Shown: one piece after another, positions 1 to 64,000 of the stretch
Numbering within the stretch: position 1 is the first letter of the stretch
Layout: every line of letters starts with the position of its first letter
Source of the DNA: Candidatus Aenigmatarchaeota archaeon
Lineage (GTDB): Archaea; Aenigmatarchaeota; Aenigmatarchaeia; CG10238-14
Direction of reading: 5' to 3'
NCBI GenBank assembly: GCA_030018415.1
Contig: JASEGC010000001.1
Coordinates: 407,033 to 471,032, forward strand
Length of the DNA stretch: 64,000 nucleotides
Translations under genes and position numbers: made by a program
Notes under the pieces: model-generated
Told to the model about the DNA's origin: nothing
Database searches by the model: none
The model's input: the letters and a program-made list of their open reading frames with translations, nothing else

Positions 1-10440: not shown

Positions 10441-11853
10441 TTATTTAATCTCTATCCTTTTACCTTCCTTGGCTAATTTGATCCTCGTCATTTTCTCATC
10501 TATCAACTCCAAGAAAAGACTGGGGAATTCAGAATGAACCGGTATCAAGATTTCAGGACAAACTTCTTTCAGTATCCCAGACAACTGTTCAGGAGAGCAA
10601 TGACCAGAAGTATGAGCAAACTTCATCTTCAACCCGCAGAGTTTAATCCAATTCTTCAGTCTTTCGTAAGTAAAGACCTCTTCCTCAGAATATGGCTCAG
10701 CCTTGCCGTAGACGTAAGTACCAGGAACGTCCTTGTCAACAGGCTTGAACTGAATCATCGTGCTTATCCCGTTAGTTGTATAAAGCAAGTATTCTTCCGG
10801 GTTCTTGAGTATCTTCTCTCTTCCATCAGGACCCCAGATAAACCACTCTTCAGCCAATTCTGGATCTTCGATCATTTTCTTCTCATAGTTGCTCCTTCCT
10901 TCACTAAAAACTTCCACGTACTCATCAGTTCCTCTTTGTCTCAGTCTGTTCAAGTATACCAAGAAATCTCCCCTACCAGGCAAACCTTCGAGCAGTCCGG
11001 TCTTTTCTGTTTCCAACAAGATGTAGGCCAGTCTCGATTCTATAATCAACTTTCGTCCATGTTTTTTAGCGACTTCAGCAACAGTCCTTACTCTATCCAA
11101 ATCCACAGAAGAACCATCGTATATTATCAAGTCATCAGTCTTACCCATGATAAAATCGATCTTCCTTTCTACATCTTTCTCAGTCGGTAATTTATGCTTG
11201 TCTGCCTCTCTGGGCTCTTTAGCTAGGTTTGTTCCCTCACAAATCATGCACTTAATATCCTCGTTCTTCAAGTGTTTAACAAAGGCCTTGGTCAAGACAT
11301 TCATGAAACCGGATATTCTGAAGTCGCCAGTGTAAACTATCGTCCCAGCAGACGTATGGATGATGAAAGCATGTGCACCTGGAACAGAGTGGTCGACAGC
11401 GAAAGGATCGACAGTTATGTCTTTTATCACCACATCCTTACCAGTCTTTATCTCTTTGAATTCTAGATGTCCAATCTTCCTTTCCCATGTTTGGTTGTAA
11501 GTCCTGTTCCTGATTTTAATCAAATCTCTCGAATATCTGCCAGTCCAAATAGGTATGTCTTCTCTTATCAAAGGAAGGTATCCGTAATGGTCCATGTGCG
11601 CATGTGACAGTAGGATAGCATCGACGAACGGCTTGCCTCGAGAAAACCTGTAGAAATTATTGAACCTCGGTAAAACGTTGGTCTTGAACAAGTCTTCGAT
11701 GTTTGTCGGCCTCAACTCAGGCCATTCGAAGTAAACCCCTTCTTTTGAGAAAGAAGTCCCGAAATCCAGGAAGACTCTAGTATCTTTATCCTCTAGAAGA
11801 ATCTTGTTACCGCCTATCTCGTTGATACCGCCGAAGAAAGTTAAATTTACCAT
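10441..11853 (-). CDS. metallo-beta-lactamase/beta-CASP ribonuclease, archaeal RNase J-like
   Basis: 470 aa. N-terminus FFGGINEIGGNKILLED, HAHMDHYG motif, and beta-CASP-like C-terminal H motif (AHTSGH). Confidence 0.7.
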   Translation of the reverse strand: MVNLTFFGGINEIGGNKILLEDKDTRVFLDFGTSFSKEGVYFEWPELRPTNIEDLFKTNVLPRFNNFYRFSRGKPFVDAILLSHAHMDHYGYLPLIREDIPIWTGRYSRDLIKIRNRTYNQTWERKIGHLEFKEIKTGKDVVIKDITVDPFAVDHSVPGAHAFIIHTSAGTIVYTGDFRISGFMNVLTKAFVKHLKNEDIKCMICEGTNLAKEPREADKHKLPTEKDVERKIDFIMGKTDDLIIYDGSSVDLDRVRTVAEVAKKHGRKLIIESRLAYILLETEKTGLLEGLPGRGDFLVYLNRLRQRGTDEYVEVFSEGRSNYEKKMIEDPELAEEWFIWGPDGREKILKNPEEYLLYTTNGISTMIQFKPVDKDVPGTYVYGKAEPYSEEEVFTYERLKNWIKLCGLKMKFAHTSGHCSPEQLSGILKEVCPEILIPVHSEFPSLFLELIDEKMTRIKLAKEGKRIEIK

Positions 11854-11892
11854 ACAATCTTTATTTCAAGTTCAAGAGTAAAATCATTATCT

Positions 11893-12526
11893 ATGTCGAT
11901 AAAAGCAGTTCTGTTTGATCTGGACCAGACGTTGATAGATTTTATTAAGATGAAGGTTGAGGCATGCCGATCGGCCATAAAGGCGATGATCAAAGCTGGT
12001 TTAAAAATCGACAAGAGAGAAGGATTGAAAAAGTTGATGGAAACTTACCACAGACTGGGTATAGAATCCGACGTAGCATTCAGTAGATTCCTGGAAGAAC
12101 AAACTGGTAGAATCGACGAAGAAATCTTGAAAGTCGGGATAGATGCATACTTGGAGACTAAGCAACGTTTCCTTAAGCCATATCCATACGTCCTAGAGAC
12201 TTTAGAAACTTTAAAAAACCTGAATTTAAAGCTTGGAATAGTGACTGATGCCCCCAGAAAAAAAGCGATGGGTAGGTTGAATGCTATGGGCATTGTTCAT
12301 TTTTTTTGACGTGATAATAACACTCGATGAGGCTGGAGTCAAGAAACCAAGTAAATTACCCTTTGTACTTGCGATGGAAGAGCTCAGATCGAAACCAGGA
12401 GAAATTTTATTCGTAGGCGACAGCTTAAAAAGGGATATCAAACCTGCTGAAAAATTGGGGATGAAAACCCTACTGATAAAAAAATACGAAGACCTGAAAA
12501 AAATTGAAAAAAAACTCAAAAGTTAG
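11893..12526 (+). pseudogene. HAD-superfamily hydrolase, reading frame broken by one extra T in a T8 run (12300..12307)
   Basis: ORFs 11893..12309 (AVLFDLDQTLIDF, LGIVTDAPRK) and 12281..12526 (FDVIITLDEAGVKKP...FVGDSLKRDI) are the N and C halves of one HAD protein. Deleting one T joins them as ...GIVHFFDVIITLDE. Confidence 0.8.
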
Positions 12527-12864
12527 ATTATTCCACCATTCTTCAAGAAATCCTTTAGTGCTATCCCATCTTCTGCACATACTTTTTTTCTTGGTGGCAG
12601 TATTCTGATCTTGCCATAACCAAAATCGACGACCAAATAAAAAGGGAGACCTTCAAGCTTTTTCTTCATGTATTCGTGAAAATAGAATTTCTTATTCTTG
12701 GTTGATTTCACTTGCAACAGTATGCTTTTTCCATCTTTGATGCATATCAAATCCGCTTCTCCAAGACTCGCACCTGCGCGTATGACCTTCCAATCATGAC
12801 TTTCAAACATCATCCTAATTTTTCTTTCAACCCTGTAACCTTTTTTTTTCGTGTTTGTCATCAA
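12523..12864 (-). CDS. hjc: archaeal Holliday junction resolvase Hjc-like nuclease
   Basis: 113 aa. KKGYRVERKIRMMFESHDWKVIRAGASLGEADLICIKDGKSILLQVKSTK fits the Hjc pattern KGxxxERxL...G..V.R..GS....DLIA...G....IEVK. Confidence 0.6.
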   Translation of the reverse strand: MMTNTKKKGYRVERKIRMMFESHDWKVIRAGASLGEADLICIKDGKSILLQVKSTKNKKFYFHEYMKKKLEGLPFYLVVDFGYGKIRILPPRKKVCAEDGIALKDFLKNGGII

Positions 12865-13102
12865 GATTAATCTGGTGATTATAAAATTTATTTCTAGTTG
12901 TCCAATAATTAAGAAAGGAAAATGAATTACACTCTATTGTCATTTGGTTTGATACATAATGATAAGTTCTTTCATAAGAATAACTGCAAATTTTGAAGAT
13001 CTGAGTAAACAAATAACTTCTGAGGCTGTTAGAGTTAGAAGGAATTGAAAAAGTTATGAAAAGTGAACCTAAATCCACAAAATGGTTACAATTAGCTACA
13101 CG

Positions 13103-13110
13103 TTTATAAG
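13103..13110 (+). promoter_or_regulatory. candidate TATA box upstream of aEF-2
   Basis: TTTATAAG lies 52 nt upstream of the TTG start in an A/T-rich intergenic region. Placement is plausible but untested. Confidence 0.3.
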
Positions 13111-13149
13111 TTTAAAAAACAAAAATGAAAATTTTAAAAAATAAATAAT

Positions 13150-13156
13150 GGAGGTG
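13150..13156 (+). promoter_or_regulatory. Shine-Dalgarno sequence of aEF-2
   Basis: GGAGGTG lies 5 nt upstream of TTG 13162. Confidence 0.6.
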
Positions 13157-13161
13157 AAAAA

Positions 13162-15444
13162 TTGCCCAAAAAAGAAATAACAGAAAGAATATTAGAAGTA
13201 ATGAAAGATCCAACAAGAATCAGAAACATCGCAACATCCTCGCAATAGAATTAGTACCACGCTAATTCTACGAGATTGTCCACCATGGTAAAACAACACT
13301 TACAGATAATTTAGCAATGTTGGCAGGAATGATTTCAGAGAAAGTAGCAGGTGACGTAGAGAAAGGAATGCTTACGTGGTTTGACGAAAGGTTAAATTAA
13401 CCCGTTAACAGGAACGTAAGCGTCAGCTAACCATCTACGGCGCAAATAAAAAAGCGTAAACGTTTCGATGGTTCATGAGTATGAGGGAAAGGATTATTTA
13501 ATAAATCTCGTTGATACACCGGGGCATGTCGACTTCGGCGGGGACGTAATTAAAACACGTTAAACCCGTGCGATGCGAGCGGTCGATGGAACTATAGTTC
13601 TAGTGTGTGCTGTAGAAGGAATAATGCCTCAAACAGAAACAGTGTTCAGACAAGCGTTAAGAGAAAGAGTGAAACCTGTTCTCTTCATCAACAAGGTTGA
13701 TAGGTTAATAAAAGAGTTAAAACTGACGCCAGAATCGATGCAGAAAAGGTTTGAAGATATTATTCGAGATGTTAACATCATCATCCAAAAATATGTAGAG
13801 GAAAGATACAAGGAAAAATGGCTTGTCAGTGTAGCAGAAGGAACGGTAGCTTTCGGCTCTGCGTACAGGAAATGGGCCATATCGATTCCTTTCATGCAGA
13901 AGACTGGTATCAATTTCAAAGATATAATAGACATGGTTAACCAAGGCAGAGATGAAGATTTAGCAAAAAAGGCACCCCTACATCAAGTCGTCCTCGACAT
14001 GATAATCAAACATCTACCGAATCCTTTGGAAGCACAAAAGTACAGACTAGAAAAGGTCTGGAAGGGTAGTTTGAGTACAGATGTAGGGAAGGACATGCTT
14101 GCTTGTAATCCGGACGGAAAGTTAGCGATGATCGTCACAAAAATGGTTCCTGATCCTCACGTAGGGTTTGTCGCAACTGGAAGATTATTCTCTGGAAAAA
14201 TTTTTAAGGGTAAAAATGTTCGATTGATAGGCCTACATAAGACTGAAAAAATACAGCAAGTTGCCATCTATAAAGGAATAACGAGAATTCCTGTAGAAGA
14301 AGTTACAGCTGGCAACATAGCTGCTGTCGTTGGTATCTCAGATGCTTTCACTGGAGAGACTGTCTGCGACGCAGAACAAGTCATCGAGCCTTTTGAAGCA
14401 ATAAAACACATTTTTGAGCCAGTCGTCACCAAAGCAATAGAACCGAAGAATCCGATGGACCTGCCGAAATTGATAAATGCATTGAAAAAGATAGGTAGGG
14501 AGGACACAACACTCCAAGTCAAGATTAACGAAGAGACTGGAGAGTACCTTGTCTCTGGGTTAGGAGAGTTACACCTAGACGCAAAAGTAGAGAGAAAACT
14601 AAAAGAAATGGGTATAGAAGTTGAGGCTTCTCCACCTATTGTAGTATACAGGGAAACTATTGCAACAAAGTCTCGTGTCATAGAGGGCAAATCACCGAAC
14701 AAACACAACAAATTCTATTTCTTCGTCGAACCACTACCTGAAAATGTAATTGAAGCCATGAAACTTGGTGACATACCTTCTGATATTGAAATAAAGAAGA
14801 AGAATATTGAACTACAGAAAAAACTTTCTGTTTTGGGAATGAACTACGAAGATGTGAAGAACATACTGGTTATCCATAGAAAAAACATGCTCATCGACAG
14901 AACTAAGGGAATACAATACTTGAACGAAGTTATAGAAATGATAAAAGAAGGTTTTGTCAGCATAATAGAAGAGGGACCTATGTCGAGGGAACCTTGCGTT
15001 GGTTTGAAAGTTGTATTGACAGATGCTGAGTTGCATGAAGATCCTGTTCATAGAGGACCAGGTCAAGTTTTACCGGCCGTGAAGTATGCGATCAGAACTG
15101 GAATGATGGATGCTGGAATCGTCTTGATGGAACCAAAGCAGATGATCAGGATTGATGTGCCCACAGAATTGATGGGTGGGGTATTAAGAGAGGTTCAAAA
15201 TAGACGAGGAAAGATCCTCGACATATCAGAAGAAAAAGGGGCGTCAATTCTTCAAGCAAAAGTACCAGTCGCAGAAATATTTGGTTTTGATGCAACTTTA
15301 AAATCAATCACAGGTGGGAAAGGTTTTTATAGTTTGATAGATGTTATATTTGAGAAGTTGCCCAGAGAATTACAGGATCAGACAGTCATAAAGATCAGGA
15401 AAAGAAAAGGTCTGAGTGAGAAGATACCAAAAATAGAAGAATAA
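13162..15444 (+). CDS. fusA: translation elongation factor 2 (aEF-2), coding region interrupted by four putative BHB mini-introns
   Basis: Exons are 13162..13244, 13277..13388, 13409..13445, 13460..13548 and 13564..15444, totalling 2202 nt (733 aa). Conserved blocks are [32 protein letters not shown] and NKVDRLI, and the C-terminal 623 aa are intact (ORF track 13573..15444). Unspliced, the 5' part hits stops at 13246, 13398, 13457 and 13561. Confidence 0.85.
13245..13276 (+). other. aEF-2 putative BHB intron 1 (32 nt)
   Basis: Central helix CTCG(13239..13242)/CGAG(13271..13274). 3-nt bulges CA|A and AT|T. Perfect 9-bp inner helix 13246..13254/13262..13270 with a 7-nt loop. Splicing joins ca|t into a His codon, giving ...IATSSHVHHGKTT. 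Confidence 0.7.
13389..13408 (+). other. aEF-2 putative BHB intron 2 (20 nt)
   Basis: Central helix GACG(13383..13386)/CGTT(13403..13406). Bulges AA|A and AA|C. Inner 4-bp helix GGTT(13390..13393)/AACC(13399..13402). Splicing joins FDE to QERKRQLTI. Confidence 0.7.
13446..13459 (+). other. aEF-2 putative BHB intron 3 (14 nt)
   Basis: Central helix GCGC(13440..13443)/GCGT(13454..13457). Bulges AA|A and AA|A. Outer helix ACG(13437..13439)/CGT(13461..13463). Splicing joins a|ac into an Asn codon, giving YGAN-VSMVH. Confidence 0.65.
13549..13563 (+). other. aEF-2 putative BHB intron 4 (15 nt, in frame, contains TAA)
   Basis: Central helix GACG(13543..13546)/CGTT(13558..13561). Bulges TA|A and AA|A. 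5-bp outer exon-exon helix 13538..13542/13565..13569. Splicing joins GGDV to TRAMRAVDG. Confidence 0.7.
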
Positions 15445-15493
15445 TATATTTAAAAATGAGATTGAATAATAAATTAGTGTTTGAGGAGGTGTA

Positions 15494-16774
15494 ATGATGG
15501 CAGAATTACCAAAGATTAACATCATGACAGCCGGTCACGTAGATCATGGTAAATCTACTTTAATCGGAAGACTGCTCTACGATTCTGGTGCGATAAGAGA
15601 AGATCAACTGAGAAAACTTAAAGAAGTAGCCAAAGAATTAAAGAGAGAAACGTTTGAGTTTGCCTTCGTCATGGATAGGTTGAAAGAAGAGAGAGAAAGA
15701 GGTTTAACCATAGATATAATGCATACCCCCTTCCACACGAAGAAGTACTATTATACGATAATCGATTGTCCAGGTCACAGAGACTTTGTCAAGAACATGA
15801 TCACTGGAACTTCACAGGCTGATGCCTCAATTTTTGTAGTTTCTGCTAAGCCTGGAGAGGGTGTTCAAGAACAGACGAAGGAGCATGCTTGGTTGATGAA
15901 AGTGATGGGCGTCAACCAGCTAGTGGTTGCTATAAACAAGATGGATACCACAAACTATGATCAAAAAAGATTCGACGAGATTGTTAGTGAAACTAAGAAA
16001 CTTTTGACCATGATTGGCTATAAAATCGATGAAATACCATTCATTCCTGTATCTGCTTTGCAAGGAGACAATGTCTTCAAGAAGTCGGATAAAATGGCTT
16101 GGTATAAAGGACCAACACTAGTTGAAGCGATGGACGCAACGATCAAACAACCCGAACTACCGATCGATAAACCGTTGAGAATACCAATACAAGACGTATA
16201 CACGATTACTGGAGTAGGTACAGTACCAGTTGGAAGAGTTGAGACAGGAATTTTGAAGACAGGAGATACTATACTTATTGAACCATCTGGTGCCAAAGGT
16301 GAAGTAAAGACAATAGAGATGTTCCATAAACAACAGCCAGAAGCAAAACCAGGAGATAACATTGGCTTCAATGTTAGAGGTATAGGGAAGGAAGATGTAA
16401 AAAGAGGGGATGTAGCAGGTCATCCAAAGAACCCACCGACAGTTGCAAAAGAATTCACAGCACAGATCGTCGTTCTACAACATCCTACTGTCATAACAGC
16501 TGGGTACACACCAGTTTTCCATCTAGGGACGGCCTCTATCGCATGTAAAATAGAAGAGATCATAGCAAAGGTTGATCCAAAGACAGGTCAAGTGATAAAA
16601 GAAAAGCCCGATTTCATAAAGACTGGAGATGCTGCAAGGATAAGAGTTGTTCCAACGAAAGCAATGGTTGTTGAGAAACAGGCTGACATTCCACAACTAG
16701 CAAGGTTCGCCATAAGAGACATGGGAATAACTGTTGCTGCCGGAATAGTCTTGGACGTGGTGAAAGCGAAGTAG
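15494..16774 (+). CDS. tuf: translation elongation factor 1-alpha (aEF-1A)
   Basis: [23 protein letters not shown] and NKMD motifs. 426 aa. Confidence 0.95.
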
Positions 16775-16794
16775 CCTTTCTTTTTCTTTTATTT

Positions 16795-17889
16795 TTAAAA
16801 TATTCTAACTAAAATTTCTTCTTCCTCTTCTTCGTACGGTAGAGAGGGCTCTACTCTTTTTGTCATGAATTTATAAACTACAAGCATCACTAGAATTGCC
16901 ATCACAACAAGTAGGATGAATACGGGATTTTTCAGGGCAGCGATCAAATTCAGAAGAACTCTCTGTCTTCCTGTGATCAGAGTAGTTGTAGTAGTTTCAA
17001 GAGGACAATGAGAACAACCCTCTACGTTCGGTGCACAACGTATACACTTACCATCACTGCAAGTAACCCAACGATCCTTGAATGTCTCACAACAGTCTGT
17101 GTTGACAGAACAAATTGGAACAGTAGTCGTTGGAGCGATTATCGTACTAGTTGTAGTTACATCAGAACAAACGAGGCTTACCTCATAGGAAAAATTTTCA
17201 CCCTTATAATTGTAAACCATGAAGTAGTAAGTTCCTGGTTTGAGTGTTCCTGTACATTCTTCTTTAGTTTCCCCAGAACAAGGTCCACAATCGTATCCTC
17301 CTTCTGTCGAGCATTCATTCGGATAGTATCTTCCAACTTCTGGACATGTACTATCCCAGTTCGCAAAAAGGTCGTAGTCACCAAAATTATTGTTTTTAAT
17401 GATAGAGTTTAGCTGTATTCTTACTTTCTTTTCGGTTGATAACGTAAATTTAAAGTAATCTGAATCACCTTGAAGAGTAGATCTTCTTATAGTTTGGTCA
17501 CATTCTATCCTGCATGCTCCAAGGCAAGAATCACATCCTCCTAACGATGGAATTGTAGTCGAGGATGGGACTGAAGTAGTTGTTTGGGTTGTAACTGTGG
17601 TTGTTGTAATCATCGTCGCAGTGGTTGTTGCTGAAATACACATTCCATCTTCACATATCATCGGAGAACAGTCGTAGATCGTCACGTTGAGTTTATTTTC
17701 TGTACAATAAACTTCACTCAAAAATGCAGTGCTCATGCAGCTATCACAATAGATTGCGTTATCTAAAGTCACACAACCTTTGACAAAATAATTCAAACCA
17801 CCATCAGAATCAAAACAAGTTTGAGCATTGATGAATGGAATGACTAGAAGAAAAATTAACATGAAGAGTGATTTCTTGGATATACTCAT
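16795..17889 (-). CDS. secreted Cys-rich surface protein with PPC (pre-peptidase C-terminal)-like domain, Thr-rich linkers and C-terminal membrane anchor
   Basis: N-terminal signal peptide (LFMLIFLLVIPFINA). DSDYFKFTL...GDYDLFANW...PGTYYFMVYNY resembles a PPC domain. Poly-Thr stretches. C-terminal TM FILLVVMAILVMLVVY plus an acidic tail. Confidence 0.6.
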   Translation of the reverse strand: MSISKKSLFMLIFLLVIPFINAQTCFDSDGGLNYFVKGCVTLDNAIYCDSCMSTAFLSEVYCTENKLNVTIYDCSPMICEDGMCISATTTATMITTTTVTTQTTTSVPSSTTIPSLGGCDSCLGACRIECDQTIRRSTLQGDSDYFKFTLSTEKKVRIQLNSIIKNNNFGDYDLFANWDSTCPEVGRYYPNECSTEGGYDCGPCSGETKEECTGTLKPGTYYFMVYNYKGENFSYEVSLVCSDVTTTSTIIAPTTTVPICSVNTDCCETFKDRWVTCSDGKCIRCAPNVEGCSHCPLETTTTTLITGRQRVLLNLIAALKNPVFILLVVMAILVMLVVYKFMTKRVEPSLPYEEEEEEILVRIF

Positions 17890-17921
17890 GTTTAATATTT
17901 TCTTTGTATATTATAAATTTC

Positions 17922-18980
17922 ATGAGGGTAAAGATTGGTGGCAAGATAAAAAATTTCAGGACAATCTGGATGAAAGGAAAGACTGTTAGGATGATCGATC
18001 AAACAAAATTACCGTATAAATTCGAGATTTATGATTCTCTTGATTTCAAACAAACTGCTGAAGCAATTAAAAAAATGATCGTTAGAGGAGCACCTGCTAT
18101 TGGTGTGGCTGCAGGTTTTGGAATCGCTCAAGCAATTCTAGATGCACCCGAAGATAGATTTGAAGAATTCCTGAAACACGCAGTTGAAACTCTGAGAGAC
18201 ACAAGACCAACAGCACAGAACCTTTTCTGGACAATCGATAGAATCTTGAAAATTGTTATAAAAGGAAAAAATGTTTCTGAAAAGAAAAAGTTGGCTGTTG
18301 ACGAAGCAAACAAAATTGCTGATGAGGATGTAGAAACTTGTAAGAAAATTGGAGAATATGGTGACAAACTGATCAAGGATGGGGATAAAATCTTAACGCA
18401 CTGTAATGCTGGCGCTTTGGCAACTGTTGATTATGGCACTGCTCTTGCACCAATACGTTTCGCTCACTACGAAGGTAAGAAAATATTTGTCTTCGTTGAT
18501 GAAACGAGACCAAGATGTCAAGGTTCAAGATTAACTGCATGGGAATTATCACAAGAAGGAATAGAACATGCTATAATTGCAGATAATGCTGCTGGTTACT
18601 TCATGCAAAAAGGTGAAATAGATTTAGTTATAGTAGGTGCGGACAGAATATTAAGTAACGGTTTAACGGCGAATAAAATTGGCACATACGAAAAGGCAGT
18701 TTTAGCCAAAGAAAATGAGATTCCTTTTTATGTGGCAGCACCTACATCCTCATTTGATTTAAAATCCAAAGAAATTCCAATAGAAAAGAGAAGTCAGGAT
18801 GAGATCCTTTATATGTTTGGTTTAAATGATGAAGGAAAATTCAGCAGGGTTAGGATAGCTCCAAAGAAGAGTCAAGCATTGAACCCTGCGTTCGATACAA
18901 CACCAGCCAAGTTTATAACAAGTTTTATTACTGAGAAAGGAATTCTTAAACCTAAAGATTTCCGTAAATTATTCAAATAA
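17922..18980 (+). CDS. mtnA: methylthioribose-1-phosphate isomerase (eIF-2B alpha/beta/delta family)
   Basis: MIDQTKLPYKFEIY and IKKMIVRGAPAIGVAAGFG are the MtnA signature. The ATG at 17922 is preferred over the GTG at 17868. Confidence 0.8.
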   Translation: MRVKIGGKIKNFRTIWMKGKTVRMIDQTKLPYKFEIYDSLDFKQTAEAIKKMIVRGAPAIGVAAGFGIAQAILDAPEDRFEEFLKHAVETLRDTRPTAQNLFWTIDRILKIVIKGKNVSEKKKLAVDEANKIADEDVETCKKIGEYGDKLIKDGDKILTHCNAGALATVDYGTALAPIRFAHYEGKKIFVFVDETRPRCQGSRLTAWELSQEGIEHAIIADNAAGYFMQKGEIDLVIVGADRILSNGLTANKIGTYEKAVLAKENEIPFYVAAPTSSFDLKSKEIPIEKRSQDEILYMFGLNDEGKFSRVRIAPKKSQALNPAFDTTPAKFITSFITEKGILKPKDFRKLFK

Positions 18981-19043
18981 TTTTTCTAGAAATCGTGTGA
19001 TAGTTTTTATACGTAAATCTCACAAATATTTATCTGGGATAGA

Positions 19044-22000
19044 ATGAAAAAATTATATTTTATTTTGATTTTCTCCTTATCTTTTCTATTTTTATTTACC
19101 TTTGTTGAGGCAGTTTTTCCTGTAGAACCTGTAACAGTTGAGAGTATAAAAGACTTCGAATACAAAGGACACATAATCCAATTCAAAGATAAGCCAGTTT
19201 TGGCTTATAAATTAGAATTAAAGGGTCTTACAGAAGAAGAGAAATTAGCTAAGATGGACGAACACAGGAATAAAATTTTGAATATTCATTCTCTATTCAA
19301 AAAACATATCAAAGACCTGGAAATTGAACGATTAGGTATTGCTTCTATTACTAGAATAATTCCTGACGGAAATGTCATGGGAGAACATACAGAGTTATTC
19401 AATGGAATTGCTCTCAATGCATCAAAAGAAGAAGTAGAAGAAATCAAGAAATTTGAGGAAGTCAAAGCAGTTTATCCTAATGTAGAAGTTCATGCTTTCT
19501 TGATGAATTCGATTCCGTTGATTAATGCACATAGTGTTTGGGGGTCAAAAGATGATTACAACAGAGATATAACTGGCAAAGGTATTACCATAGCAATAAT
19601 TGATACTGGTATAGATTACACTCATCCTGATCTAGATGAAGGAAAGGTTATTGGACAATATTGTTTTTGTTGCGATATTTATGTCGAAGGTACAGCTTGT
19701 GGTGATAACGATCCTGGATGTTGTCCCGATGGAACAGCAATCGATGAAAACGCTATGGATGATAATGGTCACGGCACCCACTGTGCCGGCATATCAGCTG
19801 GAAATGGGGTATTAAAAGGGGTAGCACCAGACGCCAAATTACGGGCATATAAAGTTCTTAGTTCAAAGGGGGAGGGTCTCCTAAGTGATGTAATCAAAGG
19901 CATCGAGAAAGCAGTTGAAGATGATGTTGATGTTATTTCATTGAGTCTTGGTGCTCCACTTGGTGATCCTGGTGACGTACTATCTCAGGTAGTCGATACA
20001 GCTGTTGATGCTGGTGTTGTAGTCGTAATTGCTGCCGGAAATGAAGGACCAGTGCCTATGAGTATAGGCTCTCCTGCTGCTGCAAAAAAAGCAATAACTG
20101 TTGGAGCATCGACCAAGGATGATGAAATTGCATTCTTTAGTTCCAGAGGACCAGTTATGCATAAAGATGGAAATATAATAAAACCGGATGTTGTTGCTCC
20201 TGGACATTTAATATGTTCTGCGAGATTGCCTGGATTTGAGCCTTGGAAGAGAAGATCTATATACCAAAAATGTGTAGATAATGACCACGTTTTATTATCT
20301 GGCACTTCAATGGCGTGTCCACATGTTGCTGGTGCTGTGGCTTTACTGAAACAAGCTCATCCAGACTGGACCCCCGAGGATATAAAATCCGCTCTGATGT
20401 CAACTGCAAAGGGTTTGGATTTGGAAAGAGTAGGTCCTAATACTCAAGGATCAGGGAGAATTGATGTTCTTAACGCAAAAAATACCCCAATCCTACTATC
20501 GCCTAACTCGATGTTAATTGACGTTACTTCCATTAAAAAACATAGTGTAAATGTAAACTTAGTCAATCGGAATGATGAACAGATGGCGCTTGAACTGAGT
20601 GCCAAGACTTGGAGTAAAATTCCGTATGAATTAATAGAAGAACAAAACATAGAATTGCTTCCAGCTGAGGAAAAAGAAATAGAAATAGGGTTAGACATAA
20701 AAGAAGTCATACCATACGGTGATAATCATGCGATGTTTCAATTCAAGACAAATAACTATCCGGATCAACACATCCCTGTTTCAATCGATAGAGTACCTGC
20801 ATTACTAAGGATGTGGACTACTTCTTTGCCCAAAGAGCCATTACCCATAATTGAGTATTTAAAAGTCGGAAAATTGAAGGACTACTGGACTGGAAAAGGT
20901 GATAATATTCCAGATGTTTTGTTAAAAAGGTTTAACATGAAATTGTATGCCATAGAAACGCCTTCTAATCCCATTTTATCCCCTTCAAAACTTTGGGAAA
21001 GGGTTGAAACATTTGGAGGTGATTTAGAGATTGTTGACAGTGATGGTGATTCAGAAGACGAAATTTTTGTTGGTTTAAGTACAAAAGGAGGACTGAGCAA
21101 ATTGAATGATAAAGGCGATACCATCTGGAAAAAAGATAGTGGTGGGGGAATTATAGAATTAGGGGATGTTCAAGGCGATTCAAAAAAAGAAATAGCAAGT
21201 AGTGACAGGCTATATGCTACAGATTCTACGAATGGGGAATTATTATGGGTAAAAGATAACCCTACAAAACGAATCGGCACGACAGTTTACGGCTCCCGTG
21301 TACTAGATTTAAAGGTAGGAGACATTAATGGAGATTTGCAAAATGAGATAGTTGCATATGGAATTTTTGATTATGGTTGGCCGAATTTAAGAGATCCTAT
21401 AGTTTTGGCTAGAAATCCAAATGGTGATGAACTATGGAGATTTCAGACAACAGGACAGAGTGATTATTCATACACAGATGAAGAATCCTATACAAATTTC
21501 ATTAACATTCAAGATTTAGACAAAGATGGTTCAGTCGAAATTGTCGTCTGTATGTATGAAGTAGATATGAATGAAGGTACAGAAGGAAAACTAGTTGTTT
21601 TAAACGGTAATGATGGTTCTCTCTTATGGGAAGAGAAGTTCGAATCGTCTTTTTACGACCCAAATTTTATCGATGTGAATGGGGATGGATATGATGATAT
21701 CTTATTAGGTTCAAAGAGTGGAAGGGTTTATGCTATTGATTATAAGACTAAATTTGTCATATGGAAGACTGCGTTGAGAGGGAAAGTCATGCGTATTTTC
21801 GTCAAAGATTTGAATCAAGATGGAAGATCTGAAATAGTAGCTTCTAGCAATCCGTATGCCTACATTTTGGATCTTGATGGGAACATTAAAGGAAGAACTT
21901 TGATAGATTGGGATAGGGAAGGATTGGTCGTTAATCAACTGTTTTTTGATATGAATACAGCTGACTTTGATGATGATGGAATTTCAGATATAACAGTTGC

Positions 22001-22303
22001 TTACACGCCAAATTTTTATGTTGCAATGATGTCCGGATTTAATCCCAATATACCATTGCCAACTTTTATAGACACATTTTCGATTGTCGATCAGGCGTGT
22101 ATTAAAATGTTGATTTAAACAATGATAAAAAAGTGGACATCGTTGACGTAGCAAAAGTTGCAAGAAACTTCGGGAAGAACAAACAAACAGATCCCAACTG
22201 GGACGAAACAAAAAAAGCAGACATTAACGGTGACGAAAAAATCAATATCGTTGATATAGCTACAGTTGCTAGATATTTTGGAAGGGGTTGTTACTTTCTC
22301 TGA
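19044..22303 (+). CDS. secreted subtilisin-like (S8) protease with FG-GAP/VCBS-like repeats and a C-terminal dockerin; last domain out of frame
   Basis: Signal peptide. Catalytic D/H/S blocks IIDTGIDYTHPDL, HGTHCAGI and GTSMACPHVAG. Repeats DVNGDGYDDILLG and DLNQDGRSEIVAS. After the stop at 22116..22118, frame 2 reads NVDLNNDKKVDIVDVAKVARNFGK...DINGDEKINIVDIATVARYFG (dockerin) up to TGA 22301..22303. One missing A in the run 22104..22107 would join them. Confidence 0.8.
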
Positions 22304-22383
22304 ATTTTTTAATTTAGAAATAAAAAACTTAAATATATTTAATGGATAGTATAAATTCATAAACATTTTTGGAAGGGGGTCGT

Positions 22384-23181
22384 ATGGACTGGGGGAAGAA
22401 AAATCGTTTGTCAAGACTCATACAAAAAGATGGTCATTGTCTGTTTTTGCCGATAGATCACGGATATTTTCAAGGACCTACGACAAAATTGGAAAAACCT
22501 GGCGAGACTGTTAAGCCATTACTTCCTTATTGTGATGCGATCTTTGTTACCAGAGGAGTGTTACGTTCGTGTATAGATCCCAACAATACTACTCCAATAA
22601 TTCTCAGAGTTTCTGGTGGAACGAGTATCATTGGAGAAGATTTATCGAACGAGGATATCACAACATCTATCAAGGAAGTCATCCGACTCAATGTATGTGC
22701 AGTAGGCTTCTCTATCTATGTTGGAAGCAAGTATGAACATCAGACTCTCATGAGTCTTGCAAGGCTCGTTGACAAAGCAGAAGAATACGGAATTCCAGTG
22801 ATGGCAGTTACTGCTGTCGGTAAGGAATTGGAGAAGAGGGATGCAAGATATCTCGCCCTCGCTTGCAGGATCGCTGCTGAACTTGGTGCTAGCATAGTGA
22901 AAACTTATTGGTGCGAAAATTTTGAAAAGATTGTTAACGGCTGTCCTGTTCCTGTTGTTATAGCGGGAGGACCAAAAGTTGATTCAGAACTTCAACTTTT
23001 GGAATTTGTGTATGATGGAATACAGAAAGGAGCTATAGGTATTAACTTGGGAAGAAACATCTGGCAGTCTGAACATCCTGTGGCAATGATCAGGACATTG
23101 AGAGCGATAATTCATGAGAATGCTACTGTTAAAGAAGCCAATGATTTGTTAGAAAAACTAAAGAAAGGAGAGAAAAAGTAA
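22384..23181 (+). CDS. fba: archaeal class I fructose-bisphosphate aldolase (DhnA/FbaB family)
   Basis: GKKNRLSRLIQKDGHCLFLPIDHG, ILRVSGGTS, IVKTYW, and GINLGRNIWQ near the C-terminus. ATG 22384 is preceded by GGAAGGGGG. Confidence 0.7.
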   Translation: MDWGKKNRLSRLIQKDGHCLFLPIDHGYFQGPTTKLEKPGETVKPLLPYCDAIFVTRGVLRSCIDPNNTTPIILRVSGGTSIIGEDLSNEDITTSIKEVIRLNVCAVGFSIYVGSKYEHQTLMSLARLVDKAEEYGIPVMAVTAVGKELEKRDARYLALACRIAAELGASIVKTYWCENFEKIVNGCPVPVVIAGGPKVDSELQLLEFVYDGIQKGAIGINLGRNIWQSEHPVAMIRTLRAIIHENATVKEANDLLEKLKKGEKK

Positions 23182-23195
23182 CTAACGATGATTTT

Positions 23196-23651
23196 ATGTT
23201 TGGTTTTGGAAAAAAGGAAATCGAAATATTTCTCGAGAAATACAATTATTCACCCGGAGAGACGATCAGAGGAAGAATCTCATTAAAACTTAATAAACCA
23301 ATTCATGCGAGAGCATTGAAAGTTGGTTTGGTAGGAGAGAAGTTTGTAACAGAAACTGTAAGAGATTCAGGCGGAAGCATGCGTTCTCGTCAAAAAAGAA
23401 AAAACGTTTATAGCTTTGAAATGCCATTAGACTCAGAAAAAGAATATTTACAAGGAGAGTACGATTTTGAAATAAAGATACCGACAAACTTATTACAGAC
23501 ATCTTTACCTGAGGGCATAATCAGTGATGTGATAAAAACATACAAGATTCTTACTGGAAGTGAATCAAACGTTTTTTGGTATGTCATCGCAAAATTAGAT
23601 GTTCCAATGAAATTTGACGTTTCTGAAAGAATCCAAATAAACATAGGATAG
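23196..23651 (+). CDS. hypothetical protein, Spo0M/arrestin-like fold suggested
   Basis: 151 aa. The N-terminus GETIRGRISLKLNKPIHARALKVGLVGE resembles SpoOM-family proteins. Weak call. Confidence 0.3.
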   Translation: MFGFGKKEIEIFLEKYNYSPGETIRGRISLKLNKPIHARALKVGLVGEKFVTETVRDSGGSMRSRQKRKNVYSFEMPLDSEKEYLQGEYDFEIKIPTNLLQTSLPEGIISDVIKTYKILTGSESNVFWYVIAKLDVPMKFDVSERIQINIG

Positions 23652-23690
23652 AATTTTGATGAATATATTTTTTGATAGTGGAGATGTATT

Positions 23691-24716
23691 ATGCGAGTAG
23701 CAATGTACTACAACAACAAAGACATAAGATTAGAGGAAATGCCAAAACCGAAGATTAGTCCTGATGAGTTATTAGTAAAAGTGATGGCTTGTGGTATATG
23801 CGGAAGTGATGTAATGGAATGGTATAGAATCAAGAAAGTACCAAGAGTCTTAGGACATGAGATGACTGGAGAGGTCGTAGAAGTCGGAAAGAATGTGAAA
23901 AAATTTAAAGTTGGAGATAGAGTTTTCGTTTCACATCACGTTCCTTGCAATAAATGTCGCTATTGTTCAGAAGGCAATCATACTGTATGTGAAACTTTGC
24001 ACAGTACGAACTTTGATCCTGGCGGGTTTTCTGAATATGTTCGAGTACCAAAGATAAACGTAGAATTTGGAACCTTTCTTTTACCGAATGAAATATCTTT
24101 CGAAGATGGAACTTTCATCGAACCTTTAGGTTGTGTTATAAGAGGACAAAGGAGAGCAAACATAAAACCGAATCATACTGTACTCGTGATAGGTAGCGGT
24201 ACATCTGGAATACTTCACATACAACTGGCTCGTGTTATTGGAGCAGAAAAAGTGATTGCAACCGATATAAACGAATATCGTATGAATGCAGCAAAGAAAT
24301 TTGGAGCAGATGTTGTGATCAATGCTGAAGAAGACGTGCCTCCTCGTGTGAGAGAAGTTAATGAAGGTAGGCTCGCTGATCGTGTTATAGTCTGTACTGC
24401 AGCTGTACCAGCCATTAAACAATCGTTGAAATCCGTGGATCGTGGAGGTGTTGTTCTTTTCTTTGCTCCTACTGAACCAGGAATTGGTATCCCTTTACTA
24501 TTCAATGAATTTTGGAGTAATCAGATAACATTGACAAGCACATACGCTGCTGCTCCTGCTGATATTAAAGAAGCTATAAAATTGATTTGTTCTCGTAAAT
24601 TGAATGTGCATGACATGATTACACATAGGTTAAGTTTGGCAGAAACTGGCAAAGGGTTTCAAATCGTTGCTGATGCTAAAGAATCTATGAAAGTGATAAT
24701 TGAACCATACAGATAA
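23691..24716 (+). CDS. Zn-dependent alcohol/threonine dehydrogenase family (MDR) oxidoreductase
   Basis: GICGSDVMEWY, GHEMTGEVVEVG, structural-Zn Cys cluster CNKCRYCSEGNHTVC, and Rossmann motif VIGSGTSG. Confidence 0.8.
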   Translation: MRVAMYYNNKDIRLEEMPKPKISPDELLVKVMACGICGSDVMEWYRIKKVPRVLGHEMTGEVVEVGKNVKKFKVGDRVFVSHHVPCNKCRYCSEGNHTVCETLHSTNFDPGGFSEYVRVPKINVEFGTFLLPNEISFEDGTFIEPLGCVIRGQRRANIKPNHTVLVIGSGTSGILHIQLARVIGAEKVIATDINEYRMNAAKKFGADVVINAEEDVPPRVREVNEGRLADRVIVCTAAVPAIKQSLKSVDRGGVVLFFAPTEPGIGIPLLFNEFWSNQITLTSTYAAAPADIKEAIKLICSRKLNVHDMITHRLSLAETGKGFQIVADAKESMKVIIEPYR

Positions 24717-24733
24717 TTCTAAATCCCTTAAAC

Positions 24734-25495
24734 TTAAGAGTTAATTCTTCCAACAACTTCTTTAATTATCTCTTTCAATTGTTTTTCTTTTCTTTTCATC
24801 CCTTCCTCTACCTCTTCATAACTCAAAGGTTTTTCTGAAATTCCGCAAGCATAATTCACGCCGACTGCTATACTCGCATATTCAATACCCAACTCTCTGG
24901 ATAAAATTACTTCTGGAACGATGGTCTGCCCAACAACATCTGCACCCAAGTTATTGAACATTCTTATCTCAGCAGGAGTTTCAAGTCTTGGACCAGAAGT
25001 GTTGACGTAAATCCCTTTTTCTTGGAAAGAATAACCCTTCTCTTTACAAACTCCTATCAATATCTCCCTCAACTTTGGGGAGAACGGATTCGTTAGATCA
25101 ACATGCACAGGCTTCTTATCGAATTTATCGAAGAACGTATAAGGTTTTTTAGTGAAATCTAAGAAATCATCCAAGATGATGAAATCACCTATTCGTATGT
25201 TAGCGTTTATTATCCCAACACTAGAAGTAGAAATTATGTTTTTTACACCGAGAGATTTCAACGCATAGATGTTCGCACGATGATTAATGCTGTGTGGAGG
25301 TATCTCATGCTTTTTCCCATGTCTTGCGATAAATGCGACTCTCTTCCCACTTAAATCGCCTAACAAAACCTTATCAGATGCCTTTCCGTAGGGAGTTTTT
25401 ACATTTTTCTCTACCGCTCTACTCAATAACGTAGAAATTCCAGTTCCACCTATGATCCCAACTCTCACCCTCATGTTAATGTTTTTTAATTTCAA
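24734..25495 (-). CDS. mtnP: 5'-methylthioadenosine/purine nucleoside phosphorylase
   Basis: VGIIGGTG, ARHGKKHEIPPHSINHRANIYALKSLGV and TSSVG. The true start may be the internal ATG at 25474. Confidence 0.8.
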   Translation of the reverse strand: MKLKNINMRVRVGIIGGTGISTLLSRAVEKNVKTPYGKASDKVLLGDLSGKRVAFIARHGKKHEIPPHSINHRANIYALKSLGVKNIISTSSVGIINANIRIGDFIILDDFLDFTKKPYTFFDKFDKKPVHVDLTNPFSPKLREILIGVCKEKGYSFQEKGIYVNTSGPRLETPAEIRMFNNLGADVVGQTIVPEVILSRELGIEYASIAVGVNYACGISEKPLSYEEVEEGMKRKEKQLKEIIKEVVGRINS

Positions 25496-25512
25496 TTTTA
25501 AATCATTTCAAT

Positions 25513-26820
25513 ATGAAACCAAACTCAGTCCTAATAAAAAACGCTGGATGGATAGTCACACAAAATTCTAAGCGAGAGATTTTGAGCAACAAATCCATCT
25601 ACATAGAAGGGAACAGAATAGTTGAGGTCGGAAACCCGAAATCAGAAGCGGATTTTATCTTAGAAGCAGATCATAAGATTGTACTGCCTGGTTTGATGAA
25701 TTGTCACACTCATTCACCAATGACCCTTTTACGCGGTTATTCTGATGATAAGAGTCTGGAAGAATGGTGGTTCAAGGATATTTACCCTGTAGAATCAAAG
25801 TTTAAATCTAAACATATCTACTATGGTTCTTTGTTAGCATGCATAGAGATGATAAAGTTTGGTTGCACGTATTTTGCAGACTTCTATTATTTTTTAGATC
25901 AGATTGCAAAAGCTGTTAACGAGGCAGGAATAAGATGTAATTTGGGTCAAGGTATTCTTGATGTTGAAACTTTTGAATTTCCATCGAAAAAAATTGCATT
26001 TTTAATTGCAAAGAGAATGGTAAGAAAATGGAGAAAAAAAGGGAGAATTAAAGCTTCCATCGCCCCTCACATGTTTCAGACAACATCTCCTGAAACTTAC
26101 GAAGAATGTGCTGAGATTGTAAGAAAGTATAATGTGCTTTTGCAGACTCATGTATGCGAATCGAAGAAAGAAGTTGAGTTTGCTTTAAAAAATTATGAAA
26201 AAAGACCAGTTGATTTATTGGAAGAATGTGGTTGTCTCTCTGATAAGACTATAGCAGTACATTGTAATTGGGTTAGTGGTGATGATATTAAAAAATTCTC
26301 TAAGTATGATGTCAAGGTTGTTCATTGCCCCGTCTCAAACATGAAACTCGGAGAAGGAAAAATAATGCCTCTAAAAGATATGATAAGACAAAATTTGACA
26401 ATAGGGTTGGGTACTGACGGTTGTGCGAGTAACAATAGTTTAGACCTTTTTGAAGAGATGAAGACTTGTTCCCTTCTTCATAAATCTCATCTTAACGATC
26501 CCACTGCCATGCCGGCTCAGAAAATGCTAGACTTGGTAACGGTAGATGCTGCCAAAGTTTTACATGAAGAAGATTTAGGTTCTATTGAGGAAGGAAATAA
26601 GGCAGATTTAATTTTAATCGATACTAGAAAACCTCATTTACAACCGATTCACAGAAAGCATACAGTTTTGTCTAACCTAGTTTACTCAGCAAAAGGTCAG
26701 GATGTTAGTGATGTAATTTGTGACGGAAAGCTTCTCATGGAAGACGGAAGAATTACCACTCTGAATGAGGAAGAGGTCTACGAGAAAGTTAGGAGGATTC
26801 TTTTAGAGTTGTTCAGATGA
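25513..26820 (+). CDS. mtaD: amidohydrolase, 5-methylthioadenosine/S-adenosylhomocysteine deaminase-like
   Basis: LPGLMNCHTHSPMTLLRG, HVCES and GLGTDGCASNN metal-binding blocks. 435 aa. Confidence 0.75.
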   Translation: MKPNSVLIKNAGWIVTQNSKREILSNKSIYIEGNRIVEVGNPKSEADFILEADHKIVLPGLMNCHTHSPMTLLRGYSDDKSLEEWWFKDIYPVESKFKSKHIYYGSLLACIEMIKFGCTYFADFYYFLDQIAKAVNEAGIRCNLGQGILDVETFEFPSKKIAFLIAKRMVRKWRKKGRIKASIAPHMFQTTSPETYEECAEIVRKYNVLLQTHVCESKKEVEFALKNYEKRPVDLLEECGCLSDKTIAVHCNWVSGDDIKKFSKYDVKVVHCPVSNMKLGEGKIMPLKDMIRQNLTIGLGTDGCASNNSLDLFEEMKTCSLLHKSHLNDPTAMPAQKMLDLVTVDAAKVLHEEDLGSIEEGNKADLILIDTRKPHLQPIHRKHTVLSNLVYSAKGQDVSDVICDGKLLMEDGRITTLNEEEVYEKVRRILLELFR

Positions 26821-27449
26821 AAGTTTCAGAGATCAAGTTCTTCAGCGAAAAAACAAGAAAATTCTATAAGCTTGTTAAAACTTCAACCTGGCCAACGGTT
26901 AAAGTTTCTGGGATTTTTATGCACAGGGTGAAAGATGTAGATCCAAAAACTGATTCTATCCTTAAAGTTAAGGCTTTGGGGAAGATAGAGGGAATAGGTC
27001 TAGACACATGTACTGGTTTAGGTTATACTTCCATCCTTTCTGCTAGGGAAAAAAATGTCAAGAAAATCGTCACTATAGAGGAAGACGATAACTTGATCAG
27101 AATAGCAAAACTTAATCCATGCTCGAAAGAACTTTTCACAAACCCAAAGATCGAACTGGTGATCGGCGACACTTATGAACAGATAAGAAGATTTCCTGAT
27201 GAGTACTTCAATTTTATAATCCATGACCCTCCTAGGATTTCCATAGCCGGAGAACTGTACTCTTTGGAATTCTACAAACAACTCTTCAGAGTCCTTAAAA
27301 AAGGTGGAAAACTTTTTCATTATATTGGAGAACCAGGAAAAAGACAAAGAAAAAACTATAGTAAAGGAATTCTTCAAAGGCTAAGACTAGCAGGTTTAAA
27401 GAGAATAGAGAGAGTTGATTATGCGAAGGGTGTAGTTTGTTTAAAATGA
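26817..27449 (+). CDS. class I SAM-dependent methyltransferase (amino-MTase type, DPPR motif)
   Basis: GLDTCTGLGYTSI (motif I) and FIIHDPPR (motif IV). Substrate unknown. Confidence 0.55.
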   Translation: MKVSEIKFFSEKTRKFYKLVKTSTWPTVKVSGIFMHRVKDVDPKTDSILKVKALGKIEGIGLDTCTGLGYTSILSAREKNVKKIVTIEEDDNLIRIAKLNPCSKELFTNPKIELVIGDTYEQIRRFPDEYFNFIIHDPPRISIAGELYSLEFYKQLFRVLKKGGKLFHYIGEPGKRQRKNYSKGILQRLRLAGLKRIERVDYAKGVVCLK

Positions 27450-27463
27450 TTCTGGGCAGATGC

Positions 27464-27828
27464 TTAATACACGATATAGGTATCATCATGCGAGTAAGGC
27501 GGGCTACAAATACATAAGATTTTTAATGGTACTCTACCTATGTTCTTTATCATGTGCTTTCTTCTAGTGGATATGAAAACACAATCATTTTTTTCAACTT
27601 CTCTTGATTCACCTTCAATTTCTATGATTCCTATTCCATCTGTGATGACGTATATCTCATCTGATACTGCATGATAATGCTTTTCTGTTGATTCATCCAC
27701 GGGAACCGTTCCCTCTGCAAGACTCACCGTTTTTATTTCAGAATTGTTGGATGGTATATTTCTCTCACTTCTGATCTATCCTTGGTAACAAATGGTTTAA
27801 CTTTGTCGATATTCCTAACCTCTATCAT
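27464..27828 (-). pseudogene. cupin-domain protein, N-terminal 35 codons out of frame
   Basis: The track ORF 27464..27727 holds the cupin core (HYHAVSDEIYVITDG...CVFISTRRKHMIKN). Upstream, ATG 27828 reads MIEVRNIDKVKPFVTKDRSEVREIYHPT and then shifts frame at an AA/TT run near 27741..27745. Confidence 0.55.
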
Positions 27829-27886
27829 ACCTAAACCTCCAAGTTAATAATAATCTAATAAATCTTCAAAAGCTTATTTATAGAAC

Positions 27887-28999
27887 ATGATTAAGATAGA
27901 TGAAACTGAACTAAAGGATTACCTTTCAAAAATATTCAATTCTGATATTCAGATAAAGAACATAGAAAAATTGGGTGAAGGATTTCATGGAGTTGGATTT
28001 TTAATAGATACTATTAATAAAAAAGGCAAAGAGAGAAGATATTTTCTCAAGACTTTGCATGAAAAGGGCTTCGGTCATGAGTATCCTGCCGACAGAGCAA
28101 ATGTTATAATCCGAGCTTTGATGGATTCTAATCTATTGCCTAATCATGTGAAAGTTTTAGATGCAGGATCCGTCCAACAGAATGACTCACTTTTATCCTT
28201 AGGTAAACCAAAAGAATTTTTCATAATAATGGAAGAGGGAAAAGGGGAAGAATATTGGGTTGATTTGGATAATATCATGAAGAATGAAAAATTAAATAAA
28301 GAGGATGAGGATAAGATAAAGATCATAGCTGATTATTTATCGAGCATACATTCTGTTAAATACGATGGGGATAATAGCGAGTATCTCTACAAGAGAGTAG
28401 TCAGAGATTTTGTCGGACATGGAGAGTTAACGATGGGAGTTATCGATACGTTTCCTGATAGACTTGATTTTGTGAAGAGTGAGGAATTGGTTGAGATAGT
28501 GAAAAAAATGGTTGAGTGGTGGGGAAAAATTAAGAATAAACATCATAGGTTGACTGTTATACATGGCGACTTTTATCCTGGCAACATCTGGTTTGATGAC
28601 AAGAAGTTAGTTGTTTTAGATAGAAGCAGGTTCAGATACGGAGACCCTGCAGACGATACAACATGTTTTACGATGAACTTAATCAACTACTCTGTGATGT
28701 CTTATGGAGAATTTAAAGACCCATTCAAAAAACTCCTAGAATTATTCTTTTCACGATATTTCAATAAAAGGAATGATCCTGAGATGTTCGAAGTCTCACC
28801 ATTGTTCTACGCGTTCAGGGCTCTGGTTTGCATCCATCCACTCTTCTATAATTCGGAATGGTTAAGAAAACACGGTTTCAATAAGGAAAGGATTCAAAAT
28901 TTAGATGAATCAAAAAGAAAAATAATTAACTTTACAAAGAACATTCTTGACGAAGAAAAATTCGATATTAAAAAAATTAACTCTTACCTGATGAGTTGA
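27887..28999 (+). CDS. aminoglycoside phosphotransferase/choline-kinase family kinase (possible small-molecule kinase of the salvage cluster)
   Basis: VIHGDFYPGNIWFDD...VVLDRS is the APH-family catalytic loop and DxD region. 370 aa. Confidence 0.6.
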   Translation: MIKIDETELKDYLSKIFNSDIQIKNIEKLGEGFHGVGFLIDTINKKGKERRYFLKTLHEKGFGHEYPADRANVIIRALMDSNLLPNHVKVLDAGSVQQNDSLLSLGKPKEFFIIMEEGKGEEYWVDLDNIMKNEKLNKEDEDKIKIIADYLSSIHSVKYDGDNSEYLYKRVVRDFVGHGELTMGVIDTFPDRLDFVKSEELVEIVKKMVEWWGKIKNKHHRLTVIHGDFYPGNIWFDDKKLVVLDRSRFRYGDPADDTTCFTMNLINYSVMSYGEFKDPFKKLLELFFSRYFNKRNDPEMFEVSPLFYAFRALVCIHPLFYNSEWLRKHGFNKERIQNLDESKRKIINFTKNILDEEKFDIKKINSYLMS

Positions 29000-29000
29000 C

Positions 29001-29804
29001 GTGAATAAAAAGCATTGGTTGAATTTTTGCAAAGATGTGGGAGAAAAGGTTTTTGTTAAGGTTCAGGAATATCTCGAGAAGGAAGAAAGAAAAAAATTCG
29101 TGAGATATGGTTACGGTGGAGATAAAACTCTGTTGTTGGATGAGATTATTGAGAAACTGATAATCGACGAGTTGAAATCTACAAAAAAGAGTTTTGAGTT
29201 GATAACTGAAGAAATGGGAATAAAAACTTTTGGCGAAAAACCAGAAGCCATCATAGTCGTTGACCCAATCGATGGATCCAATAACATGAAATTTGGATTA
29301 CCGTTTGTTGCAACTTCTATTGCTGTCGGTAATTTGTCAGGAACGATGAAAGGGATAGAAGTTGGTTACGTAAAGAACGTGATAAATGGAGATTCCTATT
29401 ACTCAATCAAGGGTGAAGGAGCATTCAAGAATAATAAGAAAATTCAAGTGAACAAAGAGAGAACTGGATGTGTCTTAGTGGACGTGGTAAAAAACAGAAG
29501 AGAAAACTTTAGACGTTTAATCGATTTTGGTGAAAATTTTCCATTTGTCAGGATGCTCGGATCCGGATGCTTGGGAACATGTTTCGTTGCTGAAGGTGCA
29601 GTAGACGGATACCTATGGCTAAATGCCAAGAGGACAATAGACCATGCAGCGACTCAACTGATACTGAGAGAGGCAGGGGGAATAATGAAGACTATTGAAG
29701 GAACTGATTTTGTTGACATGAAAATTGCATTCGACTATGATAATAGCGTGATCGTTGCTTCCGATTTAGATGTTTACAATAAAATTAAATCTGTCCTGAA
29801 GTGA
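29001..29804 (+). CDS. inositol monophosphatase/fructose-1,6-bisphosphatase family phosphatase
   Basis: ITEEMG, VVDPIDGSNN and a GSGCLG-type block. GTG start. Confidence 0.7.
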   Translation: MNKKHWLNFCKDVGEKVFVKVQEYLEKEERKKFVRYGYGGDKTLLLDEIIEKLIIDELKSTKKSFELITEEMGIKTFGEKPEAIIVVDPIDGSNNMKFGLPFVATSIAVGNLSGTMKGIEVGYVKNVINGDSYYSIKGEGAFKNNKKIQVNKERTGCVLVDVVKNRRENFRRLIDFGENFPFVRMLGSGCLGTCFVAEGAVDGYLWLNAKRTIDHAATQLILREAGGIMKTIEGTDFVDMKIAFDYDNSVIVASDLDVYNKIKSVLK

Positions 29805-29808
29805 GTTC

Positions 29809-30381
29809 ATGAAAGCTTGGGCTGTTTGGTTGACTGGTTTGCCTGGATCTGGGAAGACTGTTAGAGCAAAAGAATTGTTGAAAAAATTGAAACAAATAAA
29901 TATAAAGGTAGAATATTTAAGGATGGACGAGATCAGAAAAGTATTGACACCAAAACAAGAATACACAGAAAAAGAGAGGGACTATGCTTATAGAGCCTTT
30001 GTACTAATTGGAAAGTTTCTAACTGAAAATGGAATTAATGTCATAATGGATGCTACTGGACATAGAAAAGTTTGGAGAGAATTGGCAAGAGAACTAATAC
30101 CAAATTTTGCAGAAGTTTATTTAAAATGTCCATTAAATATTTGTATTGAAAGAGAAGCGAATAGAAAAAATAATTTAGTCGTTAGCAATTTATATAAAAA
30201 AGCTTATGAGAGATTAAAAACTGGTAAAAAGATTAAATTAGTCGGAGATGTCATTGGGATAGATGTACCATTTGAAGAACCAGATAGTCCTGACATGATA
30301 ATCGATTCAGATAAAATAGATCCAAAAGAATCTTCTGAAAAAATTTTTCAATTCTTAAATCTTAAATTTATCAAACAATAG
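29809..30381 (+). CDS. P-loop kinase, adenylylsulfate kinase-like
   Basis: VWLTGLPGSGKT Walker A followed by an LRMDEIR block. Size and layout match the APS-kinase family. Confidence 0.55.
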   Translation: MKAWAVWLTGLPGSGKTVRAKELLKKLKQINIKVEYLRMDEIRKVLTPKQEYTEKERDYAYRAFVLIGKFLTENGINVIMDATGHRKVWRELARELIPNFAEVYLKCPLNICIEREANRKNNLVVSNLYKKAYERLKTGKKIKLVGDVIGIDVPFEEPDSPDMIIDSDKIDPKESSEKIFQFLNLKFIKQ

Positions 30382-30401
30382 TTATTCAGAAGGAGGTTTT
30401 C

Positions 30402-31655
30402 ATGGAGTACAAAGTAAAAGATTTGAGTTTCGCAAAGCAAGGAAAACTGAGCATTGCTTGGGCAGAAAGTCGAATGCCAGTTCTCATGAAGATAAGGGAA
30501 GAATTTGAAAAAAAGAAGCCTTTCAAAGGTTTGACAATCTCTGCCGCTTTGCACGTAACCAAAGAGACTGCCGTTCTGATGAGGACTCTAAAATCTGGTG
30601 GAGCAGGAGTTGCTCTATGTGCTGCCAATCCTCTATCGACTCAAGACGATGTTGCCGCTGCTTTAGTTGAAGAAGGTATCAATGTTTTCGCTTGGGCAGG
30701 AGAAACTGAAGAAGAATATTACTGGTGCATGAATCAAGTCCTAGATTTTAAACCAAATGTTACTCTGGATGATGGCGGTGATCTAGTAAACACCATTCAT
30801 ACAAAAAGACAAGACTTGATAAAGAACGTTTTTGGTGGACAAGAAGAAACAACAACTGGTGTAATAAGATTGAGAGCGATGGTAAGAGATCGTGTATTAA
30901 AATATCCAATGTTTGCGATAAACGATACCCCAACCAAGGGCATGTTTGATAATATTCATGGAACGGGTCAGTCTACAATTGATGGAATAATGAGAGCAAC
31001 TAGTATGATGATCGCAGGAAAAACTTTTGTCGTATGCGGATATGGTCGTTGTGGTTATGGATTGGCAAATAGAGCAAAAGGCATGGGAGCTAACGTAATA
31101 GTCACAGAAGTTGAACCTGTAAGAGCTTTGCAAGCAGTAATGGATGGATACAGAGTCATGCCGTTAAAAGAAGCAGCAAAGATAGGAGACGTTTTCATCA
31201 CGGTTACTGGTGACAGAGATGTCATAAGAGAGGAACACATGGAACTGATGAAAGATGGAGCTATAATTGGCAATACAGGTCATTTTAACGTCGAAATAAA
31301 CATCGAAGATTTAGAAAGTTTGTCAAAGAGCAAAAGAGAGATAAGAAAACATGTCGAGGAATATACTCTGAAGAACGGGAAGAAAATATACCTACTCGGC
31401 AAGGGCAGAGTAATCAATCTTGTAGCAGCAGAGGGTCATCCTTCAGACGTAATGGACATGTCCTTCTCAGATCATGCTCTATGTTGTGAATACTTAGTTA
31501 AGAATTATAAGAAATTGAAACCAGATGTATACAACGTGCCGAAAGAGGTTGACGATAGAGTCGCACAATTGAAACTAGAATCCATGGGAATAAAGATAGA
31601 TCAACTGACAGAAAAACAGAAAAAATACTTGTCAGATTGGAAGGAAGGAACCTAA
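30402..31655 (+). CDS. ahcY: S-adenosyl-L-homocysteine hydrolase
   Basis: EETTTGV, VCGYGRCGYGLA (NAD-binding site) and NTGHFNVEI. 417 aa. Confidence 0.95.
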   Translation: MEYKVKDLSFAKQGKLSIAWAESRMPVLMKIREEFEKKKPFKGLTISAALHVTKETAVLMRTLKSGGAGVALCAANPLSTQDDVAAALVEEGINVFAWAGETEEEYYWCMNQVLDFKPNVTLDDGGDLVNTIHTKRQDLIKNVFGGQEETTTGVIRLRAMVRDRVLKYPMFAINDTPTKGMFDNIHGTGQSTIDGIMRATSMMIAGKTFVVCGYGRCGYGLANRAKGMGANVIVTEVEPVRALQAVMDGYRVMPLKEAAKIGDVFITVTGDRDVIREEHMELMKDGAIIGNTGHFNVEINIEDLESLSKSKREIRKHVEEYTLKNGKKIYLLGKGRVINLVAAEGHPSDVMDMSFSDHALCCEYLVKNYKKLKPDVYNVPKEVDDRVAQLKLESMGIKIDQLTEKQKKYLSDWKEGT

Positions 31656-31713
31656 ATTATAGAGGAAAATTGATTTTTCTAATAAGAATCACTAACATTC
31701 AATACAGATTTAT

Positions 31714-32796
31714 ATGAAACCGAACCTAATAAGACTCCTTACATTTGCTGCAGCACAGATTTCGTTCGTTTACATAATAATATTTGCAAGAGGGTTGGGG
31801 ATATCGGATGTAGAGATAGGAATAATAGTGGCATTTTATTCACTCACACTCTTCTTTTCATCCTACATCTTTGGTCGTGCTTCTGATAGGTATGGAAGAA
31901 AAATATTCATGCTCATAGGATTGTTGGCTGCAACTATCGCATTTTTCTTACAAACATTTGCTCATGATTACACCTCCTTATTACTCATTCGTATCTTGGT
32001 AGGATTCTGTGTAGGAATTTATCCCTCAGCTTTAGTTGCTTACGTTCATGAGATGAAGAAGAATATGGGCAAGTTTGCATCTTTTGGATCTTTGGGTTGG
32101 TTTTTTGGTTTGATGGTAGCAGGCATAACAGCTACTTACTTCACGATAAAAGGGATTTTCATCCTGAGTTCGTTGTTTTCTCTACTAGCATTTCTAGTTA
32201 CATTCACGTTAGAACCAGTCAAGTACAAACCCATAAAAGTTCCTTTCTTTCCCTTGAAAATATTGAAGAAGAATAAGTCTGTCTATCTGAGTGTGTTGAT
32301 TCGTCATAGCGGAGCATACATAATCTGGACATTTTGGCCCCTTTACCTGATGTCTCTAGGTGCAGACTTGTTCTGGGTTGCCATCATCGAAGCTGTCAAT
32401 TCATTTACTCAATTTTTGTTTATGTTTGCTATAACAGACAGGTTCAAGAGTATCTTATTGCTGAAGATTGGTCTTTTGTTTTCTGCACTCACTTTTTTCA
32501 GTTTCACGCTGGCATTGAATTTTTGGCAAATATTACCGATTCAAGTTCTTTTAGGGATATCATGGTCATTCGTGTACGTTGGGGCTTTAAGACATTTAAC
32601 TGAGAGAAATGTTGAAAAGGCTACTGTGTCTGGAATCTTGGATTCTGTGTTGAGTTTATCATCGATCGTTGGTCCTATTTTAGCTACCATTATACTTTCA
32701 TTCGGGAATTACAGGATGACCATGTACGTCGCATCTCTTTTAGCATTCATAAGTTTTTTTGTTTTCAATATTTTTAAATCAAAAAATTTTCTTTAG
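31714..32796 (+). CDS. MFS-type transporter
   Basis: About 11-12 hydrophobic segments and the GRASDRYGRK loop-2/3 motif. Confidence 0.7.
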   Translation: MKPNLIRLLTFAAAQISFVYIIIFARGLGISDVEIGIIVAFYSLTLFFSSYIFGRASDRYGRKIFMLIGLLAATIAFFLQTFAHDYTSLLLIRILVGFCVGIYPSALVAYVHEMKKNMGKFASFGSLGWFFGLMVAGITATYFTIKGIFILSSLFSLLAFLVTFTLEPVKYKPIKVPFFPLKILKKNKSVYLSVLIRHSGAYIIWTFWPLYLMSLGADLFWVAIIEAVNSFTQFLFMFAITDRFKSILLLKIGLLFSALTFFSFTLALNFWQILPIQVLLGISWSFVYVGALRHLTERNVEKATVSGILDSVLSLSSIVGPILATIILSFGNYRMTMYVASLLAFISFFVFNIFKSKNFL

Positions 32797-33528
32797 CTCT
32801 GTAAGATTCTTTATTACTAAGTCTGGTTTTTCTTTCATCTTTACATTATACTTTCTCCATGGCATTGTTTTCGCATATCTTTTTGGAGGTTTATAGAGTA
32901 TCATTTTCATCCCTAACTTTTTTGGGGTTGGCATATCCCTCAATGGATCATCGCCGACATAAACACATTTCTCTGGTTTTTGTTTGAAGAAATTTAACAT
33001 CTTAAGAAAAATTCTCTTATCTGGCTTCTCGACACCAGCTTCTTCTGATGAAATCGTAAAATCAAAATATTTTCTTATGCCAAGCCACTCTAAAATGGAA
33101 TAAAGATCAATAGCTCTGCCATTGGATATTACACCCAATCTTTTCCCATTTCCTCTCAGATAATTTAGAGTATTTTCTATTTCTTTTTTCCTCTTATAAG
33201 ATTTCAACATCTTCTTGTATTCAGTGCGGTAGACTTTGATTATTTCTAAAGCTAGGAATGCACTCTCACTTGGTTTTACTCCCAATTTTTCTAAGGCACG
33301 CCAGACTATAGGTTCTTCGAGAGCAAAATGAGTCACATATGGGTAGTTTATTTCTTTGTTCGCTTGTATGAACGCTTCTCTGACTTTGTTCTCACTTTTT
33401 CTAACAACAGAAGAAACAAACTTCACGAGTCTTCTATCGAGTATATCTTCGAATGGGTCAAAAACGAGAGTGTTTCCATAATCGAAAATGACTACTCTAA
33501 CATCCTGAAATTTTTCCATGAGAATCAT
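32779..33528 (-). CDS. HAD-superfamily hydrolase
   Basis: VVIFDYGNTLV (motif I), GVISNG (motif II) and YVGDDPLRD (motif III/IV). Confidence 0.7.
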   Translation of the reverse strand: MILMEKFQDVRVVIFDYGNTLVFDPFEDILDRRLVKFVSSVVRKSENKVREAFIQANKEINYPYVTHFALEEPIVWRALEKLGVKPSESAFLALEIIKVYRTEYKKMLKSYKRKKEIENTLNYLRGNGKRLGVISNGRAIDLYSILEWLGIRKYFDFTISSEEAGVEKPDKRIFLKMLNFFKQKPEKCVYVGDDPLRDMPTPKKLGMKMILYKPPKRYAKTMPWRKYNVKMKEKPDLVIKNLTELKKIF

Positions 33529-33619
33529 TCCTTTAAAGTTAGTTGTGTATATTAATCTTTGGGAGGTCTGACAAAAATATTTAAATCTGCCTCTCTTAGA
33601 ATAATGTCACAGTGATGTC

Positions 33620-33940
33620 ATGCAGATAGCCAGAATCAAGCTTTCAGGACGAGATCCAAAACAGTTGGACGAGATTTGTGTAGAGATAATAGGGATTGCC
33701 AAGAAATTTGGGATTGATTATAAAGGACCGATTCCTTTACCGACGAAGAAACTGAGAGTAGCGCCGATGAAGACCCCTTGTGGTGATGGGACGGGACATG
33801 GTAACACGACATTTGACCGCTGGGAATTGAGGATTCACAAGAGATTAATAGACATGCAGGCTGATGATAGAGCATTGAGACAAGTTCTAAGAGTTGCTAT
33901 ACCTCAAGGAACCCATGTGTCCATCCGTCTCCAGGACTAA
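33620..33940 (+). CDS. rps10: ribosomal protein S10 (uS10)
   Basis: ARIKLSGRDPKQLDEICVEI...GPIPLPTKKL...TFDRWELRIHKRLIDM. Normally sits directly after tuf. Confidence 0.9.
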   Translation: MQIARIKLSGRDPKQLDEICVEIIGIAKKFGIDYKGPIPLPTKKLRVAPMKTPCGDGTGHGNTTFDRWELRIHKRLIDMQADDRALRQVLRVAIPQGTHVSIRLQD

Positions 33941-34066
33941 TTCAATAATTTGCGAGATATTGTACTGTTTGTTATAAGATTAAGAAACTTACTATGTGAA
34001 ATTCCCTTTATCAGTATCGGTGAATGATTTAAAAACATGCTAGAAAATATTTTTGAGTGAAGAAGG

Positions 34067-34858
34067 ATGAAAATTCCTACTCAAAAGCTGAGGAGTAACT
34101 ATTCCATTCCTGTTTTGGGATTAGGTACTTGGCAACTCTTGGGAAAAGAATGTGAAAGAGCTGTTAGAAAAGCCTTAGAGATGGGATACAGACATATAGA
34201 TACCGCTGAAATCTACGATAATCAAACGGAAATCGGAAAGGCAATCCAAGGGTTCGATCGTTCAGAACTTTTCATCACTTCAAAGGTTTGGGAAACGAAT
34301 TTGCGATTCAAGAGTGTTCTCAAGGCTTGTGAATCAACTTTGAAAGAGCTGAATACTTCCTACCTAGACCTTTACCTTATCCATTGGCCGAACCCTTCTG
34401 TTCTACTTGAAGAGACTTTCCGAGCGATGAAAATTCTGCATGAAGATGGCAAAGTAAGGAGTATAGGAGTGAGTAATTTCGGTCTTCCTCTTCTTAAGCA
34501 AGCTTTGGAAGTTGAGGAAATACCAGTTTGTGTTGATCAGGTTGAATTTCATCCCTATCTCTACCAAAAAGAATTACTTGAGTTCTGTAAGAAGCATGAT
34601 ATTGTCTTTGTTGCTTACTCTCCTTTAGCGAGAGGGAAAATACTCGATGACAAAACGATCAAAGAATTGGCAGATAAATATGGGAAAAGTCCGGCTCAAA
34701 TTTCTCTGAGATGGATACTTCAAAAAGGTGCAATAACAATACCAAAAGCAAGTTCAGAGGAGCATCTTAAGGAGAACATGGACGTCTTTGATTGGAAACT
34801 TTCAAAGAGAGATGTGAGTAAAATCGATTCGATTAAAATTCAAAAAAAAGGCTCATAA
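34067..34858 (+). CDS. aldo/keto reductase
   Basis: GLGTWQL, YRHIDTAEIY, LFITSKVW, LDLYLIHWP and IGVSNF. Confidence 0.9.
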   Translation: MKIPTQKLRSNYSIPVLGLGTWQLLGKECERAVRKALEMGYRHIDTAEIYDNQTEIGKAIQGFDRSELFITSKVWETNLRFKSVLKACESTLKELNTSYLDLYLIHWPNPSVLLEETFRAMKILHEDGKVRSIGVSNFGLPLLKQALEVEEIPVCVDQVEFHPYLYQKELLEFCKKHDIVFVAYSPLARGKILDDKTIKELADKYGKSPAQISLRWILQKGAITIPKASSEEHLKENMDVFDWKLSKRDVSKIDSIKIQKKGS

Positions 34859-35189
34859 ATCCTTTTAAAAAATTTAATAAAAACCCAAAAACATGGTTTA
34901 GATCACGAATTATAAAATGGTTCACAATACTTGTAAAAACTTCAAGACTGGAGTGACCTAACTTAAATTGACCATTTCAACGTTTTTTTGATCTAAGTTG
35001 TTTTGAAAGGGTTTAATAGAATATTGAAAAACTAAATTTCCCGGATTAAAATTAAATTCACATTCACTGTATAATTCTTTCATGCCGTGAAGAAAATATG
35101 TTGTTAAAGCAATTTGAAACGCCTTCTCAATCTTTCTTCTGGAAGGTACTATTAATAGAATTTATCATGTAACTAATTATGCTTTAGAA

Positions 35190-36338
35190 TTATAGAGATT
35201 TCTGTTTTATTTCAACTGATCGAAGAAAATCACCCAGTCTTCGAAGAGCTTCAATTTTCTCTTTTTTCTCTATATCCAATTCTTTAATAACGTCGCCCAT
35301 GAATTGAGAAATTTCAGAATAAGTTTTTACATCAATTGGGTGTGGTAGACCATCCTTTCCCCCCACGCAAAAACTATACTTACAGGGATCTTTCCATGAA
35401 GGTGGTTCTCCATAAATTATCTCGGATACTAAAGCTAATCCACGAGCAGTAGAAGGACCTATTCCTTGAATTCCAATCAATTCTTCATAATTTTTCGGTT
35501 GAAAATCATAAGCTCTTTCAAGAGCCTTCCAATTCACTTTTCTTGGCATCTTCAACACATCGATGAAAAATTCCTTACCCCTTTGCCCAAAAAATTCTCT
35601 GAGTTCTTTTTGGTAATGTGGTCTCAATGATAGGAGATCCTTTTTAATTCTTTCAGGACCATCCTTAACTAGATCAGTCGATACTTTTCTACAATCCTCA
35701 CTTTCTTTTGCAGTCATGTCCAGAACATTCTCTTTGAACCTATCCCCAACTATAGCATCATGTGGTTCAACGACAAAACTTTTTACATGGTCTGATAACC
35801 AATGATAACGTCTTGCAGTTTGATCTTCAATACTTAACCCCTGTTGTATTACTGACCATTTTCCATCCTCTTTGAACACGAATGAGTGATGATATAGAGG
35901 GTAGCCTGCTTGTATAAGAGTATTGTCCACTTTTGCAGCCATTCTACTTGAGTATAACAAATTTTCAATTTTATGAGAAGATAAAGAAAACATGTTTCCT
36001 ATTTTTCGAATTTCTTCTGGTGTTCTTCTTGATATTTTTCCCTTCCCTCCAGTAATAGCAATGCCAGTTTCCTCAGGTTTTAACGCCATCTTAAGAGCAC
36101 CCATAGTTACAGTAGTAGCGCCACTTGAATGGAAATCCCAACCCAGAACACATGAAAATGCCTGAAACCAGAATGGGTTAGAAACTCTTCTTAAGAACTC
36201 GTCATTTCCATATTCATAAATGATTACTTCAACTATACATTTTCCTAATTTAACCATTCTTTCAAATAGCCATCGTGGGGCTTTTCCGTGATGTAAAGGT
36301 AGTTCAGTAACACCGACTAATTTCAAAATATCACTCAT
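35190..36338 (-). CDS. DUF763-family protein
   Basis: The N-terminus ELPLHHGKAPRWLFERMVKLG...LRRVSNPFWFQAFSCVLGWDFHSSGATT matches my memory of the DUF763 family. Function unknown. Confidence 0.55.
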   Translation of the reverse strand: MSDILKLVGVTELPLHHGKAPRWLFERMVKLGKCIVEVIIYEYGNDEFLRRVSNPFWFQAFSCVLGWDFHSSGATTVTMGALKMALKPEETGIAITGGKGKISRRTPEEIRKIGNMFSLSSHKIENLLYSSRMAAKVDNTLIQAGYPLYHHSFVFKEDGKWSVIQQGLSIEDQTARRYHWLSDHVKSFVVEPHDAIVGDRFKENVLDMTAKESEDCRKVSTDLVKDGPERIKKDLLSLRPHYQKELREFFGQRGKEFFIDVLKMPRKVNWKALERAYDFQPKNYEELIGIQGIGPSTARGLALVSEIIYGEPPSWKDPCKYSFCVGGKDGLPHPIDVKTYSEISQFMGDVIKELDIEKKEKIEALRRLGDFLRSVEIKQKSL

Positions 36339-36523
36339 TTTTAAGAGTTACGACTACATTTTTTGGATAATCTGCTAAATTTTCTACATGAAATTCTGAA
36401 TTCATATTTGACATAAATTGAAATATAAATATCAAACTTTCAGAAGAGTAGAGTTGTGATGAACGTTAGAGAACAATTCGAATAGTGTCAAATAATAAAT
36501 AAATTGATGTTGAAAGATATTTT

Positions 36524-37498
36524 ATGAAAATTCTTCCATTGGCATTTGATAGTTTTGGTACTCGTTCAATGAGCACGTTCGTAAAAACAGAGGATGTTAG
36601 TATTCTGATAGACCCTGGCACCTCCTTGGCGCCGATAAGGTCAGGATACCCCCCTCATCCAATTGAATTAAAAAGACTCGATGAACACTGGAAGGATATA
36701 ACTGAGTTTGCAAAAAAATCAGACATTTTGATAGTAACCCACTATCATTTCGACCATTTTAACCCGTTCGAAAACTTGGAAATATACGAAGGTAAGACCG
36801 TGCTAGTAAAACATCCAACTGAAAAGATAAACTACAGTCAGAAAGGCAGGGCTGCATTCTTCTTAGAACAGATAAAAGATTTACCGAAAAAACTAGAGTA
36901 TGCTGACGGGAAAGAATTTAAGTTCGGTGAGACTAGAGTAAAGTTATCCCAACCTGTTTTCCACGGGACCAATCCACGCTTGGGTTTTGTTTTCGAAGTC
37001 TTAATAGATGATGGAGAGTATAAATTCATTCATTCCTCAGACGTGGAAGGTCCAAGTCAGCAAGATCAAGTCGATTTTATACTTCAGAACAAACCAAACC
37101 TGGTTTTCTTAGACGGTCCTCTTTCTTATATGATGTACAGGTTTGGAGTCAAGGCGATGGAGAGTTCTGTCAAGAACATGATCAAGATTCTTGAAAGTTG
37201 TCCTCTCGATGCTTTGATAGTAGACCATCATTTTCTAAGGGATTTAAGATGGAAGGAAAAGATTTCAGAAGTTTTCAAGGCTGCTGAGAAGAAGAAAGTT
37301 GAAGTCAAGACTAGTGCGGAGTTTGTCGGTAAAAAGACTGAGATGTTGGAAGCCCATAGAAAAGAGTTGTATCAAAAGTATCCTGAGATGAAAATTGAAA
37401 CTACAAAGAAAATACTAGAAGATAATACCATGAAAAAGCCGTTCTTTCCCTATCAGTTCAGAGAAAATCAGGAAGAAGCCGTAGATTTTATCATCTAA
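36524..37498 (+). CDS. metallo-beta-lactamase-fold protein (UPF0282-like); last ~22 codons look like a foreign gene start
   Basis: FDSFGTRSMSTFVKTEDVSILIDPG and THYHFDHFNP. The tail MKKPFFPYQFRENQEEAVDFII resembles a helicase N-terminus and stops just before the tRNA-derived repeat. Confidence 0.6.
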   Translation: MKILPLAFDSFGTRSMSTFVKTEDVSILIDPGTSLAPIRSGYPPHPIELKRLDEHWKDITEFAKKSDILIVTHYHFDHFNPFENLEIYEGKTVLVKHPTEKINYSQKGRAAFFLEQIKDLPKKLEYADGKEFKFGETRVKLSQPVFHGTNPRLGFVFEVLIDDGEYKFIHSSDVEGPSQQDQVDFILQNKPNLVFLDGPLSYMMYRFGVKAMESSVKNMIKILESCPLDALIVDHHFLRDLRWKEKISEVFKAAEKKKVEVKTSAEFVGKKTEMLEAHRKELYQKYPEMKIETTKKILEDNTMKKPFFPYQFRENQEEAVDFII

Positions 37499-37524
37499 AA
37501 ATTTATTATATAATTCAAATACAA

Positions 37525-37543
37525 GAGGTGGGATTTGAACCCA
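37525..37543. repeat. 19-nt direct repeat of the tRNA-Leu 3' region (second copy 37909..37927)
   Basis: GAGGTGGGATTTGAACCCA is identical at both positions. The second copy is the T-arm/acceptor part of the tRNA-Leu gene. Confidence 0.85.
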
Positions 37544-37870
37544 TCATAACTTACTCAATATAAATAAGAATAAAAATAACAAGATATAAGCGATAAAGAT
37601 ATAAATAAAAAATTTTACCAAAAGTTTTTTTGATGGAAACATCCACTTCCATCCTTTAGGTACAGGTTCAACAACAAATGCTTTATAACTAATATATCCC
37701 CAAAAAATAATGTAAGCATAAATCGGAACAATTATAATTAAAAACAAATAAAAGTTAAATGAATAAAATTCAAGAAAACGAATCAATGCAAAAGTAATTG
37801 AAAATAATATCAATAACGTCCCAAATAAAATTGAATAGAAAAATCTCATTCTTTTTTTATTCACTTCCAT
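37544..37870 (-). CDS. small integral membrane protein (108 aa), sole ORF between the tRNA-Leu repeat copies
   Basis: Three to four hydrophobic segments. No recognisable family. Confidence 0.4.
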   Translation of the reverse strand: MEVNKKRMRFFYSILFGTLLILFSITFALIRFLEFYSFNFYLFLIIIVPIYAYIIFWGYISYKAFVVEPVPKGWKWMFPSKKLLVKFFIYIFIAYILLFLFLFILSKL

Positions 37871-37903
37871 TAATTATTATTTGCTTTATTAGAATAAAAA
37901 GTG

Positions 37904-37989
37904 TGCGGGAGGTGGGATTTGAACCCACGAAGGCACTAAGCCACTGACTCCTGAAGCCAGCCCTTTAGACCAGACTTAGGTACCCCTGC
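37904..37989 (-). tRNA. tRNA-Leu(CAG), class II, no intron
   Basis: Minus strand reads GCAGGGG-TA-...-CTGGC-TTCAGGA-GTCAG, long variable arm GGC-TTAGT-GCC, then GTGGG-TTCAAAT-CCCAC-CTCCCGC-A. One A3:C70 mismatch in the acceptor stem. Confidence 0.85.
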
Positions 37990-38218
37990 TTCTTTATTTT
38001 AATGACCAATAAATGTTATTTTGATTTTTAAAAAATTTCAGCTTATTTTCTTGTTTTAGAGATCCTAAAGATTATCTACTAAAATATATGCAGACTTTAT
38101 AATCTTGAGAGAAGGTAAAGAAGATACAGAAAAAGAAAAGAGAATACTTGAAAGATTGAAACAACAAGGAACAATAAAAGAAGAGATAACGACTAAATTT
38201 AAATCTAGAAAGATAAAA

Positions 38219-38566
38219 TCACACAGGAACGGTCGCTACTGCTGTCGGAACTGGAACCCTCACATCAAATTTCCGTTTATTCACGATTATTGGAAACATC
38301 AATACAACGTAGATTATTTCCCTACCCTGATAGATATTTATACCAGCTTCTTTAACGTCTGACAAAGCATCTTTACTGATATTAATTTGAAGCATCTTAT
38401 TCAAGACTTTTGAAGCATCCAACACCTCAACAGCAACTATTTTGTTGTCTGAAGAAAAATCTATAACAAAATTTTCAATATCTAGACTATCTTTAACCTT
38501 CTCTCCAGTATACACGTAAAGGACATCATTCTCATAATCGTAATCTACCTTAGCCTTTTTAACCAT
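38219..38566 (-). CDS. DUF2283-family protein (putative antitoxin partner)
   Basis: KVDYDYENDVLYVYTGEKVKDSLDIENFVIDFSSDNKIVAVEVLDASK is the DUF2283 pattern. Overlaps the upstream DUF4258 gene. Confidence 0.55.
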   Translation of the reverse strand: MVKKAKVDYDYENDVLYVYTGEKVKDSLDIENFVIDFSSDNKIVAVEVLDASKVLNKMLQINISKDALSDVKEAGINIYQGREIIYVVLMFPIIVNKRKFDVRVPVPTAVATVPV

Positions 38567-38874
38567 TTTTCAAACACCTTTCTCCTTTTCTTATTTTGTA
38601 CATATGCAGTTATAACATTTAAAGATTGTTCTTTTATAGATATGACAATCTTCAGGTCATACTTATTGGATTTGTGGAATAAAAGTCCATATTTATGTCC
38701 TTTGACTTCTTCGCCTTGATCTTCTATGTTTTCTAATTTTTTAGGGTATTTCAAATGATTTTTTACTTCATCTTCAGTAATACCACGTAATCTTACCTTT
38801 GGTCCGTAAAAATGTTTGCTGAAAGTTATTACCTCGATGGATCCCAGTTTCTTCTTCATTTCTTCAATGTCCAT
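38545..38874 (-). CDS. DUF4258-family protein (putative toxin partner)
   Basis: 109 aa containing FSKHFYGPKVRLRGITEDEVKNHL. Typical DUF4258/DUF2283 gene pair arrangement. Confidence 0.5.
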   Translation of the reverse strand: MDIEEMKKKLGSIEVITFSKHFYGPKVRLRGITEDEVKNHLKYPKKLENIEDQGEEVKGHKYGLLFHKSNKYDLKIVISIKEQSLNVITAYVQNKKRRKVFEKWLKRLR

Positions 38875-38982
38875 AGGAAGATATCTGAATTTTGATTTTA
38901 AAATTGTTATTGAAACAACAAGGATTATTGAAAGAAGAGATAACGACTAAATTTTAGAATCAACATCTTACTGAAAAATTAT

Positions 38983-40056
38983 TTAAGAATTGTTTTCATT
39001 TCTCGAAAGAGTCCAAAACACACCTTCCATCTTAACCTTCCCTTCCCCTTCCATCCTCTTCAAAGTACTTATAACCTCTTCTGCAGGTTTATTTAATTTA
39101 CCAACTAAGACACTTCCAACCATTTTTTCATTTCTCAATATTTCTATTATCCTCTGTTCCAGGGGAGGTTCAGTAGTAACTACTTTTTCAGCAGTTATCT
39201 TAGGTTCATAAACACTTTTTTTAACACTTTCTTTTATCTCAGGTTTTTTAAAGACAGAACGATCGTCCCACCATTCAGTCGGAGTTGGATATTCGTTTGC
39301 TCTTTTTTCGACATATTCGAGAAATTTTGAAAATTCATCTCTTATCATCATTTTAGTTCCTTGTATTGAACACCATAATTTTTCCATATATTTTCTTTCG
39401 GATAAGGTCAACTTTCCTTTTTTCTGAGCTTTCCTATAGTCGGCCATTCTTTTTATCATGTCTTCCAGGGCTAATAACAAATTACTTTCTATGTACCAAA
39501 GCCTTTCTAACACGTACTCGTCAAACATCGATATAGCAAAAATATTATGAACCCAATCAGAAAGAGTTTTTCTATCTTTATAATTAAAATCTGATTTTTG
39601 AATTAGATCGTTAATTCGTTTCATATCCAATTCAAAGAATTTGTAATCATTACCCAAGCCGTTCAACAAATCTGAATAGAATTGTGCCTTTGCTTCATCG
39701 CCTTTAGGTAAGTATTCTAATGCCATACTTATTAAACCATAGATTAGATTTTGAAGACCATAATTAACTGATTTTAAAATAGCCTTTTTTTTATTTTTTT
39801 CTATATATTTACCTCTTGAGGGTTCCCAATCAACAAAAGTATCTATCTCAAAGATCCAGAGATAGTCTTCTTCATTGCCGTTGATAGCAATAAAATCTCT
39901 TATTTTATCGTATTCTGGAGGTATCTCTTCTTTAAGTTGATTGAACCTTTTGAAAAAATCAGTAATGAACATCCTCAACTCCGTGTTCTCTTCAAGATTG
40001 TAAAGCATTGTTTGAAGATCGTCTAATCCTTTTTGTAAGGGTTGAAAATATTCCAT
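38983..40056 (-). CDS. hypothetical protein with C-terminal winged-helix-like segment
   Basis: 357 aa with no recognisable family. The C-terminus IIEILRNEKMVGSVLVGKLNKPAEEVISTLKRMEGEGKV looks like a wHTH. Confidence 0.35.
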   Translation of the reverse strand: MEYFQPLQKGLDDLQTMLYNLEENTELRMFITDFFKRFNQLKEEIPPEYDKIRDFIAINGNEEDYLWIFEIDTFVDWEPSRGKYIEKNKKKAILKSVNYGLQNLIYGLISMALEYLPKGDEAKAQFYSDLLNGLGNDYKFFELDMKRINDLIQKSDFNYKDRKTLSDWVHNIFAISMFDEYVLERLWYIESNLLLALEDMIKRMADYRKAQKKGKLTLSERKYMEKLWCSIQGTKMMIRDEFSKFLEYVEKRANEYPTPTEWWDDRSVFKKPEIKESVKKSVYEPKITAEKVVTTEPPLEQRIIEILRNEKMVGSVLVGKLNKPAEEVISTLKRMEGEGKVKMEGVFWTLSRNENNS

Positions 40057-40123
40057 GTCTTTAAAACTAACTGTAAAAAGATTTAAAACCTTCTAATTGA
40101 GTAGAAATTAATTGAGTGATACT

Positions 40124-43100
40124 ATGAAGCAAAACTTACTCGTCCTTGACGTGGACTATATCGTCGAAGGAAACAAAGCTATAACAAGGCTTTTTTGCAA
40201 AGACGAAAAAGGTAAAACAGCCCTTGTTATGGATTCTAATTTCGAACCTTATTTTTACGTTATGCCAACTAAAGGAACTCTTGAAAAATTGAAGAAAAAA
40301 ATAGAAGGACTTGACACAAAAAACTTAGAAGCGAAAATCCTGAGGGTAGAGACTGTTGAAAAGAATTGGATGAACGAAGAAACAAAGCTGATTAAAGTTA
40401 CCATCGATAACCCTAGGAGGATTCCAGATGTGAGGAATGCGATAAAAGACTGGAAAGAAGTAGAAGAAACTTACGAGTATAACATCACCTATTACCGCAG
40501 GTACATGATAGATAAACAAATCAAACCAATGGGTTGGGTCGAAGTAGAAGGAGAATTAAAAGAGAGCAACGGATACCAAGTCGATAGAATCATCGAGGCC
40601 AGTTCTGTCAAAGCTACAGACATGGAAAAAGATATCGATTTCAAAGTCTTAGCTTTCGACACAGAGTTCGTCGAAGAAGATGGGAAATCAAAGCTCATCA
40701 TGCTCAGCCTAGTTTTCGATGGAAAATACAAGAGAGTCTTAACTAGCTGCGACTGGAAGGATAAACCGAATTATGTCGAGGTTGTAAGAGATGAGAAAGA
40801 GATCATCCAAAGATTCATGGATATAGTTAAGGAAAAAGACCCAGATTTCATAGTCGGTTACAATTCTGACGGTTTTGACATCCCAAAGATAAAGGATAGA
40901 GCTACGGTATACAAGATGCCTTTGAAGTTGGGAAGAGATAATACCCCTGTCCATGTTGTCAGAAGAGGAAGGATCAGTTCTGCAAAAACTAAGGGAAGGG
41001 TACATATCGATTTGTTCAATTTCATTGATCACATTCTATCTGCTTCTATGCGTAGCGAGGTTTTAACTTTAGATGAAGTTGCTCAAGAATTGCTTGGAAT
41101 TGGAAAGAGGAAAATGAAATACAAGGAAATGGTTGAGATATGGAGCAAAAAAGAACAATTAGGAAGGCTTGCTGAATATTCGCTTTGGGATTCGGAGTTG
41201 ACGCTGAAATTAGCTGAGCATATATTGCCACAGATATTTTCGATAAGCAGGTTAACTGGTTTGCTGCCCTTCGATGCTTCGAGAAATACATACTCTCAAC
41301 TGATTGAGGCATTCTTGATGAGAAGGGCTTTTACAGATAATGTCTTGATTCCAAACAAGCCAAAAACCGAAGAGATAGAGAGAAGAAGGATGGCTCCTGT
41401 TTATAAGGGAGCGATAGTAATCGAGCCTAAAAAAGGAATTCATTCAGATATTTTAGTTTTCGATTTCAGGAGTCTTCCTCCTTGGGAAAAAACTTACGTG
41501 AAAGACCCAGCTGGCTTTATAAAAGTAGTGGAGATAGGCAATTTTGTAGAAAGGTTCCAGAAGAACGGAAAAGTGATCAGAGAAAGCAGAAGCCTTATAA
41601 CTGAATTAAATGGCTGGAAAGCCCTTACTTTCGATGAAGAGAAAAACAAAGTTTGTTGGAAGCCTATTAAAGCAGTCATCAAGCATGAAATTAAATGCCC
41701 TTATTTATTGAAGATCACGACTGAACAAGGCAAACAAATAACGATAACGCCGAATCATAGCATTTTTTCCCTCGATAATGACGGAAAACTAACTCTAGTA
41801 AGAGGAGATGAATTAAGGATCGGAACGAATCTCATACTTCTGAAAAGGATTCCGGTTAGGGAAAATTTAAAGAAATTAGATGTTATGGAACTCTTATCAT
41901 CTCTTTCTCAAAAAATAACGTCAGACTTGTTGATCATTCTTCCAAGGAAGAAACTTCCTCACAAAAAAAGGCTTAAAACTTGGATGAACATCCTAAACGA
42001 ACTGAGAGGGGCCTCTTCGTTAGAAGAGTTGCGCGAGAGGCTTAAGTATCATAGGGCAACGATTAGGAAGAACCTTGTATTGCTGAGAAGGAAGGGATTG
42101 ATAGATTACAGAAATTATAGTGGAATAAAACTCCTTCAAGAAGGAGAGAATTATTTGAAGTTTGTTCTAAACCTTAGACCAACGAGAAAGCGAGGGTTTC
42201 TGCAAGCAAGGTTTAACGACATTAAAAACATTAACGTACCGGAGAAGTTAAAGAAAGACTTATTCCTTAAACAATCAAGAGGAAGATGGAAGAGGATTCT
42301 ACCTTGTGTATTAGAGTTAAACCGTAATACTTGTTGGAGTTTTGGAATTTACGTAGCAGAGGGTTGGATGACTAAACATTCGAGGATCTATTTTTCCACT
42401 TCGGATGAACTCATCAAAAATAGACTGTTAAGAACCCTCTCTTACTTCGAACCGAGTGAATATAAGGATGGGAAGGGTTTTGAAATTTCCATCTCGAACA
42501 AGCCCTTTGCTCTTCTGCTCATCAAACTTTTTGGGCATAATTCCCATCATAAGCATCTTAATCCTTTGCTCTTACAGTTACAGAAAAACCTGAAATTAAA
42601 GTTAATAGAAGGAATGATAGATGGTGATGGCTCTATTGGAGAAACGAAATTTAAATACACCTCTATCTCTGAGAGGTTGATCGATGACTTGAATTTATTA
42701 CTTCTCTCGTTGAGTGTGGGAAGAACATCTTTCATAAGTTCCGGAAAAATAAAGAACCTTTACGTTTACCAGTCACTTGGAAAGATAAAGATAAGAAAAG
42801 GTGTAAGGGAGAGTCATCCACTCTATCTCATCCCAAGGAATTATGTAGAGGATCATATAACATCAACTCTTAAAAATGCACATCGAGGTTCACGAATCGA
42901 TATTCAGAAAGTTGCAGAAAATCTAGTAATCAATGGATGTTTTCCCGAAAAATTAAAATTCTTCTTTGGAAATTGTGGTTTAGAACAGATTAAAAAAATC
43001 GAGAGAATTAAGTATAACGGTTGGGTTTATGATATTTCTGTGAAAGATACTGAAAAATTCTTCGCTGGGAATGGTCTGATATTAGTACATAACTCGTTGT

Positions 43101-43546
43101 ACCCCACGATAATCGTTTCCCACAATATTTCTCCAGAAACTCTTAATTGTGAGCACTCAGAATGTAAAGAAAAAAATAAAGTTCCCGAAAGCAAATGGCA
43201 TTTTTGCACCAGAAAGGAGGGCTTCATACCTAAACATATAAGAGACCTAATCGAAACGAGGAAGAAAATAAAGGAAAAGATGAAAGAGGTTAGAAAGGAT
43301 TCGGTGGAATGGAAGCGGCTGGACAATGAGCAGTATGCTCTAAAAATTTTAGCCAACGCGAGCTATGGTTTTATGGGATATATAGCCGCTAAATGGTATT
43401 GTCGGGAGTGTGCAAGCGCAACTGCGACATTTGGAAGAGCTTATATAACCAAGGTAATAGAGATGGCAAAAGCAAGTGGATTTAAAATTTTGTATGCTGA
43501 CACCGATTCTTGCATGGTAACTATAGAAAAAAGGGGGAGAAAATGA
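40124..43546 (+). CDS. polB: family B DNA polymerase, N-terminal polypeptide (exonuclease plus palm motifs A-C), contains an intein
   Basis: Exo motifs LAFDTEF, YNSDGFDIPKI and YSLWDSELT. Motif A DFR|intein|SLYPTII. Motif B KILANASYGF. Motif C ILYADTDS. Stops 11 codons after motif C. The ATG at 40124 is preferred over the TTG at 40112. Confidence 0.9.
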   Translation: MKQNLLVLDVDYIVEGNKAITRLFCKDEKGKTALVMDSNFEPYFYVMPTKGTLEKLKKKIEGLDTKNLEAKILRVETVEKNWMNEETKLIKVTIDNPRRIPDVRNAIKDWKEVEETYEYNITYYRRYMIDKQIKPMGWVEVEGELKESNGYQVDRIIEASSVKATDMEKDIDFKVLAFDTEFVEEDGKSKLIMLSLVFDGKYKRVLTSCDWKDKPNYVEVVRDEKEIIQRFMDIVKEKDPDFIVGYNSDGFDIPKIKDRATVYKMPLKLGRDNTPVHVVRRGRISSAKTKGRVHIDLFNFIDHILSASMRSEVLTLDEVAQELLGIGKRKMKYKEMVEIWSKKEQLGRLAEYSLWDSELTLKLAEHILPQIFSISRLTGLLPFDASRNTYSQLIEAFLMRRAFTDNVLIPNKPKTEEIERRRMAPVYKGAIVIEPKKGIHSDILVFDFRSLPPWEKTYVKDPAGFIKVVEIGNFVERFQKNGKVIRESRSLITELNGWKALTFDEEKNKVCWKPIKAVIKHEIKCPYLLKITTEQGKQITITPNHSIFSLDNDGKLTLVRGDELRIGTNLILLKRIPVRENLKKLDVMELLSSLSQKITSDLLIILPRKKLPHKKRLKTWMNILNELRGASSLEELRERLKYHRATIRKNLVLLRRKGLIDYRNYSGIKLLQEGENYLKFVLNLRPTRKRGFLQARFNDIKNINVPEKLKKDLFLKQSRGRWKRILPCVLELNRNTCWSFGIYVAEGWMTKHSRIYFSTSDELIKNRLLRTLSYFEPSEYKDGKGFEISISNKPFALLLIKLFGHNSHHKHLNPLLLQLQKNLKLKLIEGMIDGDGSIGETKFKYTSISERLIDDLNLLLLSLSVGRTSFISSGKIKNLYVYQSLGKIKIRKGVRESHPLYLIPRNYVEDHITSTLKNAHRGSRIDIQKVAENLVINGCFPEKLKFFFGNCGLEQIKKIERIKYNGWVYDISVKDTEKFFAGNGLILVHNSLYPTIIVSHNISPETLNCEHSECKEKNKVPESKWHFCTRKEGFIPKHIRDLIETRKKIKEKMKEVRKDSVEWKRLDNEQYALKILANASYGFMGYIAAKWYCRECASATATFGRAYITKVIEMAKASGFKILYADTDSCMVTIEKRGRK
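41471..43093 (+). mobile_element. intein (541 aa) with LAGLIDADG endonuclease domain, inserted in PolB motif A
   Basis: Begins with Ser after VFDFR and ends ...LILVHN before SLYPTII. Block B is TPNHSIF. LAGLIDADG motifs are FGIYVAEGW and LIEGMIDGDGS. Confidence 0.85.
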
Positions 43547-43863
43547 ATTGGAAAGAATTTTTAAAACCAGACTGGAGAAAAATCCTAGTTTTCGTGATTT
43601 CAATAATCATGGGCATTGTTGTTACTCATCCCTTAATCTACCCAGAATACTCTTATTCTTTCCCTTTCCTTCCATTACCTTTTGAGACTGTAGAGATAAG
43701 AGCTGTCCCCTGCCCTCCTGGTGCCCATGAACGTATACCAGGCGTAATACCAGATTGTATGGAAAGTGTTATCATTCTCCAGAATATTCTATTAAATCTT
43801 GTTAGTTATTATCTCATCTCCTGTCTCATAGTTTGGATTTACGATAAGGTGAGGAAGAAATGA
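43543..43863 (+). CDS. small membrane protein (106 aa) occupying the gap between the two PolB polypeptide genes
   Basis: ATGA overlaps at both ends: ATG 43543 overlaps the PolB-N TGA at 43544..43546, and its own TGA at 43861..43863 overlaps the PolB-C ATG at 43860. Two hydrophobic helices flank a Cys/Pro-rich loop (VPCPPGAHERIPGVIPDC). Confidence 0.5.
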   Translation: MNWKEFLKPDWRKILVFVISIIMGIVVTHPLIYPEYSYSFPFLPLPFETVEIRAVPCPPGAHERIPGVIPDCMESVIILQNILLNLVSYYLISCLIVWIYDKVRKK

Positions 43864-44555
43864 AGAAAAGAGAGCAATTAATTAAAAAGGCTGAAGAATT
43901 TATAGAAAAAGTTAACGAACAACTTCCAGGAATAATTGAACTAGAATTCAGAGACCTGTATGAAGGGGGGATATTTGTAGCAAGAAGGGAAAAAGAAGTT
44001 GGAGCGAAGAAAAGATATGCTCTAATTGATTATCAAGGGAATTTAGAAGTCAGAGGATTCGAAGCTATAAGAAGAGATTGGTGCCAGTTAAGCAAGGACA
44101 TACAAAGAAAAGTTCTGACTATAATCCTTAGAGATAAAGACCCTGCTAAAGCCGTTCAACTAGTCAGAGAAACAATTAAAAAAATAAAAAGTGGGGATGT
44201 GAAGTTGGAAGACCTAACGATTTTTGAACAGATAACAAGGCCTCTATCTTCTTACGAACAGATAGGACCGCACGTTAAGGCAGCTCAGAAATCAAAGGCC
44301 AAGGGCAGACTTGTGGGCGAGGGTAGTGTCATCGGTTTTGTCATAGTCAAAGGTTCGGGTAGTATTTCAGATCGTGCCATGCCGGTTGAAGACGTAAAAG
44401 AAGGAGAGTACGACCCAGAATATTATATCAACAACCAAGTCTTACCAGCAGCGATGCGCGTTCTACAGGCTTTAGAGATAACAGAACAACAAGTTTTATC
44501 TGGAAGAGTCCAGGCTAAGTTAGGAGAATGGTTTAAAAAAGTTAACTACAAGTAA
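43860..44555 (+). CDS. polB: family B DNA polymerase, C-terminal polypeptide (thumb domain)
   Basis: EFIEKVNEQLPGIIELEFRDLYEGGIFV...KKRYALID...VRGFEAIRRDWC...ITRPLSSYEQIGPHVKAA...YYINNQVLPA aligns colinearly with the region after motif C of archaeal PolB. Confidence 0.85.
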   Translation: MKKREQLIKKAEEFIEKVNEQLPGIIELEFRDLYEGGIFVARREKEVGAKKRYALIDYQGNLEVRGFEAIRRDWCQLSKDIQRKVLTIILRDKDPAKAVQLVRETIKKIKSGDVKLEDLTIFEQITRPLSSYEQIGPHVKAAQKSKAKGRLVGEGSVIGFVIVKGSGSISDRAMPVEDVKEGEYDPEYYINNQVLPAAMRVLQALEITEQQVLSGRVQAKLGEWFKKVNYK

Positions 44556-44587
44556 TTAAATCTCATTCCTCTCTTGGCTGTGGTTTT

Positions 44588-44788
44588 TTACACAGAGAAT
44601 TTTTTCACTAGTCCATAAAGAATTATCAACAAACCCATCACTGTGATCGCTGAGACAAAGCCATCTAAATTCGTGCCAAAGTACATCCATATCATTCCAA
44701 AAAGGAATAGCCAAAAACCACGTATAATTTTTTTATTAGCGTAGGCTAGTTTTTCTTCCTTTGTCATCTTTTTCAATGGTTTTGACAT
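44588..44788 (-). CDS. small membrane protein (66 aa)
   Basis: Two hydrophobic helices. No family assigned. Confidence 0.35.
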   Translation of the reverse strand: MSKPLKKMTKEEKLAYANKKIIRGFWLFLFGMIWMYFGTNLDGFVSAITVMGLLIILYGLVKKFSV

Positions 44789-44921
44789 ATATTAATAGAC
44801 GGTTTGTGAGCACTTAAATATTTAGGCTCAACAATAATTGTTATTACTCCATTGTGATTATTTGATTAATTTATACGTAAATTACATCTTCTTGAGTAAC
44901 TAAATTTCTCTTAGTGATTCT

Positions 44922-45815
44922 ATGGAAAAAGAAATTCTGGAGAAATATGAAAAGGCAGGGAAAATAAACCAAGAAGTTAAGATGTTCGCTAGAGAACAGT
45001 TAAAGCCAGGTGTGAAAGTTCTGGACTTGGCTGAAAAAATCGAGAAGATGATAATAGATAAAGGTGGAGGTATAGCTTTTCCAGTTAACATCTCTTTGAA
45101 TGACATTGCTGCCCATTACACTCCGGATATAGACGATACTCTCACTTTGAAAGATGGTGACCTGGTTAAAGTGGATATAGGTGTTCATGTCGACGGTTTC
45201 ATCGCAGATTCGGCTTTCTCTGTCAGGCTCGGGGAAAAATCTGACATACTCATAAAAGCAGCAGAGGATGCGTTGGAACAATTCATAAAAGAGATAAGGC
45301 CAGGAAAAACTGTTGATGAAATGTCTAAGTTGATAGAGGATGTAGTTATGAGCTACGGTGTAAACCCAGTAAGAAACCTTGCGGGACATTCTTTGGAAGA
45401 ATACACACAACATGGCGGACTATCGATTCCAAACGGTCATATTCCCTCAAAAGAAGAAATAAAAGAAGGACAAGTTTTAGGGATGGAAGTCTTTACGACT
45501 CATGGCGAAGGCTTGGTTAAGGAATCTTTCCCAACTTTAATTTACATGTTGATACAACCAAAACCAGTAAGATTGAGAGAATCCAGAAAAATATTACAAC
45601 TTGCTGTGGACAAATTCAAAACTTTACCCTTTGCTAGAAGATGGTTAAAAGGAATAGGAAGTACAGTCATGTTACAGTTAGCGTTGAAAGAATTGGTCGA
45701 CAGGGAGGTTTTGATTGAGTACCCACCCTTGAGGGAGAGGTCGAATAGTTTGACTGCTCAAGCTGAAGAAACTATAATTGTCTTGGATAAGCCTATCATC
45801 ACTACAAGATCATAG
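44922..45815 (+). CDS. map: methionine aminopeptidase, type 2
   Basis: FPVNISLNDIAAHYTP, VKVDIGVHVDGFIADSA and GHSLEEY. 297 aa. Confidence 0.9.
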   Translation: MEKEILEKYEKAGKINQEVKMFAREQLKPGVKVLDLAEKIEKMIIDKGGGIAFPVNISLNDIAAHYTPDIDDTLTLKDGDLVKVDIGVHVDGFIADSAFSVRLGEKSDILIKAAEDALEQFIKEIRPGKTVDEMSKLIEDVVMSYGVNPVRNLAGHSLEEYTQHGGLSIPNGHIPSKEEIKEGQVLGMEVFTTHGEGLVKESFPTLIYMLIQPKPVRLRESRKILQLAVDKFKTLPFARRWLKGIGSTVMLQLALKELVDREVLIEYPPLRERSNSLTAQAEETIIVLDKPIITTRS

Positions 45816-46550
45816 GTCATTTTCATATACACTCGAGTTCAAAACAGAATATCCAGAATTGCCTTGATCCCATACTGACCATATCATCCTTCCCCTCCCA
45901 TCAATATACAAGTACTCTATCCATGCATGCTCAGAGTTGGCAACAACCTTACATGGTATTCCCGCTTCTCTCATCATTCCGCATGTTAGAAAACTCATGC
46001 CATTGCAGTTTGCTTCTTTTTCATCCCAAGTTTCTTTTGCTGTATACCATCTACGGTTATTCACATATTTTATGTTATTTTTTATCCATCCTTGGATGTT
46101 TTCAACTGTATCCTTATAACTTTTTTCATCGATCAGTTCATCGACTTCTTGTCTAGCCTCCAAAGTCAGAGAATACCTGTAAACGTCAGTATCCAATAAA
46201 CTTTCTAGATCCGGGTTGTATTTGAGGGCAGAACTCAACCTTTCTTTGAATTTCTGCATGGGAATGTTTCCGAGTGTATCGTTTAGATCTTCCTGAAGGC
46301 CTTCACTCAAGAATTCGCATACTTGTTTTTTCATTTCTGCATTCCTTAGGCTTTCCTCTAAGATCGATATTTTTTTCCTGTAAACATCTAATAAATCATC
46401 GTATTTTTGTAGTATGCCTTGCACGTATACTAAATTCTCTTGATTGCTCGACACATCTGATGTGATAACAGGATAATCGTGTACAATTACAACTAGTGAA
46501 ATTAATAGGATCGTCAATAAGACAAAAGGCAAGGCTAAAATTCTGTCCAT
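45810..46550 (-). CDS. transglutaminase-like domain protein, N-terminal membrane anchor
   Basis: The Cys-His core ANCNGMSFLTCGMMREAGIPCKVV...EHAWIEY. N-terminal TM. Confidence 0.6.
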   Translation of the reverse strand: MDRILALPFVLLTILLISLVVIVHDYPVITSDVSSNQENLVYVQGILQKYDDLLDVYRKKISILEESLRNAEMKKQVCEFLSEGLQEDLNDTLGNIPMQKFKERLSSALKYNPDLESLLDTDVYRYSLTLEARQEVDELIDEKSYKDTVENIQGWIKNNIKYVNNRRWYTAKETWDEKEANCNGMSFLTCGMMREAGIPCKVVANSEHAWIEYLYIDGRGRMIWSVWDQGNSGYSVLNSSVYENDL

Positions 46551-46630
46551 TTTCTTCTGTATTAACTAAGACAGTTAAATTTATAAATACCACTAATGAG
46601 TAGTTAATTTTAAAAAAAATATCAAAATCT

Positions 46631-46887
46631 TTAAAATTCATCCATGTATCCCTCTCTTATGAGATATAGCTTATCGACTCTGGCCAAAGATGATCCTTTT
46701 CTTAAGAATTTTATCAGGCTTTCAACTCTCCCCCTTCACCTTCTGCTACCACTCCCACTCTGCCATCCAGTAGATTCCTATCTCAACCTGTTAGTCCTAA
46801 AGATTGAGCGACTCTTCTAGTGTTAAACCTGAAGTTGATGCTCTGCACTCTTCCAGAGATGAAGGCATGAATCCTCACTTTTGGCAT
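46631..46887 (-). pseudogene. acyP: acylphosphatase, decayed (in-frame TGA plus frameshift)
   Basis: Minus strand reads MPKVRIHAFISGRVQSINFRFNTRRVAQSLGLTG*DRNLLDGRVGVVAEGEGGELKA, then after a 1-nt shift LIKFLRKGSSLARVDKLYLIREGY. The TGA sits where the family has the conserved Trp (GWVRN). The shift is at a CC run. Confidence 0.7.
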
Positions 46888-46925
46888 GAAAATAGTTTTA
46901 TCCTTTAACTTGAAAAAGTGTATAC

Positions 46926-47519
46926 ATGTATGTTGTTGGAATCGACTTGGCAGGAAGCGAAAAGAGACAGACGGGATTCTGTATCCTTGACGGGATGAAG
47001 GCTTATACTAATATCCTCCACACTGACAAGGAAATAATCGACAAAATCGAAGAATTGAAGCCAGATATCGTAGCAATAGATGCTCCGCTCAGTCTACCTA
47101 AAGGAAGAAAATCGATAGAGGAGAGGACTAACGTTCATCTTAGAGAATGTGATAGAGAACTCTTAAAAAGAGGAATAAAATTTTTCCCTATCACTCTGGG
47201 TCCGATGAGAAAATTGACTAAAAGGGGCATAAGATTGAAAAAAATGCTGGAAAATAAAGGTTTTAGAGTCATAGAAGTATATCCTGGAGGAGCTCAAGAC
47301 ATCTTAAAAATCCCCAGAAAGCAAAGGGGGTTAGATAAACTTAAAAGGGGTTTGGAGAAGTTGAAAATTAGTGGTTTGACCCCGAAAATGACTAGTCATG
47401 AGTTGGATGCTATTACTTCTGCTTTTGTCGGGAAATTGTTCTTAGAAGGAAGGTCGGAGACCTTAGGTGACCAGAAGAGAGGGATCGTCATGCCTAAACC
47501 GATTATTAAGGATTTTTGA
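46926..47519 (+). CDS. DUF429-like predicted RNase H-fold nuclease
   Basis: MYVVGIDLAGSEKRQTGFCIL...IVAIDAPLSLP is the pattern of the DUF429/COG2410 family. Confidence 0.5.
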   Translation: MYVVGIDLAGSEKRQTGFCILDGMKAYTNILHTDKEIIDKIEELKPDIVAIDAPLSLPKGRKSIEERTNVHLRECDRELLKRGIKFFPITLGPMRKLTKRGIRLKKMLENKGFRVIEVYPGGAQDILKIPRKQRGLDKLKRGLEKLKISGLTPKMTSHELDAITSAFVGKLFLEGRSETLGDQKRGIVMPKPIIKDF

Positions 47520-47623
47520 CGCTTAAATGTCATTTTTTCAAGGAACTCTCACTTTTGTGTTAATTATTTATGGTTTGGAATCATAAATTATCATTACTTC
47601 TAAGAGATATGAGGAACACCTTC

Positions 47624-48691
47624 ATGTTCAAGATTGGAGTCAATGGGTTCGGAACTATTGGTAAAAGGGTTGCGTCTGCTGTTCAAAAACAAAAAGATAT
47701 GAAGCTTTTGGGAATTTCAGACATAAGTCCTTCTTGGGAATCACGTTATGCGGCTATGAACGTACCTGTTTACATGAGTTTGAAGGAGTACGGTAAAGAT
47801 GAGGTTGAACAGTTTGAAAAAGTTAAAAAGACTTTCATTGATGCTGGCATTGAACCTGCTGGTGCTGTTACAGATTTAATAGACGAAGCTAATCTAATAG
47901 TCGATGCTACTCCTGAAGGTATAGGAAGGAAGAACAAAGAAGAAATATACTCAAGAAAAAAAAGTTTACATGCAATTTTCCAGGGTGGAGAAAAGGCTTC
48001 GATAGCGAAAGTGACCTTCAACGCCAACATAAATTACAAGGATGCAGTCGGTGAGCAGTTCATAAGGGTGCCATCCTGTAACACGACTGGGATGTTGAGG
48101 TATCTGAACAGCATTCAAGAAGTTTCTGACGTTAAAGACGTGATAATAAACCTGATAAGGAGAGGAGCTGACCCAGCTGAGCCTAATAGCGGACCTATCA
48201 ACGATTATGTTCCGACAGAAATACCATCTCACCACGCAGATGATGTTATAGTTGCTGATAAAAGGTTGGAAGGAAAGTTGATAACTTACGGCGTGAAAGT
48301 ACCAGTTACCCTGATGCACATGCATAACGTCGTCGTAACGGGAGATTTTCCGTCGAGGGATAAGATTCTCGACGCATTCGATGATAATCTTCGGATAATC
48401 GTTCTGGGTGGTGAAAATGGTGCTCCAACTGCAGCCGAGATAATAGATGCAAACGATAGAAGGGATTTGTATCAAATCATTATCCTAGAGAAGACTGTAC
48501 ATTTGCATGGTAACATCCTTTTATTCTCAGCTTACGTCCATCAAGAAGCCGATGTCATACCCGAAAACATCGATGCAATCAGGGCATCCCTCGGGTTTGA
48601 AGATTCATATGATTCGATCATCAAAACCAATGAAAGCCTTGGGTTGAAGGAAACTAAAAAAAGACTTGAGGAATTATTCCCGGTGAGTTAA
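47624..48691 (+). CDS. gap: glyceraldehyde-3-phosphate dehydrogenase, archaeal type
   Basis: KIGVNGFGTIGKRV and VPSCNTTG. The ATG at 47624 is preferred over the track start at 47570. Confidence 0.9.
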   Translation: MFKIGVNGFGTIGKRVASAVQKQKDMKLLGISDISPSWESRYAAMNVPVYMSLKEYGKDEVEQFEKVKKTFIDAGIEPAGAVTDLIDEANLIVDATPEGIGRKNKEEIYSRKKSLHAIFQGGEKASIAKVTFNANINYKDAVGEQFIRVPSCNTTGMLRYLNSIQEVSDVKDVIINLIRRGADPAEPNSGPINDYVPTEIPSHHADDVIVADKRLEGKLITYGVKVPVTLMHMHNVVVTGDFPSRDKILDAFDDNLRIIVLGGENGAPTAAEIIDANDRRDLYQIIILEKTVHLHGNILLFSAYVHQEADVIPENIDAIRASLGFEDSYDSIIKTNESLGLKETKKRLEELFPVS

Positions 48692-49914
48692 TGGTAAATT
48701 ATCTTAAAGAAATAAGAGATAAGAACCTTTTTGTCAGTAAACACATGCACGAACTGTCTGGGAAAAGAGTCCTCATAAGGATTGATACTAATGGGCCAGT
48801 AAGGGATGGTCAACCCGATTTGAATTCTTTCAGAGTTTTTGCTCACGGTATGATGCTTGAAAAGTATGTTGAACATGGCGCTTTACCCATCATACTAACA
48901 CATCAAGGAAGAAAGGGTGATGAAGAATTCATAGCTAATCTTTCTGCTGTAGCTAGAAGGATGGAGATAATGACTGGCATCGAGATTCACTATGTGGATA
49001 AAGTGACGGGGTCTGAAGTGGCTGAGGCTATAAAAAACATGAAACATGGAGAAGCTGTTTTTCTTAGAAACGTTAGGGATCATCCAGAAGAAGAAAGCTT
49101 AAATACCAAAGAAGAGATGGTTAATTCCTCACTTACTAAATTTTTCAAAGATAAAGTAGATGTATTCATCAATGATAGCCCCTCTGTCTGTCATAGAGCA
49201 CAATGGAGTCTTGTTGGATTTTTTGGTTTGATACCATCTTATTTTGGTCTTCAGATGGAATATGAACTTGAAGTCATTCAGGATTTAAAAGAAGACCTAG
49301 CTGCTGGGAAAAAAATTACTTTTTTTGTTGGCGGGAAAAAGTTTGAAAAAATCGAATATTTGAAGAAAATTCTGGAATACCCAAAAGCAAAATTCTGTAC
49401 AGGTGGTTTAACTGGTCAATATATAGCTCATGTTGCAGGAATAAAACTTAACGGTGAGAACATAAAAATCTTGGAAGAAAGTGAGATAAAAATAGCTAAA
49501 GAACTTTATGATAATTTCAAAGACAAGATTGAGATTCCTGTTGATTATACACTAGAGAACAGGGAGATTATCGATAGAGATGATTTACCATCTACAAAAG
49601 GATTGATAATGGATATAGGACCTAAAACTGTTGAAAAATATGCAAAAGAAATAAATGGAAGATGTGTATTCGCCGGTGTTATGGGAGTATTCGAAAAAGG
49701 GTTTGACAGGACACTTGAATTACTCAGAATAGCTTCTAGCCCTAAAACAGTTATTTTTGGAGGACATTCATCTGCTGCGCTTTTCCAGAATCATGGAGTA
49801 TACTATCACTTTATAAAAAAGGGTGGAAAAGTCATAACTTCTGGTGGGTCTGCTTTAGCTCTACTAGCTGATTTTGACATGCCTGGACTCGATGTTGGCA
49901 TTGGTAGAATTTAA
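48691..49914 (+). CDS. pgk: phosphoglycerate kinase
   Basis: 407 aa containing RIDTNGPV and ILTHQGRKG. Directly follows gap with an overlapping stop/start. Confidence 0.85.
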   Translation: MVNYLKEIRDKNLFVSKHMHELSGKRVLIRIDTNGPVRDGQPDLNSFRVFAHGMMLEKYVEHGALPIILTHQGRKGDEEFIANLSAVARRMEIMTGIEIHYVDKVTGSEVAEAIKNMKHGEAVFLRNVRDHPEEESLNTKEEMVNSSLTKFFKDKVDVFINDSPSVCHRAQWSLVGFFGLIPSYFGLQMEYELEVIQDLKEDLAAGKKITFFVGGKKFEKIEYLKKILEYPKAKFCTGGLTGQYIAHVAGIKLNGENIKILEESEIKIAKELYDNFKDKIEIPVDYTLENREIIDRDDLPSTKGLIMDIGPKTVEKYAKEINGRCVFAGVMGVFEKGFDRTLELLRIASSPKTVIFGGHSSAALFQNHGVYYHFIKKGGKVITSGGSALALLADFDMPGLDVGIGRI

Positions 49915-49922
49915 TTTAAACC

Positions 49923-50570
49923 TCACTTTTTAAGAGCCATTTCACACTGAGAAACTATTTTTTCTATCTCTTCAAATGGATAATTTGCATCAATATTAAC
50001 CAATAACCCTCTTTTTTTATAGAAATCAACCAATGGTTTTGTTTTCCTGTTATACTCCTTCATCCTCACTTTTATAGCTTCTGGGGTCTCATCCTCACGT
50101 TGATATAGTTCTCCTCCACACTCATCGCAAATACCCTCTACTTTCGGTGGAATGTTCTTTACATGGAATATAGCTCCACATTTCTTACAAGTCCTCCTTC
50201 CACTCAACCTTTCTATAATGTTTTCTTCAGAAGCAACAAAATTAAGGACTTTACTTATTTTTCTCATTTTTTCAAGCGCTTCTGCTTGTGGTATCGTCCT
50301 TGGAAATCCGTCTAACAAGAAACCTTTCTTACAATCTTCTTCTTTGAGTCTCTCTTTTATTACATCAATCGTTATATCATCCGGTACTAGATCACCTTTA
50401 GTAATGAAACTCTCCACTTTCTTACCAAGTTCTGAACGTTCTTTTATCGCATCACGAAACATTTGCCCTGTAGAAACATGAGGAATCTTGTATTTTTTTG
50501 ATAGAATCTCGGCATAAGTTCCCTTACCAACACCAGGGGCCCCCAGCAGAACAATATTTAATGTTTTCAT
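49923..50570 (-). CDS. adk: adenylate kinase (long form with Zn-binding lid)
   Basis: LLGAPGVGKGT, LLDGFPRT, and lid CKKCGAIFH...CDECGGEL. Confidence 0.9.
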   Translation of the reverse strand: MKTLNIVLLGAPGVGKGTYAEILSKKYKIPHVSTGQMFRDAIKERSELGKKVESFITKGDLVPDDITIDVIKERLKEEDCKKGFLLDGFPRTIPQAEALEKMRKISKVLNFVASEENIIERLSGRRTCKKCGAIFHVKNIPPKVEGICDECGGELYQREDETPEAIKVRMKEYNRKTKPLVDFYKKRGLLVNIDANYPFEEIEKIVSQCEMALKK

Positions 50571-50626
50571 ATCATTACCCAAGCCTCACTTTTTATAATT
50601 TTATATTTCTAAATTAATGAACGACT

Positions 50627-51178
50627 ATGGAAATCGTATACGTGACGAAGAATAAAGAAAAGGTTGAAACTGCTAGGAGAATATTCAAAGATAAGGTTAA
50701 AATTAAACAAATCAGCCTTGACTTGACAGAACCTCAGTCGATATCACCAAAAGAGATATCAGAGAGCAAAGCAAGACAAGCTTATGAAATATTGAAAAAA
50801 CCTTTGTTTGTCACGGATGTTGGTTTCTGTATAGAAGCTTTCAAAGAATTTCCTGGATCACTCATCAGATTTTTTAACGATTATGTCGGTCAAGAAGCAA
50901 TCCTAAAATTACTTGAAGGTGTAGAAAACAGACGTGCCAAGGCAGTTGTATCACTCACTTTTTTCGATGGTAAGACTATGAAAACCTTTGAAGGTGTAAC
51001 CGAAGGAACTGTAGCAAAGCAGGCATACCCAAAAGGCTGGGAATTTGATAGGATATTCATTCCTGAAGGTTCAAACAAGACCTGGGGCGAGATGGGATCT
51101 GAGGCTAAGGATAAAGAATCTTATTATAAGAAGGCTTTTGAAAAATTTCTCACCTGGTTAGAAGGCAATAAAGCCTAA
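50627..51178 (+). CDS. non-canonical purine NTP pyrophosphatase (HAM1/RdgB family)
   Basis: YVTKNKEKVETARRIF, EPQSISPKEISESKARQAY, FVTDVGFCIEA and FDRIFIP. Confidence 0.75.
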   Translation: MEIVYVTKNKEKVETARRIFKDKVKIKQISLDLTEPQSISPKEISESKARQAYEILKKPLFVTDVGFCIEAFKEFPGSLIRFFNDYVGQEAILKLLEGVENRRAKAVVSLTFFDGKTMKTFEGVTEGTVAKQAYPKGWEFDRIFIPEGSNKTWGEMGSEAKDKESYYKKAFEKFLTWLEGNKA

Positions 51179-51876
51179 ATTCTGCCATTTTTAGCCTGTT
51201 TTCCTGAGTTTTAGCTCTATTTTACATCCAAAACTTGACCCTTTTTCTTTTTTATTGAACTCTCACTTTGGAGTGATATAATAATATTTTAAAATAAAAT
51301 ATATATTAAATTATATAGTTAAAAAAATTGCAAAAAAATATTATAAAAAAATTATACAGTTTTCTATCAATATAATTTAATCAAACTATTAAAATTTATT
51401 TAAATCATTATATAATTTTAGCAAAAAAATGGCATTTCTTACCATACTTTTATGTTGTTTAACCATCATATTTGGCCATCAATTTTCTTTTGCAGTTGAT
51501 GATTCTTTAATCCATGTTTTCCAGTATTTGGAGAGCCTTTCTAGGGCATTACTAAATACTTACTAACTCAATTGTGTCGCTAATAAGCGATTATAAAATA
51601 AGTTTAATTTTATTCTTGACAACATCTATACGTTTTTTATCTTTTAATTCTGCTAAGACTTCATAGAATAAGGCAATTCTACGCCATTTAGAAGACCATT
51701 TAAAATCCTTTGAGTTAAAAATTCGTTTCAACAATTCAAATTCATTCATAGACCCAAACGATGAAAGATAACTCAGTATTCTTCAAAATGTTTTTTGTGG
51801 TCATATATTAACTGTTTAGACAAAGTCTCTCCTTTCTACACTCCTTAAAACGTTCGCAAAATCGTTGACAAAAACT

Positions 51877-52287
51877 TTATATGTACTGCGATTCCTCCCA
51901 CCCCTTTCTATCCATTCTAATACGTTTAAGTTTTGGTTTTAGGATAATTCTAATTGCCCTTTCTAATCTTCTCAAAGCATTCGGAAACTCTGTCCCAAGG
52001 TAATAAAATCTGTATTGTTTGTTGACTAAACCTATAAACCTTAGTCTTTTCAGTACTTTAAAAAATGTGGGACGACTAACTTTACTTTCTGCTAGCACCT
52101 TTCTCATATCCGCTTCATACAATCCAAATTGCCAGGTCCTCTCCTGACTATAAACCCCTTTTTCCAACATTTTTTTCAAGATCAGAGATCCTACTTTAGC
52201 TTGTTTCTCAGATTTAAAGACGACCTTCATTATTTCATCGATATTAGCTCTTTGAGTAATGGTAAAATGATGGAAATCTATAGTCAT
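51877..52287 (-). CDS. winged-helix DNA-binding protein, hypothetical
   Basis: 136 aa. VSRPTFFKVLKRLRFIGLV is HTH-like. Lies in a very A/T-rich 1.9-kb interval. Confidence 0.4.
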   Translation of the reverse strand: MTIDFHHFTITQRANIDEIMKVVFKSEKQAKVGSLILKKMLEKGVYSQERTWQFGLYEADMRKVLAESKVSRPTFFKVLKRLRFIGLVNKQYRFYYLGTEFPNALRRLERAIRIILKPKLKRIRMDRKGWEESQYI

Positions 52288-52491
52288 AAATAATATAGTT
52301 AACTCAGTTAAATAAATAATTAACTCAACTTTATCTTATATATAAATGTTATACTTTTTCTCCATATTTTGATTTTCTAATTTTGAAACATTTTCGTTAA
52401 CTGTCTAGGAAAATCGGTGGTTTTCTAGCAAATGATGGTGATAACATGCTAAAGATGATAAAAAACAATAAAGGAACAATGGAACATTATT

Positions 52492-52800
52492 CTATTTTTT
52501 CTTTTCACTTTCTTCTTTTATACGAGATAACTTCATCAGTACGCCTTCTATAGAATGAGCTAGATCTTCCCCGTCTTTTGTCAGTTCAATGATCTTTACC
52601 CTACCCTGCTTTTTGAACCCAACCAACCCCAATTTTTTGAAATTTTCCAGGAGTTTAACTGTGTGAGAGTACGTGCAGTCCACTTCTTTAGATATTTGTG
52701 TGGCATATCTTGGTCCTTTCTTGAGACTCAACATGATTTTTACTGGTTTAAACCTTAGAAAAAGCCTTGCCAAGCTGGTATCAGTCATCATAGTATTCAT
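52492..52800 (-). CDS. ArsR/MarR-like winged-helix transcriptional regulator
   Basis: IMLSLKKGPRYATQISKEVDCTYSHTVKLLENFKKLGLVGFKKQGRVKIIELT. Confidence 0.6.
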   Translation of the reverse strand: MNTMMTDTSLARLFLRFKPVKIMLSLKKGPRYATQISKEVDCTYSHTVKLLENFKKLGLVGFKKQGRVKIIELTKDGEDLAHSIEGVLMKLSRIKEESEKKK

Positions 52801-53101
52801 TGTATTAATTGATTCCTGGAATATTTATATCTTTTGGTGGTTTAATCAAAATATATATTTTATAAAATAATAAATTTAAAATCATAATAAAAATTTATAT
52901 ATAATATTATATGAGTTAAAATTAAACAAAATAAAATATATAATAAAAAATATATAATAAATTATATTTCACACAATTTTTTAAAAAAAATTTGAGAGTA
53001 TGGATATCTTCACTAATAAGTCGTGACGAATTTAAAATCCCTCTGAAAAAGCCAAAAAGGACCAAAATAGATTAATTAATATATTCTCTCAATATTCTAT
53101 C

Positions 53102-54013
53102 ATGATAATAATAACTTTCCTAGGTACAGTGTCAGGCGTGCCTTCGTTGAGAAGGAACCATCCAGCCATAGCCCTAGAGTATTTTACAGATTATCGTGAT
53201 GTTTTGCTCTTTGACTGCGGTGAGGGTACACAAAAACAATTGATGAAATCGAATATAAGCTTCATGCAGATAAACAAAATCTTCATTTCTCATTGGCATG
53301 CAGATCATTTTGCCGGTTTGATACCGATGATACAGACGATGAACCTTGAGAAAAGAAGTGAGCCTCTGACTGTATACGGTCCAGAGGCAGAAAGATTTAT
53401 CTCTGATATAGTCGACTTAGGTTACTTCGGGTTAAGGTTCCCTGTGAGGGCAGTAGACGTTCCGTTCGAAGGAAGTGAGATATCAGTCGTCGATGAGACA
53501 GAGGATTATAAAATCTTGTCAATACCAGTCTATCATTCTGTTCCATCCGTGGCTTTCTGTTTTCAGGAGAAAGATAAGTGGAATATAGATGAGGACAAAC
53601 TATCGGAATTAGGAGTAAAGAGAGGACCTTGGCTAAAAAATTTGAAGAGAACAGGAAAAATCGAATGGAAGGGTAAGGAGATAAAGATAGAGGATGTTGG
53701 CTACGTGAAAAAAGGATTAAAAGTAGTCTATTCTGGAGATACAAAACCATGCAAGAACATAGTTAAGATATCAAAAAACGCTGATTTGTTGATACATGAT
53801 GGAACCTTCCTAGAAGAGGATGTCGGCAGTAAAGCTCATGCAGACGTGAAAGAAGCTGCTAAACTAGCCAAGCAAGCAGGAGTAAAACAACTCATTCTAA
53901 CTCACATAAGCAGGAGATACACAAATTTAAAAGAATTAGAAGAAGTAGCAAAAAAAGAGTTTAAGAACAGTAAGATTGCCTATGATTTTATGAAGGTTAA
54001 AATAAAGAGTTAA
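53102..54013 (+). CDS. rnz: ribonuclease Z (tRNA 3' endonuclease)
   Basis: ITFLGT, FISHWHADHFAGL and LILTHISRRY. 303 aa. Confidence 0.85.
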   Translation: MIIITFLGTVSGVPSLRRNHPAIALEYFTDYRDVLLFDCGEGTQKQLMKSNISFMQINKIFISHWHADHFAGLIPMIQTMNLEKRSEPLTVYGPEAERFISDIVDLGYFGLRFPVRAVDVPFEGSEISVVDETEDYKILSIPVYHSVPSVAFCFQEKDKWNIDEDKLSELGVKRGPWLKNLKRTGKIEWKGKEIKIEDVGYVKKGLKVVYSGDTKPCKNIVKISKNADLLIHDGTFLEEDVGSKAHADVKEAAKLAKQAGVKQLILTHISRRYTNLKELEEVAKKEFKNSKIAYDFMKVKIKS

Positions 54014-54037
54014 TACGTGAATATATTTTAAGAGTTT

Positions 54038-55612
54038 ATGAAAGAGTTGACACTTACTCTTTTGTTTTTGGTAATTTTTTTATCCATTTCCATTTCTTTA
54101 GTTTATGCTACTGAAATTCCTACTGTACTGACTCAAGAGGCAATACCACCCTCACCACAAAATTTTGGGATTGATGTAAAGTTCATATGCAGGTACATTA
54201 CAGAAAATGGAATGCCTATAGAAGATGCGAATGTTATGTTATTCACAGACATAGGGAAGATTAAGATGCTTTATGAGAATGGTTTATATTATGCTAGACT
54301 TTCTGCAGTTGACGTGGAAGGGTATTACCGAGGTTATTATTTACTAGATGGTAATGATGTATACAGATATGTAGTATACCCACCACTAGATCCGAATAAA
54401 TTAAATTGGAATTGCGAAGCAAGTAAATTAGGTTATCAATCTCAGAGAGGAGAAAAAAATTCTTATACATTGATGGAAACCCCGACAAAACTTATACAAA
54501 AAGTTGAGCCTCCTTTACAAGGTGATTTACCCACTTTCTCATGTATTTATACTACTTCCGATTCGATTTCTCAACCTAATTTAAATTTAGTTTTTCCCAA
54601 GCGTGGACCAAATCCTGTAACAATAACATTTAAACATACAGATCGTACTGGATTTAATTACTACAGTTATAATTATCCTGGTGGTATGCTCAAACCAGGA
54701 ACTTATTTCTGGAATTGTTCTGGGAAGGAATACGGGTTTCAAAAACAAGTGTCACCAATAGAGGAGTATACCGTAATTATGAGAGATCCTTACAATAAAA
54801 TTGAAGATAATATTTTTGACGGCAACAATTCCACTAGGATCTATTATCCTAAGAGCCCTAACGGTAAAGCTGTAATTCTCTTGCCCGGTGGTACTGGCTA
54901 TGGTAAAATTTGTTATGAAACCCCCTCTAGTTTTGTGATTTCGATGGATATATCTGAGCGGCACCCACATTATACCGCATTTATCGATACTATAGTTAAC
55001 CGCGGTTATACTTTCCTTATGCCACATTCATATGGTTGTCTCAAAGATATAGGAGAATATCTTGACAAAGTTATAGATTTTACTCTAAATCATATCAGTA
55101 ACAATATAATTTTGATTGGGCATTCTGCTGGTGGTAGTATAGGTTTTTATTACATCACACATAGAACTTCATTACCAATAACTAATGGTATATTACTCAA
55201 TTTTCCATTTTGGAATTTACATCCCGAAGATTGCGTCAATATAGATAAAAAAACTTATTTAGTTTTTAGTGCTGACGATTCGTCTACAGATTATAATGCT
55301 ATTGAAGATTGTAAGTCACAAAACAATCCAAATGTAGAGATTAAGGTAATTAGTCCAGGCTATGGGCATAGCCCTTTTGATGGAGAAAATAACGAAAAAA
55401 TTGCTTTACCGATGTTTTTCTGGGGACAATGTCCAGGTGATATCAATCGTGATGGTCAAGTAGACATTCGTGACATAGCCACAGTTGCTAAGGCCTTCGG
55501 ATCTTATCCAGGACATTCAAAATGGAATCCAGTTGCTGATATCGACGGAAATGGCATCATCGACATCCTAGACATAGCCAAGGTTGCAAAGAATTTTGGA
55601 AAGAAGTGTTAG
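54038..55612 (+). CDS. secreted alpha/beta-hydrolase (esterase/lipase-like) with C-terminal dockerin
   Basis: Signal peptide. Nucleophile elbow GHSAGG. The C-terminus GDINRDGQVDIRDIATVAKAFG...DIDGNGIIDILDIAKVAKNFG is a two-repeat dockerin. Confidence 0.7.
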   Translation: MKELTLTLLFLVIFLSISISLVYATEIPTVLTQEAIPPSPQNFGIDVKFICRYITENGMPIEDANVMLFTDIGKIKMLYENGLYYARLSAVDVEGYYRGYYLLDGNDVYRYVVYPPLDPNKLNWNCEASKLGYQSQRGEKNSYTLMETPTKLIQKVEPPLQGDLPTFSCIYTTSDSISQPNLNLVFPKRGPNPVTITFKHTDRTGFNYYSYNYPGGMLKPGTYFWNCSGKEYGFQKQVSPIEEYTVIMRDPYNKIEDNIFDGNNSTRIYYPKSPNGKAVILLPGGTGYGKICYETPSSFVISMDISERHPHYTAFIDTIVNRGYTFLMPHSYGCLKDIGEYLDKVIDFTLNHISNNIILIGHSAGGSIGFYYITHRTSLPITNGILLNFPFWNLHPEDCVNIDKKTYLVFSADDSSTDYNAIEDCKSQNNPNVEIKVISPGYGHSPFDGENNEKIALPMFFWGQCPGDINRDGQVDIRDIATVAKAFGSYPGHSKWNPVADIDGNGIIDILDIAKVAKNFGKKC

Positions 55613-55636
55613 GATGACGTTGAACTAAAAAGGTAG

Positions 55637-56638
55637 CTATAATTTTTTCTCTAATCTTTCCACTAGATTTAATTTTTCTTTTAATTTGTTCTTCAATATT
55701 GCGATATTTTCAGTTTGTTCTGGATCAACATTATTCAGAACCGCCAACTCATAACTTAGAATATCGCCTAAGAACACCAGAAACATCATTCTTGCCAATT
55801 TTGACTTTCCTTCAGTCCATATCTCTTCTATTCCTTTAACTTTATCTTTTATCAAGTCTTTGGTAATCTCTATCCTTGCTTTAATCTCTTCTTGTTCGTC
55901 CTTATCCCTCAGTATTAGAACAAAAGAATTCTTGTTCAATCTTTCATTCTGATAACCGACTATTTCATTATGATCTAACTCAGGAAAAAAATCATATTTT
56001 GCAGGCATTTTACTGTTTTCGTTTATCTGAGTCTTGACTCTCTTTGCTACACCAGAAAACTCATCAGAAGAATAAATAACAATCGTAGAATCCTTCATTG
56101 AAAGGGCTAGTTTTTTAATAGAATCAGTCTTTATTCTTTTTAATAATTCGATTGTTTCATCTATTTCTTTCTGTAAATTTATTGATCTGAGTTTCTGTAA
56201 GCATGCAATCATAGTAAAGAACAAGTAAGGCAAGGCTATACGAGGCTGATAGCCAGTTGGAATTAAAATACAAGGTAAATTAAACTTCCCACACCATTCC
56301 TTTAGTTTACCGCCAGAAGTTATCCCGATTATTTTACATTTCTTTTCAACAGCCTCGACGAATTGACTTAAGGTTTCTTCCGTATTCCCAGAATAACTAA
56401 TACAAAAAGTGAGTGTATTTTCATCAACATAAGCAGGCAGATGATAATCCCTGCAAACATCAATAGGTACAGAAATTCTGTTTTTTAACAAGTCTCTTAG
56501 TAAATCACCACAAATAGCAGAACCACCAACGCCACAAACGATTATTTTGTCAAATTTATAATAAGGAATATCAGTCTTTTCAGCTTTTTTTACAGCATCT
56601 AAATACATTTCAGGATATTTTTTTATGATTTCTATCAT
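55637..56638 (-). CDS. bifunctional phosphoglucose/phosphomannose isomerase (SIS domain)
   Basis: IIVCGVGGSAICGDLL and ISYSGNTEET. About 330 aa, typical of archaeal PGI/PMI. Confidence 0.75.
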   Translation of the reverse strand: MIEIIKKYPEMYLDAVKKAEKTDIPYYKFDKIIVCGVGGSAICGDLLRDLLKNRISVPIDVCRDYHLPAYVDENTLTFCISYSGNTEETLSQFVEAVEKKCKIIGITSGGKLKEWCGKFNLPCILIPTGYQPRIALPYLFFTMIACLQKLRSINLQKEIDETIELLKRIKTDSIKKLALSMKDSTIVIYSSDEFSGVAKRVKTQINENSKMPAKYDFFPELDHNEIVGYQNERLNKNSFVLILRDKDEQEEIKARIEITKDLIKDKVKGIEEIWTEGKSKLARMMFLVFLGDILSYELAVLNNVDPEQTENIAILKNKLKEKLNLVERLEKKL

Positions 56639-56715
56639 TGCTTTTCACAAACAATTAAGATAACTTAAAATATTAAAAAATGCCCTTGTCGGGATTCGAA
56701 CCCGAATCACAGGCT

Positions 56716-56728
56716 TGCTGCTATCCAA
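56716..56728 (-). other. 13-nt BHB intron at the canonical 37/38 position of tRNA-Arg
   Basis: Intron TTGGATAGCAGCA. Central helix CTGC/GCAG (index 47-50 / 60-63), bulges GG|T and CA|A. The outer helix is the anticodon stem. Confidence 0.75.
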
Positions 56729-56736
56729 CCGCAGGC

Positions 56737-56749
56737 TTATACACGTGTT
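56737..56749 (-). other. 13-nt BHB intron inside the anticodon-stem 5' strand (between tRNA positions 29 and 30) of tRNA-Arg
   Basis: Intron AACACGTGTATAA. Central helix ATAC/GTAT (tRNA index 26-29 / 39-42), 9-nt loop, junctions 2 nt 3' of each strand (AG|A and AA|G). Confidence 0.7.
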
Positions 56750-56858
56750 CTGTATCTTATCCAAGTTGGACCACAAGGGCAACGATAAACTATTTAAAAG
56801 ATATAATCCCTAAGAAGAAAATACTTAATAAAATCTTAAAGGTGTTGGATTGGCAGAA

Positions 56859-57017
56859 ATGAAATGTACGAGTTGTGGGTTGAACCTTTTAGGTGATGAT
56901 AAATACGTTGGGTTTAAATGTCCAAATTGTTTAAAAGTAGAGATATTTAGATGTTCACGCTGTAAGAGATTATCTACTGAATATTCATGTCCGAGCTGCG
57001 GTTTTAAGGGTCCATGA
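56859..57017 (+). CDS. small zinc-ribbon protein (52 aa)
   Basis: MKCTSCGLNL...FKCPNC...FRCSRCKRL...YSCPSCGF has four CxxC pairs. ATGA overlap with the downstream EF-1beta gene. Below the ORF-track cutoff. Confidence 0.6.
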   Translation: MKCTSCGLNLLGDDKYVGFKCPNCLKVEIFRCSRCKRLSTEYSCPSCGFKGP

Positions 57018-57286
57018 GTATTTTTATGTCCGGAAGTGTCATCATAACTTTCAGAATAATGCCTGAGAGTGTTGAAACAGATTTAGATTTATTGGAAAAA
57101 CTAATAAAAAAGGAGATCAAACCACAGAGAATGGAACGTGTCCCTATTGCCTTCGGTTTAAATTCGATAAACATAGTTAAATTGGTCGAAGAAAAGGAAG
57201 GAGAGATGGATAGGATAACTGAAAAGATCAAGAAGATAAAAGGTGTAAAAGAAGTCGAAGTAATTGGTTTAACGAGGAGTTTGTAA
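57014..57286 (+). CDS. translation elongation factor 1-beta (aEF-1B)
   Basis: VIITFRIMPESVETDLDLLEKLIKKEI...ERVPIAFGLNSINIV is the typical aEF-1beta fold sequence. 90 aa. Confidence 0.8.
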   Translation: MSIFMSGSVIITFRIMPESVETDLDLLEKLIKKEIKPQRMERVPIAFGLNSINIVKLVEEKEGEMDRITEKIKKIKGVKEVEVIGLTRSL

Positions 57287-57317
57287 AAATTTTTATTCTC
57301 ACAATTCATTTTTTATT

Positions 57318-57536
57318 ATGGTCAAAAGAAAAAAACTCAAACCTTGGAAAACTGTTGTTTTTTGGATCTTGGGTGCAGTTTGTGCGCTGATAGCATCGTT
57401 TATTGCAGGTAACATCACTCTAGAACCATGGACTGCAGTTAAATCCTCTATAGCTTTGATGGTGGCATTGTTTTTCTATTTGATAGCAGGATTATTCTGG
57501 ATATCGATTGCTATCGCAGCGAAGGAATCTGATTGA
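57318..57536 (+). CDS. small membrane protein (72 aa)
   Basis: Two hydrophobic helices. No family assigned. Confidence 0.35.
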   Translation: MVKRKKLKPWKTVVFWILGAVCALIASFIAGNITLEPWTAVKSSIALMVALFFYLIAGLFWISIAIAAKESD

Positions 57537-58076
57537 TTATCTAGAGATCACGAACAACCTATGCCGATCACTCTCTTTTAATTCTTCGATTATTCTCTTC
57601 TTTACCATTCTCTTAGGATCAGGTAGCATTTCTATCCTTTTCTTCAATTCTTCAAAACTCTCAAATTTTTTCTTCTTTCTCTCCTCGATTATCGCCCACA
57701 TATGTTTCTTCCCAATACCTGGCAACAGTTCTAAAGTATGTAGTCTAGTCGTGAGAGGACCAGCGACGTTGAAGAAGTTGACGAATTTTGCTTCGTTCTT
57801 GTCTACGATTTTATCTATTGTTACTTCCAGTTCGTCTCTTGCAAACTTAGTCAAATCATTGTATTTTATCCTTCCTTTAATGTATCTGACTTTATCCCTC
57901 TTCTGTTCACCTATGTACACCATATCTCCAGGTTTAACGGTGATATCCTCTTTTAAAACCACCTCCAAAAGGTTTAAGAAATTCATGCCAATTCCTTGAG
58001 CCATGGGTTCAGCTCTTCTGCTATCAGCACGTCCTCTTGATAAGAAATCTAATACTATTATGTATTCATCTTTCAC
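57537..58076 (-). CDS. DUF655-family RNA-binding protein (OB fold plus helix-hairpin-helix)
   Basis: YIIVLDFLSRG...LELLPGIGKKHMWAIIEERKK. Conserved neighbour of rpoF and rpl21e in archaea. Confidence 0.65.
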   Translation of the reverse strand: MKDEYIIVLDFLSRGRADSRRAEPMAQGIGMNFLNLLEVVLKEDITVKPGDMVYIGEQKRDKVRYIKGRIKYNDLTKFARDELEVTIDKIVDKNEAKFVNFFNVAGPLTTRLHTLELLPGIGKKHMWAIIEERKKKKFESFEELKKRIEMLPDPKRMVKKRIIEELKESDRHRLFVISR

Positions 58077-58091
58077 AGAAGTTCACCATGC

Positions 58092-58421
58092 CTAAATAAA
58101 TTTTTTTACATTCTCAAGGATAAAATTCTTCTCATCCTCTGTCAGAAGATTGTAATCTTTTTCCAGAATAAGCCTTAAATCGTCTGTATCTTTTGGCAAC
58201 ATATTCATTATAGCTATGATCTGTCTTTCTCTCAACTTCTTAACTTCTGATAATCTTTCCATCAATTCTTTCACTCTCTTTTCAGTCAACTTATCGTATT
58301 TTTTTAGATAATCTAAAGCATTCTTTTGCTCATAACCGAGTTCTATCTCTTTTTCTCTCTCACTTAAAATTCTCTTCGCTTCTGTGTTTGTTATTAAAGT
58401 CTCTTTTGTTATATCTTCCAT
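58092..58421 (-). CDS. rpoF: RNA polymerase subunit F (Rpo4)
   Basis: 109 aa containing EAKRILSEREKE...ALDYLKKY...RERQIIAIMNMLPKDTDDLRLIL. Synteny with rpl21e. Confidence 0.7.
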   Translation of the reverse strand: MEDITKETLITNTEAKRILSEREKEIELGYEQKNALDYLKKYDKLTEKRVKELMERLSEVKKLRERQIIAIMNMLPKDTDDLRLILEKDYNLLTEDEKNFILENVKKFI

Positions 58422-58715
58422 TCATATCGCCTTCAGATGTTCTGATCTTGCTATTAATTCTTTCTCCTTTTTACCGTTTTTTATTTTGACTATATAAGAT
58501 TTACCCCTTCTATCTATTATAGTTCCCGTTTTTCCAAAAAATCTTTTAAAAGGCATTCCCTTGTGGCTGGATGGAGTAGGATTGATAACGACTTTGCTAC
58601 CCATTTCAAACTCTTGTAAGTATTTTGTTATCGGAGTCTTCTCTCTGGCTTTTCTTCTCAACAAATTTCTCGTTCTCCTTCTTGGGCCTTTAGATTTTTG
58701 GACCATTTCAATCAC
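58422..58715 (-). CDS. rpl21e: ribosomal protein L21e
   Basis: KSKGPRRRTRNLLRRKAREK...GMPFKRFFGKTGTIIDRRGKSYIVKI. Confidence 0.9.
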   Translation of the reverse strand: MIEMVQKSKGPRRRTRNLLRRKAREKTPITKYLQEFEMGSKVVINPTPSSHKGMPFKRFFGKTGTIIDRRGKSYIVKIKNGKKEKELIARSEHLKAI

Positions 58716-59931
58716 AATGTATTTTTATAACATCCAATTCAATCTTTTTAACTTTATTGTTCAATAACCCTGCAACACTAGGTTCTGTTCTACCTTCATT
58801 TCCGTCTATCAATTCTTTTATGTACAGTCCTGCTTGTGCAGTTATCGTGAGTTCAACCTTATTCTTACTTAAAAACTTACATTTTATACTTTTTACTTTT
58901 CTTTTTCTAATCTTATCAGACCTTCTTCTTAGAACTCTAGAAGGAGTTTTCTGCGTGATTATGGTTCCTTTCAGCTCGTCAAGTCTTTTTATATTTTCTA
59001 CGGGTTTTTCAAAGGCTACAATTGCCCTATAAGTTTTATCATAGTCAGCAGACTTTATTATTCTTACAACCTCTTTACCTACGATCTTCAGATCCTTTAC
59101 CTTAACTTTTTTTGATTGGTTTATTTCACTCTTTATTCTTTCCAGGTCAATGTTTCTTATCGTAGGACTAATTAATTCCAAGACAAAAGGTCTCCAAGCT
59201 AAGCAACGAACGTTTATGTCTTCACGACCCGAGCCATGAAACCTTGTACTTTCTGTTTTTGTCTGCTTTAAGAAAGGTTTTTCTATAACTTCTTGGACAG
59301 AAGTTCGGAATATCTTTTTTCTCCATCTGGTTTGTGGTATACCTCGTACCAATTTCTGATATTTTCCATAGATGTAAAGAGAACGTACACTAAGTTCTAC
59401 GTCATCCGTGTTTAAATCAAACATGACTGTTACGTCAGGAGATTTTCTGTTCATCGTTTTTCCTGTAATCTTCTCGATCTCTATTCCTATTTCACGGTTT
59501 ATCTCGTTCTTTATCGACTCACACCATTCTATACCAACTCTATCCCACAATTCTTGTTCTTTTTCTATCAGTTCAGGAGTTAACTTACAGCCAACAAGAA
59601 AAGTGTTATACCCGTACTTCTTCATCTTTTTAACTATCGATTTTGCTTTTTTTTTAAGTTCTTTGAATAGGTTAGAGCAAACCGAACACTCATGAGGTTT
59701 TTCGATCTCTATTTTTTTGTTATGGAACTTTATCCCGTAGAAATTAGAGTTTTCAACGTCAATTTTTTCTCCAGAATCGATCAACATAGCTACATAATAT
59801 CTCAATATTTTACCTCTTTCTTCATTCGTCATTCCTGTGAGCAATTGGGCCATAGCCCTGCCTAGACATCGATCACATACATAGCTTTCTTTCAACATCT
59901 CGATGACTTTTTCTTTCACGTCCAAAAGCAT
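58708..59931 (-). CDS. pus10: tRNA pseudouridine synthase Pus10
   Basis: 407 aa. N-terminal Zn module CDRCLGR...CSVCSNLF, THUMP-like middle, and C-terminal catalytic region (FHGSGREDINVRCL, GLYIKELIDG). Confidence 0.75.
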   Translation of the reverse strand: MLLDVKEKVIEMLKESYVCDRCLGRAMAQLLTGMTNEERGKILRYYVAMLIDSGEKIDVENSNFYGIKFHNKKIEIEKPHECSVCSNLFKELKKKAKSIVKKMKKYGYNTFLVGCKLTPELIEKEQELWDRVGIEWCESIKNEINREIGIEIEKITGKTMNRKSPDVTVMFDLNTDDVELSVRSLYIYGKYQKLVRGIPQTRWRKKIFRTSVQEVIEKPFLKQTKTESTRFHGSGREDINVRCLAWRPFVLELISPTIRNIDLERIKSEINQSKKVKVKDLKIVGKEVVRIIKSADYDKTYRAIVAFEKPVENIKRLDELKGTIITQKTPSRVLRRRSDKIRKRKVKSIKCKFLSKNKVELTITAQAGLYIKELIDGNEGRTEPSVAGLLNNKVKKIELDVIKIHCD

Positions 59932-59979
59932 TCACCGTATTTATTTTATAATGTAACTTTAAACTATTATAGGAGAAAA

Positions 59980-60627
59980 ATGGAAGAAAAATGGCCAATC
60001 GTTACTCTTATTCTAATAACGATAAACCTAGCTGTTTTTCTTTTTACTTACGACATTTCATCGAACAAGGTTTCAGATGAAGTCGTCGATGCGTTTGGTT
60101 TAACCCCTCAATTCCTTGTTTTTAGGCCTTACACACTGATTACGCATATGTTCCTTCATGCCGATATAATCCACTTTATGGGAAACATGCTCATGCTCTC
60201 TATAGTCGGTCTTGTGTGTGAAGATAAGATCGGCAGTCTAAAATTCCTTTTATTCTATTTATTATCTGGCTTCTGCACAATACCCTTTGGTTTTATAATG
60301 GAAATTTTTACTAACACGCTCGTCATTCTTATAGGTGCATCAGGAGCTGTATACGGTGTCATGTTTCTTGCAGCAATGATAGCAGGTTGGGAAGAGGTAC
60401 CAGCGATACTCATTCCGATACTGAACATAATCGCCGCTCCTATCATATTCTTCTCGCTTAAGAACATCAAAGTGCCATTGTTTGTTGCCATACTCTTCTA
60501 CTTCCTTCTTAATCTTGTGATGATGCTCTACAATTTACCCTATAGTATAGGAGAGTTGGCTCATTTTGGAGGAGTGACTGGAGGCATAATTGGAGTTTTG
60601 TTGATACTGCCTGAACAATTCAAATGA
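59980..60627 (+). CDS. rhomboid-family intramembrane serine protease
   Basis: Six TM segments. HMFLHADIIHFMGNM, GASGAVYG (catalytic Ser) and AHFGG (catalytic His). Confidence 0.8.
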   Translation: MEEKWPIVTLILITINLAVFLFTYDISSNKVSDEVVDAFGLTPQFLVFRPYTLITHMFLHADIIHFMGNMLMLSIVGLVCEDKIGSLKFLLFYLLSGFCTIPFGFIMEIFTNTLVILIGASGAVYGVMFLAAMIAGWEEVPAILIPILNIIAAPIIFFSLKNIKVPLFVAILFYFLLNLVMMLYNLPYSIGELAHFGGVTGGIIGVLLILPEQFK

Positions 60628-60711
60628 AGTTAGATTGATGCCAAGTTTTTTCCAAACAGCACGAATTAAAATAAAAACTATCTGTATAAAGAATCTTTAA
60701 TAATTAACTAA

Positions 60712-61479
60712 TTAGCCACAAAATAATTCTTCTCCTAGTTTTAGAGTTTCTTTTTTGAATAAATGCATCAAGAGAACTGCCAGGATTAAGAAAATTAATA
60801 ATCTGAGTAGTTTTTTGGGGTGTGGTGGTGATGACTGTCGTCACTTGAGTAGTTGTTGACGATGTTATTACGATGATATTGTAGTAATAACAGTCGAAGT
60901 TGTAGTTGATGTTAACACCTCATCGTAATAAGTGTTATACCAGAATAGGACTCAGAAGTTACTTTTACAGCTTTTATAGACTTGTCAGATAAAAATTGGT
61001 TATGTTTTTTAAGACAGAAGCTGCAATTCTTATGTATGAATCGTTCCAACCAGAAACAACTAAAGCATAATATCCTGGTTTGAAGCCGTCATAGATTTTG
61101 ATTATAGCTGAATCCTTTGGTATACCAGATTCTAGACCACATGAAGGATAGATTTTTCCCATGATTAATGCAATAAGTTTATTCCTATGAGGACTACCGA
61201 TTATCAAGAAATTTTTATTTATGTCGTATGGGTTAACGATATCCCTATCTAATTTTGTTTCAATACTGATTCCAGGTAATTCACCTTTAATACCTATTAC
61301 TATTTCTGTTGAAGCAGCGACATCAGATGCTGAACCTTCTTTATTACAACTACGTAAATTTCTGGTGATAGGAAACTTGGATAATCACTTAAATTAGGAT
61401 AGCCAGCATAAGAAGAACCAAAAAATAATAGAACAACCAACAGAAAGAAGAACAATCTTGTTATTTTCATAAATTTCAT
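60712..61479 (-). pseudogene. surface (S-layer-domain-like) protein gene broken by several frameshifts
   Basis: Minus strand has a signal peptide MKFMKITRLFFFLLVVLLFF. The S-layer-type domain GSASDVAASTEIVIG...NFLIIGSPHRNKLI...YALVVSGWNDSYIRIAASVL is in a second frame. The Thr-rich linker and C-terminal TM (LLIFLILAVLLMHLF) are in further frames. Confidence 0.6.
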
Positions 61480-61507
61480 TTTTTTGTATTTGTTGGATAA
61501 AAAATAG

Positions 61508-62827
61508 TTATAATTTTAAACCAAATTGCTTCACTAACTGTTGTAATTTCCCTCTTTTCATTCCTCTTATCCCACCGATTTTTTTCATAATTTTTTTTGC
61601 ATGTCCATATTGTTTTAATAGATCTCTAACCTCTTTTTCTGAAGTACCAGAACCCCTAGCGATTCTTTTAATTCGTGATGAGTGAATGATATCTGCGTTT
61701 TCTCTCTCCTCCTTTGTCATACTCTGAATAATATGACGGTATTTTTTTATCTTGTCTTCTTGAATCTTCAGTAAATTTTCAGGGATCGCATGTCCAAGAC
61801 CTGGAAGGAGGTTTGCTATCGAAGTTAAAGACCCCATTTTTTGTACACTACTTATCTGGTTGTAAAAGTCTTGCAGACTGAATTTTCCAGAGATTATTTT
61901 TTCGACATCCTCTTCTCTGAATTCAGCTTCCCTAACTTTCTCCAAAAGGCTTTCCAAATCACCCATTCCGAGCAATCTAGAGACAAAACGAACTGGGTCA
62001 TAAGCTTCAAAATCTTCTAAGTTTTCCCCAGTGCCTATGAATTTTACTTTTGATGCAGTAGCAGAACAGGCTGATAGTGCTCCTCCACCCTTGGCAGTCC
62101 CGTCCATCTTCGTGATGATAATTCCAGTTATCCCGACTAGCTTGTTAAATTCTTCTGCCTGTTTTCCTCCTATCCTTCCTATGTCAGCAGGAATAACGAG
62201 TAAAACTTCATCAGGTTGACATATCTTATCCATTTTTTTTAGTTCTTCTGATAATTCTTTGTCTAGAGCATCTCTACCAGCAGTGTCGATTATGATGGCA
62301 TCATACCTACTGAATTTTGATAGACCTTCTTTCAAAGCCTTGTAAGGGTCTTTTTCTTTCGAGACATAAACAGGAACGTGCAATTTATCCCCGAGTTGCA
62401 TCAATTGTTCCGGAGCAGCGGGTCTATGATAATCGGAGCATATCATCGCAGGCCTTAAACCTTGTTTTTGGAAGTATCTAGCTAATTTTCCAGCAGTAGT
62501 GGTCTTACCAGATCCAAACAAACCCAAAAGCATGATCCTCTTTTTACCGAGGAGACTAGCTTGTCTTTCTCCTAGAAGTTTTACTAATTCATCGTAAACA
62601 ACCTTCATCACATGTTCTCTCAGAGTTAAACCAGGTGGAATCTTCTCTTTCAAACATCTTCTTCTTATATTCTCTGACAATTCAAAGATCAACTTTACGT
62701 CTACATCTGTCTGTAGAAGAATCTTCTGAAGACCTTTTACCAAAACTTCTACATCCTCAGGATCAACGGTTGTTCTGGTCAGTATCTTCATTATCAGGTT
62801 ACTGAGATTCTTTCCCAAGTCCAACAT
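61508..62827 (-). CDS. ffh: signal recognition particle protein SRP54
   Basis: GLFGSGKTTT, DTAGR and TKMDGTAKGG, plus a Met-rich M domain. The ATG at 62827 (MLDLGKNLS) is preferred over the one at 62851. Confidence 0.9.
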   Translation of the reverse strand: MLDLGKNLSNLIMKILTRTTVDPEDVEVLVKGLQKILLQTDVDVKLIFELSENIRRRCLKEKIPPGLTLREHVMKVVYDELVKLLGERQASLLGKKRIMLLGLFGSGKTTTAGKLARYFQKQGLRPAMICSDYHRPAAPEQLMQLGDKLHVPVYVSKEKDPYKALKEGLSKFSRYDAIIIDTAGRDALDKELSEELKKMDKICQPDEVLLVIPADIGRIGGKQAEEFNKLVGITGIIITKMDGTAKGGGALSACSATASKVKFIGTGENLEDFEAYDPVRFVSRLLGMGDLESLLEKVREAEFREEDVEKIISGKFSLQDFYNQISSVQKMGSLTSIANLLPGLGHAIPENLLKIQEDKIKKYRHIIQSMTKEERENADIIHSSRIKRIARGSGTSEKEVRDLLKQYGHAKKIMKKIGGIRGMKRGKLQQLVKQFGLKL

Positions 62828-62954
62828 AAAATCATCAGAGTATATTCTCAATAAATTCTTCTGGTTTAAATGTTTTTAAAGACTTATATTTTCTTATTTG
62901 AAAACAGGTTTTATCACAAAAACTAGGAAGTTGCACAAAAAGTCCAAAAAAGAT

Positions 62955-63974
62955 TTATTCACTCAACAATTGGTTAATAAACCATTCCTTATCGAATTCT
63001 TTAAAATCCGAATAACTCTGTCCTGTTCCCAAGAAGAGAATAGGCTTATTCAATAAATGGGATACTGATAAGATTGCTCCCCCTTTCTGATTGACATCCA
63101 CTTTTGTGAATATTATAGCATCGATCCCAAGTTCATTGAACATTTTTGCCTGTAAAATGGCATCATTACCAACAAGAGAGTCCATCACTAGAATTTTCAA
63201 ATCTGGTTTGCTTACTCGAATTATTTTTTGCATCTGCTCCATAAGGTTGCGGTTTGTGTGAGCCCTACCGGCCGTGTCAATAAGAACGAAATTTATTCCA
63301 CGAGTTTTCGCGTGAGCAATGGCATCGTATGCAACTGCTGCTGGATCTGCCCCATATTTATGTTTAATAACTTCCACTCCGACTTTCTTTGCATGTTCTT
63401 CCAATTGTTCCAAAGCAGCACTTCGAAAAGTATCAGATGCAGCAAAAACACAGGAATAGCCGCTATTTCTCAACCATTTTCCTAATTTCGCTAAAGAGGT
63501 CGTTTTTCCACAACCGTTAAAACCAAAAAAGATCAAAATAACTGGTCTATTTTCCTTCTTTGCCTCTTTAACTATATTTTCTAAATCGATCTTCGTGACG
63601 TCTAATATCTCAGAAAAAGTATCCTTGAAACTCTGAATTATCATGTCCTTAACTTTACCCCTTCTTACTTCTTTTCCAACAAGGTTCTTCTTTAAATCTT
63701 CTTTTATTTTTTCAGCAACCTCAAAAGCTACATCGGCCTCTAGAAGTGAAAATTCCAAATTTTCCAGTACTTCCTCCAAATCCTTCTCAGAGATTCTCTT
63801 CTCCAGGACTTTTTTCGTAACTTTCTCAAAAACTTTTTTTATGATACCTTTCTTAACTTCTTTTTTTACTAACTTCTCAACCTCAATTTTTTTCTCCACA
63901 GGCTTTTTCGTCTCAATTTTTTCAGATAAAGACTTGACTACTTTTGAGATTTTTTCCTTGAGGAATTTGAACAT
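62955..63974 (-). CDS. ftsY: SRP receptor FtsY
   Basis: GFNGCGKTTS, DTAGR and TKVDVNQKGG. Lys/Glu-rich N-terminal domain. Confidence 0.9.
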   Translation of the reverse strand: MFKFLKEKISKVVKSLSEKIETKKPVEKKIEVEKLVKKEVKKGIIKKVFEKVTKKVLEKRISEKDLEEVLENLEFSLLEADVAFEVAEKIKEDLKKNLVGKEVRRGKVKDMIIQSFKDTFSEILDVTKIDLENIVKEAKKENRPVILIFFGFNGCGKTTSLAKLGKWLRNSGYSCVFAASDTFRSAALEQLEEHAKKVGVEVIKHKYGADPAAVAYDAIAHAKTRGINFVLIDTAGRAHTNRNLMEQMQKIIRVSKPDLKILVMDSLVGNDAILQAKMFNELGIDAIIFTKVDVNQKGGAILSVSHLLNKPILFLGTGQSYSDFKEFDKEWFINQLLSE

Positions 63975-64000
63975 TTCAATCAGCAGTGACTTCAGGTTTA

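Follow-up and report, generated by a model that had tools for sequence, protein, structure and literature searches.

The gene for elongation factor 2 (aEF-2) of a tiny DPANN archaeon is interrupted in its G-domain by four inserts of 14-32 nt, which are probably genuine mRNA introns removed by the tRNA-splicing endonuclease (EndA) and an RtcB-type ligase. From sequence comparison and predicted RNA structure we infer cleavage and ligation, the enzymes involved and the efficient splicing of all four inserts. The predicted insert structures are statistically non-random, and insert 1 is, as judged from the aligned sequences, a conserved and covarying family. A pseudogene, an assembly artefact and a ribosomal bypass all fit poorly. 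The window referred to in the following is the whole stretch of 64,000 nt that was analysed.

The unspliced EF-2 frame is broken four times in the genomic DNA. The first-pass annotation had described a strong Shine-Dalgarno sequence, a TTG start at 13162 and stop codons at 13246 (TAG), 13398, 13457 and 13561 (all TAA), and each of these signals was recovered; a non-ATG start is found also in the orthologue P0011. The distal ORF (13573..15444, 623 aa) is intact and was annotated by the gene caller, from its ATG, as the protein P0013 without the G1-G3 motifs. Excision of the four segments listed in Table 1 gives, as had been proposed, a frame of 2202 nt and 733 codons with a single terminal stop. 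Intact orthologues of 733 aa share 86% identity with the restored product across 100% of its length; the product is colinear with them and retains every GTPase motif, which agrees with what had been stated for G1-G3. Alignment of the DNA with the intact syntenic orthologue (L002:10001-12202) showed exactly four clean insertions of 32, 20, 14 and 15 nt, the remaining 2.2 kb being without further lesion, and the gene lies in the conserved S12-S7-EF2-EF1a context.

Table 1. Positions of the EF-2 gene parts, the putative introns and the intron-containing tRNA genes in the window (^ marks the junction).
Feature	Positions	Strand	Description	Basis or structural type
Shine-Dalgarno and start codon of aEF-2	13150..13164	+	GGAGGTG 13150-56, TTG 13162-64	read from sequence
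EF-2 exon 1	13162..13244	+	…IRNIATSS + CA of His codon	frame restoration, orthologue alignment
Putative intron 1	13245..13276	+	32 nt, splits P-loop His codon (CA^T)	relaxed HBh' type
EF-2 exon 2	13277..13388	+	ends …MLTWFDE	frame restoration, orthologue alignment
Putative intron 2	13389..13408	+	20 nt	central helix GACG 13383-86 : CGTT 13403-06
EF-2 exon 3	13409..13445	+	ends with A of Asn codon	frame restoration, orthologue alignment
Putative intron 3	13446..13459	+	14 nt	hBH type; central helix GCGC 13440-43 : GCGT 13454-57
EF-2 exon 4	13460..13548	+		frame restoration, orthologue alignment
Putative intron 4	13549..13563	+	15 nt, in frame with TAA	hBH type; helix GACG 13543-46 : CGTT 13558-61
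EF-2 exon 5	13564..15444	+	contains 623-aa ORF from ATG 13573	
tRNA-Arg(GCG)	56681..56780	-	two 13-nt BHB mini-introns	Rfam tRNA match + BHB-guided removal
tRNA-Asp(GUC)	874..975	+	two BHB mini-introns	BHB-guided removal gives cloverleaf

The bulge-helix-bulge (BHB) geometry that had been claimed for every insert was confirmed, in its canonical form at one of the few boundaries that give an equivalent product: the helices, the bulges and the inner and outer helices are all present, most of the motifs being of the relaxed HBh' or hBH type rather than strict. The central helix of intron 1 pairs CTCG (13239-42) with CGAG (13271-74) and is accompanied by a 5' bulge CA^A, a 3' site AT^T and an inner stem of 9-10 bp. 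Intron 2 has the bulges AA^A and AA^C, an inner stem of 5 bp (GGTTA/TAACC) and a distal exon-exon helix of 6 bp (13372-77:13414-19). In intron 3 a canonical 3-nt 3' bulge AA^A is combined with an outer helix composed of ACG/CGT plus ACCATC/GATGGT (3+6 bp), and this architecture is that of the 13-nt intron at position 37/38 in the tRNA-Arg of the window. Intron 4, which has the GACG/CGTT central helix in common with intron 2, shows a 3' bulge AA^A and a G+C-rich outer exon-exon helix of 5 bp (13538-42:13565-69). All four inserts are stabilised by a flanking helix, inner for inserts 1 and 2 and outer for inserts 3 and 4. In the minimum free energy (MFE) folds every insert has one clean 3-nt bulge, at its 5' site in inserts 1 and 2 and at its 3' site in the other two. 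The opposite site is a loop or internal loop, matching the relaxed HBh'/hBH forms known from tRNAs: the 3' site of insert 1 lies in a 2x2 internal loop, the central helix of insert 2 runs on over the 3' bulge, and inserts 3 and 4 have their 5' site inside the hairpin loop. Applying to both strands the rule of a cut after the second bulge nucleotide leads to the 733-codon ORF colinear with the orthologues, and the helix-derived junction of intron 1 regenerates the P-loop His, as the first-pass annotation had noted; the same splice does so in all six carriers of this insert, the present gene included.

For inserts 1-4 there are 1, 3, 4 and 3 boundary choices, respectively, that give an equivalent product, and exactly one for each insert has a central helix with 4/4 pairs. 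The chance of such a helix, measured empirically on the window itself, was 0.023, 0.066, 0.084 and 0.063 for inserts 1-4, with a joint value of 8e-6, or 4e-10 when a flanking helix of at least 3 bp was also demanded. Unconstrained local folds recovered all four central helices, as did the global fold of 471 nt (both MFE and centroid), in which the flanking helices persist. The MFE fold of insert 1 reproduces the BHB geometry with z = -4.0, and inserts 2 and 4 gave weak z-scores of -1.8 and -1.5. Full pairing of the exon-exon helices was seen only when the exons were those of the window (5/5 positions for the outer helix of intron 4, versus 0-4/5 with the exons of relatives threaded in); as this sequence had also served to define the helices, the comparison is biased. 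Enrichment of GC3 around the introns, as a mark of helix selection, gave no clear signal. A naive scan of the whole window for BHB-bounded, ORF-repairing segments found 727 against 714-746 in slid-partner controls, that is, no enrichment, and was rejected as uninformative, being dominated by gene junctions.

The search of related genomes for the same insertions, which the first-pass annotation had suggested, gave homologues of insert 1 in five more Aenigmatarchaeota EF-2 genes (L017, L027-L030), all of them at the P-loop His codon; homologues of inserts 2-4 were found in no other genome. The six carriers derive from assemblies of independent projects and samples, and EF-2 is otherwise intact in the five relatives. 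Common to all are the CUCG/CGAG core and the CA^T splice; the inserts range from 25 to 42 nt and their inner hairpins differ in length, within one shared folded architecture. Three pairs show compensatory changes among the six sequences, 96% of the cells are paired versus 24-40% in slid controls, and the observed score was reached by one in 500 shuffles. The stem of the L027 insert is wholly different. A stop codon (TAG, but TGA in L027) directly follows the 5'-junction codon in 6/6 carriers and begins the hairpin. The family is distributed patchily over at least four clades, and its stem is nearly invariant though flanking synonymous sites are saturated. The insert-1 pattern had no match in viral_contigs, a second copy was not found within the window, and none of the inserts recurs elsewhere in it. 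Two truncated relatives (P0021 and P0064) were considered as intron carriers and rejected, since both merely lie at contig ends, and the matches of 717-726 aa (about 98% coverage) proved to be normal proteins whose call begins at an internal Met rather than mis-called carriers. The contig L004 has a palindromic assembly end.

BHB inserts are not confined to EF-2. The rpS10 gene of the relative L013 is broken by a 35-nt insert of strict canonical hBHBh' form, removal of which restores TLKTPSG-D-GTGHGNATW. Two of the three tRNA genes in the window contain two BHB mini-introns each, of 13-16 nt, corresponding in size class and architecture to inserts 3 and 4; they serve as an internal control for the kind of substrate that the organism splices. 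The tRNA-Arg gave an Rfam tRNA match of 37 bits with an anticodon arm of 37 nt, versus 11 expected by the model, and became a perfect 76-nt cloverleaf on removal of both BHB-bounded segments, 56737-56749 (position 29/30-like) and 56716-56728 (canonical 37/38). The introns of the tRNA-Asp comprise 13 nt in the D-arm (896-908) and 16 nt near the variable loop (933-948 or 931-946, the boundary being ambiguous). The intron calls of ARAGORN for these genes, Tyr(ata) and Ile(aat), were forced and were discarded in favour of the clean Arg(GCG) and Asp(GUC) given by exhaustive BHB-guided removal. Since these tRNAs need mini-introns removed at non-canonical positions, they imply an EndA activity able to do so; the EndAs of DPANN archaea have an extra loop that is associated with heavily disrupted tRNA genes (PMC5829648).

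Those other genes of the window that were scanned against Pfam showed full-length domain coverage, with the exception of a neighbouring HAD-like gene, which has a frameshift in a T8 homopolymer run, and a split PolB gene. The latter (43544-43859) was tried as the host of a large BHB intron and rejected, no BHB geometry being present at any plausible in-frame junction: there were 31 central-helix matches versus 62 expected, none of them with flanking helices. The PolB gene is split, and the small ORF inserted into it is translationally coupled.

The splicing pathway proposed for EF-2 would begin after transcription with the local folding of each insert and its flanking exon bases into a 4-bp helix, each strand of which would be followed by a 3-nt bulge or loop. 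EndA would then cut both strands after the second bulge nucleotide, and the exons would be joined by the RtcB-type ligase with release of the intron, probably as a circle. The spliced mRNA would be translated into a normal EF-2 of 733 aa, its G1-G3 motifs intact, while the unspliced mRNA would terminate after 28 codons, and an internal ATG could give only a GTPase without P-loop. The predictions that an EndA substrate makes at the sequence level all hold, as the first-pass annotation had anticipated, and the insert-1 family, the rpS10 insert and the tRNA mini-introns point in the same direction.

That the gene is a decaying pseudogene with random lesions as its inserts, the functional EF-2 coming from another locus or from a host, appears quite unlikely. 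It would agree with the four breaks of the genomic frame, with a view of the genome restricted to 64 kb and with the HAD-like and PolB genes, which show that gene disruption occurs in this genome; the homopolymer frameshift points to some lesions in either the assembly or the genome. However, random insertions would not all produce a 4-bp helix with splice points 2 nt into both bulges, as the joint chance values indicate, and the lesion-free remainder of the gene, with its GTPase motifs and its identity to the orthologues, the conserved gene context and the retention of the same-codon insert, with covariation, in five other lineages with an otherwise intact EF-2 all argue against decay. It is highly improbable that the inserts are artefacts of assembly or sequencing, absent from the real genome. 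The sequence is metagenome-derived, and confirmation by a second assembly is limited to inserts 3 and 4: the Logan contig L001 (SRR23186779), identical to the window in 5326/5326 positions, breaks at 13423, just past insert 2, and may share reads with the window assembly, and look-ups with neighbouring genes brought up no second assembly on record that spans inserts 1 and 2. Against this, inserts 3 and 4 are identical in an assembly made with a different assembler, the insert-1 homologues come from five assemblies of other projects and samples, the inserts lack copies elsewhere in the window, and we know of no assembly error mode that yields structured insertions of 14-32 nt whose removal restores an ORF exactly.

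Programmed translational bypassing of an unspliced mRNA, comparable to T4 gene 60 or the byps of Magnusiomyces mitochondria, would explain the stop codon and hairpin that follow the 5'-junction codon in every carrier of insert 1, a superficially gene 60-like arrangement, and the matching take-off and landing Asn codons of insert 3 (AAT 13445-47 and AAC 13459-61). This match, however, is yielded automatically by the AAA repeats in both bulges, and the codons mismatch at inserts 1, 2 and 4 (CAA versus ATT, GAA versus TAA and GTA versus TAA). Bypassing at insert 1 would moreover substitute Gln for the P-loop His present in every homologue, a His that BHB splicing restores in 6/6 carriers. To make an abundant essential protein by four hops in succession would also be very inefficient. 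Bypassing is extremely improbable. Removal of the inserts from the RNA by a machinery other than EndA and RtcB, or a partial splicing of, for example, insert 1 alone, which would leave this organism with a gene that does not function or is controlled through inefficient splicing, is unlikely. Comparative support extends to insert 1 only, inserts 2-4, seen in this genome only, fold with weaker statistics, and no EndA or RtcB gene was found within the 64-kb window, all of which speaks for such variants. On the other side, the inserts match EndA substrates exactly in geometry, the tRNA mini-introns of this genome among them, and the region gave no Rfam match to ribozymes, group I or group II introns at the gathering threshold or at E<=1. 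Inserts of 14-15 nt are also below the size of any self-splicing element, none as small as this being known to us.

The reading of the inserts as EndA/RtcB-spliced introns can be compared with several known systems. A BHB intron is reportedly present in the cbf5 pre-mRNA of Crenarchaeota (Watanabe 2002) and, to our knowledge, was for two decades the sole accepted one inside an archaeal coding region. Archaeal tRNAs are reported to carry BHB introns, including multiple mini-introns and mini-introns at non-canonical positions (Marck & Grosjean 2003; Sugahara 2007). The eukaryotic HAC1/XBP1 mRNA undergoes unconventional IRE1/RtcB splicing, which is likewise independent of the spliceosome and guided by structure, a short intron being cut from the coding region with RtcB-type ligation and a change of frame; it differs in its endonuclease (IRE1), in its twin stem-loop motif and in being regulated by stress, and no evidence for regulation of EF-2 splicing was found. 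The tRNA BHB introns of archaea (PMC5829648) share with the EF-2 inserts the 4-bp helix, the 3-nt bulges, the cut after the second bulge nucleotide, the size range and the relaxed HBh'/hBH forms, and such tRNA introns occur in the same genome. The EF-2 substrate, unlike these, is the coding region of an mRNA, so that the exon pairing has to be fitted to codon constraints and splicing has translation as a competitor. The intron of Haloferax volcanii HVO_1309 (PMC7714728) is also an mRNA substrate of the archaeal splicing endonuclease; it lies in the untranslated leader (5'UTR) and therefore leaves the reading frame uninterrupted, unlike the EF-2 inserts. The closest parallel in a coding region, the crenarchaeal cbf5 intron (Yokobori 2009, PMC2738675), is patchy among relatives, with gain and loss, and is again a BHB-bounded, frame-breaking insert whose removal restores a conserved ORF. 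Its removal by the tRNA-splicing endonuclease was shown experimentally, whereas that of the EF-2 inserts is deduced. There is one intron per cbf5 gene in Crenarchaeota as opposed to four in EF-2 of the DPANN Aenigmatarchaeota, the host genes differ (the EF-2 G-domain here, rpS10 in a relative), and two of the EF-2 introns have only 14-15 nt and no inner helix. The claim that the EF-2 case is unprecedented agrees with the literature searched, in which mRNA BHB introns are only those of cbf5 and the HVO_1309 5'UTR (PMC7714728). The EF-2 inserts, very likely genuine mRNA introns spliced by EndA and RtcB, are of the same kind as the known BHB introns and, by that literature, unprecedented in number, size and host gene. 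Because insert 1 has counterparts at the identical codon of five other genomes, archaeal protein-gene splicing appears less rare than the single textbook case suggests.

The P-loop of EF-2 is also the site of an intein in related Aenigmatarchaeota (L015, L016, L018, L024 and L017), 16 nt downstream of the intron-1 site. Both elements are parasitic-looking insertions in the same highly conserved G1 motif. The intein differs in being in frame, in its length of about 1.4-1.6 kb and in its intein-like ends (GK^C…HN^T); given these ends and the intein Pfam domains of the related EF-2 P0106, it is presumably removed at the protein level. The four inserts of the window, at 14-32 nt, with three out of frame and stops in all, are not of this class. 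The two elements coexist in L017 and so are not mutually exclusive, which weakens the idea that intron 1 protects against intein homing.

If the inserts are spliced, an essential and highly expressed translation GTPase would depend on four splicing events carried out by protein enzymes, mRNA splicing would extend to a second archaeal superphylum, and introns down to 14 nt would be functional in mRNA. The finding would bear on the way in which splicing and coupled transcription and translation are made compatible, and the conserved but patchy P-loop intron family would offer a tractable system for the study of intron gain, loss and mobility in prokaryotes. Gene callers would present such genes as N-terminally truncated, as with the 623-aa P0013, or as pseudogenes, which would bias completeness estimates, marker-gene phylogenies and metabolic reconstructions for DPANN. 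It is tempting to speculate, and is put forward here only tentatively, that protein-gene BHB introns are a recurrent and possibly mobile feature of the Aenigmatarchaeota rather than a one-off, four of which would have accumulated in the most conserved GTPase motifs of EF-2 in this organism. Were this so, introns would be gained by reverse splicing or homing into conserved sites, essential marker genes of DPANN archaea would be systematically mis-annotated as truncated or missing, and the synthesis of translation factors could be coupled to the tRNA-splicing capacity of the cell.

The elongation factor 2 (EF-2) gene belongs to a conserved cluster, RpoB/A - L30e - NusA - S12 - S7 - (HAD) - Hjc - EF-2 - EF-1alpha, common to the window (AT-rich, 36% GC) and to an intact relative. 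The best EF-2 matches place the window in the Aenigmatarchaeota (DPANN). The SD (13150-56), the TTG start (13162), the stops at 13246, 13398, 13457 and 13561 and the intact distal ORF of 623 codons from 13573 were all found as reported in the first-pass annotation, and removal of the four segments listed in the table gave the 2202-nt ORF claimed there. Over its whole length, the spliced product of 733 aa shares 86% identity with 733-aa orthologues that have no interruption. The nucleotide alignment with L002, the intact syntenic orthologue locus, showed four clean insertions of 32, 20, 14 and 15 nt in EF-2 and no other.

The canonical bulge-helix-bulge (BHB) rule, the RNA shape cut by the archaeal tRNA-splicing endonuclease EndA, was encoded and then checked against tRNA numbering: strands A and B, of 4 nt each and paired antiparallel, end 2 nt ahead of the 5' and the 3' cut, respectively; a bulge of 3 nt comes next on either strand, and its second nucleotide is the last before the cut. 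The boundaries of inserts 1-4 allow 1, 3, 4 and 3 product-equivalent placements; a 4/4 central helix arises in exactly one placement per insert, in each case together with an inner or outer helix that supports it. Against a null taken from the window, such geometry is expected by chance with probabilities of 0.023, 0.066, 0.084 and 0.063 for inserts 1-4. The joint probability is 8e-6; demanding a flanking helix of 3 bp or more as well lowers it to 4e-10. Folding each region locally without constraints recovered the central helices in the MFE structures; a clean bulge of 3 nt lies at the 5' site in inserts 1 and 2 and at the 3' site in inserts 3 and 4. All four structures were kept in a 471-nt global fold (MFE and centroid). 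The geometries proposed in the first-pass annotation are borne out, mostly as relaxed motifs (inserts 1 and 2 as HBh', inserts 3 and 4 as hBH) and not in the strict hBHBh' form; inserts 2 and 4, taken alone, have modest folding z-scores. When the exons of 16 relatives were threaded into the insert structures, full pairing of the exon-exon helices was obtained with the window's own exons only (insert-4 outer helix 5/5 versus 0-4/5, insert-2 outer helix 6/6 versus 2-5/6), which is no more than suggestive of co-adaptation with these exons, since the helices had been defined on the window sequence.

EF-2 is contiguous in most of 22 GTDB relatives. The exception is L017, a 786-kb contig from an Aenigmatarchaeota MAG of groundwater origin (protein identity 66%), in which EF-2 breaks at the place of insert 1 (IATSSQ followed by a stop) through a 31-nt insert, CTCG/CA^A-TAGATTTAG-TAATTG-CTATATCTA-CGAG/TT^T. 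A pattern search of JGI metagenomes, with the BHB core and its exon context as the only anchors, returned four further EF-2 genes (L027-L030) with an insert of 25-42 nt at the same His codon.

Inserts and introns in the EF-2, rpS10 and tRNA genes
Feature	Sequence	Position	Strand	Remark
EF-2 insert 1	window	13245-13276		
EF-2 insert 2	window	13389-13408		
EF-2 insert 3	window	13446-13459		
EF-2 insert 4	window	13549-13563		
Insert-1 homologue	L017	8367-8397		
Insert-1 homologue	L027	rc 99-123		
Insert-1 homologue	L028	733-763		
Insert-1 homologue	L029	1234-1275		
Insert-1 homologue	L030	1525-1566		
rpS10 insert	L013	15682-15716		
tRNA-Arg(GCG)	window	56681-56780	-	two 13-nt introns removed, perfect tRNA
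tRNA-Asp(GUC)	window	874-975	+	13-nt D-arm intron and 16-nt intron removed, clean tRNA

All six insert-1 genes have a common fold, consisting of an outer ACA/UGU helix, a central CUCG/CGAG helix (3/4 paired in L029), a CAA bulge and a hairpin that differs among the genes, and in all six the His codon (CA/T) is regenerated on splicing. In the alignment 96.4% of the cells are paired, against 24-40% with the partner slid, and the observed score was reached by 1 of 500 shuffles. Compensatory changes occur at three inner-stem pairs; the L027 stem is wholly different (TGAAGT/ACTTCA), and the stem TAGAATT/AATTCTA is nearly invariant in five of the six genes, although neighbouring synonymous sites are saturated. 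The five genes from outside the window contain insert 1 only and none of inserts 2-4. L015, L016, L018, L024 and L017 contain an in-frame EF-2 P-loop insertion of about 1.4-1.6 kb after HHGK/C, with intein-like ends (GK/C…HN/T), located 16 nt 3' of the site of intron 1; in L017 it occurs together with intron 1. An apparent insertion at L004:1-90 was rejected, the contig end being a perfect inverted repeat of the adjoining EF-2 coding sequence and a palindromic assembly artefact.

Mini-introns were also found in tRNA genes of the window by exhaustive removal of BHB-compatible segments. Two further tRNAs, 100 and 91 nt long, came out of an Rfam scan at lower threshold; of the window's three tRNA genes, two have a pair of mini-introns each, some at non-canonical positions, and both tRNA-Arg(GCG) (one 29/30-like intron, one canonical 37/38 intron) and tRNA-Asp(GUC) were missed or mis-called by standard ARAGORN and the Rfam gathering-threshold run. 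The tRNA-Arg 37/38 intron has the hBH-plus-loop architecture of EF-2 inserts 3 and 4, and the A…AA termini of inserts 2-4 recur in several of these tRNA introns. Loop-bearing DPANN EndAs have been linked to heavily disrupted tRNA genes (PMC5829648), a link which the mini-introns of the window fit.

An assembly artefact is contradicted by homologues from other projects and by L001, a Logan contig of run SRR23186779, produced by another assembler from what may be the same reads, which matches the window at 5326/5326 positions from 13423 on, inserts 3 and 4 included. L001 starts at 13423, 14 nt past insert 2, which could reflect a de Bruijn graph branch via allele heterogeneity or a mere drop in coverage. 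For inserts 1 and 2, a lookup of the neighbouring genes gave no second record spanning them; the support for insert 1 comes from its homologues in other assemblies. A pseudogene leaves unexplained the insert geometry, an EF-2 gene that is intact and conserved in all other respects, and the conservation of insert 1 in five EF-2 genes with no other damage.

Translational bypassing, in which take-off and landing codons must match, finds such codons at insert 3 alone (AAT/AAC), a trivial outcome of the AAA in its bulges. They are missing at inserts 1, 2 and 4, and bypassing at insert 1 would place Gln in the position of the invariant P-loop His. Inteins and self-splicing introns were ruled out, the inserts having the wrong size and frame and no match in Rfam. 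The presence of the four inserts is confirmed and their interpretation as BHB introns supported: they are probably mRNA introns cleaved by EndA and joined by the ligase RtcB. Insert 1 commands the highest confidence in splicing; for inserts 2-4, which rely on geometry, statistics and the analogy to tRNA mini-introns of the same genome, it is lower. That only some inserts are spliced, or that another enzyme acts, is a residual possibility.

An all-against-all homology screen of the loci fetched flagged rpS10 in L013 (Aenigmatarchaeota MAG, CAZYBR010000004.1), which is broken by a 35-nt insert with central (GTGG/CCAT), inner (5 bp) and outer (4 bp) helices, folding as strict hBHBh'. Its removal restores the conserved TLKTPSG-D-GTGHGNATW, colinear with homologues, and the window's own rpS10 is intact. 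Judged by its sequence, L013 rpS10 is a second protein gene with a predicted BHB intron in Aenigmatarchaeota.

Several other genes of the window have unusual structures. The family-B DNA polymerase gene (40112-44555) contains an intein bearing a LAGLIDADG domain and is split after the YADTDS motif by a 106-aa predicted membrane-protein ORF (43543-43863) with ATGA stop/start overlaps on both sides; in relatives it encodes a single uninterrupted protein of 820-838 aa, and no BHB geometry was found at the split junctions. The HAD-like hydrolase gene (11893-12526) has a frameshift in a T8 homopolymer (12296-12310), which differs in kind from the EF-2 inserts and is a real lesion or else an error of sequencing; the L002 orthologue is one 210-aa protein. 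A single 1446-aa ORF (2914-7254; Rpb2_4-7 and Rpb1_1-4) spans the C-terminal portion of RNA polymerase subunit B together with subunit A', as in L002:1695-6023, whereas L010 has the two as separate genes, each in its own frame; the arrangement looks like a gene fusion in the window/L002 sub-lineage. Compared with L002, the window's copy of the conserved cluster has extra genes inserted: between S7 and HAD, a 470-aa RNase (metallo-beta-lactamase/RMMBL, beta-CASP-like; 10441-11853, -), and a 1024-aa subtilase with FG-GAP/beta-propeller repeats (19044-22118, +). A 151-aa protein (23196-23651; conserved at L002:16604-17059) matches Pfam Arrestin_N (E = 2e-9) and Arrestin_C (4e-6), an unusual domain for an archaeon.

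The inserts have the sequence-level features of BHB introns, with covariation seen for insert 1, and therefore belong with them. In the literature searched, archaeal mRNA BHB introns comprise only those of crenarchaeal cbf5 (PMC2738675) and the Haloferax HVO_1309 5'UTR (PMC7714728), and a 2025 paper still cites the cbf5 work only (PMC12397907). The present introns, whose cleavage and ligation are predicted, differ from those in several respects: they occur in a DPANN lineage and in EF-2 and rpS10 as host genes, four of them share one gene, two have only 14-15 nt and no inner helix, and one represents a conserved family at a single P-loop codon. The carriers of this family fall into at least four clades, each adjoining intron-less sisters in a quick NJ tree, and this scatter implies repeated loss or lateral spread of insert 1.

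Follow-up and report, generated by a model that had tools for sequence, protein, structure and literature searches.

Mini-introns with probably convergent ends in an Aenigmatarchaeota aEF-2 gene, and the probable lateral import of its 5' end

A stretch of 64,000 nucleotides (the window) from an archaeon of the DPANN phylum Aenigmatarchaeota was analysed, and we found that its aEF-2 gene is interrupted by four inserts of 32, 20, 14 and 15 nt. When these were removed in silico a single 733-aa open reading frame resulted, colinear with aEF-2 of P. horikoshii (E = 5e-262), the alignment running through all four junctions free of indels. The gene is single-copy and essential, and its exons are under clear purifying selection. 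As called, it begins at an internal ATG and gives 623 aa, the kind of shortening that gene callers impose on such intron-bearing genes. A search of database proteins for a transcript-derived sequence identical to the spliced N-terminus returned none, the best match having 90% identity. The gene and its introns, with the predicted cuts marked by slashes, are as follows.

13162..15444, + strand: aEF-2 gene starting at TTG, with five exons and a spliced product of 733 aa, E = 5e-262 to structure 5h7j
13245..13276, + strand: aEF-2 intron 1 of 32 nt, within the P-loop (SS/HV), a full bulge-helix-bulge whose inner hairpin has 9 bp, CTCG CA/A ... CGAG AT/T, motif reproduced by the MFE fold
13389..13408, + strand: aEF-2 intron 2, 20 nt, at FDE/Q, GACG AA/A GGTTAAATTAACC CGTT AA/C, inner part GGTTA-AAT-TAACC
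13446..13459, + strand: aEF-2 intron 3, 14 nt, at GA/NV, GCGC AA/A TAAAAAA GCGT AA/A, bulge-helix-loop form
13549..13563, + strand: aEF-2 intron 4, 15 nt, at GDV/T, GACG TA/A TTAAAACA CGTT AA/A, bulge-helix-loop form

Two tRNA genes in the window hold four further inserts of 13–16 nt, and clean cloverleafs were obtained in silico for tRNA-Arg(GCG) and tRNA-Asp(GUC) once both inserts of each had been removed. tRNAs interrupted in this way are overlooked by tRNA finders.

874..975, + strand: tRNA-Asp(GUC) gene with two mini-introns, Rfam score 27.8 bits (below threshold), missed by ARAGORN
896-908, + strand: tRNA-Asp D-loop intron ATGACAAGGCTAA, 13 nt, GGTC TA/A ... GGCT AA/A
933-948, + strand: tRNA-Asp variable-loop intron, 16 nt, CCTG TG/A ... 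CGGG AT/A
56681..56780, - strand: tRNA-Arg(GCG) gene carrying two introns of 13 nt each
56737-56749, - strand: tRNA-Arg intron AACACGTGTATAA, 13 nt, on the 5' side of the anticodon stem, ATAC AG/A ... GTAT AA/G
56716-56728, - strand: tRNA-Arg canonical 37/38 intron, 13 nt, CTGC GG/T ... GCAG CA/A

One rule, consisting of four nucleotides followed by NN/N and, beyond a loop or hairpin, four complementary nucleotides followed by NN/N, fitted all eight window introns and ten introns of relatives. The defining helix had 4/4 pairs in 13 of 14 aEF-2 introns from six lineages and 3/4 pairs in the remaining one, and unconstrained MFE folds reproduced the helix with its 3-nt 3' bulge in 5/5 introns tested. 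With two or three sequences available per site, 8 of the 14 pairs at site 1 were changed on both sides, exon–intron pairs included, and compensatory pairs numbered one at site 2 (in the inner helix) and two at site 5, where RNAalifold recovered a canonical bulge-helix-bulge (BHB). At site 1 the intron tetramer co-varied with synonymous exon changes, CTCG pairing with CGAG in the window and GTCT with GGGC in the related locus L047. As judged from these predicted pairings, the motif is the archaeal BHB or its relaxed bulge-helix-loop (BHL) form, introns 1 and 2 having the full form and introns 3 and 4 and the tRNA mini-introns the relaxed one. Strand 1 of the 4-bp helix would be the exon bases immediately before the 5' cut and strand 2 the four intron bases preceding the intron's final two, with both cuts placed between the second and third bases of a 3-nt bulge or loop position. 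The tRNA splicing endonuclease would excise the introns from the aEF-2 pre-mRNA and the pre-tRNAs, and an RtcB-type ligase would rejoin the exons; no gene for the splicing endonuclease (EndA) or for RtcB was found within the 64-kb window.

An earlier note on this DNA had taken strings shared between introns of aEF-2, tRNA-Arg and tRNA-Asp as a sign that they are related. The strings it quoted are all present where it placed them; of the eight window introns, A is the first base in seven and TAA the end of five. The likeness between sites was, however, no greater than expected by chance. With the canonical 37/38 tRNA-Arg intron set aside, the longest k-mer common to any two of the seven remaining window mini-introns was 7 nt (P = 0.28 with whole introns shuffled, P = 0.46 with only the unconstrained part shuffled). 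The free parts alone shared at most 5 nt (P = 0.76), and with the introns of relatives included, 18 in all, the between-site maximum was 9 nt (P = 0.21); these shuffle tests on strings of 6–25 nt have little power for old relatedness. The halves said to be shared by introns 2 and 4 amount to one exon tetramer, GACG, made up of the Asp codon GAC and the G of the next codon, with which CGTT must pair. In the heptamer AACACGT the letters CGT lie in the pairing tetramer of intron 4 and in the loop of the tRNA-Arg intron, that is, in differing structural registers. Nor was the motif enriched: C4-NAA-X5..14-C4'-A[AT] occurred 742 times in the 64-kb window and dinucleotide shuffles gave 709±33 (z = 1.0), but the motif is too low in information for this count to weigh for or against a family. 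How an endonuclease chooses a few true sites among ~700 such look-alikes in 64 kb is a puzzle that these counts raise.

These results agree with the other possibility that the earlier note had allowed for, selection for one endonuclease recognition context, as, out of 12 independent sites, 10 had A as the first intron base, and the bulges were A/T-rich. The architecture would force the 3' tetramer of the intron to complement the exon, and the enzyme or its context would favour A/T in the bulges. With an exon-dictated 3' tetramer and A/T-favoured bulges, unrelated introns therefore look alike, down to GACG...CGTTAA, the A start and the TAA end. The likeness of the intron ends is thus most likely convergence under pairing and bulge constraints and gives no evidence for a transposing cassette family, and in BHB systems alike intron ends are no evidence of common descent.

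That the mini-introns form one family of short BHB cassettes, whose members transpose into aEF-2, tRNA-Arg and tRNA-Asp through reverse splicing or insertion at the DNA level, is unlikely. It would account for GACG...CGTTAA in introns 2 and 4, for the GGCGCA context at both intron 3 and the site-1b intron of locus L048, for the shared 7-mer and for the 9-mer TTAAAACAC that window intron 4 has in common with the L048 site-1b intron; but the shared intron tetramer is set by the exon, the shared k-mers are nonsignificant (P = 0.21–0.76) and the 7-mer sits in unlike registers of its two introns. Also in its favour, two of the four sites in the region have the same exon tetramer, GACG (chance 0.03–0.06), and there may be a weak target preference; yet at CDS position 159, within this exon region, a third GACGTA site holds no insert. 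Moreover, introns 2 and 4 each have orthologues of their own in distant lineages (L038 for intron 2, L046 and L047 for intron 4), and have therefore been separate lineages for long. Among protein genes, aEF-2 alone was interrupted when relatives' open reading frames were compared with the window by tblastn (~30 kb of the window covered) and when 61 related loci, with flanks of up to 10 kb on each side, were compared all against all. With between-site similarity at chance, a transposing cassette family is therefore unsupported, and with it the idea that a single jumping cassette gave rise to introns of separate sites and of unrelated host genes.

In these searches most other interruption signals were antisense shadow ORFs or gene boundaries, and a blind scan for frame-fusing deletions of 8–120 nt was swamped by ordinary gene boundaries. 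Several candidates were rejected as introns: the HAD gene near 12300 has a +1 frameshift in a T8 run, the fragmented gene at 60700-61480 (- strand) has two 1-nt frameshifts, and the PolB gap at 43544-43860 holds an inserted small ORF with ATGA overlaps at both ends. The truncated EF-2 database proteins P0001, P0003 and P0006, considered as sources of new introns, owe their truncation to contig ends or to a frameshift of 1 nt.

Comparison of intron presence and absence at orthologous sites revealed same-site orthologues in distant lineages and no spread across sites. Site 1 is occupied in the window, L013 and L047, site 2 in the window and L038 (with identical flanks), and site 4 in the window, L046 (17 nt) and L047 (16 nt), the intron-bearing lineages that share sites 1, 2 and 4 having 66–74% aa identity. 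No orthologue of intron 3 was found among these loci; it has so far been seen in the window only, and so may be a separate gain. Across the phylum there are at least nine distinct intron sites in the aEF-2 G-domain, with up to four per allele, L047 being a four-intron allele. The window's own clade in a tree of residues 171–732 is intronless in 11/11 members. Introns are absent from ten or more close relatives in which the 5' end of the gene was read, and closer partial relatives, at 83–90% identity, are likewise intronless.

We found that the ancestry of the gene changes along its length, a tract of foreign ancestry being recognised at its 5' end.

12903..13560, + strand: foreign-ancestry tract of ~650 bp, comprising the upstream intergenic region, exons 1-4 and all four introns

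Blastn colinearity with the close relatives L055 and L024 (81–84%) ends at 12902, and a long HSP resumes from 13458, with synteny intact on both flanks of the tract. Third-position identity to L055 and L024 was 37 and 34% in codons 1–115 as against 65 and 61% in codons 116–732, recovering past about codon 110, and L055 and L024 remain 85% identical to each other at third positions of codons 1–115. Conversely, identity to L047, L038 and L045 was 53, 55 and 50% in codons 1–115 versus 38, 41 and 40% beyond. The maximum chi-square breakpoint fell at codon 110 (chi2 = 88.7, 0/1000 permutations), the controls L025 and L024 giving 7.5 and 3.9, and L047 has a breakpoint of its own at codon 122 (chi2 = 41.7, 0/1000). 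In neighbour-joining bootstraps of codons 1–110 the sister lay outside the window's own clade in 200/200 replicates and was L047; for codons 116–732 it lay inside that clade, among intronless relatives, again in 200/200. The right breakpoint is two to three codons past intron 4 and the left edge lies between 12903 and ~13137. The best match to the 5' segment has only ~80% nucleotide identity and the donor lineage is unsampled; the viral contigs searched contained no such intron-bearing segment.

The incongruent placements and the breakpoint at codon 110 therefore point to arrival of the introns as a block by homologous recombination. The ~650-bp 5' segment with its four introns would have come from a divergent Aenigmatarchaeota lineage related to the alleles L047, L038 and L045, replacing the intronless 5' end of the type kept by all close relatives, in an allele-level lateral transfer with flanking exons co-converted. 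Of the earlier proposal that introns propagate by reverse splicing or recombination, what stands is recombination between genomes, at the same sites and as a block with flanking exon; spread between sites is not supported. The joint explanation, of endonuclease-type introns whose likeness is due to constraint and whose 5' block was imported by recombination, is probably correct in our judgement.

A purely vertical history, in which all the introns were ancestral in Aenigmatarchaeota aEF-2, were often lost (for example by cDNA-mediated conversion) and were retained in the window without transfer, we consider very unlikely. Sites 1, 2 and 4 are orthologous in the divergent lineages, and a single cDNA conversion could strip all of the clustered introns. 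Such loss, however, leaves synonymous sites unchanged, whereas exons 1-4 of the window are at background third-position identity to its closest relatives and nearer another clade; the window's clade would also have to contain three or more independent events of complete loss, and the 200/200 incongruence disfavours this history. It is highly unlikely that the pattern is an artefact, either a chimeric assembly of co-occurring populations or inserts that are sequencing or assembly errors or lesions of a decaying gene. The window is a metagenome assembly with homopolymer-type frameshifts in other genes (12300; 60700-61480), and the independent Logan contig L023 ends within the tract, at 13423. 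Yet L023 carries introns 3 and 4 in identical form, the inserts are structured, 14–32 nt long and rule-obeying at 8/8 window sites and ten sites of independently assembled relatives, and a chimera could arise only by switching twice in 650 bp between populations that have both flanks in common. A decaying gene is further at odds with the purifying selection on this essential, single-copy gene.

To our knowledge, cbf5 of Crenarchaeota has until now been essentially the only archaeal protein-coding gene with introns of the endonuclease type. Watanabe in 2002 and Yoshinari in 2006 reportedly described BHB introns in this protein-coding gene. In Crenarchaeota the gene for the pseudouridine synthase Cbf5 carries BHB introns in its mRNA (Yokobori 2009, PMC2738675). 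The aEF-2 introns resemble these in being mRNA introns of the endonuclease type, defined by a BHB at the exon–intron junctions, and in their patchy gain and loss among related lineages. They differ in host gene and phylum, in number (four in one gene, and at least nine G-domain sites phylum-wide), in that several are only 14–17 nt long and lack an inner helix, and in the direct evidence for lateral import including flanking exon. No published report of aEF-2 introns was found in the literature searched. The present case adds four such introns, some of 14–15 nt, in a DPANN gene for an essential and highly expressed translation factor, and nine or more intron sites in one gene region across Aenigmatarchaeota.

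Two groups of tRNA introns invite comparison. For Thermoproteales, transposing tRNA-intron families have been proposed, defined by whole introns that are highly similar at different sites (Fujishima et al. 2010, in the summary given by PMC4090602). The idea that BHB introns can multiply within a lineage applies to both systems, and both have introns at non-canonical tRNA positions, but similarity between sites is at chance for the window introns, whose spread is same-site between genomes. In DPANN and ARMAN archaea the relaxed BHL and multiple non-canonical tRNA introns have been linked to broad-specificity splicing endonucleases (PMC5829648, PMC12397907). The introns described here share with those tRNA introns their very short length, their D-loop, variable-loop and anticodon-stem positions and a 5' cut in a loop with a 3' cut in a 3-nt bulge, and differ in that the same architecture is also found in a protein-coding gene.

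Mobile introns and inteins spread by homing with co-conversion of flanking exons, as do archaeal rDNA introns with LAGLIDADG endonucleases. The mosaic aEF-2, with inserts accompanied by a short donor-exon tract, is reminiscent of this, as is the position of the insertion sites in the most conserved motifs (P-loop and DxxG region). Unlike homing elements, the mini-introns (13–32 nt) encode nothing and carry no homing endonuclease, and any drive must come from elsewhere or the transfer be passive. The window provides a dated, testable case of intron movement, as a block, by homologous recombination and with co-converted exon. That the G-domain end of aEF-2 is a hotspot in Aenigmatarchaeota, where non-coding mini BHB introns pass from lineage to lineage in the form of a recombining 5' 'intron cassette', is a tentative and rather doubtful extension of this case; if true, it would add a new way for introns to spread among protein-coding genes of prokaryotes, without a reverse transcriptase or an intron-encoded endonuclease. 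Recurrent conversion may be driven by a P-loop LAGLIDADG intein of aEF-2 with the introns hitch-hiking, or the introns may instead be retained since synthesis of EF-2 then depends on the tRNA-splicing machinery. A LAGLIDADG-type intein is present in the P-loop of aEF-2 in at least 13 related loci and is missing from the window.

We found that the initial 400 nt of the aEF-2 gene are interrupted by four inserts, and ORF finders report the internal-ATG part alone (13573..15444, 623 aa). In silico removal of the inserts gave a single 2202-nt ORF encoding 733 aa, of which residues 4-729 align with Pyrococcus aEF-2 (5h7j, E = 5e-262), with an indel at none of the four spliced junctions. One rule fits all four inserts and four more in two tRNA genes. 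Read 5' to 3', four exon bases (C) are followed by a 3-nt bulge cut after base 2; then come a loop or hairpin, an intron tetramer complementary to C (C') and a second 3-nt bulge, also cut after base 2. This architecture is the archaeal bulge-helix-bulge (BHB) motif.

Interrupted genes and their inserts
13162-15444, + strand: aEF-2 gene, TTG start, preceded by a GGAGGTGA ribosome-binding site
13245-13276, + strand: aEF-2 intron 1, 32 nt
13389-13408, + strand: aEF-2 intron 2, 20 nt
13446-13459, + strand: aEF-2 intron 3, 14 nt
13549-13563, + strand: aEF-2 intron 4, 15 nt
874-975: tRNA-Asp(GUC), inserts 896-908 and 933-948
56681-56780, - strand: tRNA-Arg(GCG), inserts 56737-56749 and 56716-56728

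Introns 1 and 2 carry the full motif with an inner hairpin. Introns 3 and 4, like the mini-introns of the tRNA genes, lack an inner hairpin and have just a 6-9-nt loop; their 5' cut falls in a hairpin loop, their 3' cut in a canonical 3-nt bulge. This relaxed form is known as bulge-helix-loop (BHL) or HBh'. Exactly these structures were returned by unconstrained RNAfold for each aEF-2 intron and tRNA-Arg intron 1, folded with 10-14 nt of flank. Both tRNA genes were missed or under-scored by ARAGORN and Rfam, and both gave clean ARAGORN cloverleafs once the two inserts per gene were removed. Intron-bearing alleles also have apparent non-ATG aEF-2 starts at an aligned position behind a GGAGGTGA/GGGGGTGA site (TTG at 13162 in the window, ATA at ~1075 in locus L047, ACG at ~1287 in locus L013); close intronless relatives start with ATG, for example L064, a Logan contig whose aEF-2 N-terminus is the most similar one (90% aa) and in which a 1-nt frameshift at residue 168 (~650-660) causes the gene to be called as two ORFs.

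By aEF-2 similarity the A/T-rich window (G+C ~36%) belongs to an Aenigmatarchaeota (DPANN) archaeon. Its closest public relatives, at 82-90% aa identity, are MAGs and metagenome contigs. We fetched 61 aEF-2 loci (handles beginning with L): 22 from GTDB genomes, 38 from JGI metagenome contigs and one from a Logan contig whose sequence matches the window exactly. The gene is uninterrupted in at least 10 close relatives of 82-90% identity in which its 5' end could be read (L001, L016, L021, L024-L026, L033, L055, L059 and L061), as it is in the rest of the window's clade. Lineages farther away have introns at sites shared with the window and at five further aEF-2 sites.

Introns in distant aEF-2 loci
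Site 1 (position of window intron 1): L013, 31 nt; L047, 32 nt
Site 2 (position of intron 2): L038, 20 nt
Site 4 (position of intron 4): L046, 17 nt; L047, 16 nt
LAGA|G: L048, 24 nt
HVD|F: L048, 30 nt
Inside the His codon of DTPGH: L047, 21 nt
MR|AV: L046, 24 nt; L047, 21 nt

The defining helix is fully paired (4/4) in 13 of the 14 aEF-2 introns from the window and its relatives. Introns at the same site share sequence outside the forced positions (for example AGGT...ACCCGTTAA at site 2, AAAANACGTTAA at site 4) and show compensatory changes in their inner helices; in RNAalifold, both partners have changed in 8 of 14 pairs at site 1, in one pair at site 2 and in two at site 5. Because of this sharing and covariation, each site has its own intron lineage, and introns 2 and 4 have been distinct for the whole divergence time of the lineages that carry them. 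No intron-type breaks were detected in other protein-coding genes, either in the ~30 kb of window sequence to which ORFs of relatives align or in the flanks (up to 10 kb per side) of the 61 loci; the remaining window genes have full-length Pfam coverage.

The earlier note had proposed that strings common to the mini-introns mark a propagating intron family. Every string it quoted is present in the window, but the similarity proved to be at chance level. At introns 2 and 4, the GACG belongs to the exon: it is the Asp codon GAC followed by the G that opens a Glu (GAA) or Val (GTA) codon, and CGTT is the partner that the architecture dictates for it; the sharing of "both halves" is therefore one coincidence, not two. 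In simulation, an exon tetramer common to two of four sites in the aEF-2 region had P = 0.03-0.06. At site 1 the intron tetramer follows synonymous exon changes (CTCG/CGAG in the window, GTCT/GGGC in L047). In intron 4 part of the heptamer AACACGT falls in the pairing tetramer (AACA+CGT|T); in the tRNA-Arg intron all of it lies within the first base and loop. Among seven window mini-introns the longest shared k-mer is 7, with P = 0.28 in whole-intron shuffles and P = 0.46 when the free part alone was shuffled; between free parts the maximum is 5 (P = 0.76). Across all 18 known introns the between-site maximum is 9 (TTAAAACAC, P = 0.21). The degenerate motif suggested for a genome scan occurs 742 times in the window versus 709±33 in dinucleotide shuffles, a comparison with no discriminating power. 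What stands out is the composition of free positions: bulges are A/T-rich, and A is the first intron base in 15 of 18 introns and at 10 of 12 independent sites. These features agree with the alternative reading, selection for a single endonuclease recognition context. With between-site similarity at chance and a separate lineage per site, transposing cassettes are unsupported.

Spread by recombination, which had also been suggested, gained support in a form not foreseen, the import of an allelic block together with its exons. In a tree of aEF-2 residues 171-732 the window is nested within a clade of 11 intronless sequences. Third-position identities change near the 5' end of the gene.

Third-position identity in codons 116-732 and in codons 1-115
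Window versus close intronless relatives L055/L024: 65/61% and 37/34% (background level)
L055 versus L024: 84% and 85%
Window versus L047/L038/L045: 38/41/40% and 53/55/50%

When L055 and L047 served as parental references, the max-chi-square method placed the breakpoint at codon 110, two to three codons past intron 4 (informative sites 26:58 upstream and 407:101 downstream; chi2 = 88.7, 0/1000 permutations as high; controls L025 7.5, L024 3.9). In nucleotide NJ trees the sister group of the window lies outside the window's own clade for codons 1-110 (200/200 bootstraps; the sister is the four-intron allele L047) and inside it for codons 116-732 (200/200). By blastn, colinear identity to L055/L024 is 81-84% up to 12902 and resumes past the tract, the long HSP starting at 13458; no similarity was detectable within 12903-13277. 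The simplest reading of these sequence data is that homologous recombination brought in a ~650-bp segment from a divergent lineage with introns; the segment would comprise the intergenic region upstream of the gene together with exons 1-4 and introns 1-4. Loss of the introns from relatives through cDNA cannot explain the 5' pattern, because synonymous sites would have stayed unchanged. An assembly chimera would require two switches within 650 bp, and an independent assembly has the identical introns 3 and 4. In L047 itself a similar breakpoint lies at codon 122 (chi2 = 41.7, 0/1000).

The motif, exact product restoration, covariation, same-site orthology and mosaic ancestry were all demonstrated in silico. 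From established knowledge of BHB introns, excision would be carried out by the tRNA splicing endonuclease and ligation by RtcB, and the loop-type 5' sites would need a broad-specificity enzyme. Several DPANN lineages have loop-bearing alpha4-type enzymes, associated with disrupted tRNA genes (PMC5829648). At least 13 related loci also have a LAGLIDADG intein in the aEF-2 P-loop codons, 16 nt downstream of intron site 1.

~13292 (window-equivalent): P-loop intein, after HHGK, ~1.5-1.6 kb, in L011-L014, L020, L039-L044, L049 and L060

In L013 the two occur together, the site-1 BHB intron lying 16 nt upstream of the intein. It is an attractive but speculative idea that the intein drives the recombination through gene conversion and that the introns hitch-hike with it.

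For other protein-coding BHB introns, a literature search returned the Crenarchaeota cbf5 introns alone, and it yielded no report of aEF-2 introns; passages in endonuclease papers of 2018-2025 still cite cbf5 as the sole protein-coding case. The closest precedent for a propagating family is the tRNA-intron transposition proposed in Thermoproteales (as summarised in PMC4090602). Its defining feature, high whole-intron similarity across different sites, is absent from the window introns. We therefore regard these as ordinary BHB/BHL introns that are unusual in their host gene, density and small size, and whose allele-level lateral history can be demonstrated.

Several other features of the window were recorded. 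A 1.8-kb segment (10077-11879) with a metallo-beta-lactamase/beta-CASP-type RNase-like gene (10441..11853, - strand) is lacking in L055 and L024, which are otherwise colinear around it. In all three, a HAD-family hydrolase gene and an Hjc resolvase gene (12523..12864, - strand) lie between rps7 and aEF-2; rps7 directly adjoins aEF-2 in L062 and L063. The HAD gene (11893-12526, + strand) has a +1 frameshift in a T8 run (~12300-12308), either a sequencing error or a sign of a pseudogene, and relatives such as L024 have one 211-aa ORF. RNA polymerase B' and A' form one 1446-aa ORF (2914-7254, + strand; junction near 4690) with no stop or start between them, as in many related loci; in L034 the two subunits are encoded separately. 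The gene for family-B DNA polymerase (40112-44555, + strand) is in three pieces: an N-part (40112..43546) that carries a LAGLIDADG intein (~41482-43070) and stops just past the catalytic YADTDS motif, a 106-aa ORF (43543..43863) predicted to be a membrane protein and joined to each neighbour by an ATGA stop/start overlap, and a C-part (43860..44555). A BHB intron was rejected for this gap, which looks like a small ORF inserted so as to split the gene; PolB is contiguous (~820-850 aa) in L034, L036, L038, L041 and L044. A secreted S-layer-like gene (60700-61480, - strand), with a signal peptide and a 'YVVV...GSASDVAA' motif, is broken up by two or more 1-nt frameshifts, one of which lies in an A6 run, reflecting either gene decay or assembly errors. 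Finally, the last 19 nt of the T-arm and acceptor of tRNA-Leu(CAG) (37903-37989, - strand; TGGGTTCAAATCCCACCTC) are repeated ~380 nt downstream at 37523-37541 (- strand); the copies flank an unannotated 108-aa ORF (37544..37870), an arrangement that resembles an att-site duplication left by an integrated element, either small or degraded.

What the first reader, a model, noticed from the sequence alone, without database searches (positions are those of the whole stretch)
43490..43900. PolB gene split after motif C by a translationally coupled small membrane-protein ORF
The family B polymerase is encoded as two polypeptides. The N part ends ...ILYADTDSCMVTIEKRGRK*. The C part resumes MKKREQLIKKAEEFIEKVNEQLPG... 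with no polymerase sequence missing.

The 313-nt gap is filled by a 106-aa ORF with two hydrophobic helices. Its ATG overlaps the upstream TGA (AAATGAA, 43543) and its TGA overlaps the downstream ATG (AAATGAA, 43860). The near-identical junction strings AGAAAATGAA and AGAAATGAAG look like a short duplication.

Split PolB genes are known (Methanothermobacter; Nanoarchaeum with a split intein). A split created by an inserted, coupled foreign ORF is unusual, and the same gene also hosts an intein in motif A.
Basis: partly seen in the sequence, partly recalled or inferred. Interest (0 to 1): 0.65.

Follow-up and report, generated by a model that had tools for sequence, protein, structure and literature searches.

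The report
Split archaeal DNA polymerase with passenger gene
The main DNA-copying enzyme of this tiny archaeon really is encoded in two pieces with a small membrane-protein gene wedged between them. Related genomes show the same break point holding a selfish endonuclease gene, nothing, or other small genes, so this is a gene caught at several stages of coming apart.

Summary
PolB-N (40112-43546, with a 541-aa intein in motif A), a 106-aa two-helix membrane ORF (43543-43863) and PolB-C (43860-44555) lie in three frames, joined by ATGA stop/start overlaps. No polymerase sequence is missing.

The break is not peculiar to this genome and was probably not made by the small ORF.

- Most Aenigmarchaeota relatives have a continuous PolB.
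- About 35-40 protein clusters are stand-alone C halves that start at the same loop.
- The characterised gaps hold an intact or frameshifted free-standing LAGLIDADG homing endonuclease gene, 29 nt, 233 nt of non-coding DNA, or one to three genes of the same small-ORF family (L127, L133, L074).
- In L126 an isochorismatase-family gene lies directly upstream of PolB-C.
- The Methanobacteriales split PolB breaks in the same loop.
- Split alleles in different PolB lineages share a sequence signature next to the junction. This fits lateral spread by homing, or convergence.

The small ORF belongs to a large unnamed family (2,675 clusters). Its conserved 3' end carries a Shine-Dalgarno-like motif plus ATGA.

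The proposed short duplication at the junctions is not supported. Verdict: a real feature and a new variant of known split polymerases and endonuclease-fractured genes. Interest is moderate to high.

The parts
40112..43546 (+). PolB N-terminal cistron. It is 1144 aa with the intein and about 603 aa of extein: exonuclease domain, fingers, and palm through motif C. The start is TTG 40112 or ATG 40124.
   Evidence: DNA_pol_B_exo1 and DNA_pol_B to profile position 237/453; the Exo I-III motifs and motifs A, B and C are present.
41471..43093 (+). Intein of 541 aa (PolB-N aa 454-994) inserted in motif A (DFR|S...VHN|SLYPTII). It contains LAGLIDADG and HTH regions.
   Evidence: Pfam Intein_splicing 3.5e-21, LAGLIDADG_3, TIGR01445 and TIGR01443.
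43493..43510 (+). Motif C (YADTDS). The break lies 11 codons downstream, in the loop after the motif C hairpin.
43533..43546 (+). 5' junction: the purine-rich Shine-Dalgarno-like GGGGGAG, then ATGA, which is the PolB-N stop overlapping the small-ORF start.
   Evidence: A function in translational coupling is inferred.
43543..43863 (+). 106-aa small membrane protein of the 'MNWK' family. N-terminus MNWKEFLKPDWRKI, TM1 about aa 14-32, variable Cys-containing loop, TM2 about aa 76-100, C-terminus YLISCLIVWIYDKVRKK.
   Evidence: No Pfam, NCBIfam or PHROG hit.
43847..43863 (+). 3' junction: AGGTGAGG (Shine-Dalgarno-like, 43847-43854), then AAGAA and ATGA, which is the small-ORF stop overlapping the PolB-C start. 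This stretch is the conserved 3' end of the family (GAT AAG GTG AGG AAG AAA TGA).
43860..44555 (+). PolB C-terminal cistron of 231 aa: the last palm helix and strands with KxY, plus the thumb.
44578..44605 (+). Terminator-like hairpin plus T-run just after PolB-C. No such site lies between the three cistrons.
   Evidence: This is a consensus scan only.

Best explanation
This is a functional three-cistron operon, polB-N (with intein) / small membrane protein / polB-C, in an Aenigmarchaeota-type DPANN archaeon.

How it most likely works (inferred):
- The three ORFs are co-transcribed.
- Ribosomes that terminate at each UGA restart at the overlapping AUG, helped by the purine-rich Shine-Dalgarno-like motifs upstream. 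PolB-C is therefore made in step with PolB-N.
- The intein splices itself out of PolB-N.
- The roughly 600-aa N subunit and the 231-aa C subunit then assemble without a covalent link into the polymerase, as shown biochemically for the Methanothermobacter split PolB and for phage 25 gp43A/B.

What comparison shows:
- The break is a polymorphic allele in this phylum, at the same loop as the Methanobacteriales break.
- Its intercistronic gap acts as a landing pad for other genes.
- The only occupant with a known way of spreading is a free-standing double-motif LAGLIDADG homing endonuclease gene.
- Homing with co-conversion of flanking sequence best explains three things: the patchy distribution of the split, its nesting among continuous alleles, and the shared junction signature.

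In the window the gap is occupied by a member of the MNWK small-membrane-protein family. This gene is a passenger. Its native 3' end (Shine-Dalgarno-like motif plus ATGA) suits it to keep PolB-C translationally coupled.

The data cannot decide whether the endonuclease made the first break or colonised an existing one.
For: Shown:
- Anatomy and intact motifs.
- Stand-alone C halves of about 226 aa dominate the closest protein clusters.
- 58 GTDB and 55 JGI loci show mostly continuous PolB, with split alleles interspersed.
- In the full-length NJ tree split alleles are nested among continuous ones. L067-HEG groups with L075-cont at 90% bootstrap, L011 with L009/L015 at 96%, and the window with L071-cont at 71%. 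L127 groups with L133 at 100%, and the four-taxon clade L127/L133/L016/L082 has 100% support.
- Gap contents are documented.
- The endonuclease ORFs pass the Pfam LAGLIDADG_3 threshold (about 43-47 bits against a cut-off of 22.5). They fill about 876-888 nt of gaps of 861-943 nt (888 of 913 nt in L067). Their stop overlaps the PolB-C ATG.
- The Methanobacteriales small subunits start within about 4 residues of the same position.
- Junction signature: (L/I)IKKA occurs in 21 of 54 split C heads against 1 of 39 continuous ones.
- In sister-pair tests the 54 junction-proximal residues are on average +7.2 points more similar between split alleles, against +0.3 for 719 distal residues. For the window with L127 against L016 the values are +20.4 and -0.7.
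- C-proximal nucleotide identity is 75% for window-L127 but 60% for L127 against its sister L016.
- MNWK genes sit directly upstream of PolB-C with an ATGA overlap in the window, L127, L133 and L074.

From the literature:
- Split gp43 in T4-like phages occurs with either a seg endonuclease or an untranslated spacer, and the halves co-purify with activity. The Aeh1 nrdA gene is split by mobE (PMC2988022; PMC2677866).
- Kelman 1999, as cited in PMC4104785.
Against: - No transcript, protein or activity data exist for this organism.
- The endonuclease family is rare: only 6 proteins in 5.8 billion, against about 35-40 stand-alone C-half clusters. Most split alleles therefore lack it, and it may be a late coloniser.
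- No endonuclease remnant is detectable in the window, L127, L133 or L011 gaps.
- The junction signature could reflect convergent selection on the free subunit ends. The pairwise comparisons are not phylogenetically independent, and the trees are NJ only.
- The endonuclease clade L069/L128/L130 does not share the LIKKA signature.
- Only the 64-kb window was searched for a second polB. The rest of the roughly 610-kb contig was not seen.
Confidence: 0.72

Rival explanations
1. Insertion of the small membrane-protein gene itself broke a continuous polB in this lineage. The MNWK gene would then be the agent of the fission, perhaps as a mobile cassette.
For: - MNWK-family genes occupy the gap in two PolB lineages that each have continuous sisters.
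- The family is multicopy and forms ATGA-chained tandem arrays.
- The PolB-N tail in L133 (AAGGTGAAGAAGAAATGA...KVKKK*) resembles an MNWK 3' end.
- The endonuclease is rare.
Against: - The same loop is broken in alleles with no MNWK gene: L134, L011, L067, L069, L128, L130, L132 and the Methanobacteriales.
- The family has no recombinase, no terminal inverted repeats and no target-site duplication.
- The other family members examined are ordinary free-standing genes away from polB.
- The window shares its junction signature with endonuclease-bearing and empty-gap alleles.
Confidence: 0.13
2. The small protein is a functional partner rather than a passenger. It could be a selected translational-coupling adaptor for PolB-C. 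Alternatively it could be a membrane factor whose co-expression with the polymerase matters.
For: - MNWK genes recur immediately upstream of PolB-C with an identical ATGA overlap in four assemblies.
- The conserved family 3' end encodes AAGGTGAGG plus ATGA.
- The copy in the window keeps both consensus ends intact.
Against: - Other split alleles do without it, using the endonuclease stop overlap or a bare Shine-Dalgarno motif instead.
- The middle of the protein is not conserved between the window and L127 or L133 (30-38% identity, concentrated at the conserved ends).
- Most family members are unlinked to replication genes.
Confidence: 0.1
3. The two halves are rejoined after transcription or translation, by an intron (group I or bulge-helix-bulge) or by split-intein trans-splicing. 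The mature polymerase would then be a single chain.
For: - LAGLIDADG genes are typical of archaeal and group I introns and of inteins.
- The N. equitans PolB is rejoined by a split intein.
Against: - No Rfam intron family reaches threshold in the window.
- The two junctions do not pair better than shuffled controls in any of 10 loci (z from -0.6 to +1.5), and both junctions are purine-rich.
- The ORFs fill the gaps, leaving no room for a ribozyme.
- The N tail is only 11 residues past DTDS and the C head starts directly with polymerase sequence. There is no Hint or intein match there.
- In N. equitans and L063 the intein sits at a different site, before TDS.
Confidence: 0.03
4. It is an artefact or a decaying gene: an assembly chimera, or a pseudogenised polB backed up by another polymerase.
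For: The sequence is a single metagenome-derived contig. The rest of the genome was not inspected.
Against: - The same architecture occurs in independent assemblies from other samples.
- All catalytic motifs are intact, the junctions are clean, and both halves are 70-80% identical to relatives.
- The small ORF keeps its family consensus.
Confidence: 0.02

Closest known systems
Split B-type DNA polymerase of Methanobacteriales (Methanothermobacter thermautotrophicus PolB; Kelman, Pietrokovski & Hurwitz 1999, cited in PMC4104785)
   Same: The catalytic subunit is encoded as a large N polypeptide and a C polypeptide of about 220-230 aa, without intein halves. The break lies in the same loop after motif C: the small subunits start within about 4 residues of the window's PolB-C. 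These small subunits are the next-best relatives of the C half outside DPANN.
   Different: In Methanobacteriales the halves are not adjacent: there is no N-half match within 6 kb of the C half in the loci examined, and the split appears fixed in the order. Here the halves are adjacent and the allele is polymorphic within the phylum. The gap carries passenger genes, and PolB-N also has an intein. The published origin idea, erratic intein excision (PMC4104785), does not fit this site, which is not an intein insertion point.
Endonuclease-fractured genes without inteins in T4-like phages: gp43 of Aeromonas phage 25 (seg endonuclease) and 44RR (untranslated spacer), and nrdA of Aeh1 (mobE)
   Same: A family B polymerase is cut into two cistrons that stay adjacent. 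Among relatives the gap holds either a free-standing homing endonuclease gene or non-coding DNA. There is the same open question of whether the endonuclease made or colonised the split (PMC2988022; PMC2677866).
   Different: The host is cellular (archaeal), not a phage. The endonuclease is LAGLIDADG, not GIY-YIG or HNH. In the window the gap has no endonuclease but a small membrane-protein gene. I could not compare the break position with the gp43A/B break.
Fractured genes with split inteins (Dassa et al. 2009) and the Nanoarchaeum equitans split PolB
   Same: An essential replication gene is encoded in two parts. A homing endonuclease is associated with the break in some members.
   Different: No split-intein halves flank the break here. 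N. equitans breaks inside motif C, before TDS, with intein pieces and non-adjacent halves. The halves here must associate non-covalently.
Ordinary archaeal PolB inteins (sites in motifs A and C)
   Same: PolB-N carries a standard intein containing a LAGLIDADG domain in motif A. The free-standing endonucleases show weak similarity to the endonuclease domains of motif C-site inteins (22-37% identity, E 6e-5 to 4e-3) and to PI-PfuI (E 0.003).
   Different: The gap ORFs are out of frame with both halves. They lack Hint domains and cannot splice.

Membership tests
Two-subunit (split) archaeal PolB, Methanobacteriales type | The catalytic core is encoded by two ORFs with no polymerase sequence missing and no intein halves at the break. 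| tested here: met
   Pfam profile 237/240 of 453; TIGR00592 961/964 of 1176; gap-free alignment to 4flt; no Hint match at the tails.
Two-subunit (split) archaeal PolB, Methanobacteriales type | The break lies between motif C and the KxY/thumb region, at the same position as the Methanobacteriales small-subunit start. | tested here: met
   Alignment A1: the Methanobacterium, Methanobrevibacter and Methanobacteriaceae small subunits start within about 4 residues of the window's PolB-C.
Two-subunit (split) archaeal PolB, Methanobacteriales type | The two polypeptides assemble into an active polymerase. | not testable with these tools
   Only inferred, from intact motifs and from published work on M. 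thermautotrophicus and phage 25.
Two-subunit (split) archaeal PolB, Methanobacteriales type | The halves are encoded at separate loci. | tested here: not met
   The halves are 313 nt apart on one strand in the window. The Methanobacteriales loci show no N half within 6 kb.
Genes fractured by a free-standing homing endonuclease (no intein) | A free-standing homing endonuclease gene lies between the two cistrons. | tested here: not met
   In the window the gap ORF has no nuclease domain and no similarity to the relatives' endonucleases. The feature is met in relatives L067, L069, L128 and L130, and degenerate in L132.
Genes fractured by a free-standing homing endonuclease (no intein) | Close relatives carry the uninterrupted gene, giving a sporadic distribution. 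| tested here: met
Genes fractured by a free-standing homing endonuclease (no intein) | There is evidence of homing: co-conversion of the flanks, or cleavage of the empty allele. | tested here: inconclusive
   A shared junction-proximal signature and mosaic identity profile are present. Convergence is not excluded, and cleavage is not testable here.
Split-intein fractured genes / N. equitans PolB | Intein N and C pieces at the ends of the two halves. | tested here: not met
   The N tail is 11 aa after DTDS and the C head is polymerase sequence. The intein HMMs hit only aa 454-994. Contrast L052.
RNA intron (group I/II or bulge-helix-bulge) in a protein gene | A ribozyme or a bulge-helix-bulge structure formed by the junctions. 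| tested here: not met
   No Rfam hit. Junction duplex energies are no better than shuffles. The ORFs fill the inserts.
'MNWK' small membrane-protein family (unnamed; defined here) | N-terminal MNWKEFLKPDWRKI-like motif, two hydrophobic helices, C-terminal ...SCLIVWIYDK(V/F)(R/K)KK motif, and a variable middle. | tested here: met
Intein (Hint + LAGLIDADG) in PolB motif A | An in-frame insert with N- and C-terminal splicing blocks, a terminal HN, and a nucleophile at position +1. | tested here: met
   Intein_splicing 3.5e-21; TIGR01445 and TIGR01443; S454...HN994/S995. Splicing activity was not tested.

The most novel reading that the evidence does not exclude
The break in polB is a laterally spreading 'split allele'. 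Its gap has been colonised repeatedly by MNWK genes because these genes carry a portable translational-coupling module at their 3' end (AAGGTGAGG...ATGA). The small hypervariable membrane-protein genes would then act as self-installing intercistronic adaptors, or even as agents of gene fission, in DPANN archaea. The series seen here runs from a continuous gene, to an endonuclease-filled gap, to a decayed endonuclease, to an empty gap, to captured genes, and perhaps to separated halves. On this reading it retraces how the Methanobacteriales split polymerase arose.
Probability: 0.15. Interest if true: 0.8.

Novelty: new variant of a known kind. Interest (0 to 1): 0.6.

Why it matters
Split family B polymerases have been known since 1999, but how an essential replicase survives being cut in two has remained a matter of conjecture. 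For Methanobacteriales the published idea is erratic intein excision.

Here one phylum holds the intact gene and several different states of the same break: an endonuclease-filled gap, a decayed endonuclease, an empty gap, and a gap carrying passenger genes. A locus with an unrelated gene directly upstream of PolB-C may represent separated halves. The break is in the same loop as in Methanobacteriales.

This makes the origin question testable by comparative genomics and simple biochemistry. If confirmed, it would extend the phage paradigm of genes fractured by free-standing homing endonucleases to a cellular, essential archaeal gene.

It also exposes a very large uncharacterised family of small two-helix membrane proteins. 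Their ends are near-invariant and their loops hypervariable. They are candidates for surface variation in episymbiotic DPANN archaea.

Tried and rejected
- **Target-site duplication at the junctions.** Rejected. The shared 7-mer is common, and ATGA overlaps occur at four other junctions in the window.
- **Small ORF as a decayed endonuclease or intein.** Rejected. BLAST and HMM searches found no similarity to the relatives' endonucleases, and the ORF is out of frame with both halves.
- **RNA splicing.** Rejected.
- **Second polB in the window.** None found.
- **Small-ORF homologues as a general marker of polB gaps.** Rejected. The three contexts looked up (L001, L004, L006) are unrelated to polB, and the family HMM hit only the window, L127, L133 and L074 next to PolB.
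- **Structural or family annotation of the small ORF.** Pfam, NCBIfam and PHROGs gave nothing. I did not run a fold search on a two-helix hairpin model, because any matches would be meaningless.
- **Endonuclease ancestry.** Only weak links were found, to endonuclease domains of motif C-site inteins, to a free-standing LAGLIDADG ORF in L001, and to PI-PfuI. This is not decisive.
- **Synonymous-site test for co-conversion.** It points the expected way but rests on about 40 codons per side and deep divergence. It is suggestive only.
- **First bootstrap run.** It timed out and was redone with a vectorised distance.
- **Literature.** Searches found no description of split PolB in Aenigmarchaeota or DPANN. 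The library is incomplete, so absence is not proof.
Full report
**1. What is in the window**

ORF listing and the raw sequence show three same-strand ORFs in three different frames.
- PolB-N runs 40112-43546 (1144 aa) and ends ...ILYADTDSCMVTIEKRGRK*.
- A 106-aa ORF runs 43543-43863.
- PolB-C runs 43860-44555 (231 aa) and starts MKKREQLIKKAEEF.
- Both junctions are ATGA stop/start overlaps. Purine-rich Shine-Dalgarno-like motifs lie upstream: GGGGGAG at 43533-43539 and AGGTGAGG at 43847-43854.

Nothing is missing from the polymerase.
- Pfam DNA_pol_B is matched to profile position 237 by the N part and from 240 by the C part. TIGR00592 is matched to 961 and from 964.
- The concatenated tail and head align without a gap to Pyrococcus abyssi PolB (4flt). 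This places the break in the loop just after the motif C hairpin, before the last palm helix.
- The exonuclease motifs and motifs A, B, C and KxY are intact.
- PolB-N also carries a 541-aa intein containing a LAGLIDADG domain in motif A (DFR|S...HN|SLYP).
- A terminator-like hairpin follows PolB-C, and none lies inside the operon.

**2. The small ORF is a real gene of a large unnamed family**

- It has two hydrophobic segments.
- AlphaFold2, run with 45 homologues, gives two confident helices (11-27 and 71-105) around a low-confidence loop.
- It has no Pfam, NCBIfam or PHROG match.
- It has 65 homologues in the indexed search and 2,675 representative clusters in the exhaustive profile search, 847 of them at E<=1e-10.
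- The family has a near-invariant N-terminus (MNWKEFLKPDWRKI) and C-terminus (YLISCLIVWIYDKVRKK). The middle is hypervariable in length and sequence.
- Many members are tandem fusions of two to four units. One carries a signal-peptidase domain between the conserved ends.
- The three homologues whose contexts I looked up are ordinary free-standing genes far from polB.
- At the DNA level the conserved 3' end reads GAT AAG GTG AGG AAG AAA TGA. This is a Shine-Dalgarno-like AAGGTGAGG followed by ATGA, and tandem copies are chained by that overlap.

**3. The break is a polymorphic allele, and the gap has many kinds of content**

- The closest protein clusters to PolB-C are mostly stand-alone proteins of about 226 aa, up to 82% identical. 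The next group is the small subunits of the Methanobacteriales split PolB.
- Most GTDB representatives and JGI contigs of Aenigmarchaeota nevertheless encode PolB as one continuous ORF.

Gap contents found at the same loop:

| State | Loci |
|---|---|
| Intact free-standing double-motif LAGLIDADG gene of 291-299 aa; its stop overlaps the PolB-C ATG | L067/68, L069/70, L128/129, L130/131 |
| The same gene, frameshifted into 213 + 82 aa | L132 |
| Bare 29-nt spacer with a Shine-Dalgarno motif | L134 |
| 233 nt of non-coding DNA | L011 |
| MNWK-family genes: one copy in L127; three copies plus an unrelated Cys-rich ORF in L133; a C-terminal piece at the contig edge in L074 | L127, L133, L074 |
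| PolB-C directly preceded by an isochorismatase-family gene on a short contig, so either the halves are separated or another gene was captured | L126 |

The Methanobacteriales small subunits begin within about 4 residues of the same position.

The classical motif C intein site (L063) and the N. equitans split-intein break lie before TDS. That is a different site.

**4. Distribution and mosaicism**

In an NJ tree of full-length PolB with 200 bootstraps, split alleles are nested among continuous ones.
- L067 (endonuclease) groups with L075 (continuous) at 90%.
- L011 groups with L009 and L015 at 96%.
- The window groups with L071 (continuous) at 71%.
- L127 groups with L133 at 100%, and the four-taxon clade L127/L133/L016/L082 has 100% support.

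Flanking markers (M24 peptidase, DUF429) put the window's organism close to L127, L133, L071 and L016. Its PolB, however, belongs to the other PolB group.

Split alleles share a signature next to the junction whatever their background.
- On the N side it is DTDSC(F/M); on the C side it is (L/I)IKKA(E/K)(E/K/N)F.
- The C-side motif is present in 21-25 of 54 split C heads against 1 of 39 continuous ones.
- Sister-pair comparisons give +7.2 identity points on average in the 54 junction-proximal residues, against +0.3 in 719 distal residues.
- For the window with L127 against L016 the values are +20.4 and -0.7.
- At the nucleotide level the C-proximal 42 codons of L127 are 75% identical to the window but only 60% identical to its sister L016.

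This is what co-conversion during homing would leave. It could also reflect convergence of the free subunit ends. The comparisons are not independent, so I treat it as suggestive.

The endonuclease clade L069/L128/L130 has a different C head, closer to the continuous alleles. This hints at a second invasion.

**5. Mechanism**

Shown: the anatomy, the intact motifs, the coupling signals, and the recurrence in independent assemblies.

Inferred:
- The three cistrons are co-transcribed.
- Translation restarts at each ATGA overlap.
- The intein splices out of PolB-N.
- The N and C subunits associate non-covalently. This follows the biochemistry of the Methanothermobacter enzyme and of phage 25 gp43A/B (PMC2988022; PMC4104785).

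The small membrane protein is most simply a passenger. Its native 3' end happens to provide the Shine-Dalgarno motif and the overlap that PolB-C needs.

The LAGLIDADG gene is the only element present with a known way to spread a split allele. It is rare, however: 6 proteins in the 5.8-billion-protein collection. No remnant of it is detectable in the MNWK or non-coding gaps. So it may have created the break or may only have colonised it. Edgell and colleagues describe the same ambiguity for phage gp43.

**6. Rivals**

- **The small ORF caused the split.** This is possible but disfavoured, because the same loop is broken in alleles without it and it has no mobility hallmarks.
- **RNA or protein rejoining.** Not supported. 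There are no Rfam introns, the junctions do not pair beyond shuffled controls, and there are no intein halves.
- **Chimera or pseudogene.** Unlikely, given independent assemblies with the same layout and intact motifs.
- **A functional link between the small protein and the polymerase.** This cannot be excluded but has no direct support.

**7. Comparison and novelty**

The locus works like the Methanobacteriales split PolB. It has the same break loop and no intein halves.

Its relatives match the genes fractured by free-standing endonucleases in T4-like phages.

It is not a split-intein fractured gene.

Several things were not found in the searchable literature:
- the cellular archaeal setting;
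- a LAGLIDADG free-standing endonuclease at this site;
- the coexistence of many states of one break within a phylum;
- the repeated occupancy of the gap by a hypervariable small membrane-protein family.

I rate it a new variant of a known kind, with interest about 0.6.

Noticed in passing
window 43543-43863; L001 5001-5297; L004 5001-5285; L006 3276-3635 and 5001-5300; L133 2712-2984, 2981-3232 and 3558-4004: There is a very large unnamed family of small two-helix membrane proteins ('MNWK'): 2,675 clusters at 50% identity. The N- and C-termini are near-invariant and the middle is hypervariable, often Cys-containing. Members occur in several copies per contig, in ATGA-chained tandem arrays and as fused multi-unit proteins (P0003, P0186-P0190). 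P0009 has a Peptidase_S26 domain between the two conserved ends.
   Followed up: partly
window 41471-43093: A 541-aa intein (Ser1 ... His-Asn/Ser+1) lies in PolB motif A, with LAGLIDADG_3 and HTH-like regions. None of the close relatives' PolB-N genes (549-606 aa) carries it. This one gene therefore holds two independent mobile-element-type interruptions.
   Followed up: partly
L130 5052-5151: A perfect 50-nt tandem duplication spans the PolB-N stop codon and the start of the LAGLIDADG gene. It could be a real junction duplication or an assembly artefact.
   Followed up: partly
L133 2395-4004: The PolB gap in this relative has grown to 1.6 kb. It holds an unrelated 106-aa Cys-rich membrane/secreted ORF plus three MNWK-family genes. 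The PolB-N tail there (...KVKKK*, AAGGTGAAGAAGAAATGA) resembles an MNWK 3' end.
   Followed up: partly
L126 3-227: In the closest relative by C-half identity (82%), PolB-C starts with GTG 4 nt after an isochorismatase-family gene. Either the halves have separated or yet another gene was captured. The contig is too short (1119 nt) to tell.
   Followed up: partly
window 44922-45815 and 46926-47519, against L127, L133, L071, L016 and L067: The flanking genes (M24 peptidase, DUF429) place the window closest to L127 (79% and 74%). Its PolB-N is only 53% identical to L127's but 69% to L067's, whose M24 is 52% identical. This discordance suggests lateral exchange of polB alleles or old paralogy.
   Followed up: partly
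L001 785-1588: A free-standing LAGLIDADG_3 ORF of 267 aa lies 3.4 kb from an MNWK gene. It is absent from the syntenic locus L004 and is weakly similar (28%, E 4e-6) to the polB-gap endonucleases. Free-standing LAGLIDADG genes seem to be sporadic residents of these genomes.
   Followed up: no
L063 about 3160-4511; also L089, L101 and L104: Woesearchaeota-type and other DPANN PolB genes carry an intein at the classical motif C site (YGD|...HN|TDS). That site is about 10 codons upstream of the break studied here.
   Followed up: no
window 37904-37989 (-): This tRNA gene is the only Rfam hit in the 64-kb window.
   Followed up: no

What the first reader, a model, noticed from the sequence alone, without database searches (positions are those of the whole stretch)
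56681..56780. tRNA-Arg(GCG) with two 13-nt introns, one splitting the anticodon-stem 5' strand
The 100-nt gene folds into a normal 74-nt cloverleaf only after two 13-nt segments are removed. One is AACACGTGTATAA, between tRNA positions 29 and 30. The other is TTGGATAGCAGCA, at the canonical 37/38 site.

Both show the same module: a 4-bp helix closing a 9-nt loop, a 5' junction 2 nt into the loop, and a 3' junction 2 nt past the helix. Splicing gives the perfect anticodon arm CAGGC-CTGCGGA-GCCTG.

I derived the junction rule on this gene and then applied it to aEF-2. Thirteen nt is near the lower size limit I know for archaeal introns. A site inside the stem implies a relaxed-specificity endonuclease.
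Basis: seen in the sequence. Interest (0 to 1): 0.7.

Follow-up and report, generated by a model that had tools for sequence, protein, structure and literature searches.

The report
Two-intron arginine tRNA gene, archaeal
This is a real arginine tRNA gene from a tiny uncultured archaeon (Aenigmarchaeota), interrupted by two 13-base mini-introns of a known relaxed archaeal type, so it is a new example of a known thing; its main value is that the same cutting rule also repairs an essential protein gene nearby.

Summary
Window 56681..56780 (minus strand) is a tRNA gene: Rfam tRNA scores 37.0 bits against a threshold of 29, with 37 nt where the model expects 11 in the anticodon arm.

Removing AACACGTGTATAA (tRNA 29/30) and TTGGATAGCAGCA (37/38) leaves a 74-nt tRNA-Arg(GCG). 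Its anticodon arm, CAGGC-CUGCGGA-GCCUG, is identical to the arm of intronless archaeal tRNA-Arg(GCG) genes. Relatives carry a tRNA-Arg(GCG) at the same syntenic position.

Each insert has a perfect 4-bp helix exactly where the archaeal bulge-helix-bulge rule requires it. Of 19 ways to delete segments and get a valid anticodon arm, this is the only one with both helices. The chance of both is about 2e-5.

Five metagenomic orthologs keep both introns, with variable loops, preserved helices and compensatory exon changes. Other close relatives have none, or have introns at other positions.

The motif is the known relaxed hBH/BHL form, and 29/30 is a published non-canonical site. This is therefore a new member of a known kind. 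The endonuclease type could not be determined, because endA is not in the window.

In passing: tRNA-Asp in this window also has two introns. The aEF-2 gene has four 14-32-nt inserts that the same rule removes exactly.

The parts
56681..56780 (-). Complete tRNA-Arg(GCG) gene, 100 nt as a precursor and 74 nt after splicing. No CCA is encoded.
   Evidence: Rfam RF00005 37.0 bits against GA 29. An Arg(GCG)-specific covariance model built only from intronless genes hits here best in the window, 37.3 bits. ARAGORN calls the spliced sequence tRNA-Arg(gcg).
56750..56780 (-). Exon 1: tRNA nt 1-29 (acceptor 5' strand, D arm, and the first 3 nt of the anticodon stem, CAG).
   Evidence: Read from the sequence. 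The D arm is nearly identical to that of intronless Hadarchaeota tRNA-Arg(GCG).
56737..56749 (-). Intron 1, AACACGUGUAUAA, 13 nt, between tRNA positions 29 and 30.
   Evidence: The junction placement cannot slide (read from the sequence). This is the only deletion combination with full helices. The intron is present with a variable loop of 11-15 nt total length in L018, L022, L023, L026 and L024.
56729..56736 (-). Exon 2: tRNA nt 30-37 (GC of the anticodon stem, then C32 U33 G34 C35 G36 G37).
   Evidence: Invariant in all orthologs.
56716..56728 (-). Intron 2, UUGGAUAGCAGCA, 13 nt, at the canonical 37/38 site.
   Evidence: Hadarchaeota L008/L011 carry a 16-nt intron at the same site ending GCAGCA/GCAGCG. 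Orthologs have 10-13 nt versions.
56681..56715 (-). Exon 3: tRNA nt 38-73 (A38, anticodon stem 3' strand, 4-nt variable loop, T arm, acceptor 3' strand, discriminator A).
   Evidence: Compensatory changes occur at acceptor pair 6:67 and T-stem pair 49:65 among orthologs.
56752..56755 (-). Helix H of intron 1, exon strand AUAC (tRNA 24-27). It overlaps two D-stem pairs.
   Evidence: Pairs with GUAU at 56739-56742. 23 of 24 cells are paired across 6 sequences. It is part of the RNAfold MFE structure.
56739..56742 (-). Helix H of intron 1, intron strand GUAU, followed by AA and then the 3' cut.
56731..56734 (-). Helix H of intron 2, exon strand CUGC (tRNA 32-35, including the first two anticodon bases).
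   Evidence: Pairs with GCAG at 56718-56721. 24 of 24 cells are paired, with one-sided changes U-A to U-G (3 sequences) and G-C to G-U (1 sequence). The geometry is as described in PMC4090602.
56718..56721 (-). Helix H of intron 2, intron strand GCAG, followed by CA and then the 3' cut.
56800..56806 (-). TATA-like box TTATATC, 20-26 nt upstream of tRNA position 1, inside a conserved upstream block.
   Evidence: The block GG(G/A)TTATATCTTTT is conserved upstream of the syntenic tRNA in L018, L019, L027, L031 and L033. Its promoter function is inferred.
56675..56680 (-). T6 run immediately after the discriminator base, a likely archaeal terminator.
   Evidence: Read from the sequence. Its function is inferred.

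Best explanation
This is the functional tRNA-Arg(GCG) gene of a Candidatus Aenigmarchaeota (DPANN) genome.

**Proposed mechanism.**
- It is transcribed as a roughly 100-nt precursor whose anticodon region forms two tandem bulge-helix-loop (relaxed BHB, hBH-type) modules.
- In each module, four exon nucleotides lying 3 to 6 nt upstream of the 5' junction pair with four intron nucleotides lying 3 to 6 nt upstream of the 3' junction.
- The archaeal splicing endonuclease (EndA) cuts two nucleotides 3' of each helix strand. An RNA ligase then joins the three exons.
- Intron 2 is at the canonical 37/38 site. Its helix uses C32-C35, and its outer helix is the G30-C40/C31-G39 part of the anticodon stem.
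- Intron 1 is at the non-canonical 29/30 site. Its helix uses nt 24-27, so two D-stem pairs must be open when it is cut.

**Shown.** The gene, the junctions, the helices and their conservation, and colinearity of the spliced product with intronless orthologs.

**Inferred.** The actual cleavage and ligation, the enzyme, and the order of removal.
For: **It is a tRNA.** tRNA model scores are. The spliced cloverleaf is tRNA-Arg(GCG).

**The junctions give the right mature sequence.**
- The anticodon arm CAGGC-CUGCGGA-GCCUG is identical in 14 archaeal tRNA-Arg(GCG) genes, 12 intronless and two with only a 37/38 intron.
- Those two, from Hadarchaeota, have a 16-nt intron at 37/38 with the same GCAG+CA end.

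**Organism and synteny.**
- The organism was identified through a 100% identical neighbour protein named as an Aenigmarchaeota MAG protein.
- The gene order Pus10-L21e-RpoF-DUF655-EF1beta-tRNA-PGI is conserved.
- The syntenic tRNA-Arg(GCG) is intronless in L019, L027, L029 and L033. It has other intron sets in L016 and L031. It has the same two introns in L018.

**The two-intron form is conserved.**
- Four more two-intron orthologs came from separate metagenome contigs.
- 99.3% of helix cells are paired. Intron loops vary in sequence and length while the helix and bulge positions are kept. Compensatory changes occur in the acceptor and T stems.

**Not chance.** The chance of both helices is about 2e-5. 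The solution is unique among 19 possible deletions.

**The rule works elsewhere in the window.**
- It restores tRNA-Asp(GUC).
- It restores a gap-free aEF-2.

**Literature.**
- 29/30 is a known site and the helix geometry matches (PMC4090602).
- A 13-nt hBH/BHL intron was cleaved in vitro (PMC3239211).
- DPANN EndA variants carrying an extra loop are linked to disrupted tRNA genes (PMC5829648).
Against: - There are no RNA data, so splicing is not shown.
- endA is not in the window, so the enzyme type and its specificity loop are unknown.
- Intron 1 has at best a 1-bp outer helix (C31-G23), and its central helix competes with the D stem.
- The RNAfold MFE includes the intron-1 helix but not the intron-2 helix. 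RNAfold also misfolds the spliced tRNA, so this carries little weight.
- All helix changes in the introns are one-sided (to G-U). The exon strands are fixed, so there is no true double covariation inside the intron helices.
- The divergent ortholog L024 has only 3 of 4 pairs in the intron-1 helix.
Confidence: 0.9

Rival explanations
1. It is a decaying tRNA pseudogene that has picked up two short insertions. The apparent helices are coincidental.
For: Default tRNA finders miss it. Intron 1 lacks a convincing outer helix and disrupts both the anticodon stem and the D stem.
Against: - The two-insert architecture is kept in six distinct sequences from different samples.
- Helices are preserved, loops vary, and there are compensatory exon substitutions.
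- The upstream TATA-like block is conserved.
- It sits in the single syntenic tRNA-Arg(GCG) slot.
- The joint chance of the two helices is about 2e-5.
- An essential gene in the same window, aEF-2, needs the same rule to be readable.
Confidence: 0.04
2. The junctions lie elsewhere and the product is a different tRNA. ARAGORN offers tRNA-Gly(GCC), by shifting intron 2 two bases, and tRNA-Tyr(AUA), with a 6-nt intron and a long extra arm.
For: ARAGORN with its intron option returns these folds on the partly spliced or unspliced sequence. In all, 19 deletion schemes give a formally valid anticodon arm.
Against: - Only the Arg(GCG) scheme has 4/4 pairs at both rule positions. The Gly(GCC) scheme has 2/4 for intron 2.
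- The loop CUGCGGA and the D arm match intronless archaeal tRNA-Arg(GCG) genes.
- Syntenic orthologs are tRNA-Arg(GCG).
- From general knowledge, anticodon AUA and a long variable arm are not features of archaeal tRNA-Tyr.
Confidence: 0.02
3. One or both segments are kept in the mature RNA, giving an unusually structured tRNA or tRNA-like RNA rather than a spliced one.
For: No RNA evidence is available. The intron-2 loop plus G36 G37 is complementary to D-arm nt 10-17 over 8 bp and appears in the MFE fold.
Against: - Keeping intron 1 breaks the anticodon stem. Keeping intron 2 puts 13 nt inside the anticodon loop.
- Close relatives carry the same tRNA without the segments.
- Both segments carry the recognised endonuclease motif at the exact register (PMC4090602).
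Confidence: 0.03

Closest known systems
ARMAN-2 (Ca. Micrarchaeum) pre-tRNA-Cys(GCA) with a 13-nt hBH/BHL intron at 59/60, cleaved in vitro by the epsilon2 EndA (PMC3239211)
   Same: It is a DPANN archaeon with a 13-nt intron. The motif is relaxed: a 4-bp helix and one bulge, with the other splice site in a loop and no inner helix h'.
   Different: The position differs (T loop rather than the anticodon stem and 37/38). Here two such modules sit side by side, 8 nt apart. The enzyme type here is unknown.
Multi-intron tRNAs of Thermoproteales, e.g. Pyrobaculum islandicum tRNA-Pro(UGG) with introns at 25/26, 37/38 and 56/57 (PMC4090602)
   Same: A canonical and a non-canonical intron occur in one tRNA gene. 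The motifs are BHB or relaxed BHB, and intron gain is evolutionarily recent.
   Different: Those are Crenarchaeota with an (alpha-beta)2 EndA. No similarity between introns of different tRNAs, as reported for Thermoproteales (PMC4033280), was looked for here. Here one syntenic gene varies between 0, 1 and 2 introns among relatives whose neighbour protein is 68-84% identical.
Introns and gene splits at 29/30: listed among known non-canonical intron sites, and the split site of Caldivirga maquilingensis tRNA-Ala(CGC/UGC) (PMC4090602)
   Same: The break point is the same, inside the 5' strand of the anticodon stem. The central helix is therefore forced to use nt 24-27.
   Different: The Caldivirga cases are trans-spliced gene halves. 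Here it is a 13-nt cis intron in tRNA-Arg of a DPANN lineage.
Methanopyrus kandleri pre-tRNA-Glu(UUC) with a canonical intron plus a relaxed D-loop intron (PMC5829648)
   Same: Two introns in one precursor, one strict or canonical and one relaxed. The experiments suggest the canonical intron is removed first.
   Different: The second intron is in the D loop, of HBh' type. That enzyme lacks the specificity loop and cuts the relaxed site poorly.

Membership tests
tRNA (Rfam RF00005) | Score at or above the curated gathering threshold, with all four arms | tested here: met
   37.0 bits against 29, covering model positions 1-71. ARAGORN draws a cloverleaf for the spliced 74-mer.
tRNA-Arg(GCG) isoacceptor | Anticodon loop CUGCGGA in a body homologous to known archaeal tRNA-Arg(GCG), at the orthologous locus | tested here: met
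   The anticodon arm is identical in 14 archaeal tRNA-Arg(GCG) genes, 12 of them intronless, and the D arm is near-identical to that of the Hadarchaeota genes among them. Syntenic orthologs are tRNA-Arg(GCG). It is the best window hit of an Arg(GCG)-only model.
Archaeal BHB-type intron (any form) | Central 4-bp helix between exon nt -6..-3 of the 5' junction and intron nt -6..-3 of the 3' junction, with cuts 2 nt 3' of each strand | tested here: met
   AUAC/GUAU and CUGC/GCAG, all Watson-Crick. Kept in orthologs. The geometry is as in PMC4090602.
Strict hBHBh' motif (required by classical alpha4 / alpha'2 EndA) | Two 3-nt bulges, each flanked by helices (outer h and inner h') | tested here: not met
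   Neither intron has an inner helix h'. Both 5' splice sites lie in a 9-nt hairpin loop.
Relaxed hBH / BHL motif | Outer helix h, then a 3-nt bulge holding the 3' site, then the 4-bp helix, with the 5' site in the closing loop | tested here: met
   Intron 2: the outer helix is G30-C40 and C31-G39 (plus 27-29/41-43 beyond intron 1), the bulge is C-A-A38, the helix is CUGC/GCAG, and the loop is 9 nt.
Relaxed hBH / BHL motif | The same features, for intron 1 | tested here: inconclusive
   The helix AUAC/GUAU, the A-A-G30 segment and the 9-nt loop are present. The outer helix is at most C31-G23 (1 bp), and nt 24-25 must leave the D stem.
Known non-canonical intron positions | The insertion site has been reported before in archaeal tRNAs | tested here: met
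   29/30 is listed among known sites, and 37/38 is the canonical site (PMC4090602).
EndA substrate in vivo | The genome encodes an EndA with broad specificity (alpha-beta2, epsilon2, or alpha4 with the L3 loop), and the RNA is cut and ligated | not testable with these tools
   No tRNA-intron endonuclease domain was found among the 50 window ORFs scanned, which include all non-nested ORFs of at least 110 aa except the two polymerase-sized ones of over 1,100 aa. No RNA data are available.

The most novel reading that the evidence does not exclude
The tRNA may be one visible piece of a lineage-wide expansion of endonuclease-spliced micro-introns (10-32 nt, mostly helix-loop type) in Aenigmarchaeota.

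- These introns turn over between close relatives. The same syntenic tRNA-Arg has 0, 1 or 2 introns, at three different sites.
- They have spread into an essential protein-coding gene. aEF-2 in this window carries four such inserts, and the tRNA-derived rule removes each one exactly.
- If so, archaeal mRNA splicing by the tRNA endonuclease would be far more common in this lineage than the single classical cbf5 case.
Probability: 0.7. Interest if true: 0.8.

Novelty: new member of a known kind. Interest (0 to 1): 0.4.

Why it matters
**The gene itself.**
- It adds a documented example of a double-intron tRNA, with one intron inside the anticodon stem, in a DPANN phylum that none of the archaeal tRNA-intron papers I consulted analysed (PMC5829648 only names Aenigmarchaeota).
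- It shows why standard tRNA finders under-count tRNAs in such genomes. Default ARAGORN and Rfam at gathering threshold both missed it.

**Wider value.**
- The gene supplies a clean, comparatively validated cutting rule.
- It comes with a set of near relatives that carry different intron complements. This is a natural series for studying how archaeal introns are gained and lost.
- The same rule makes four interruptions of the essential aEF-2 gene readable. This points to endonuclease-dependent mRNA splicing beyond the classical cbf5 case.

Tried and rejected
- **Default tRNA searches.** ARAGORN and Rfam at gathering threshold on the whole window both miss the gene.
- **ARAGORN with its intron option.** On the precursor and on half-spliced forms it gives tRNA-Tyr(AUA) and tRNA-Gly(GCC). 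I rejected these on helix register and on ortholog identity.
- **Genome-collection scan with a gapped exon pattern.** No species-representative genome has the two-intron form. The scan did supply intronless and single-intron comparators.
- **Custom covariance model from intronless Arg(GCG) genes.** It finds the locus but skips the 37-nt insert as one local gap, so it cannot place the junctions.
- **Thermodynamic folding.**
  - The MFE contains the intron-1 helix but pairs the intron-2 loop with the D arm.
  - A fold with both helices is 4 kcal/mol above the MFE.
  - The spliced tRNA is itself misfolded by the predictor, so energies are not decisive.
- **Search for endA.** Five Pfam batches covering 50 ORFs found none.
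- **Published minimum archaeal intron length.** I could not find a figure. Searching for positions written with a slash was not possible, so I searched with the phrase 'position 29' instead.
- **'Partial' aEF-2 proteins of relatives on long contigs.** I suspected further introns, but in L035 the break is a run of N.
- **D-loop insert of L031/L032.** It has no 4-bp helix at the rule positions and remains unexplained.

Full report

The finding's coordinates are exact, but the gene is on the minus strand. Default ARAGORN and Rfam at gathering thresholds on the whole window report only a tRNA-Leu at 37903-37989.

A sensitive Rfam scan of 56600-56860 finds RF00005 at 56681-56780(-). It scores 37.0 bits against a gathering score of 29, covers the full model, and places 37 nt where the model expects 11 in the anticodon arm.

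The two quoted 13-mers are at gene positions 32-44 (window 56737-56749) and 53-65 (window 56716-56728). Deleting both leaves 74 nt, which ARAGORN draws as a normal tRNA-Arg(GCG) cloverleaf with anticodon arm CAGGC-CUGCGGA-GCCUG.

In standard numbering the first insert lies between positions 29 and 30 and the second between 37 and 38. Neither junction can slide, because the flanking bases differ.

**2. Is it more than chance, and are the junctions right?**

| | Intron 1 | Intron 2 |
|---|---|---|
| Exon strand of helix | AUAC (tRNA 24-27) | CUGC (tRNA 32-35) |
| Intron strand of helix | GUAU | GCAG |
| Loop closed by helix | 9 nt | 9 nt |
| 5' junction | after AG | after GG |
| 3' junction | after AA | after CA |

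This is the register of the archaeal bulge-helix-bulge motif. [quoted passage not shown]

Two tests argue against chance.
- Shuffling each insert gives P = 0.004 and 0.005 for four Watson-Crick pairs at the required positions, jointly about 2e-5.
- An exhaustive enumeration found 19 ways of deleting one or two segments to leave a 5-bp stem and a 7-nt loop with U33. The next best is tRNA-Gly(GCC), the alternative ARAGORN offered, and it has 2/4 for the second helix.

**3. Independent evidence from other genomes.**

A gapped exon pattern scanned over species-representative genomes returned 15 archaeal tRNA-Arg(GCG) genes from Hadarchaeota, Methanobacteriota/Thermoplasmata and Micrarchaeota MAGs.
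- Fourteen have an anticodon arm identical to the predicted spliced arm. The D arms of the Hadarchaeota genes are near-identical.
- Thirteen are intronless.
- Two Hadarchaeota genes carry a 16-nt intron at 37/38 ending GCAGCA or GCAGCG, like intron 2 here.

The neighbouring phosphoglucose/phosphomannose isomerase is 100% identical to a protein of an NCBI 'Candidatus Aenigmarchaeota archaeon' MAG on a 610-kb contig. It has many homologs at 45-84% identity.

Contigs encoding those homologs keep the gene order Pus10-L21e-RpoF-DUF655-EF1beta-tRNA-PGI. The syntenic tRNA is always tRNA-Arg(GCG), but its intron content varies.

| Loci | Neighbour protein identity | Introns in the syntenic tRNA-Arg(GCG) |
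|---|---|---|
| L019-021 | 76% | none |
| L027/28, L029/30 | 81% | none |
| L033/34 | 68% | none |
| L016/17 | 84% | one 14-nt D-loop intron (helix AGUC/GACU) |
| L031/32 | 79% | a 13-nt D-loop insert plus a 12-nt 37/38 intron |
| L018 | 82% | the same two introns as the window |

A metagenome scan requiring an insert at 29/30 found four more two-intron orthologs: L022, L023, L026 and the more divergent L024.

Across these six sequences:
- Intron loops vary in sequence and length. Intron 1 is 11-15 nt and intron 2 is 10-13 nt.
- The helix strands and the two bulge bases before each 3' cut are kept.
- 99.3% of the cells of the proposed structure are standard pairs, against 34-42% when partners are slid.
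- The intron-2 helix shows U-A to U-G (3 sequences) and G-C to G-U (1 sequence).
- Acceptor pair 6:67 and T-stem pair 49:65 show true compensatory changes.

A conserved upstream block containing TTATATC lies 20-26 nt before position 1. A T6 run follows the discriminator base. Together these argue for an expressed, selected gene rather than a pseudogene or an assembly artefact.

**4. What it is and how it most likely works.**

The precursor's anticodon region is two tandem helix-loop modules 8 nt apart.

*Intron 2* is a textbook relaxed 'hBH', also called bulge-helix-loop (BHL).
- The outer helix is G30-C40 and C31-G39.
- The 3-nt bulge is C-A-A38.
- The 4-bp helix follows.
- The 5' splice site sits in the 9-nt closing loop, with no inner helix.

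*Intron 1* has the helix, the A-A-G30 segment and the loop. Its outer helix is at most one pair (C31-G23). Its helix uses nt 24-27, so D-stem pairs 10:25 and 11:24 must be open at the time of cutting. That is unavoidable for any intron at 29/30.

I infer that EndA cuts two nucleotides 3' of each helix strand and that an RNA ligase (RtcB-type in archaea, from general knowledge) joins the exons.

The order of removal is unknown. In M. kandleri pre-tRNA-Glu the canonical intron goes first (PMC5829648).

RNAfold puts the intron-1 hairpin in the MFE structure. A fold containing both helices lies 4 kcal/mol above the MFE. RNAfold also misfolds the spliced tRNA, so energies are not decisive.

**5. 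The same rule works elsewhere in this window.**

*tRNA-Asp.* A weak Rfam hit at 885-975 is a 102-nt tRNA-Asp(GUC) gene at 874..975(+).
- It has a 13-nt intron in the D loop (896-908; helix GGUC/GGCU).
- It has a 16-nt intron at 45/46 (933-948; helix CCUG/CGGG).
- The spliced 73-mer is a normal tRNA-Asp to ARAGORN, while the precursor is not recognised.

*aEF-2.* The aEF-2 gene (13162..15444) is broken four times in its first 400 nt. The rule predicts these introns:

| Coordinates | Length | Motif |
|---|---|---|
| 13245-13276 | 32 nt | strict BHB with a 9-bp inner helix |
| 13389-13408 | 20 nt | helix-loop |
| 13446-13459 | 14 nt | helix-loop |
| 13549-13563 | 15 nt | helix-loop |

Removing them gives a 2,202-nt open frame. 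Its first 232 residues align to P. horikoshii aEF-2 (5h7k, E = 4e-98) with no gap at any junction. They also align at 87% identity with zero gaps to an uninterrupted Aenigmatarchaeota homolog.

This independently validates the junction rule in this genome. It is the most interesting thing I saw, but it is a separate finding.

**6. Comparison with what is known.**
- Non-canonical and multiple tRNA introns are well described in Thermoproteales, Nanoarchaeota and ARMAN/Micrarchaeota (PMC4033280; PMC4090602).
- 29/30 is in the published list of insertion sites. It is also the split point of Caldivirga tRNA-Ala.
- A 13-nt hBH/BHL intron in ARMAN-2 was cleaved in vitro by its epsilon2 EndA (PMC3239211).
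- PMC5829648 reports that several DPANN lineages have alpha4-type EndA with an extra 'L3' loop, associated with many disrupted tRNA genes.

The strict hBHBh' definition is not met, because there is no inner helix. The relaxed hBH/BHL definition is met for intron 2 and only partly for intron 1.

No endA domain was found among the 50 window ORFs scanned, which include all non-nested ORFs of at least 110 aa except the two polymerase-sized ones of over 1,100 aa. I could not reach the rest of the contig.

**7. Verdict.**

The object is a new member of a known kind: a double-intron tRNA-Arg(GCG) in an Aenigmarchaeota genome.

Thirteen nucleotides is short but has precedent. The relative L024 has 11- and 10-nt versions.

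The gene on its own deserves modest interest, which I score at 0.4. It gains value as the calibration case for the micro-intron rule and for the fast intron turnover seen at one syntenic locus.

**Unexplained points.**
- The 8-bp complementarity between the intron-2 loop (with G36 G37) and D-arm nt 10-17. A U-to-C change in L023 and L026 strengthens it, and it is absent in L024.
- The L031/L032 D-loop insert looks like a tandem copy of the D arm and has no helix at the rule positions.

Noticed in passing
window 13162..15444 (+); inserts at 13245-13276, 13389-13408, 13446-13459, 13549-13563: The aEF-2 gene is interrupted four times in its first ~400 nt by inserts of 32, 20, 14 and 15 nt. Each has a 4-bp helix at the BHB register; the first is a strict BHB with a 9-bp inner helix. 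Removing them gives a 733-aa open frame. Its N-terminus aligns without junction gaps to P. horikoshii aEF-2 and at 87% with zero gaps to an uninterrupted Aenigmatarchaeota homolog. In the paper library, only cbf5 turned up as an archaeal protein-coding BHB intron.
   Followed up: yes
window 874..975 (+); introns 896-908 and 933-948: A second two-intron tRNA, tRNA-Asp(GUC), 102 nt. It has a 13-nt intron in the D loop (helix GGUC/GGCU) and a 16-nt intron at 45/46 (helix CCUG/CGGG). The spliced 73-mer is a normal cloverleaf. Rfam scores the precursor just below threshold (27.8 against 29) and mis-sets its 5' end at 885.
   Followed up: yes
L016/L017, L018, L019-021, L027-030, L031/032, L033/034 (syntenic tRNA-Arg upstream of PGI): The same syntenic tRNA-Arg(GCG) has 0, 1 or 2 introns, at three different sites (D loop, 29/30, 37/38), among relatives whose neighbour protein is 68-84% identical. 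This indicates rapid intron gain and loss. In L018 a 445-aa ORF is inserted between the tRNA and PGI.
   Followed up: partly
L031/L032, D-arm region of the syntenic tRNA-Arg (about 115 nt upstream of PGI): The 13-nt D-loop insert TGTCTAACGGAAA is a near-tandem copy of the preceding D-arm sequence GTCTAACGGATA. It shows no 4-bp helix at the rule positions, unlike the L016 insert (AGUC/GACU). This may be a hint that some of these inserts arise by local duplication.
   Followed up: partly
window 56723-56730 vs 56764-56771 (minus strand: G36 G37 + intron 2 nt 1-6 vs tRNA nt 10-17): GGUUGGAU is complementary over 8 bp to D-arm GUCCAACU and appears in the RNAfold MFE. Orthologs L023 and L026 have C instead of U, turning G10-U into G10-C. 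The pairing is absent in L024. Intron 2 (UUGGAUAGCAG) also resembles the D loop (UUGGAUAAGAU). This could be shared ancestry or a precursor conformer that frees nt 24-25 for the intron-1 helix.
   Followed up: partly
window 40112..44555 (+): Family-B DNA polymerase is split just after its YADTDS motif. A 1144-aa ORF (40112-43546) is followed by a 117-aa ORF with no Pfam match (43510-43863). A 231-aa ORF carrying the C-terminal part of the DNA_pol_B domain (43860-44555) then follows, with its own ATG and a GGTGA-like ribosome-binding sequence upstream. I did not determine whether this is a split gene or a long intervening element.
   Followed up: partly
L024 (metagenome contig Ga0190363_1047141), 954-1011: A divergent ortholog carries even shorter inserts at the same two sites: 11 nt (AGCUAGUAGAA, only 3 of 4 helix pairs) and 10 nt (AAAUGUGGAA, helix CUGC/GUGG with two G-U pairs). 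These are shorter than the 13-nt example I found in the literature.
   Followed up: partly
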